A DNA stretch of 24,000 nt from Candidatus Heimdallarchaeota archaeon (GTDB taxonomy: Archaea > Asgardarchaeota > Heimdallarchaeia > JABLTI01): the NCBI GenBank assembly GCA_018238155.1, contig JABCTZ010000026.1, positions 1 through 24,000 on the forward strand. Direction: 5' to 3'. The position numbers were made by a program, and so were the translations under genes. Positions 1 through 24,000 of this stretch are shown in pieces (the first letter of the stretch is position 1; every line of letters starts with the position of its first letter). The notes under the pieces were generated by a model. That model had not been told where the DNA came from. It ran no database searches and saw only the letters and a program-made list of their open reading frames with translations.

Positions 1-699
1 AGTATAAAATACTAAACTTTTATTGAGATCTCCTTTCATTGAATGGATAATACCAATATTATTTAGTGCACTACTTATCGAAATAACATATCCTGATTTT
101 AGCCAATAGGAGTGAGCTTTCTGATAAAATTCTAATGCCTGATCAACATTTCCAGAATCAGCTTGATTACTCCCTAAGAGATTGAATAAACTACCAATTA
201 AGCTATCATTTTTGATATCCGCAATAATCTCTAAACCTTCAGAATAATACTTGAACCCAAGTTCATATTCGCTTCTTATTTGGGTTATTTGTCCTTTTAT
301 TAAGATTATTTCTAGTTGTAGTTCAGCTTTTTGGGCTACAGTTAGTTTTGTTTCATTTTGTAATGCTTTTTCTAACGATTTAATACTTTTATTGCAATCT
401 TTGTAAGATCTTATTCTATAATATACATAAGAAAGATCTATTTTTGCTCTATAATAATAATAGATTAATTTATCATCGTCTTTACTTTGTTCAATAATTA
501 GATTTGCAATTGTTCTATTCTCTTCATATCGTCCCATCCAATCATTGGTTCTGTTCAGCAATAATAAAAGTTTAAGTTTGTTTTTAGCACTAAAGTCAAA
601 TTTTTTCAAATTCGTTTCAATATACTCCAGTGTTTTCTCGAGAAGTCCTTCTTTTAAAAATTGTTTACTTTTAGTTAGTATGGTTTGCTGTATACTCAA
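1..699 (-). CDS. TPR-repeat protein, tandem paralog of the 913..2793 gene (C-terminal part cut by window edge)
   Basis: The minus frame is open from 699 down to base 1; I checked every in-frame triplet and found no tta/cta/tca. Translation LSIQQTILTKSKQFLKEGLLEKTLEYIE... aligns position for position with MSKEIIILDESKQLLNEGLLEEALKYIE... of the neighbouring 626-aa protein. There is no in-frame ATG, and the TTG at 699..697 sits exactly where the paralog has its ATG. It is absent from the ORF track because it runs off the window. Confidence 0.75.
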   Translation of the reverse strand, partial: MSIQQTILTKSKQFLKEGLLEKTLEYIETNLKKFDFSAKNKLKLLLLLNRTNDWMGRYEENRTIANLIIEQSKDDDKLIYYYYRAKIDLSYVYYRIRSYKDCNKSIKSLEKALQNETKLTVAQKAELQLEIILIKGQITQIRSEYELGFKYYSEGLEIIADIKNDSLIGSLFNLLGSNQADSGNVDQALEFYQKAHSYWLKSGYVISISSALNNIGIIHSMKGDLNKSLVFYT

Positions 700-912
700 A
701 TATATAAACCCCGTATTTTTTGTCGGATTGTTTCCTATATATATGGTATTTTGCTTATTTAAGGGAATTTATATAGGATAATAACGATACAAAAAATTTG
801 TTTGTTTATTTTTCTCAATGAAAAGTCAATCAAATTCTGGCAAAAATAAAGATAAAACTAAAGGATAAGAATCTTGTAAGAGAATAAAAAAAGATAGATG
901 ATAAAATAAAAT

Positions 913-2793
913 TTACCAACCTATTTGTCGTTTCTGTAAAGATTGGGCAAAACCTGCCAAGTCCTTCATACTGGGAGCACTTGTAGATGCATTTGTTGAA
1001 TAGGTTTCTACCCTGTTTTGCTTCATTGAAAACAGTAACCCTTCAAGTTTAATAGCTCCAAGACGATCTAACATAGTAGTTTCTTCTCCACTTATTAATT
1101 TATTATAGGAATCATCTGAATTCTTCTGTGCTTTCTTAACTACTTTATTTAATAACTTGTATCCTTTTTCTTCAGAAATTTGTTGTGCTTTCTCAAATAA
1201 TCTACTAGCAGCTTTTAAATCAGGTTTAAGTAATTCTAATTTGCCTTTGAGTAGATATGTTTTTGCAAGTAAAGAGAAAGCATTTTGTGTTTCACCGATT
1301 TCTACAAGTTTATTTGTTAGTAAGTCTAATTCATCTAGAATGCTTTCATTACCTAATATCTTCAATTCCATGATCAACAGTTCACACAAATTGAAAATAC
1401 CTTCAACGATTCGTTCATAATCTATGACTTCGCCATTGATTATTTCACTAATGATATCTTTAGCAGTTACAAATCGACCTAAAATAGTATAAAGTGAAGC
1501 AAATGATATTTCATCAGAAGTATTTTCTTCAGATTGCAGTACAAATGCTTTTGATAATCGATGAAGCATAGTCACATGCTTATTTTCTTCTTTTTCAGAT
1601 ATATCATAAAGCTTGGTAAGATATTCCTTTGCTTCTTTCATTGAGTTTGTTTCTAAAGAGATCTTGATCAATTGATATATACCTTGAGATGCTTGAACGT
1701 CATTAGTAATCTTCTCAGAGTTTTTCACACTAATTTCTGTGTACTGTTTAGCTTTTCTAAAATCCATTTTTGAGAAATAAACTTCTCCAATAGATAAGTA
1801 TACTTGGGCAATATAGAAAGCATTATCATAATCATTAAATATTTTCTTGGTTTTATTTAGGAATTCAAGTGCAATATCTAATTCTCCTTTTCTTTGATAA
1901 TATTGTCCTATACTTAAATATGAAAGACCAATTCGCATTTTATTATTTACTTCAAGAAACAATTTCAATGCTTTTTGATTATAATAATTAGAAGTATCAA
2001 GTTCACCTTTCAAATAATAGAGATAACCGATATTATGTAATTGATTGGCAATGTTTTCTTTGTTACCTGTTTTTTCATTCAATTTGAGTGCTTTTAAGAA
2101 GAAATCAAGTCCTTGATTAATATCCCCTTTCGTTGAATGAACTATTCCAATATTATTTAATGCCATACTTCTAGAAATAACATTTCCAGATTTTTCCCAA
2201 TGAAATAAAGCCGTGGTGTAATATTTCAATGCTTCATCTAAATTTCCAGAATCACTATGATTATTTCCAAAAAGGTTGTTTAATCTACCTACGAGATCAT
2301 CATTTTTGACATTTTTAGCAATTTTTAATCCTTTGGTATAAAGTTCCACACCAAGTTCAATATCACCACTTTTTGCAGTTACCATTCCATTCATTAAAAT
2401 AATCCTAAGATGAAGCTCATCTATTTGAGATTTATTTATTTTTGTTTCTTTCATTAAAGCTTTTTCTAAAGATTTCAAGTTTTTAGTACACTCTTTGTAA
2501 GAACCAGATCTAAAATGTACCGAAGCAGAGATTATTTTAGCTCTATAATAATAATAGACTAATTCTGGTTTATCTTTTCTTAGTGAAACAATTTGATTAA
2601 CTACTGCCTTATTTTCATCATATTTCCCCATTAAACTATTGGTTTTACTTAATAATAATAAAAGTTCAAGTTTGTTTTCAATACTAAATTCAGAATTATT
2701 CAAACTAGATTCAATATACTTTAAGGCTTCTTCAAGAAGACCTTCGTTTAACAACTGTTTGCTTTCATCTAAGATAATAATTTCTTTGCTCAT
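913..2793 (-). CDS. TPR-repeat protein (626 aa, kinesin-light-chain/LGN-style TPR units)
   Basis: Long ORF with ATG start and TAA stop. Repeated 34-40 aa units such as NNIGIVHSTKGDINQGLDFFLKALKL and HNIGYLYYLKGELDTSNYYNQKALKLF are typical TPR A/B helices. The antisense ORFs 1157..1420 and 2639..2827 are shadows. Confidence 0.85.
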   Translation of the reverse strand: MSKEIIILDESKQLLNEGLLEEALKYIESSLNNSEFSIENKLELLLLLSKTNSLMGKYDENKAVVNQIVSLRKDKPELVYYYYRAKIISASVHFRSGSYKECTKNLKSLEKALMKETKINKSQIDELHLRIILMNGMVTAKSGDIELGVELYTKGLKIAKNVKNDDLVGRLNNLFGNNHSDSGNLDEALKYYTTALFHWEKSGNVISRSMALNNIGIVHSTKGDINQGLDFFLKALKLNEKTGNKENIANQLHNIGYLYYLKGELDTSNYYNQKALKLFLEVNNKMRIGLSYLSIGQYYQRKGELDIALEFLNKTKKIFNDYDNAFYIAQVYLSIGEVYFSKMDFRKAKQYTEISVKNSEKITNDVQASQGIYQLIKISLETNSMKEAKEYLTKLYDISEKEENKHVTMLHRLSKAFVLQSEENTSDEISFASLYTILGRFVTAKDIISEIINGEVIDYERIVEGIFNLCELLIMELKILGNESILDELDLLTNKLVEIGETQNAFSLLAKTYLLKGKLELLKPDLKAASRLFEKAQQISEEKGYKLLNKVVKKAQKNSDDSYNKLISGEETTMLDRLGAIKLEGLLFSMKQNRVETYSTNASTSAPSMKDLAGFAQSLQKRQIGW

Positions 2794-2806
2794 GAAAATT
2801 AGATCC

Positions 2807-2886
2807 TTTTTTGTCGAGAAATTCTAAACATATGTAGGTATTCAATTTATATAAATCAATTTATTAAGGAAAATGTCGACAAAAAA
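2807..2886. promoter_or_regulatory. 11-bp perfect inverted repeat TTTTTTGTCGA (2807..2817) / TCGACAAAAAA (2876..2886) bracketing a TATA-like ATTTATATAAAT in the 5' region of the TPR gene
   Basis: Read directly: the two arms are exact reverse complements with a 58-bp spacer containing tttatataaat. Related copies lie upstream of other minus-strand genes (716..726, 5326..5334, and a degenerate one at 21054..21064). Confidence 0.4.
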
Positions 2887-3075
2887 TCAAACCATTTCAA
2901 TATAAATTAATATTCTAATTGTTGTGAAAAAAAATGTTTATAATATAAAAATAGATTTAGAAATTGATAATTCGCTTCATCAATTTCTATTTTTGTAGAA
3001 AATCTATTAAAGCTAATTTTTTGTATTATTAGCTCAACCGTTATCTTAATTAATTCTTTAGCACAATAATATTCG

Positions 3076-3900
3076 GTGTTTAATGATTTGACAATTGTAA
3101 TTTCAGTATCTAGCATTAGAGGAGGAGTTGGAAAATCAAGTTTATCGTTAGAGCTATCGCTATATTTGAGTACAAAAGGTAAAGTATTACTCATCGATAC
3201 AGACTTCTATGCACCTACGATTTTCAATGAAATTAACTCAAGATTAAAGCACAAAGCATTATCTGCTACTAAGCATTTTTCTCGAGATGTTTTCAAAGGA
3301 CTTTGTGAAGTCAAAGATTCAGTTGTAAAAGCTTCTACGAATTTTTATGTTATGTTTAGTGATCCCAAAGTGAATTTATGGGAATTAAGCACAGATATTG
3401 GTACAAAAGAATTTTGGATAGATGAAAATCCAAATAAACCATCTCAAGCGGAATTAGGCTTGGCTAAAATAAAAGAGTATACTGACAAGTTATCTTTTGA
3501 TTTCATTGTATTTGATTCAATGGCAGGAATGGCCTATCCGGTAATATTCTTTAGTTATCTTAGCACATATCCCATTTTTCTTACCAGAGCCTCTCTCCCA
3601 CAAGTAGAGGATGCAGTTGGTTTTATTAATCTAGTAGGCTCTGCAGAAAAACCGATAAATTTAGTTTGGAGCAATGTACCCAATGCGGATTCTTTTCTAC
3701 AAACTACTCGAGCAAAATTGAATCAAGCCATACAAGAAAAATGTGGAAATAGATTCAGAGCTCTAGGTTATATTCCTCGAGATCCGGAATTTGAGAGAGC
3801 AGCATTAGAAGGCAATCTAACAATGATTCCTAATGCTTTGAATTCAGCGTACTTTAAACAATTGAATGTTTTAATAAATACCATGTTCAATAACAAGTAG
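3076..3900 (+). CDS. ParA/MinD-family (SIMIBI) P-loop ATPase-like protein with a variant deviant Walker A
   Basis: Contains VISVSSIRGGVGKSS (deviant Walker A, xKGGxGK[ST] pattern with R in place of the signature K), LLIDTDFYAPT, a Walker B-like FDFIVFDSMAG, and a C-terminal GYIPRDPEFERAALEG typical of MinD/ParA. The start is uncertain: GTG at 3076 or TTG at 3088 (MTIVISVSS...). A stop codon lies immediately upstream of 3076. Confidence 0.75.
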   Translation: MFNDLTIVISVSSIRGGVGKSSLSLELSLYLSTKGKVLLIDTDFYAPTIFNEINSRLKHKALSATKHFSRDVFKGLCEVKDSVVKASTNFYVMFSDPKVNLWELSTDIGTKEFWIDENPNKPSQAELGLAKIKEYTDKLSFDFIVFDSMAGMAYPVIFFSYLSTYPIFLTRASLPQVEDAVGFINLVGSAEKPINLVWSNVPNADSFLQTTRAKLNQAIQEKCGNRFRALGYIPRDPEFERAALEGNLTMIPNALNSAYFKQLNVLINTMFNNK

Positions 3901-3907
3901 GCTTTTA

Positions 3908-5263
3908 TTATTTTTCTTCTTCACCAATTGATTTGTGAAAGAGGTTTGAAAGCCCTACGCGTTCTGATTTTTTAATCAGATGATTCTTATCAACTAATTC
4001 TAATTGCTTGCTTTGATTAAATTCGGTCAATACTCCAACAATCTTATCATAAAACCATGAGATTTCAGATAAAATACTTCCATCAACTTCCTCAGGAAAT
4101 GAAATAATGTTCATTTTGAGCTGCTTTACAAGTCCTTTATGTTTCTTATTTAGAAGGGTTTGAATATTCTTACTTTTTTCTTTGGAATGTTTTAGTAGTA
4201 TGGGATGGAACACTTTATGTAGATTTTCTTCCATTCGGTTCAAAATTGTTAGCTCTTTGACGGATTCATTGATGTCAGATCCATAATAAATACCAATTAT
4301 TTCAGTTCTATTTAGATTGGCATTTCTTGCAAAATAATCCAATTTTGAAGGTGTAACAAACCAAAGAATTACTTTTCCAATTTGCATTTTCACAATTTCA
4401 CTCTCAGATTGATATACACGCCACTTAATATTTCTTAAATCTTTAATAGGGGGTATATGATACTGTAAAGCAGTAATTAAATCAAAAAGCGTACCAACCA
4501 ATACTATACTTACAGAAGATTTAACCTGTTTGTCTATAAATCTGAAAGAAGCTTTTGCCAATGAATAAATTGATTCAACTTTTTCGCTAATTGTTAATAA
4601 TTGATGTTCCAAATATCTTTGAATTTGAGATGTTACATCGACATCTGATTGACTTTCAACTGAAAGATTTTGAACTTCATTAATAATCTCTTTTTCTAAA
4701 AGAGAGACTTTTTTATCCGTGAAATTATTTATATCTTGTGCTATTCCGCTTGCAGAACTAAATTTAGTTTTGATCATTCCTTTTGCATGTGTAACCAATG
4801 TTTCAAATTTTCTAGGATAAATTGCTAGAAACAAACTAGCTACAACACTGCCTTGTGAACTTATTCTTTCATCTCTTACAGATTCATCTTTGCTTCTGAA
4901 GACATGAACCAACATATACCAATCCTGATAAGGTATTTCTTCATTGTTTTTATTAGTAAACCCTTGAGTTTTTGGGAGTGGAAAAGGACCAAAAAGATGC
5001 TCGCCTTCAACTTGCTGAATGAATATCGCACTGTAATTTGCAATAAAATTTAACAGTCTTTCAGGGAATTCCTTTCTAGTAGATTCGCTTTGAGCTTTTA
5101 TTTCCATTCCTTTGTCTGTAAAGGAAGCTAAGCTTAGATATAACATAAAATCATCAATATTTTCTACATCATGAAAATCACCTTTTAGAACCGTTTTTTT
5201 AACTTGAAAAGGTGAATCACTTTTTGACCTAATTTTTTTAAATAAATCTCTGACGAAAGACAT
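3908..5263 (-). CDS. Hypothetical 451-aa protein: N-terminal longin-like region, central coiled-coil-like region, C-terminal alpha/beta region
   Basis: Long ORF with ATG start preceded by AAGAGGA 8 nt upstream, and TAA stop. Residues ~40-170 (FMLYLSLASFTDKGMEIKAQS ... FPERLLNFIANYSAIF ... LFGPFPLP ... WYMLVHVFRSKD ... VASLFLAIYPRKFETLV) show the strand-strand-helix-strand-strand-strand-helix order of longin domains. The functional call is inference only. Confidence 0.8.
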   Translation of the reverse strand: MSFVRDLFKKIRSKSDSPFQVKKTVLKGDFHDVENIDDFMLYLSLASFTDKGMEIKAQSESTRKEFPERLLNFIANYSAIFIQQVEGEHLFGPFPLPKTQGFTNKNNEEIPYQDWYMLVHVFRSKDESVRDERISSQGSVVASLFLAIYPRKFETLVTHAKGMIKTKFSSASGIAQDINNFTDKKVSLLEKEIINEVQNLSVESQSDVDVTSQIQRYLEHQLLTISEKVESIYSLAKASFRFIDKQVKSSVSIVLVGTLFDLITALQYHIPPIKDLRNIKWRVYQSESEIVKMQIGKVILWFVTPSKLDYFARNANLNRTEIIGIYYGSDINESVKELTILNRMEENLHKVFHPILLKHSKEKSKNIQTLLNKKHKGLVKQLKMNIISFPEEVDGSILSEISWFYDKIVGVLTEFNQSKQLELVDKNHLIKKSERVGLSNLFHKSIGEEEK

Positions 5264-5619
5264 TTTTATTCCTCTTATTTTAAGTAGTTATTATGAATGA
5301 ATTATTATCTAAAAATATGTTGATTTCGACAAAACCTTACTCTTAATCTTTCAAAGAATTTTACTTAAAAACGATGTTATTAAGGCATTCAGTAAAATTA
5401 ATAATATTAAAAAGCAAAATTTTACTTTATTTACTATTTGCTTATTTAAAAAGCATTAATGATTAGAAGACACTATTATATTCTGTTTCAGAGGTTTGAA
5501 TATTAAAAGCAAACTTAAAAATAACTTGACTTCTTATCTTAAGAATGATGATTTTTTCTACTGTAAGAAACCAAAGTATTGCTCTGAATATGAAATGAAT
5601 AAATTAAAGCAAAAATACT

Positions 5620-5725
5620 TGGTGCCGAGAGGGAGAGTTGAACTCCCGGCTCAGGAACCACAATCCCGAATGTTGCCAGTATATTTTAGAAAGAATGCTT
5701 CTAACTAAACTTACACCATCTCAGC
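5620..5725 (-). tRNA. tRNA-His (anticodon GUG) with a ~30-nt insert (putative non-canonical intron) in the D-loop; A73 and CCA encoded
   Basis: Minus-strand read: GCTGAGA TG GTGT [39 nt] ACAT T CGGGA TTGTGGT TCCTG AGCC GGGAG TTCAACT CTCCC TCTCGGC A CCA. The acceptor stem is 7 bp with one G-U. The D stem is GTGT/ACAT, the anticodon stem CGGGA/TCCTG, and U33 precedes GTG. The T arm has a TTCAACT loop. U8, A14, GG and A21 are in place only if ~30 nt are removed from the D-loop. It is one of two GC-rich islands in the AT-rich sequence. ORF 5496..5708 overlaps it and is spurious. Confidence 0.7.
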
Positions 5726-5752
5726 TTTGGTGATTTTGAATTACTAATTGGG

Positions 5753-5759
5753 TATAAAA
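5753..5759 (-). promoter_or_regulatory. TATA-box-like element upstream of tRNA-His
   Basis: The minus strand reads cTTTTATAcc, ending about 27 nt upstream of the mature tRNA 5' end. This fits the archaeal TATA position if transcription starts a few nt before the mature end. Confidence 0.4.
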
Positions 5760-6082
5760 GTCATTCGAAAGAAGTTGAAATTTAATATGTAAGTAGTTCA
5801 CAATATAATAGCTGACTTTCTTTGTTAAGGTATTTTTAACACTTCATTTTAATCACATATTTTATCCATTTTTGTATAAGATTAACTTCAAAGTTCTTTT
5901 TGTAGTCAAAAGAACAAAAGGCAGATTTCGTTTTGTATAAAACTTCTTCCAAAGGAGAGGAAGCACTTATTCTATTTTACAAACTTATTACTGGTTATTC
6001 TAGTAGTAAATCTAAAAGAAAAATACTTCACTGATCAGTTTATGAAGATTAATAGAAGACAAGAAAAAATCAAACAAAGAAT

Positions 6083-6529
6083 TTACTTCTTCTTAGGTTT
6101 TCGCTTGATAGAAATTAGTTTTTTGATTTCGTTAACGAGTTCTTTGTCAACTACTCTAATAAATAACCAACGACCATCATGCAATTGTTTTGTATTGTCA
6201 AAAAGCTCATTTATTGATTTGCTAAATTCATCTCGCTGTTCGCAATATTTCTCAATTTCCTTCTTACCATAAGTAATTAAAAATGTGAAACTATTCCTTT
6301 CAGGGAAAAATGAACAGAGGGTTTTGTTACTTTTTCTATATCTAACCAACCAGCCATAATTTGTTCCATAAAAAACTGTTTCAGGTTCAATATCATAGTT
6401 TGCTTTCATGAATGATAAAAGCTCATTCCAAGCAGTTTCTGCCTTGACACCAATAAAGCCTACCATTTCAGCTCTAGATGGTTTCTTATCTCTCTCAAGC
6501 ATTCTTTGGTGATCCTTATATTCAACCAT
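6083..6529 (-). CDS. DUF3788-like protein
   Basis: 148-aa ORF with ATG start and TAA stop. The motif string YGWLVRYRKSNKTLCSFFPERNSFTFLITYGKKE ... HDGRWLFIRV ... IKKLISIKRKPKKK matches my recollection of the DUF3788 family (GW-x-KY-KK-G-x-LC-x-YPE..F...G..E ... GRWL.I.V ... L.IR.KPK). Confidence 0.75.
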   Translation of the reverse strand: MVEYKDHQRMLERDKKPSRAEMVGFIGVKAETAWNELLSFMKANYDIEPETVFYGTNYGWLVRYRKSNKTLCSFFPERNSFTFLITYGKKEIEKYCEQRDEFSKSINELFDNTKQLHDGRWLFIRVVDKELVNEIKKLISIKRKPKKK

Positions 6530-6695
6530 ATTCTATCAGTTGTACAAGTGTTCTTCGAATAAATAAACATTTCAAAAAAGCATCATAGAGAAATATGTTC
6601 ACAAATCATTTCTAATGCAATGGTTAATATCAAAAAAGAATAATGTCAGAGGAATTAGCTCCCTCTGTTTTTTTTCACCTATATTTGAAACGGTT

Positions 6696-8270
6696 TTATT
6701 CCTCAAATTTTTTAGGAACTCTTGCATTACCGTTGTTAATAGTGCCACCTGCAATAACATCATTTACCTGTATTCCTGAAAGTAAGGAAGCAAAAACACC
6801 ATGAACGAATCTTGGTTGATAGAGGTTCTTAATGGGTGTGATCATTGCTAACCGAGATCGTCCAAAATTATCTGGATACGGAGCCATGTCATAAATTGAA
6901 GCTGTGGGTGATCCAGAGTAACGAGCATATGTTGCAGGTGTTGAAATATCCCTTAAAACAATGTGTTTTGTGAGATCTGGGATAACGTATTTCTCAACTA
7001 AGCTGATAAAGTAGTCCGCCCATTTCTCTTTCTTCGCTTTGTACTCTTTCGAATCTTCTTTTCTTAATTTTGCCCAATCAGCTAAAGCCATCGGTACTAC
7101 TCGAATAGTAATATTTGGTTTTCCGCCCGTTGTTAATGAGGGACAAATGATTCCAAAATGGAATTGTTTATCTGTGAATCCGATTTCCCCTTTTTCAAAG
7201 GAGTCAAAGAGTTTATCGAAAGAGCCTTTGCCTGTTGACAAGACATTGTATCCACAATCTAATCCGAGACCAGCTAAATCGATTTCATCATCTAATCCCA
7301 GAGAAATATTAAATGAAGAAGTGGACATTTTGACTGAAGAAACTTTTTTAGCATATTTCTTGTCATATTTAGCAATTACATCTAGTCCAATCATTTGCCT
7401 CATTGCAATATTTGGGTCGAGTGTTGTGATAACATTATCTGAAAGAATCTTTTCACCACTGGCTAGTTTCACGCCTTGAACAACGCCATCATCAATTAAA
7501 ATTTGATCCACTGTAGTATTGAGTAATAATTTTCCTCCTTGAGATAAATAATGTTCAGTTAATTTCTGAGGAAACTCTATGAATCCTTTCTTTGGACGAT
7601 AAGCACCCGCAATAAGCGAATTAATTGCTGAAACGGTCATTAATGCCGCAGCGCGATTTCCAGGAAGACCACTAAATGCTGCATAAGAGTCAAAAATCTC
7701 GATAACCTCATGTTCTGTGATATTGAATTGCTTGAAATATTCATCGAAAGTTTTTGAAGCATTCTTAATTATTTTTGGAGTTGTGAACAACATTTTCAGT
7801 ATTTGGAAAAAATTTGGGTTCAATTTTAATGCAAAGAATTCCTTGTACATTGCTCTTGAGTAATCAAGAAAATGCTCAATTTCCTTTGCATTGTTAGGAT
7901 ATTCAGTCATCAATTTATTCTTGAAATTATTGTATCCGGATGGTATCTCAATTTTGGTTATTTTTTCTGTATTAGGATCTACAATAAAGAATCGTGTATA
8001 GTACCCTTTGAATTCTTTCAAGTCAATTTCTATGCCAAGAAAATCATATAATTCAGACATATCAGGTATCATTTGACAAGTGTCAAAAACGTATCCTTTG
8101 CGTTCGTAAGAAGTAACATATCCACCTGTTTTTGGTTCTTTTTCAATTAGAAGGACAGGTTCTTCTTTTACATTGTGATGGAGTGCCCACGTTAGAGCAG
8201 AGCTTAAACCTGTAACTCCTCCACCGATTACGATTAATCCTTGCTTTTCTTTTGGAATGTTTTTTACCAT
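6696..8270 (-). CDS. FAD/NAD(P)-binding oxidoreductase, phytoene-desaturase (CrtI)-like superfamily
   Basis: N-terminal dinucleotide fold GLIVIGGGVTGLSSA ... LLIEKEPKTGGY ... GYVFDTC, with a long Rossmann/substrate domain. I place the start at the ATG at 8270 (MVKNIPKEKQGLIVIGGG). The track ORF extends to a TTG at 8339, which is possible but less typical. Confidence 0.85.
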   Translation of the reverse strand: MVKNIPKEKQGLIVIGGGVTGLSSALTWALHHNVKEEPVLLIEKEPKTGGYVTSYERKGYVFDTCQMIPDMSELYDFLGIEIDLKEFKGYYTRFFIVDPNTEKITKIEIPSGYNNFKNKLMTEYPNNAKEIEHFLDYSRAMYKEFFALKLNPNFFQILKMLFTTPKIIKNASKTFDEYFKQFNITEHEVIEIFDSYAAFSGLPGNRAAALMTVSAINSLIAGAYRPKKGFIEFPQKLTEHYLSQGGKLLLNTTVDQILIDDGVVQGVKLASGEKILSDNVITTLDPNIAMRQMIGLDVIAKYDKKYAKKVSSVKMSTSSFNISLGLDDEIDLAGLGLDCGYNVLSTGKGSFDKLFDSFEKGEIGFTDKQFHFGIICPSLTTGGKPNITIRVVPMALADWAKLRKEDSKEYKAKKEKWADYFISLVEKYVIPDLTKHIVLRDISTPATYARYSGSPTASIYDMAPYPDNFGRSRLAMITPIKNLYQPRFVHGVFASLLSGIQVNDVIAGGTINNGNARVPKKFEE

Positions 8271-8401
8271 AATATCAGCCACTTTTTTCTTAAGTTTATC
8301 TTGGGAATTAATAATATTTTCTGATAATAATTGAAGCAAGATATGCTAAAACAACAAAAAGAACTGTTTTTAGTATAAACATATCGTAGTAGTCCTAAAG
8401 A

Positions 8402-8410
8402 TTTTTATTT
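8402..8410 (+). promoter_or_regulatory. TATA-like TTTTTATTT centred about 29 nt upstream of the GlnRS ATG (possible leaderless transcript)
   Basis: Counted directly: the element spans -33..-25 relative to the A of the ATG at 8435. No Shine-Dalgarno motif lies between. Confidence 0.3.
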
Positions 8411-8434
8411 CCTTTTTTAACAATATTTTTTATC

Positions 8435-10360
8435 ATGAAATCGATAGAGAAGTTATGCGAGAAATATGCTATCCAGAATGCACTCGACCATGGAGAAGCA
8501 AAACTTGGTCCAGTGATGAGGGTAATCATGGCAACCCATGCGGAGCTCCGCAAAGAAGCCGATAAAGTAACAGAAATTCTCGAACAACAAATTGATTTCA
8601 TAAATTCACTTACAAAAGAGAAAATCGAAAGAATCGCTCGAGAGAAGTTCCCTGAAATTCTGAAAAAGGAAGAGGAACAAACCTCAACAAAGGATGTTGA
8701 TTTCATTCGAACGATAATAAATGAGGATCTTAAAACAAATAAATTCAAGGGACGAGTCCATACTAGATTTCCACCAGAACCAAATGGCTATTTGCACATC
8801 GGACATGCTAAATCAATAAATTTGAATTATGGATTAGCTGAAGAATACAAAGGAAAATTCAATCTTCGATTTGATGATACAAATCCAATGACTGAAGAAA
8901 TGGAGTATGTGAAAGGAATAATCGAAGATGTAAAATGGCTTGGAGCAGATTTCGAGGATAGATTACTCTATGCTTCTGATTATTTTGAGCAGTTCTATGA
9001 CTGGGCTGTACAGCTTATCAAGAAAGGATTAGCTTTTGTTGATGACTCAAGAACAGAAATGATACGTAAAGATAGAGGTTCATTAACCGAACCAGGAAAA
9101 AATAGTTCTTACAGAAATCGCTCCATTGAAGAAAATTTGAGACTATTTGAGGATATGAGAAAAGGGGAATATCCAGAAGGGGGCAAAGTATTACGTGCGA
9201 AAATCGATATGACACATCCCAACTTATTGATGCGTGATCCAATTATTTACCGAATTCTCCACAAAGAACACCACAATACCGGAGAAAAGTGGTGTATTTA
9301 TCCCACGTATGACTGGGCTCACGGATTGGAAGATTCCATAGAAGGGATAACCCACTCAATTTGCACACTAGAGTTTGAAGTTCACAGACAATTATACGAT
9401 TGGTTCCTTGAACAGTTAGATGATGAAAAAGGAAACCCTATATTTCATCCACAACAAATTGAATTTGCTCGATTGAATGTTTCAAACACAGTTCTTAGCA
9501 AACGAAAAATGCTTCGATTAGTGAAAGAAGGATTTGTTAATGGCTGGGATGATCCAAGAATGTTAACAATTGTTGGATTGAAACGCAGAGGAATTACTTC
9601 TGAGGCTATCAGCAAATTCTGTAAAGTCATTGGTGTAACAAAAAGAGACACTATAATAGACATTTCAGTTTTGAATAAATGTGTTAGAGATGATTTGAAC
9701 AAACAATGTTCAAGGGTTATGAGCGTATTAAAGCCTCTTAAATTAACTATCACAAATTACCCAGAGGATAAAGTAGAGGATATTACTATTCCAAATCATC
9801 CCAAAATTAAAACTATGGGCACAAGAAAAGTGAAATTTGCAAAAACACTATTTATCGAACGAGATGATTTCATGGAAAAACCAACTAAAGATTTCTTGAG
9901 GTTGACACCAGGTAGAGAAGTTCGATTGAAATATGCCTTTGTTGTGAAATGTGATAAGATCATCAAAGATAAAAAATCTGGTGAAGTAATTGAGCTTCAG
10001 TGCAGTTTTGACCCAAAATCAAAAAGTGGGCAACCAGGTGACGATAAGGCTTACAGAACTATTCATTGGATTGCTAAGAAAAATGCTATTCAAGCAGAAG
10101 TAAGATTGTATAACCAGCTGTTCACGAAAGTAAATCCACTAGATACTGAAGAAGGGAAAGATTTCACAGATTACATAAATCCCAATTCTCTCGAGATAGC
10201 AAAAGCCTATGTAGAACCTCATTTACAAAAGGCAAAGAAAGGAACGAGATATCAGTTTGAACGTTTGGGATTCTTCAATGTTGACCCTATTGATTCTAAG
10301 AAGAATGCTTTAGTGTTCAACCAAATAATACCATTACGAGACTCAAAACCGAAAAAATAG
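8435..10360 (+). CDS. glnS: Glutaminyl-tRNA synthetase with a ~95-aa N-terminal helical extension
   Basis: The core aligns by eye almost continuously with E. coli GlnRS as I remember it: FIRTIINEDL, VHTRFPPEPNGYLHIGHAKS, NLRFDDTNP, LRAKIDM..P...MRDP, HHNTGEKWCIYPTYDW, EGITHSICTLEF, LYDW, VLSKRK, GWDDPRM, YQFERLGFF, FNQIIPLRDS. The motifs THS.CTLEF and HH.TG.KWCIYP distinguish GlnRS from archaeal and eukaryotic GluRS. ATG start, TAG stop. Confidence 0.95.
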   Translation: MKSIEKLCEKYAIQNALDHGEAKLGPVMRVIMATHAELRKEADKVTEILEQQIDFINSLTKEKIERIAREKFPEILKKEEEQTSTKDVDFIRTIINEDLKTNKFKGRVHTRFPPEPNGYLHIGHAKSINLNYGLAEEYKGKFNLRFDDTNPMTEEMEYVKGIIEDVKWLGADFEDRLLYASDYFEQFYDWAVQLIKKGLAFVDDSRTEMIRKDRGSLTEPGKNSSYRNRSIEENLRLFEDMRKGEYPEGGKVLRAKIDMTHPNLLMRDPIIYRILHKEHHNTGEKWCIYPTYDWAHGLEDSIEGITHSICTLEFEVHRQLYDWFLEQLDDEKGNPIFHPQQIEFARLNVSNTVLSKRKMLRLVKEGFVNGWDDPRMLTIVGLKRRGITSEAISKFCKVIGVTKRDTIIDISVLNKCVRDDLNKQCSRVMSVLKPLKLTITNYPEDKVEDITIPNHPKIKTMGTRKVKFAKTLFIERDDFMEKPTKDFLRLTPGREVRLKYAFVVKCDKIIKDKKSGEVIELQCSFDPKSKSGQPGDDKAYRTIHWIAKKNAIQAEVRLYNQLFTKVNPLDTEEGKDFTDYINPNSLEIAKAYVEPHLQKAKKGTRYQFERLGFFNVDPIDSKKNALVFNQIIPLRDSKPKK

Positions 10361-10451
10361 TCTAGATACTATTTTATAGTTTCAAAAGAAATATTTAAAA
10401 CCGAGTTCGAAAAATAAAACTAGTATTGGAAAATTGATTCCAATCATCAAT

Positions 10452-10560
10452 AGACCCGTAGTCTAGTTCGGCCAAGGATTGGGGACTTTGAAAAAAGTCT
10501 CAATTCGTTGGGATTTTCAAGAATCCCTCGACGGGAGTTCAAATCTCCCCGGGTCTACCA
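10452..10560 (+). tRNA. tRNA-Gln (anticodon UUG) with a 31-nt intron at canonical position 37/38 (10492..10522); A1-U72, A73, CCA encoded
   Basis: Read: AGACCCG TA GTCT AGTTCGGCCAA GGAT T GGGGA CTTTGA[intron]A TCCCT CGAC GGGAG TTCAAAT CTCCC CGGGTCT A CCA. The intron region folds as a BHB-like motif: a 4-bp helix UUGA/UCAA, a 3-nt AAA bulge, and a 7-bp helix AAGUCUC/GGGAUUU with an 8-nt loop. A GAA/CU internal loop sits next to the anticodon stem. Confidence 0.85.
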
Positions 10561-10895
10561 CTTTTCTTATTTTAATTTCTTTTCCATTCTAATTTAACAA
10601 ATTAGATAAAGTAGTATTTTATTGTTAGCAAAATTGCACAAAGAATGATAGAGCTAAAGGTAACCAAAAAAATTAAATTAAAATTATGATTTTGCTCATC
10701 CATAAAGAATGAGTTTTACTACTAAAAAATATCATATTATCTAACTTCAAATTTTCAGTAATTGGAAATCTAAAGATAAGTGCAAAAGGGATGTTAGAAA
10801 AAATATCACAATGATTATAAGAGAGGATTCTGTATATCTCTTGGCTCTAATGATAAAAATTGTCATCAAAATTTACTTTTAGGTGCGTTTTACAC

Positions 10896-11912
10896 ATGGT
10901 TGCAGCTAAAGAAAAAAACAATTCTCAACTACAGGCAAACCAGAGAAGTGAATCAAATAAGGATTATTCAAAGTATACTGAGATAACGGATGAACAATTA
11001 CTAAAAATAAGAAAACGAAAAGAAGAATTAATGCAAGACATTGATATTGTTTTTTGGGAAGAACCAATTGCTAAAATTCATTGGATACCTGTTGATGGTG
11101 GTGAAATTCGAGTCCTTCATAATATACCGAAGAATCCCGTAGGTAATCGCCCAGTCATCTTTATTTCCGGTTGGCAAACTATGCCTTACCAATTCGTTGA
11201 TTTATACAAAATCCTTCATGAAAGAGTAGAAATTTACTTCATAGAAACTCGAGAGAAATACACAAGCAAAATACCAAGACGTAAAACCGATTTCTCCCTA
11301 TCACAAAATGCAAAAGATATTCAGAATACGATCAATTATTTCAATCTTCAAAGTAAGGATTTTGTTTTATTTGGTACTTGTTGGGGGGCTTCAACAATTC
11401 TCCAAGGACTCCTAGATGGTACACTTAAGGCACCTACAATGTGTACTTTTTCACCTATGCACAAGTTTTGGTTTAATAAGTTCATTCTTAAATATTTAAT
11501 CCCCTTTGTACCGAGTTTTGTTATAACCTTTCTGATGAGAACACTTGCGCATATTATTTTTATTGGTGAAAAAGCTGAAACACAAAAAAATCGCATGCAA
11601 CGTACAATGAAAGAAGGAGAAGCTTGGAAATGGAAGAAATCTGCTCGTGCTGCAATCCATTTTGAGTTATTCGGCAAACTTTCTACCATTGAAGAAGAGG
11701 TGCTAGTTATTAGTGGAACTCATGATAGAGTACACAAAGGATATGATTATCCACGATTTGCTGATGAACTTCCAAACGGAAGATTCTTTCACTTTGGTAT
11801 CGATGAATCAGAAAGAGAAAAAATGCTAGGTGTACTAATTTACGAGCTTGCCTTAACCACTTCAGAAAGCACACCAACTTTATTCGAGTTCTTCAAAAGG
11901 GAAATTGTTTAA
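10896..11912 (+). CDS. Alpha/beta-hydrolase-fold protein with a G-x-C-x-G nucleophile elbow
   Basis: PVIFISGWQT (oxyanion region), FVLFGTCWGAS (elbow with Cys where Ser is usual) and VLVISGTHDRV (acid-residue strand). I place the start at the ATG at 10896; the track start at 10860 is a TTG. TAA stop, followed by a T8 tract. Confidence 0.8.
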   Translation: MVAAKEKNNSQLQANQRSESNKDYSKYTEITDEQLLKIRKRKEELMQDIDIVFWEEPIAKIHWIPVDGGEIRVLHNIPKNPVGNRPVIFISGWQTMPYQFVDLYKILHERVEIYFIETREKYTSKIPRRKTDFSLSQNAKDIQNTINYFNLQSKDFVLFGTCWGASTILQGLLDGTLKAPTMCTFSPMHKFWFNKFILKYLIPFVPSFVITFLMRTLAHIIFIGEKAETQKNRMQRTMKEGEAWKWKKSARAAIHFELFGKLSTIEEEVLVISGTHDRVHKGYDYPRFADELPNGRFFHFGIDESEREKMLGVLIYELALTTSESTPTLFEFFKREIV

Positions 11913-11940
11913 AATCTGATTTGTATTTAAGATTTTATTC

Positions 11941-11948
11941 TTTTTTTT
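11941..11948 (+). terminator. Oligo-T (T8) tract downstream of the hydrolase gene
   Basis: A run of eight T starts 29 nt after the TAA stop. Oligo-T tracts are known archaeal termination signals. Confidence 0.4.
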
Positions 11949-11988
11949 AGTCAATTAATTTAAAACATGAGAAGAACATATTTTCTCT

Positions 11989-12309
11989 ATGACATATGTT
12001 GATTTAAACCATATTGAAGAAAAAGAAGTGGTTCCTGGATTTTTTGGTAAATTCATTCATTCTGATAATATTACTATAGCTTATTGGAGAATTGCTGCTG
12101 GAAGCATTCTACCAGAACACAAGCACCCTCATGAGTAAATTGTCAATCTGCTTGAAGGAACTGTTGAATTTACTTTGAATGGTAAAACACGTATTGTTCA
12201 ACCTGGCACAACAATTGTTATTTCATCGAATGTAATACATTCTGGCAAAGCCTTGACAGATACCAAAATAATCGATGTTTTTTATCCTGTTCGTGATGAT
12301 TATAAATAA
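11989..12309 (+). pseudogene. Cupin-domain gene interrupted by one in-frame TAA (12136..12138)
   Basis: My translation: MTYVDLNHIEEKEVVPGFFGKFIHSDNITIAYWRIAAGSILPEHKHPHE*IVNLLEGTVEFTLNGKTRIVQPGTTIVISSNVIHSGKALTDTKIIDVFYPVRDDYK*. This carries both cupin motifs (H-x-H-x-x-x-E ... G, then G..........H). The stop sits where this family normally has Gln (HPHEQ), which fits CAA->TAA. Both halves are too short for the ORF track. Confidence 0.7.
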
Positions 12310-12773
12310 AAAGAATCCTATGAAAACATTAGTTGATTTAATATGAGAAACACTTTTTGAAATGTATTGGCAAAAAAACTAATAAGAGAAAAATCAAGGT
12401 ATTTTGGTTAAAATCTTTCTCGTGGATTCTTAATAATTACAAATGAAAAGTAATTCACATTCAGTTAGATGCTTCTGTGTATCAACATTTGTTTATCTTA
12501 TCAAATCAAGCTTATATCTTTTATTTTCATCATTTTTATATTCAACTTCATATTTCTCAATTACATACAGAAAACCTTTTTTCCACTATATTCGCTTGTT
12601 GCTATATTACTACTCGTTTCAACAACAAAAAATCCAAGCATTGAAAGATTGGCTAAACTTTTCAATAGTTTCTTTATTTCTCTTTATTTCGAAAAAAAAC
12701 GATACTATTAATAAACAGCTAATATTCAGTTAAACTAATTTATCATTATTACAACTATTTGGATTTAATGAAT

Positions 12774-13757
12774 ATGAAAATCCTGCTAACTGGAGCATTT
12801 GGCAATGTTGGTACTAGCACTTTAAAGTACCTTCTAGAAAGAGAATATGAAATAATTTGTTTTGACAAACTCACTTTTGAAACACGTCAAGCTGCAAGAC
12901 GTTTCAAGAAAAGTGATATCAGAATCACTTGGTCAGACATCAGAAATAAAAAAGCTGTTGATAAAGCAGTTCAAGGTTTAGACGTAGTGATGCATTTTGC
13001 TGCAATTATCCCACCTAAAGCAAATCGGAACAATGAATATACAATGCAAGTTAATTTTGGTGGAACAAAAAACATTGTTGATGCTATTAAAGTACAAAAT
13101 GATCCGCCCAAGTTGATCTATACATCTTCTGTAGCCATTTATGGCGATGTTCGGAATAAAGACTCACCGATTGTCAAAGAAGATTTAGAACCCAATCCAA
13201 GCCCAGGAGATCATTATGCAGTAACAAAATTGAATGCAGAGAAATACATTAAGGAATCAGGAATAGAGTATACTATTTTCAGATTAAGCTATATTCCAAA
13301 TTCACAGAAAATCAAACTTACACCCTTAATGTTTAGGATGCCTTTAGATACTCCAGTAGAGTTTACCCATACAGAAGATACCGGTTTGGCTTTAGCAAAT
13401 GCTATTGAAACCGAGAAAGTATGGGGAAAAATCTTTAATTTGAGTGGAGGAGCAAAGTGTCGTTTCTACTATAAAGATTATTTAGAAAGAATGCTTCCAT
13501 TAATGGGTATAGAAATGCTACCTGATGCAGCTTTTGGTGATGACCCATTTCACTGTTGTTATTACGATACAACAGAACTTAACAAACTTTTACAATTTCA
13601 GAATCATACATTTGAAGATCTACTCCAAGAAATGGTTGCTAATGCTAAAAATCAACGACGATTAGCGACAATGTTCAAACCTTTCGTAAAACCAGTGTTA
13701 TTGGCTTTGTCTCCTTATTACAAGAAGAATATGCAAAAGAAGAAAAAAGAAGAGTAA
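12774..13757 (+). CDS. Extended short-chain dehydrogenase/reductase (NAD-dependent epimerase/dehydratase family), paralog 1
   Basis: MKILLTGAFGNVGTS (TGxxGxxG), SSVAIYGD, YAVTK (YxxxK). The start is chosen by alignment with the paralogs (MNVLITGAFG, MKILITGAFG). Alternatives are the ATG at 12768 or the TTG at 12759. TAA stop. Confidence 0.85.
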   Translation: MKILLTGAFGNVGTSTLKYLLEREYEIICFDKLTFETRQAARRFKKSDIRITWSDIRNKKAVDKAVQGLDVVMHFAAIIPPKANRNNEYTMQVNFGGTKNIVDAIKVQNDPPKLIYTSSVAIYGDVRNKDSPIVKEDLEPNPSPGDHYAVTKLNAEKYIKESGIEYTIFRLSYIPNSQKIKLTPLMFRMPLDTPVEFTHTEDTGLALANAIETEKVWGKIFNLSGGAKCRFYYKDYLERMLPLMGIEMLPDAAFGDDPFHCCYYDTTELNKLLQFQNHTFEDLLQEMVANAKNQRRLATMFKPFVKPVLLALSPYYKKNMQKKKKEE

Positions 13758-13779
13758 TTGTTTAACAGTTACTCCCATA

Positions 13780-14556
13780 TTAATCTGATAAAATAGCATT
13801 TACTAATTTTCCATGATAAATTGCCATTCTGTTAAGGATATGTAATGATCCAGTTAATATAAAGAACCCAATAAATGGTGTAATTACGTATAGAGCAATC
13901 CAGAAACCCATTGGTAAAACAGAATACCATATATCAGTGAAGAGTTGACCTTCTAACACATATTCAACAATCAATGCTGACCATGAAAACATCAATCCAA
14001 GAGAGGTAGAAATTAATGTTACTGCAACAGTAAAAGTGATGATTCCCAAAGGCATAGCTAAAAACAAAAAATAAAGCAATGATTTGTATATTGATTTGTT
14101 TTTCAAAGACGCCCAAGCTTTTTCTGTTGTTGTTCCTTCTTTAGAAAAAAGTATTTTTTGTATTGGGATATTTACACCAACTAATATTTTCGCAAGCCAT
14201 GATTGAACATTCATTAGATAAGGCATGCTTATGAGAAAGAAATACAAAAGTACGATTCCGATAATTATTGGAATTAGACCTACGAAAGTTGAGAAGCATG
14301 TTACTGAATAAACGAAATAAGTAATTCCTATGGGGAATAAGAGTATTAGGTAAAGTAAATTCAAATATGTTCTTCCATCTAAATACACACCGAAAAAACT
14401 AACATCTAATAATGAATGTCGTTCCTGAACGATTCTTGATTGGATCGGTGTTTCTTTTCTTTGTCCTTCATTTAGAAACTCAATACCACATGTACTGCAG
14501 AACTGCGTATTACTATCTTGTTTATTTCCACATTTTACACAAAAACTTTGATTCAT
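13780..14556 (-). CDS. Membrane protein with an N-terminal zinc ribbon and an internally duplicated transmembrane module
   Basis: The N-terminus FCVKCGNKQDSNTQFCSTCG forms CxxC-x10-CxxC. It is followed by about 6 hydrophobic segments. The segments YLNLLYLILLFPIGITYFVYSV and KSLLYFLFLAMPLGIITFTVAV are clearly repeated. ATG at 14556; an upstream GTG at 14565 is the track start. Confidence 0.8.
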   Translation of the reverse strand: MNQSFCVKCGNKQDSNTQFCSTCGIEFLNEGQRKETPIQSRIVQERHSLLDVSFFGVYLDGRTYLNLLYLILLFPIGITYFVYSVTCFSTFVGLIPIIIGIVLLYFFLISMPYLMNVQSWLAKILVGVNIPIQKILFSKEGTTTEKAWASLKNKSIYKSLLYFLFLAMPLGIITFTVAVTLISTSLGLMFSWSALIVEYVLEGQLFTDIWYSVLPMGFWIALYVITPFIGFFILTGSLHILNRMAIYHGKLVNAILSD

Positions 14557-14722
14557 TTTTTTCACCGGATTCTAGTTACTACATCAGTAGTAGCTATAAA
14601 CGGATTAATCAATTATTTAAACCCACTCAAAAAGGGAAAATGAAATCATCTAATCAATTCCAATATACATTTAAGATAAATAGAAGAGTTACATAATAAT
14701 ATCTGTTCGAACTGGGATTGAA

Positions 14723-15694
14723 ATGAATGTATTAATAACAGGTGCCTTTGGAGTAATAGGTTCAAATTTACTGGAGACATTGGAAGATAAAGATTTTAAT
14801 GTACGGTGTTTTGATATCAAAACAAGAAAAACGAGAAAAAACGCTAGAAGATTTAGAAGAAAATTTGATATTGTATGGGGAGATATCCGTAACAAAGAGG
14901 ATGTTGCAAAAGCAGTTTCTGATCAAGATTTCATAATACATTTAGCTTATTTTTTACCTCCAATAAATAATAAAAACAGAATGGATGCAACTGAGGTGAA
15001 TATAACTGGAACAAAAAATATTATTGAATCAGCAAAAAATCAAACAACACCACCTAAACTTATTTTTGCATCTTCAGTTGCGATATATGGCGATACAAGG
15101 GGAAAACATCAACCAATCACAACAAATGAAAAACCAAATCCTGTTGATGATTATTCAAAACATAAAGTTGAATGTATGAATTTAATAAAACAATCAAATC
15201 TCACTTATTCAATCTATATTCTTGGAGTTATCCCACCAGTTAAGGAATTAATGTATGACGCAAAAATGTTTGATGTACCTATCAATACCAATATCGAATT
15301 ATTACATCCCTTTGATGTTGGTACAGCTTTTGTAAATGGTTTACTCAGTGAAAAAATATGGAATACAACATTACATATTGCAGGAGGATCAAGTTGTAGA
15401 TTGAATTATCGTAATTTTGTTAATTCAACTATGAAAGCAATGGGTATTGGGTCAATTCCTGATGAAGCTTTTGGTGGCAATATTTATCACTCCTCTTATC
15501 TGAGTTCTGAAGAAAGCAATGAAATACTAAATTATCAACATCACTCTTATGATGACATTATTTCAGATATGAGAAAATATAATAAACTCGTAATATCAAT
15601 TGCTAAATTACTCAGACCAATTATTAGAAGATTCATATTACATCAATCACCATATTATAAAATAAATCTTAGAAAGCAAGAGGGCAATGAATGA
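14723..15694 (+). CDS. Extended SDR (epimerase/dehydratase family), paralog 2
   Basis: MNVLITGAFGVIGSN, SSVAIYGD, YSKHK. Colinear with paralogs 1 and 3, including the C-terminal SPYYK tail. The TGA stop overlaps the next start. Confidence 0.9.
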   Translation: MNVLITGAFGVIGSNLLETLEDKDFNVRCFDIKTRKTRKNARRFRRKFDIVWGDIRNKEDVAKAVSDQDFIIHLAYFLPPINNKNRMDATEVNITGTKNIIESAKNQTTPPKLIFASSVAIYGDTRGKHQPITTNEKPNPVDDYSKHKVECMNLIKQSNLTYSIYILGVIPPVKELMYDAKMFDVPINTNIELLHPFDVGTAFVNGLLSEKIWNTTLHIAGGSSCRLNYRNFVNSTMKAMGIGSIPDEAFGGNIYHSSYLSSEESNEILNYQHHSYDDIISDMRKYNKLVISIAKLLRPIIRRFILHQSPYYKINLRKQEGNE

Positions 15695-16677
15695 AAATAT
15701 TAATTACTGGAGCTTTTGGCAGTTTAGGATCACATATCCTTGACTTACTAGTTAAATCAAAACATACTATAACGTGCTTTTCAACAAACAGTCGCAAATC
15801 AAAACAAGTTGCTAAAAAATATCGAAATCACATTAACGTTTACATTGGAGACATCCGAAATTTTGATGACATAGTTAAGGCAATTCAAGATCAAGACTTG
15901 GTTTTACATTTAGCAGCCATCGTTCCTCCTAAATTTAATTCTATTTCATTAAATTACTCTCGAGAGGTTAACGTTTGTGGCTCCGATAATATTGTAGAAG
16001 CCATTAAACAGTCAGATCAGAATACAAAAATAATTTTTCCATCCTCAGTTGCAGTCTTTGGTGATGTTAGAAAAAGAGGTGCATGCATTCTATCTCCAGA
16101 TGAACCTGTAAATCCAAACTCGGATGATATTTATGCCCAACAAAAAGTTTTAGCTGAAGAAATAATTTATAATTCATCCTTGCAATGGTCTATCTTTCGT
16201 TTTGGTTTTATGCCCAATGTTGACAGTCTAAAAATGGATCCGATGATGTTTGATGTTCCTCTCAATACAAATATGGAACTCATTCATTTGAAGGATGCAG
16301 CAATAGCTATTGTAAATGCTCTCGAGAGAGAGGAGATTTGGAATAAAATTTGGCATATTGCCGGAGGAGAAAGTTGTAGACTAACCTATAAAGAATTTAT
16401 TAACACGATGTTAACAACAATGGGTATTGGGAAATTACCCGAGGAAGCTTTTGGTAACAATGATTTTCATTGTGCTTTCATGGATACAGATGAAAGTCAA
16501 GAGCTCTTACAATACCAACGCTATTCATTTGAGGATATTATTTCTGAAATGAAAAGCAAAACTGGGGTAATAAGATTTTTTGCTAAATTGTTCAGACCTA
16601 TCGTAAAGAGCTATATATTGAATCAATCACGTTACTACAAAGAGTGGAGAAGAAACTCTAAAAAGAGAGATAGTTAA
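15691..16677 (+). CDS. Extended SDR (epimerase/dehydratase family), paralog 3
   Basis: MKILITGAFGSLGSH, SSVAVFGD, YAQQK. The ATG overlaps the stop of paralog 2 in ATGA (4-bp overlap), and AGAGGG lies 8 nt upstream. Confidence 0.9.
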   Translation: MKILITGAFGSLGSHILDLLVKSKHTITCFSTNSRKSKQVAKKYRNHINVYIGDIRNFDDIVKAIQDQDLVLHLAAIVPPKFNSISLNYSREVNVCGSDNIVEAIKQSDQNTKIIFPSSVAVFGDVRKRGACILSPDEPVNPNSDDIYAQQKVLAEEIIYNSSLQWSIFRFGFMPNVDSLKMDPMMFDVPLNTNMELIHLKDAAIAIVNALEREEIWNKIWHIAGGESCRLTYKEFINTMLTTMGIGKLPEEAFGNNDFHCAFMDTDESQELLQYQRYSFEDIISEMKSKTGVIRFFAKLFRPIVKSYILNQSRYYKEWRRNSKKRDS

Positions 16678-18168
16678 TCAATCATTTGCGATTTCTTTTC
16701 TTCTTTCAGCAAGAATTTTTTTGTATCTCCTTCTTTTTATAACGTAATACGTTGAGGGAAGAAGTATACCAATTAACACTATTGCGCCAAAAAATATACC
16801 AAAAATAGCTGGCATAGCTTTCTGATAGGCATCTTTATTATAATTCGTTAATTGTTGTTCAAAGGACCATTGACCGATACTATATCTAGCTCGATAATAG
16901 ATTTCATAATAACCGATACGAAAATCTAACCAAACACAATGAACAGTTCCAGAGCTATCACTAACTAAGCGTGGATCATATGCAGGAGTGATAGTAATTG
17001 ATACTTGTTCACCTGCAACCCAGATCCCATTTTCTCTACCTCTAATAGCTATTCCTGTGAATCCCGGCACAGTTTCAGTAATTTCATAAGCCATCCATAA
17101 TGTTGCAATATTATCAAATACTACCTCAGGATTTTCACCATCAATCATTAAATCTTCTTTTTCAAGGGATCTATATGGAGCTACACATTCAAGTTGAGAC
17201 CAATTTTTTTCTGAAGCATAAATTCGATAATGAATATTTCTTGTTCCTAACATTATTGGCGCAATTTCTGTATAATTACTCCAAAAAATGTTTATTTGTT
17301 CATTCCTTTCAACAAAGATTTCAGGATCAAGATTGCAAGTTGAATTAATTGCTACTATATAGCTCATCTGATGTGATTCGTTTTCATTATAGCTTTTGTA
17401 AAAAATATAATTCTTCGAATTAAGCCCTTGAGACCAAACAAAATGACAATTGCCTAAACTATCAATAAATAGATCACTGTTTTGGCAGTTCCCATATGTA
17501 CTATTAGACAATTGAACTATTTCTGACAATGTATCAGAAGTTTGATTATATTTCATAAAATAAACATTGAAAACTCCATCGAGATTACATAACCAAGAAA
17601 ACCAAATAGATTCATTAAAGAAACCCATCTTTGGATATCTATAGAAACTATCTGCTGAGTGCAATGAAAAGACTATTTTTGTATCAAAATCAACTGGATC
17701 TTTTTCTTGTAATTGAATTGTAGAACCAGTTTCATTAATATATGATAAAGCAAGATAGAAATGATCGTTATAAAAATCCATTACTGGATACGATTTTATT
17801 GTATTTCCTTCAACAGGTTGATAAAGATATGTTTTGGTTAGATTCCAATTTCCATTTTCATCAGTTTTTAGTAATACTATTTTCGAGAAACTTCCAATGC
17901 TTTCTTTATATGTTAAATAAAGATTTTCTGAGGAATCTATTGCTAGAGAAGGATTCGAAGGACCATAATTGGCACCTTGTGAATTAGTATTTAGTGATTG
18001 AAATGAAATATCATCACTATTTTTTATTGGATTTGCTTTGGTAATTGTAATTACTAAAAAGAGACTCTGAAAAGAAATATTGGATATGATAAATAAAGCA
18101 AGAATTATTTGTATTAATCTAGATTTCCTCAATAAATACCTGTCCTCTAATAAATAGATACTATTCAC
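16678..18168 (-). CDS. Type-I membrane-anchored protein with a predicted 7-blade beta-propeller ectodomain (BNR/Asp-box-like repeats)
   Basis: N-terminal hydrophobic segment (RKSRLIQIILALFIISNISF...) and C-terminal TM AMPAIFGIFFGAIVLIGILLP followed by KRRRYKK. Seven repeats of the P-x-h-x-x-D-x-x-G/N-x-hhhhW type are present: LAIDSSENLYLTY, VMDFYNDHFYLAL, KMGFFNESIWFSW, LFIDSLGNCHFVW, IFVERNEQINIFW, VVFDNIATLWMAY, LVSDSSGTVHCVW. There is no ATG start. GTG at 18168 is the track start; TTG at 18132 would give a cleaner signal-peptide N-terminus. Confidence 0.8.
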   Translation of the reverse strand: MNSIYLLEDRYLLRKSRLIQIILALFIISNISFQSLFLVITITKANPIKNSDDISFQSLNTNSQGANYGPSNPSLAIDSSENLYLTYKESIGSFSKIVLLKTDENGNWNLTKTYLYQPVEGNTIKSYPVMDFYNDHFYLALSYINETGSTIQLQEKDPVDFDTKIVFSLHSADSFYRYPKMGFFNESIWFSWLCNLDGVFNVYFMKYNQTSDTLSEIVQLSNSTYGNCQNSDLFIDSLGNCHFVWSQGLNSKNYIFYKSYNENESHQMSYIVAINSTCNLDPEIFVERNEQINIFWSNYTEIAPIMLGTRNIHYRIYASEKNWSQLECVAPYRSLEKEDLMIDGENPEVVFDNIATLWMAYEITETVPGFTGIAIRGRENGIWVAGEQVSITITPAYDPRLVSDSSGTVHCVWLDFRIGYYEIYYRARYSIGQWSFEQQLTNYNKDAYQKAMPAIFGIFFGAIVLIGILLPSTYYVIKRRRYKKILAERRKEIAND

Positions 18169-18202
18169 TATTAAAAAAGTATACTTATTTCAAAAAGGTG
18201 AT

Positions 18203-18331
18203 ATGAAACACAGTAGTTGTATTCTCTGTGGTGAAAGTATTAACAAATGTCCTAATATTGTTATCCACTATAATTTCACTTCACACAAAAACACTATTGT
18301 TCCTAAGTATTGTTTGATAAAAGTTAGATGA
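18203..18331 (+). CDS. Possible 42-aa Cys-containing small protein
   Basis: ATG preceded directly by aaAGGTGAT, which is complementary to the usual 16S 3' tail. Translation MKHSSCILCGESINKCPNIVIHYNFTSHKNTIVPKYCLIKVR. Short and unsupported by any homology I can recognise. Confidence 0.25.
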   Translation: MKHSSCILCGESINKCPNIVIHYNFTSHKNTIVPKYCLIKVR

Positions 18332-18383
18332 GATATATTAGATAGAGAGCTTGCAAGCAAGTCTTTCTAAAATCATTCTTTTT

Positions 18384-18986
18384 TTATCGACGATTATAAT
18401 TATTTCTAATTATACAACCATTACTTTCTAAATTACTCAAAATCATCTTCATAGATTTTCTTATGGTTGATCTAAAATCCATATGAATTTCTTCCAAAAG
18501 TTGTAGTTCTAATATTTCAAATGGTAAGGAATGAATACTATTAGATTGTAGAAATAAACGTCTCAGAATGGTTAAACTACCAATTGCACTTGGAAGCGAA
18601 TACAATTGATTATTATTTAGTCGGAGTTCTCTTAAATTCTCTAAATCGCCAATCCATTTCGGAATTTCAGCTAATTGATTAAAACTCATGTCTAAAATTG
18701 ATAATTTGGTCAATTTTTGAATTACATCAGGCACTCTTTTATAATCGTTATTTGCTAGATTTAAAACAATAATCTCTTTTAGTTTAACAAGCTCTTCTGG
18801 AAGATAATCTAAATACAAAGCATTTAGTGATAATGTAATAACATCACCTTCACTTTCAACAAAGTACACTTTTTTATTTGTTGGGAATTCCGTTTCAAGT
18901 GGGATCTCATGTCTTATTATCTCGCTTAAATTGATTAAAATTTGTAGTTGATCTTTTTTGAGAGGACTTGCCAATTTTATTTTCAT
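18384..18986 (-). CDS. Leucine-rich-repeat (LRR) protein, about 6 repeats
   Basis: Consecutive 23-aa units of the LxxLxLxxNxLxxLPxxI type: LKEIIVLNLANNDYKRVPDVIQK, LTKLSILDMSFNQLAEIPKWIGD, LENLRELRLNNNQLYSLPSAIGS, LTILRRLFLQSNSIHSLPFEILE. ATG start, TAA stop. Confidence 0.85.
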   Translation of the reverse strand: MKIKLASPLKKDQLQILINLSEIIRHEIPLETEFPTNKKVYFVESEGDVITLSLNALYLDYLPEELVKLKEIIVLNLANNDYKRVPDVIQKLTKLSILDMSFNQLAEIPKWIGDLENLRELRLNNNQLYSLPSAIGSLTILRRLFLQSNSIHSLPFEILELQLLEEIHMDFRSTIRKSMKMILSNLESNGCIIRNNYNRR

Positions 18987-19084
18987 CGCCTATTCTTCTT
19001 GTAAACCATTAACTAAGTCTTACTTTGCTTTTTTAAGCATCTTGTTATAATTTCAAAACAAAGAACAATTACTGATTTATTCTT

Positions 19085-19115
19085 AAAAAAATATTCTGAG
19101 GAGAAAAAACTCCTC
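19085..19115 (-). terminator. Hairpin plus T-tract directly after the 7TM gene
   Basis: The minus strand reads GAGGAG-TTTTTT-CTCCTC (6-bp stem, 19098..19103 / 19110..19115), then AGAATA, then T7. It begins 2 nt after the TAG stop. Confidence 0.5.
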
Positions 19116-19117
19116 TA

Positions 19118-19936
19118 CTAACTTTTAGAATCAACAATTAGTTTCTGTTCAAACCAAGTCTTCTTTCTGACTCTCTTACGGAACCAATCTGGGAGAAGCC
19201 ACCCAATATACATCATAATATAGGCAGTTAATAGTATCAAACTTCTAAACACCCATAGAGAGAAAGATAAAGCACCACTTTGTAGTTGTAAAGCGTAAAA
19301 AATACCACCCATCATTCCTCCTAGAAAGTAAACCAATAACCCATAGCCAATCATTTGTAATCCTCTTTTTCTAGTGATCTCATTTGTTCGTTTGGCTATA
19401 ATGAATGAACGAATGATAATTCTCAAAAAGATTATTGACTGAAGAACTACTTGAATAACTGTTAGTATTGGTACAAATGAAATATTCTGAAGATCAGCAG
19501 TAAAATCCGTTAAACGCGTTGCCCAAAGAAATCCAGGAATCAAAACATCAACTACAGTTATTGTTAGAAAAACTGCCCAAACTGCTACAATAAAGAAAAA
19601 AGTAACTAATTTAGTAACTTCAGCATCTTTTAGCAGATGTCTGCAAGAGAAAATGTACAAAAAAGATACTGCAGCTAATGCAGTTGTTGTTGCTATTGAA
19701 AGAAAAATTAAAGTAGCGTTATGCTCTTTCAATCCCAAAAGCTGTAATTGATAACTCATGGTAATGGAAAATCTAGAGATAAAAAAGACTATATAAATAA
19801 TCGCAAGCAAAAGTGTTCCTGTTGTTTGCTTTTTTCGGAAATTATTAAGAAGAGCAATAACCAATGTGAAAATAACCGAAGTAAGGATCCAAGAGACAAT
19901 TACATAAATCAATGAAATTGGATCAGCTATTACCAA
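19118..19936 (-). CDS. Seven-transmembrane protein, predicted N-out/C-in
   Basis: Seven hydrophobic stretches at approximately residues 6-30, 40-60, 75-97, 110-132, 151-178, 193-216 and 222-248. The K/R-rich segments (NNFRKKQ, CRHLLKDAEVTK, AKRTNEITRKRG, and tail DWFRKRVRKK) all fall on alternate loops (1, 3, 5) and the tail. The TTG start lies 1 nt after the GTPase stop and 9 nt after AAGGAGG. The next in-frame Met is residue 60, inside TM2. TAG stop. Confidence 0.85.
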   Translation of the reverse strand: MVIADPISLIYVIVSWILTSVIFTLVIALLNNFRKKQTTGTLLLAIIYIVFFISRFSITMSYQLQLLGLKEHNATLIFLSIATTTALAAVSFLYIFSCRHLLKDAEVTKLVTFFFIVAVWAVFLTITVVDVLIPGFLWATRLTDFTADLQNISFVPILTVIQVVLQSIIFLRIIIRSFIIAKRTNEITRKRGLQMIGYGLLVYFLGGMMGGIFYALQLQSGALSFSLWVFRSLILLTAYIMMYIGWLLPDWFRKRVRKKTWFEQKLIVDSKS

Positions 19937-19937
19937 A

Positions 19938-20474
19938 TCAGCTAACCTCCTTTAGAGATTCTACGAACCACTTGAAAGCTTCATAGATGTTTTCACCTGT
20001 CTTTGCAGAGGTTTCATAGCAGGCCCATTGATAATGTATATCAAGCAAGCCAAATTCTTTAATGAACCTATTTCGTTCTAAACCATCTTGTATATCACTT
20101 TTATGTAAAAGAACAAGTATTTTTATATCCTTGTGTAATTGAGATTTAAGCACATTATGAAAGACATTGTATGATTCTTCAAAACGCATTACATCAGTCT
20201 TATCCACTACATAGACAATACCATCAGATTTTTCGTTTACTTCTGACCAGAGCTGCCTAAAATCCTCTTGTCCACCCAAATCGAAAACATTTATCTCAAT
20301 TTTTCCGGAATGTATAGATTCACCTCTATTGATACCCATTGTTGGTTGTGTTTTAACGAATTCTCCAGTTTCCAAGAATTTAACAATGGTAGTTTTCCCG
20401 GCATTGTCTAAACCACAGATTGTGACATCAACTTCTCTGTTCTTGCTTTTAAAAAGATTAAATAAAAATGACAA
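19938..20474 (-). CDS. Arf/Sar-family small GTPase
   Basis: G1 is GLDNAGKTT (identical to the Sar1-type P-loop). Switch I is TQPTMGIN, G3/switch II is FDLGGQEDFRQLW, G4 is LLHKSD and G5 is ETSAKTG. The N-terminus MSFLFNLFKSK looks amphipathic. The TTG start follows GAAGGAGA by 9 nt. TGA stop. Confidence 0.9.
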   Translation of the reverse strand: MSFLFNLFKSKNREVDVTICGLDNAGKTTIVKFLETGEFVKTQPTMGINRGESIHSGKIEINVFDLGGQEDFRQLWSEVNEKSDGIVYVVDKTDVMRFEESYNVFHNVLKSQLHKDIKILVLLHKSDIQDGLERNRFIKEFGLLDIHYQWACYETSAKTGENIYEAFKWFVESLKEVS

Positions 20475-20493
20475 GGTACGAGTCTCCTTCTAG

Positions 20494-21003
20494 TTATCTC
20501 CAAAGATCATCAGAAAAGGCTTTTGATTCATCAACAACCTTTTTTTCCTTCTCATCAGAGAAGTCAATTGAGAGAGAAGTTGTGGAACTAATCTTAATGT
20601 TAATTCTACCTTTACTAAATCCATCATATAGATTTGGAAGTATTTCCTTCATAATCTCCATTCGAAGAAAAGCTTTCCCTTCAAGCTCATTTACAATCAC
20701 CGAGAAGAGCTTTCTTATTCCATCTATATCATAATTCATATTTGGAAAAATAGCAACTATAGTTCCGATGTTATCTCTCCCTTTCTCTTGAGGGAGCTTA
20801 AAAACGTAACTTGAATAATAGAAATTACCAATACCTGCAGAAGAAAAATCGCCTGATTTTGCTCCCATTGGCATGCTTTTATAGGTTATCTCACTTAGAA
20901 CTTCATCTGGTAAAACTTTGGGATGAGTCTCAACAAGTTCTAATCCTTTTTTACCCATTTGAACTAAACATAAACTTAACGGTTTGATAATTACAACCAC
21001 CAT
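20494..21003 (-). CDS. Longin/roadblock-like small protein (169 aa)
   Basis: ATG start about 42 nt downstream of a TCTTTATATTGG TATA-like box. Sequence pattern LSLCLVQMGKKGLELVETHPKVLPDEVLSEITYKSMPMG ... FYYSSYVFKLP ... IGTIVAIFPN ... IRKLFSVIVNEL gives a strand-strand-helix-strand-strand-strand-helix order. The G-P/L-E-L-x-x-x-x-P ... h-x-x-K/C-S/x-h-P signature is typical of longin-type domains. The fold assignment is inference. Confidence 0.75.
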   Translation of the reverse strand: MVVVIIKPLSLCLVQMGKKGLELVETHPKVLPDEVLSEITYKSMPMGAKSGDFSSAGIGNFYYSSYVFKLPQEKGRDNIGTIVAIFPNMNYDIDGIRKLFSVIVNELEGKAFLRMEIMKEILPNLYDGFSKGRINIKISSTTSLSIDFSDEKEKKVVDESKAFSDDLWR

Positions 21004-21145
21004 CTTTTAATTCTAAATTAATTAAAACATCGAATAATCCAATATAAAGATTATTTTTGCGACATAAAGCAAATTCTATTTTCGTGAGAAAACTATTGGT
21101 TGTTGTAAAGTCTAAAAATCAAACATTCTAAGTAAATTTTGAAAA

Positions 21146-21179
21146 GAAAAAAAATTGGAACTTAAAATCAGTTCCAATT
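21146..21179 (-). terminator. 10-bp perfect hairpin followed by a T8 run after the SagB-like gene
   Basis: The minus strand reads TAA ctgaat AATTGGAACT gatttta AGTTCCAATT TTTTTTCTTTTC. The arms at 21153..21162 and 21170..21179 are exact reverse complements. Confidence 0.55.
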
Positions 21180-21185
21180 ATTCAG

Positions 21186-21920
21186 TTATTTTTTACCCAA
21201 AGACGCAAGATAGATTACGAATAGTGATTCACCATCTAAATCAACAGCTTCATTGATCTTATCATCATAGAATGCGGCTATTGCACATACACCTGAATCA
21301 ATACTTTCTGCTGCTAAATACAGATTTTGACAAACATGCCCAACATCTAAGTGTAGATATCGATAACTTCTTTCACTATATCTCCATTCTAGACGATATG
21401 GTACAGCTACCCAAATAAAAGTAACATTTCCATCCTTAACCATTTTTTGACCATAAGATGCTTCAACCAGTTTTTCTCCAATTCCTTTATCCATTATATA
21501 TTCAAGCAATTTATGTTCAAGAGCTAAGTATCTATATAACCCTGGTTTTAATCCTTCAACATTGTTAATAAGAATCAATGTTTCAAAAGCATGTCTTGCA
21601 CCTGCGGAAGGAACCGTTCTCAAAGTATATGGTGGATGAGTCTTCTTTACACCTTGCGTAGCCCAAAGTAACCAAGCTAACTCTTCCAAAGTTAGGGGTT
21701 TATCTGCGTACTTTCTAACACTTTTTCTTTCTTCAATTGCTTTTCTCAAATCTATTTCTGGTATTTCAATTTTATCCGGTTTTGGTAAATCAATACTCTT
21801 TTTTGATTTATCATAGTCAAGTTCAAGAGGTGGATGAGATACTCGTTTTCTCTGATCAGATTCAGAAAGATGTTTGTATTTTGTCATTTCCATAAATATA
21901 TGCCCTATATGTTTAACCAA
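21186..21920 (-). CDS. SagB-type dehydrogenase / nitroreductase-superfamily protein
   Basis: Contains FMEMTKYKHLSESDQ..., RKSVRKY...LTLEELAWLLWATQG, RTVPSAGARHAFE and LYLAAESIDSGVCAIAAF, the hallmark strings of the SagB/ThcOx nitroreductase branch. The conserved N-terminal IGHIFMEMTKY precedes the first ATG, so the TTG at 21920 is the likely start. Confidence 0.85.
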   Translation of the reverse strand: MVKHIGHIFMEMTKYKHLSESDQRKRVSHPPLELDYDKSKKSIDLPKPDKIEIPEIDLRKAIEERKSVRKYADKPLTLEELAWLLWATQGVKKTHPPYTLRTVPSAGARHAFETLILINNVEGLKPGLYRYLALEHKLLEYIMDKGIGEKLVEASYGQKMVKDGNVTFIWVAVPYRLEWRYSERSYRYLHLDVGHVCQNLYLAAESIDSGVCAIAAFYDDKINEAVDLDGESLFVIYLASLGKK

Positions 21921-22028
21921 GTTTTATACCTCCAATGGTATCTTAAATAGACATTATAATTAAAAAAAGATTGCTCATTTTCTTTGTGGACAAAAGCATT
22001 AATTAGTCTATTAGTTAGATTTTTTCTT

Positions 22029-22553
22029 ATGACAGAACAGATTATTGTTGAAGAATATAATCCTGATTGGGTTGATAGTTTTTTGCAAGAAAAAGAGAGC
22101 TTGCTTAGTGCTCTTTGTTCTAACATCATTGATCTAGAACACATAGGTAGTACTTCTGTTTTTGATTTGGCGGCTAAGCCAATTATTGACATTCTTATTG
22201 GAGTGAAAACTCTTGATGAAGCAGAAAAATGTATACCTATACTTGAGAAAATGAATTATCAATATGTTCCTGAATTTGAAGATATTTTACCTGAAAGGAG
22301 ATATTTTTGCAAACCATCTCAAGGTGAAGGACACGACATTCATTTGCATATGACTATTCTTGGCAGTGATTTCTGGGAAAGACAATTATTATTCAGAAAT
22401 TATCTTCGTATGCATTCCGATGCTCGAGATAGATACTCAAAATTAAAGAAGAGACTAGCAAAAAAACATCGAAATAATAGAGAAGCATATACAAACGCAA
22501 AAGAAGATTTTATTTTAAAATGCATAGAAAAAGCTAGAGAAGAATTTTCTTAG
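22029..22553 (+). CDS. GrpB (UPF0157) family protein
   Basis: MTEQIIVEEYNPDWVDSF, IEHIGSTSV, LAAKPIIDILIGV, HIHLHM and FRNYLRMHSDARDRYSKLKKRLA are classical GrpB motifs. The start is the ATG at 22029; the track start at 21984 is upstream and unlikely. The TAG stop is followed by T8. Confidence 0.85.
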   Translation: MTEQIIVEEYNPDWVDSFLQEKESLLSALCSNIIDLEHIGSTSVFDLAAKPIIDILIGVKTLDEAEKCIPILEKMNYQYVPEFEDILPERRYFCKPSQGEGHDIHLHMTILGSDFWERQLLFRNYLRMHSDARDRYSKLKKRLAKKHRNNREAYTNAKEDFILKCIEKAREEFS

Positions 22554-22554
22554 C

Positions 22555-22562
22555 TTTTTTTT
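22555..22562 (+). terminator. Oligo-T (T8) tract right after the GrpB stop
   Basis: tagcTTTTTTTTg, read directly. Confidence 0.4.
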
Positions 22563-22659
22563 GTTTATCTTGAATCTTTTAATCGGTAAGATTGCTGACC
22601 ATCTATTTCCAAATTTGCAGCATAATCAGCAGAAAGAACTTTACGATTCGTTTGTTTGA

Positions 22660-22989
22660 TTATATCATCGGAGAAAAACTAAACAACTTGAAGAAGAAAC
22701 TCAAACAAAAGCTTTTACTAAACCTTCTTTAGATATTAGCTCCTTTAATGAAACAAAATCTCATGAAATTCTTTCAGGTGCTACTTGTGACCTTTCTTTA
22801 GAAATAGGTTTGAAAAAATGGCTTGTTGATTTTAAAGAAGGTAGTTGTGAAATTTGTAAATTGGAATCAAGGGAAGGTCAACAAATTCTTCAGTGCCCTA
22901 AATGTTATGCTTTATTTCATCAAGATCATTTGAGAGCTTGGTTAAATGATTATTAAAGATGCCCCTGGTGTGGCTCAGATACAAATTAG
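22660..22989 (+). pseudogene. Decayed gene encoding a RING-H2-like cross-brace zinc finger (in-frame TAA at 22954..22956; TGA at 22657..22659 upstream in the same frame; no ATG)
   Basis: Frame-1 translation: ...GSCEICKLESREGQQILQCPKCYALFHQDHLRAWLNDY*RCPWCGSDTN*. Ligand spacing is CxxC-x12-CxxC-x4-HxxH-x10-CxxC, with the LFH...WL signature of RING-H2 fingers. The last CxxC pair lies beyond the stop. The 5' boundary is unclear. Confidence 0.5.
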
Positions 22990-23042
22990 CCATTCATATA
23001 CGAATTTTTTTAATGCTTATCTCTTTTGTAAACTAGATTAAT

Positions 23043-23198
23043 ATGAAATGCCCAAAGTGCCAATCTGAAAAAATTGAAATTAGAATATCTAATCAACAGG
23101 CTCTTGGTAGAACATGCAGTGGGATGGATTTGAGAATCAATCATACTGTTAAACATAAAAGTAACAAATGTATTGATTGCTTATATGAATGGAAATAG
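23043..23198 (+). CDS. Possible 51-aa zinc-ribbon protein
   Basis: MKCPKCQSEKIEIRISNQQALGRTCSGMDLRINHTVKHKSNKCIDCLYEWK carries CPKC ... CIDC knuckles at the two ends. ATG start, TAG stop. No recognisable SD motif. Too short for the ORF track. Confidence 0.4.
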   Translation: MKCPKCQSEKIEIRISNQQALGRTCSGMDLRINHTVKHKSNKCIDCLYEWK

Positions 23199-23252
23199 CT
23201 TTCTTTTTTGAAAACATTTATTTTTAGTTAAAATCTGATAATAATTCTAATT

Positions 23253-24000
23253 TCATTCCAATTCATAAGCTCTCTCCTCATATTCAGTTGCTTTATCGAA
23301 ATCTCCTGATTCTTCATATGCCGAAGCTAAATTGTGAAGAGCCTCAAAATATTTTGAATTGATTTCAACAGCTTTCTCGAAATAGGTAATAGCCTTTTTG
23401 AGGTCACCCATCATTGCATGTGTTACACCTAAATTATTATAGGCTTCATGATAGTTTGGATTTATTTTTATTGACTTTAGAAAATTGTGTAATGCTTCTT
23501 TGAAATTTTTCTGATCTATATGAACTAAACCTATGAAACTAAATGTTTCATGATTCGAGGAATCTATATCAACTGCTTTCTGGAAAAAAGCTAATGCTTT
23601 TTCATGTTCATTAAGCTGTAAATAGGTTCTTCCCAAAGTTATGTATGTAAGAGGGTACTCCGAAGAGAAAAGTAATGCTCTCTGACAAGCATCAATAGTC
23701 CTTTCTGGTTCATTTCTTTCAAAAAAACAGATTCCTAAATTTACCATCGCTTCAAAGTAATCTGGTTTTATCTCCAAAGCATCATTGAAACAAGAAACAG
23801 CAATATCGTATTTACCTAGTTTTGTATAATTTGCTCCTAGATTAACTAATGCTTCTGCATAATCGGGGTTAAGTTCAATTGCCCTTAAGTAACAATCAAT
23901 CCCTTTATCGTGTTTTTCTTGGCAATCATTAGCCAAACCAAGTAAAAACCATGCCCGGCAATTACTAGGTTGTAACAAGATGGCTCTTTCGAAAAATTCA
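23253..24000 (-). CDS. TPR-repeat protein (N-terminus beyond the window edge)
   Basis: Classical 34-aa TPRs, for example AWFLLGLANDCQEKHDKGIDCYLRAIELNPDY and AEALVNLGANYTKLGKYDIAVSCFNDALEIKPDY. The frame stays open upstream of the track start (…EFFERAILLQPSN…) to the window end. TGA stop at 23253. Confidence 0.85.
   Translation of the reverse strand, partial: EFFERAILLQPSNCRAWFLLGLANDCQEKHDKGIDCYLRAIELNPDYAEALVNLGANYTKLGKYDIAVSCFNDALEIKPDYFEAMVNLGICFFERNEPERTIDACQRALLFSSEYPLTYITLGRTYLQLNEHEKALAFFQKAVDIDSSNHETFSFIGLVHIDQKNFKEALHNFLKSIKINPNYHEAYNNLGVTHAMMGDLKKAITYFEKAVEINSKYFEALHNLASAYEESGDFDKATEYEERAYELE

Follow-up and report, generated by a model that had tools for sequence, protein, structure and literature searches.

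A bacterial-type glutaminyl-tRNA synthetase with an archaeal GluRS-type N-terminal module in Heimdallarchaeia

A gene of a Heimdall-group Asgard archaeon has been identified to encode a chimeric glutaminyl-tRNA synthetase (GlnRS), in which a core of bacterial type is preceded by a small helical module homologous to the N-terminus of archaeal glutamyl-tRNA synthetase (GluRS). As the core falls inside bacterial GlnRS, the module resembles GluRS and the contig is archaeal, the protein can be understood as a chimera that arose by transfer and subsequent fusion. The product is probably a working GlnRS that charges the tRNA-Gln of its host, with the core acquired from bacteria by one horizontal transfer and the archaeal GluRS-type module grafted onto it once. 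In the literature searched, no description of the chimera was found. New are the intron-bearing archaeal-type tRNA-Gln gene downstream, the linkage of GlnRS and tRNA-Gln genes and the replacement of Asp235 (E. coli numbering) by valine in the clade.

The fused gene, its host and its N-terminal module

The window, that is, the entire stretch of 24,000 nucleotides that was analysed, contains the gene as a complete open reading frame (Table 1). Coordinates, strand and the strings quoted in an earlier sequence-only reading (THSICTLEF, HHNTGEKWCIYP and FNQIIPLRDS, together with the N-terminal string KYAIQNALDHGEAKLGPVMRVIMATHAELRKEADKV) were all recovered in the translation, which is 100% identical to P0001 from NCBI assembly GCA_018238125.1. 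The archaeal genome assumed in that reading has been confirmed, with full-length homologs in Heimdallarchaeota and Asgard metagenome-assembled genomes (MAGs) and the fused gene on two closed Ca. Heimdallarchaeum chromosomes (CP084166 and CP084167). Neighbours of the gene in the window encode an Arf-family GTPase, LRR proteins and TPR proteins, and Arf GTPase and actin genes are Asgard neighbours of the fused gene.

Table 1. Features of the GlnRS locus with their positions in the window
Feature	Position	Strand	Description or basis
Chimeric glutaminyl-tRNA synthetase	8435..10360	+	Complete ORF, ATG start, 641 aa + stop (ORF listing)
N-terminal four-helix module, residues 1-71 (to ~75)	8435..8647	+	Homologous to archaeal GluRS N-terminus
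Acidic low-confidence linker, residues 72-88 (...FPEILKKEEEQTSTKDV), module to core	8648..8698	+	pLDDT, alignment start
Bacterial-type GlnRS core, residues 89-641	8699..10357	+	Pfam, bit scores, conserved residues, NJ trees
Val316, equivalent of E. coli Asp235, minor-groove reader of acceptor-stem pairs 2:71/3:70	9380..9382	+	Alignment
Clade-specific 6-residue insertion DDEKGN, residues 329-334	9419..9436	+	Alignment
A/T-rich box AAAAGAAATATTTAAAA in the GlnRS-tRNA spacer	10384..10400	+	Kept in four loci with the tRNA directly after the gene
tRNA-Gln(UUG), 31-nt intron, encoded CCA	10452..10560	+	Rfam, ARAGORN with introns

The proposal that about 90 N-terminal residues are archaeal-GluRS-like is borne out by significant matches to GluRS models, a GluRS structure and a profile comparison alike. 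Two archaeal GluRS models are matched by residues 1-100 alone, namely NF003169 with E 3.7e-15 (positions 3-88) and, with E 4e-8, TIGR00463; the module aligns with residues 3-79 of the M. thermautotrophicus GluRS structure 3AII (E 5.6e-7), and hhalign aligned the module profile with the archaeal GluRS N-terminus profile over 86 columns (99.9% probability, E 2.4e-33). At a threshold of E<=1e-3, a profile built from 26 family N-termini matched 589 of 1.84 billion representative proteins; among 20 full-length matches looked up, all those with a source name were archaeal glutamate-tRNA ligases. Four helices (residues 2-19, 24-34, 36-57 and 61-71) are predicted by AlphaFold, with a block-mean pLDDT of 81-93 in the full-length model and of 85-96 for the module modelled alone. 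The 'PELL' motif closes the module in GluRS and GlnRS versions alike, pLDDT falls below 50 at residues 78-86 of the linker, and bacterial homologs start to align at about residue 75-90.

Residues 1-85 of GluRS have been named a 'YQEY domain', and the N-terminal module is disordered in the archaeal GluRS crystal (PMC2978374). The GatB/YqeY-tail likeness proposed in the sequence-only reading did not find confirmation in the searches made. A Pfam match to GatB_Yqey or YqeY was obtained in none of the 26 N-terminal modules, with scattered noise only; hhalign similarity to YqeY/GatE tails was weak (P 0.005-0.03) and a Foldseek search of the module against the PDB found nothing. Equally, no closer donor of the module emerged among GluRS modules, with 32% identity to the densely sampled Asgard and 31% to the other archaeal ones, and the N-terminal neighbour-joining (NJ) tree of 79 columns gave no resolution (GlnRS modules monophyletic in 0.10 of the replicates). 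Since the module diverges from GluRS modules about as much as the GluRS modules of archaeal groups do among each other (32% vs 35%), the fusion is considered to be old.

The module was found in each clade member checked, which, together with the monophyly of the core clade and its private 6-residue insertion, argues for a single fusion. Seemingly module-less entries are truncated gene calls: P0077, a candidate for an unfused Asgard GlnRS, was rejected upon inspection of its upstream DNA, and P0060/61 were rejected because their sequences start partway through the module tail of P0035, while P0004, P0016, P0022, P0037, P0047 and P0057-59, judged by protein sequence, start inside module or linker. 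P0010 (832 aa), considered as a C-terminally extended relative, harbours duplicated catalytic and anticodon stretches and is probably an assembly or duplication artefact. Many database entries of the family are N-terminally truncated and named for a domain absent from them.

Glutamine-type core and linked tRNA-Gln gene

The assignment of residues ~95-641 to GlnRS in the sequence-only reading holds, with equivalog cut-offs passed from about residue 89 on. NCBIfam GlnRS equivalogs were passed (TIGR00440, 681.7 with a cut-off of 425.8; NF011291, 809.7 with a cut-off of 681), and the protein remained below the cut-offs of the archaeal GluRS equivalog TIGR00463 (386.3 vs 401.75) and, in full length, of the archaeal GluRS model NF003169 (380.9 vs 516). 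Bit scores amounted to 573-635 for bacterial GlnRS structures, 444 for human, 388 for yeast and 213 for archaeal GluRS. The core consists of the catalytic Rossmann domain (Pfam tRNA-synt_1c, PF00749, residues 108-422, E 6.5e-103) and two E/Q beta-barrel anticodon-binding domains (residues 425-526 and 542-617, PF03950 and PF20974), with the class I motifs represented by His121 and His124 (HIGH) and by Lys356 (MSK-type lysine). These motifs and the equivalents of E. coli Cys229, Gln255, Arg341, Arg402 and Gln517, the latter three being anticodon readers, are kept in 19/19 clade members. Cys310 and Gln341 of the protein correspond to Cys229 and Gln255, positions which we take, from engineering studies of E. 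coli GlnRS, to discriminate glutamine from glutamate; the first is occupied by Arg in 16/16 archaeal GluRS and the second by I, V or Y there. Furthermore, the core possesses a G36-recognition loop and a bacterial-type acceptor-unpairing loop, both lacking in GluRS, the latter missing or different in human and yeast GlnRS. By architecture and residues the protein is a glutaminyl-tRNA synthetase, with glutaminylation of tRNA-Gln as its presumed activity, to which the tRNA-Gln genes beside the gene in 8/11 loci lend indirect support.

Within the archaeal family, mean core identity is about 70%. Val replaces the acidic or amide residue at the Asp235 position in 17/19 archaeal clade members, with D (53) or N (24) found among 79 bacterial-type sequences. 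An insertion at the DDEKGN site is shared by 19/19 archaeal sequences, whereas none of 79 bacterial, 3 eukaryotic and 16 GluRS sequences has it.

The tRNA-Gln(UUG) gene starts 92 bp downstream of the GlnRS gene and was recognized by Rfam (RF00005, E 2e-8, 45.3 bits with the gathering cut-off at 29) and by ARAGORN as tRNA-Gln(ttg) i(40,31), with the intron, at about 10491-10521, following the anticodon. Because of this intron, ARAGORN with default settings and a filtered Rfam scan of the whole window missed the gene. The acceptor stem (A1:U72, G2:C71, A3:U70, A73) is of archaeal type. Downstream tRNA-Gln genes on the same strand occur in 8/11 archaeal loci (within 150 bp in four) vs 8/75 bacterial loci, and those linked in the archaeal clade display A1:U72 in 8/8 and A73 in 7/8 cases, introns in three and G3:C70 in none. 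Genes for the UUG as well as the CUG isoacceptor are found beside clade GlnRS genes. The GlnRS gene and the gene for its presumed substrate tRNA are a conserved pair. Based on few tRNAs, residue 235 varies with the 3:70 pair: bacteria have D where this pair is G:C and N where it is C:G, while in the archaeal clade V goes along with A:U, U:A or C:G. The A/T-rich box in the spacer may serve the tRNA gene as a promoter element resembling the archaeal TATA/BRE; significant RNA structure was not found in the spacer (upstream hairpin z = -0.96).

Placement of the core and competing explanations

The core shares 62% identity with bacterial GlnRS, 43% with eukaryotic GlnRS and 31% with GluRS, compared with 45% and 31%, respectively, between bacterial GlnRS and the latter two. 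In distance-based NJ trees, built with three opisthokont sequences for the eukaryotes and, for the bacteria, mainly with the 75 closest GTDB matches, the archaeal GlnRS clade was recovered with a bootstrap of 0.94-1.00 and archaea plus bacteria were separated from eukaryotes plus GluRS with 0.84-0.99. Gammaproteobacteria and 4p2b branched outside archaea and the remaining bacteria (0.76-0.98), a nested placement that depends on three outliers (E. coli, P. aeruginosa and 4p2b), for which long-branch attraction to the outgroup could act. Bacterial monophyly received 0.00-0.01 and a grouping of archaea with eukaryotes 0.00. One single-residue indel is common to the archaeal clade and bacterial-type GlnRS. 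Among the reference sequences, B. subtilis YqeY and both the core and the N-terminal domain of yeast GlnRS were identical to the PDB residue by residue, human and E. coli GlnRS matched the PDB end-to-end (1226.5 and 1300.8 bits), and 8uk6, 4p2b and 5bnz were copied from search output. The best reading of these comparisons is a core nested in bacterial-type GlnRS and of bacterial origin. Of the sequence-only reading, the architecture and the archaeal host have stood; its view of an evolutionary intermediate that bears on the origin of GlnRS, as opposed to horizontal transfer of a bacterial-type enzyme, is not supported, as the core is no nearer to GluRS or eukaryotic GlnRS than bacterial GlnRS is, has the bacterial unpairing loop and branches inside bacterial GlnRS in the NJ trees.

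A related scenario would have GlnRS arise from a module-bearing archaeal-type GluRS in the stem of Asgard archaea and eukaryotes, with the Heimdall form ancestral and bacteria having received the enzyme and lost the module. The genuinely GluRS-type module and the age of the fusion are in agreement with such a course of events, as are the long stem of the archaeal clade, the best bacterial sister group of which is unsupported (0.24), and the values for monophyly of the remaining bacteria (0.07-0.28), which still leave room for this grouping. It is nevertheless an unlikely scenario in light of the position of Gammaproteobacteria and 4p2b outside, the lack of bacterial monophyly and the identities of the core, which also carries the derived bacterial-type unpairing loop. 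Equally, bacterial-type GlnRS is distributed over many phyla, whereas the archaeal form was recovered only from Heimdall- or Asgard-labelled entries except for one labelled 'Bathyarchaeia'. Moreover, hhalign detected no similarity of the module to the tail of the eukaryotic GlnRS N-terminal domain (1-7 columns, P 0.05-0.35), while YqeY/GatE tails, used as a positive control, did align with eukaryotic tails (50 columns, P 9e-4); a Pfam match to the eukaryotic GlnRS N-terminal domain was likewise absent from the window protein.

That the enzyme is functional with another task, be it as a glutamate-activating feeder of GatDE, as a paralog devoted to one isoacceptor or as a non-translational paralog, is quite improbable. 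In its favour, Heimdall/Asgard MAGs commonly contain a GluRS family of archaeal type, with the GluRS and GlnRS accessions compared deriving from one study but different assemblies, and the acceptor-stem reader is altered. The positions discriminating glutamine from glutamate are, however, GlnRS-type in 19/19 members, with archaeal GluRS having Arg at the first; GlnRS equivalogs were passed and GluRS models failed, isoacceptor genes of both kinds adjoin the gene, and the intact catalytic motifs are found in a well conserved family. An artefact, in which a bacterial gene had been mis-binned or mis-assembled and the N-terminal similarity was due to chance or to a chimeric assembly, has a negligible probability and can be regarded as effectively refuted. 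Although homologs derive mostly from MAGs, and two archaeal-labelled entries (P0109 'Methanosarcinales' and L029 'Thermoplasmata bin33') are bacterial-type without module, the fused gene resides on the closed chromosomes and on many independent contigs of up to 365 kb with Asgard gene contexts. Both parts are encoded in one ORF, with about 46 distinct N-terminal variants each in frame with the core, the linked tRNA-Gln is archaeal and the homology statistics of the module are far above chance.

Related enzymes and a possible route of GlnRS into archaea

With bacterial GlnRS (E. coli GlnS, PDB 1QTQ/1O0B; TIGR00440), the whole core is common, with about 54% identity to the E. coli enzyme and up to 64-69% to GlnRS of Bacteroidota, Omnitrophota and Desulfobacterota, including HIGH, MSK, Cys229, Gln255, Tyr211, the unpairing loop with Leu136, Arg341, Arg402 and Gln517. 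In contrast to all bacterial homologs, the Heimdall protein adds about 88 residues of module and linker, and it differs in Asp235 to Val, the private insertion, the archaeal host and the neighbouring tRNA-Gln with A1:U72/A73 instead of the bacterial U1:A72/G73. Archaeal non-discriminating GluRS (M. thermautotrophicus, 3AII), on the other hand, harbours an N-terminal module homologous end-to-end, likewise located before the Rossmann fold and ending with a 'PELL'-type motif followed by a linker, but its body is only about 31% identical, has Arg at the Cys229 site and lacks the unpairing and G36 loops.

Combination of a bacterial-type GlnRS with a small helical domain of tRNA-binding type has a parallel in Deinococcus radiodurans GlnRS (2HZ7; NF011291), where, however, the appendage is C-terminal and YqeY/GatB-like, while the Heimdall protein has an archaeal GluRS-type one at its N-terminus. 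The NCBI product name of the Heimdall proteins derives from NF011291 (GlnRS/YqeY fusion). It is misleading because the match, which spans positions 7-556 of the 769 in the model, stops before the C-terminal YqeY domain, and only 3 residues of the protein follow the GlnRS body. Eukaryotic GlnRS (yeast Gln4, 3TL4/4H3S; human QARS1, 4YE6) equally carries an appended N-terminal helical domain, GatB-like and reported to raise the affinity for tRNA-Gln (PMC3333875); this domain comprises about 185-260 residues in two subdomains, and the cores share only about 43% identity.

Reviews up to 2022 consider GlnRS to be absent from all archaea, with the incompatibility of archaeal tRNA-Gln with bacterial and eukaryotic GlnRS as the reason (PMC9499178, PMC8762117). 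A Heimdallarchaeia clade with a conserved GlnRS, closed genomes included, stands against this view. The ancestor of the clade would have gained the bacterial GlnRS body (residues ~89-641) once and would have encountered an archaeal tRNA-Gln (A1:U72, A73, no G3:C70) without the bacterial GlnRS identity set U1:A72, G73, G2:C71 and G3:C70. A module of about 75 residues would subsequently have been grafted via a flexible acidic linker, once and ahead of the radiation of the clade, from the type of enzyme that would natively handle archaeal tRNA-Glu and tRNA-Gln. By analogy to what Deinococcus and yeast GlnRS carry, a YqeY-like domain at the C-terminus and a GatB-like one at the N-terminus, respectively, the module may provide extra tRNA affinity, while Asp235 to Val may relax the read-out of the 3:70 pair. 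Judged from sequence features, the graft from host-type GluRS, the Asp235 to Val replacement and the linkage to an archaeal-type tRNA-Gln suggest how the barrier has been crossed.

The locus might therewith represent one route by which GlnRS could be adopted in a lineage reputed to be without it, and not an evolutionary intermediate. It would be the third independent GlnRS with a recruited small helical domain, after eukaryotes and Deinococcus, which points to a general need for extra tRNA-Gln binding. Equally, the Heimdall GlnRS adds to the 'bacterialization' of translation components reported (bioRxiv 10.64898/2026.05.29.728689) for those archaea that are regarded as the nearest to eukaryotes. 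In a further reading of low probability, and whatever the direction of transfer, Heimdallarchaeia would be the first archaeal lineage to have exchanged the GluRS-plus-GatDE route, supposed to be universal in archaea, for direct glutaminylation.

Identity and host of the fused gene

The open reading frame starts with ATG and encodes 641 residues, in which all strings quoted in the sequence-only reading are present, confirming that observation. The protein passes the NCBIfam equivalog models for GlnRS, TIGR00440 (681.7 versus a cut-off of 425.8) and NF011291 (809.7 versus 681), which together with the Pfam domains (table) upholds the proposed GlnRS-type core, while it stays below the cut-offs of the archaeal GluRS equivalogs, so that an identity as archaeal GluRS is rejected. 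By all sequence criteria tested, the protein is a member of the GlnRS family. Membership in the Deinococcus-type GlnRS/YqeY fusions is rejected because the match to NF011291 ends at position 556 of 769; the NCBI name of the family reads 'glutamine--tRNA ligase/YqeY domain fusion protein', though the C-terminal YqeY domain of the model is absent. An AlphaFold2 model (54-sequence alignment; mean pLDDT 89.4) predicts an N-terminal four-helix bundle (helices 2-19, 24-34, 36-57 and 61-71), an acidic linker of low confidence (pLDDT below 50 at residues 78-86) and a confidently modelled GlnRS body; modelled alone, the N-terminal module is confident, too (pLDDT 86.5).

The host had been taken for an archaeon, and this assignment is borne out. 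Full-length homologs (60-94% identity, ~640 aa) carry the labels Heimdallarchaeota, Heimdallarchaeaceae or Asgard, and among the GTDB species representatives five archaeal genomes have the fused gene; two of these are closed chromosomes, from Ca. Heimdallarchaeum aukensis and Ca. H. endolithica. Neighbours in the window (GC ~31%) encode an Arf-family GTPase, LRR and TPR proteins, and an actin homolog and Arf GTPases adjoin the GlnRS gene at other family loci. An identical protein is furthermore present in assembly GCA_018238125.1. On the strength of these findings together, contamination as origin of the gene is excluded. The Arf/LRR region is a 'eukaryotic signature' neighbourhood of the kind typical for Asgard archaea, where neither of the two frames flanking the GTPase has a Pfam match; in locus L089, GlnRS is followed at ~2 kb by a similar Arf gene. 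Equally in the window, three paralogous epimerase/dehydratase genes are found, the latter two overlapping by 4 bp and the first two separated by a zinc-ribbon/'Sensor' protein gene on the opposite strand.

Features of the window and tRNA-Gln genes at other archaeal GlnRS loci (L handles)
Feature	Location	Strand	Remark
GlnRS gene	window 8435-10360	+	
Class I E/Q catalytic domain	residues 108-422		Pfam
Two beta-barrel anticodon-binding domains	residues 425-526 and 542-617		Pfam
A/T-rich box AAAAGAAATATTTAAAA	window 10384-10400	+	between GlnRS stop codon and tRNA
tRNA-Gln(UUG)	window 10452-10560	+	31-nt intron, encoded CCA; 92 bp after GlnRS stop codon
NAD-dependent epimerase/dehydratase genes	window 12759-13757, 14723-15694, 15691-16677	+	
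LRR protein	window 18384-18986		
Flanking ORF	window 19118-19936	-	
Arf-family small GTPase	window 19938-20474	-	Pfam Arf, E 2e-41
Flanking ORF	window 20494-21003	-	
tRNA-Gln	L001 12018-12127	as GlnRS gene	downstream
tRNA-Gln, two	L088 11996-12071 and 12929-13003	as GlnRS gene	downstream
tRNA-Gln	L090 11993-12067	as GlnRS gene	downstream
tRNA-Gln	L089 18184-18291	as GlnRS gene	downstream
tRNA-Gln	L003 13978-14049	as GlnRS gene	downstream
tRNA-Gln	L005 15409-15484	as GlnRS gene	downstream

Affinity of the catalytic core

The architecture had been interpreted as an evolutionary intermediate between GluRS and GlnRS. Averaged over 544 trimmed columns, the mean identity of the archaeal clade is 62% to bacterial GlnRS, 43% to eukaryotic GlnRS and 31% to archaeal GluRS; bacterial GlnRS is 45% identical to the eukaryotic enzymes and shares the same 31% with archaeal GluRS. 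PDB-chain scores of the window protein agree with these figures (573-635 bits for most bacterial GlnRS, 471 for Deinococcus, 444 for human, 388 for yeast and 213 for 3AII, the GluRS of M. thermautotrophicus), and E. coli GlnRS scores about as high to the Heimdall protein as to other bacterial phyla. Trees were built by neighbour-joining, thus distance-based only, on 543 columns of 117 sequences; three distance corrections were used, each with 200 bootstraps. The eukaryotic sample consisted of human and two fungi, the bacterial one mainly of the 75 closest GTDB hits together with three PDB sequences. In these trees, the archaeal clade (bootstrap 0.94-1.00) groups with the bacteria, apart from eukaryotes and GluRS (0.84-0.99), and a grouping of archaea with eukaryotes receives 0.00. 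Gammaproteobacteria and 4p2b fall outside the archaea and remaining bacteria (0.76-0.98), bacterial monophyly receives 0.00-0.01, and the archaeal clade is placed on a long stem within a poorly resolved bacterial radiation, its nearest neighbours, weakly (0.24), being Bacteroidota, Ignavibacteria and Omnitrophota.

Residue-level conservation agrees with this placement. The equivalents of Cys229 and Gln255, which according to engineering studies of E. coli GlnRS discriminate Gln from Glu, are kept in 19/19 clade members, while GluRS has Arg and I/V/Y there; conserved are also HIGH, the MSK lysine, Tyr211 and the anticodon readers Arg341, Arg402 and Gln517. The acceptor-unpairing loop is common to the Heimdall protein and bacterial GlnRS, whereas it is lacking in GluRS, and the eukaryotic GlnRS sampled (human, yeast) either have no such loop or a different one; equally, the G36-recognition loop of the Heimdall protein is lacking in GluRS. 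A 6-residue insertion, DDEKGN (residues 329-334), is private to the archaeal sequences (19/19, 0/98 others). A transitional core is thus rejected by identities, trees and residue-level checks alike, and the core, as judged from its sequence, is a derived bacterial-type GlnRS.

Origin of the N-terminal module

The second element of the earlier interpretation, an N-terminal module of archaeal GluRS type, stands. Residues 1-100 alone match the archaeal GluRS models NF003169 (positions 3-88, E 3.7e-15) and TIGR00463 (its N-terminus, E 4e-8) and align to residues 3-79 of 3AII (E 5.6e-7). A profile from 26 family N-termini, searched without word index against 1.84 billion representatives, matched 589 proteins at E<=1e-3; among 20 full-length matches checked, all bearing a source name were archaeal glutamate-tRNA ligases (Thermoprotei, Nitrososphaerota, Sulfolobales, Heimdallarchaeota, Promethearchaeota). 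Profile-profile comparison of the GlnRS and archaeal GluRS modules (99.9% probability, E 2.4e-33, 86 columns) likewise shows the two to be homologous. In the 3AII paper (PMC2978374), residues 1-85 of GluRS are termed a YQEY domain and described as structurally disordered. Concerning a YqeY/GatB-tail relation, 0/26 module members have a Pfam match, Foldseek against PDB gave no match, and hhalign against YqeY/GatE tails aligned the expected G-x-V-M...A-D motif weakly (P 0.005-0.03). Between the module and the tail subdomain in the N-terminal domain of eukaryotic GlnRS, no similarity was detectable; as positive control, YqeY/GatE and eukaryotic tails aligned over 50 columns (P 9e-4).

Compared with the GluRS modules of Heimdall/Asgard archaea, those of GlnRS show 32% identity (maximum 44%), and compared with the ones from other archaea 31% (maximum 47%), about equal to the 35% among GluRS modules themselves. 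Neither group stands out as donor by these values, which argue that the graft is old relative to the radiation of the archaeal clade. The module is present in every clade member examined, which together with core monophyly and the private insertion indicates one acquisition and one fusion. Apparently module-less proteins were rejected as such: upstream DNA identifies P0077 as a truncated gene call (real frame 650 aa, not 565), and P0060/61 are read as truncated by sequence because they start within the tail of the module seen in P0035. In many public annotations of chimeric GlnRS, the start is placed at a Met within the protein, so that the module is missing wholly or in part (P0004, P0016, P0022, P0037, P0047, P0057-P0061, P0077 and locus L081 2746-4698; DNA-confirmed for P0077).

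Other unusual GlnRS records were encountered. P0010 (832 aa, ENA), a close relative, has the catalytic and first anticodon-binding domain each in two stretches, which suggests either that part of the gene was duplicated internally or that the assembly is at fault. P0062, P0078 and P0117 (1033-1101 aa; only P0117 named, candidate division WOR-3 bacterium) join a complete N-terminal bacterial-type GluRS (catalytic domain and PF19269 anticodon-binding domain) to a complete C-terminal GlnRS. Unfused bacterial-type GlnRS under archaeal labels, L029 (CP070751, 'Thermoplasmata archaeon bin33', 5.16 Mb; grouping with Pirellulales in one tree, several tRNA-Gln genes nearby) and P0109 ('Methanosarcinales archaeon'), probably reflect mislabelling or contamination and not additional lineages of archaeal GlnRS.

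Linked tRNA-Gln genes and a proposed mechanism

Because of its intron, the tRNA-Gln adjoining the GlnRS gene escaped ARAGORN at default settings and a filtered Rfam scan, neither of which found any tRNA in the window; it is called by a targeted Rfam scan (45.3 bits versus a gathering score of 29, E 2e-8) and by ARAGORN once introns are allowed. Such genes (UUG and/or CUG) lie downstream on the same strand in 8/11 independent archaeal loci, in four of them within 150 bp, and three of the tRNA genes contain ~31-nt introns; one dubious call excepted, all tRNAs predicted in 196 kb of archaeal loci are tRNA-Gln. In the bacterial comparison, tRNA-Gln is near GlnRS in 8/75 loci (1.08 Mb). The A/T-rich box is conserved in 4/4 tightly linked loci and may serve the tRNA as an archaeal promoter element; a predicted hairpin in the spacer upstream of the tRNA is not significant (z = -0.96).

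The archaeal linked tRNAs have A1:U72 (8/8), G2:C71 (8/8), A73 (7/8) and A:U, U:A or C:G, never G:C, at 3:70, and are by these features archaeal-type; well-parsed bacterial ones have U1:A72, mostly G3:C70 and mostly G73. Asp235 of E. coli GlnRS, the minor-groove reader of 2:71/3:70, is replaced by Val in 17/19 archaeal sequences, and bacteria have D (53) or N (24). Within bacteria, residue 235 and 3:70 appear to co-vary in a very small sample (L009, L037, L063, L015, L026: D with G3:C70, N with C3:G70).

GlnRS with an appended tRNA-binding-type domain is an already known kind, of which the chimera is a variant, analogues being the N-terminal domain of Gln4 and the C-terminal domain of Deinococcus (PMC3333875). 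Archaea lack GlnRS according to 2022 reviews (PMC9499178, PMC8762117); transfer to Archaea has been asserted without detail (PMC8879553), and a preprint (10.1101/2024.07.04.601786) notes in passing that in Hodarchaeales and Kariarchaeaceae a GlnRS gene adjoins cox genes. New here is that the gene of the predicted substrate, tRNA-Gln, adjoins the GlnRS gene; the literature searched yielded no description of the N-terminal graft, of the exchange at Asp235 or of the linkage to tRNA-Gln.

An intact active site and anticodon-binding apparatus are conserved, a GluRS-type helical module is tethered, the acceptor-stem reader is altered and archaeal-type tRNA-Gln genes adjoin. On this basis, the Heimdall enzyme would directly glutaminylate archaeal tRNA-Gln, whereby the module, by analogy with Gln4 and Deinococcus, may add tRNA affinity offsetting the missing bacterial identity set and the Asp-to-Val exchange may loosen the 3:70 read-out. 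Such a mechanism would account for how GlnRS entered archaea in spite of the proposed barrier to its transfer (PMC9499178).
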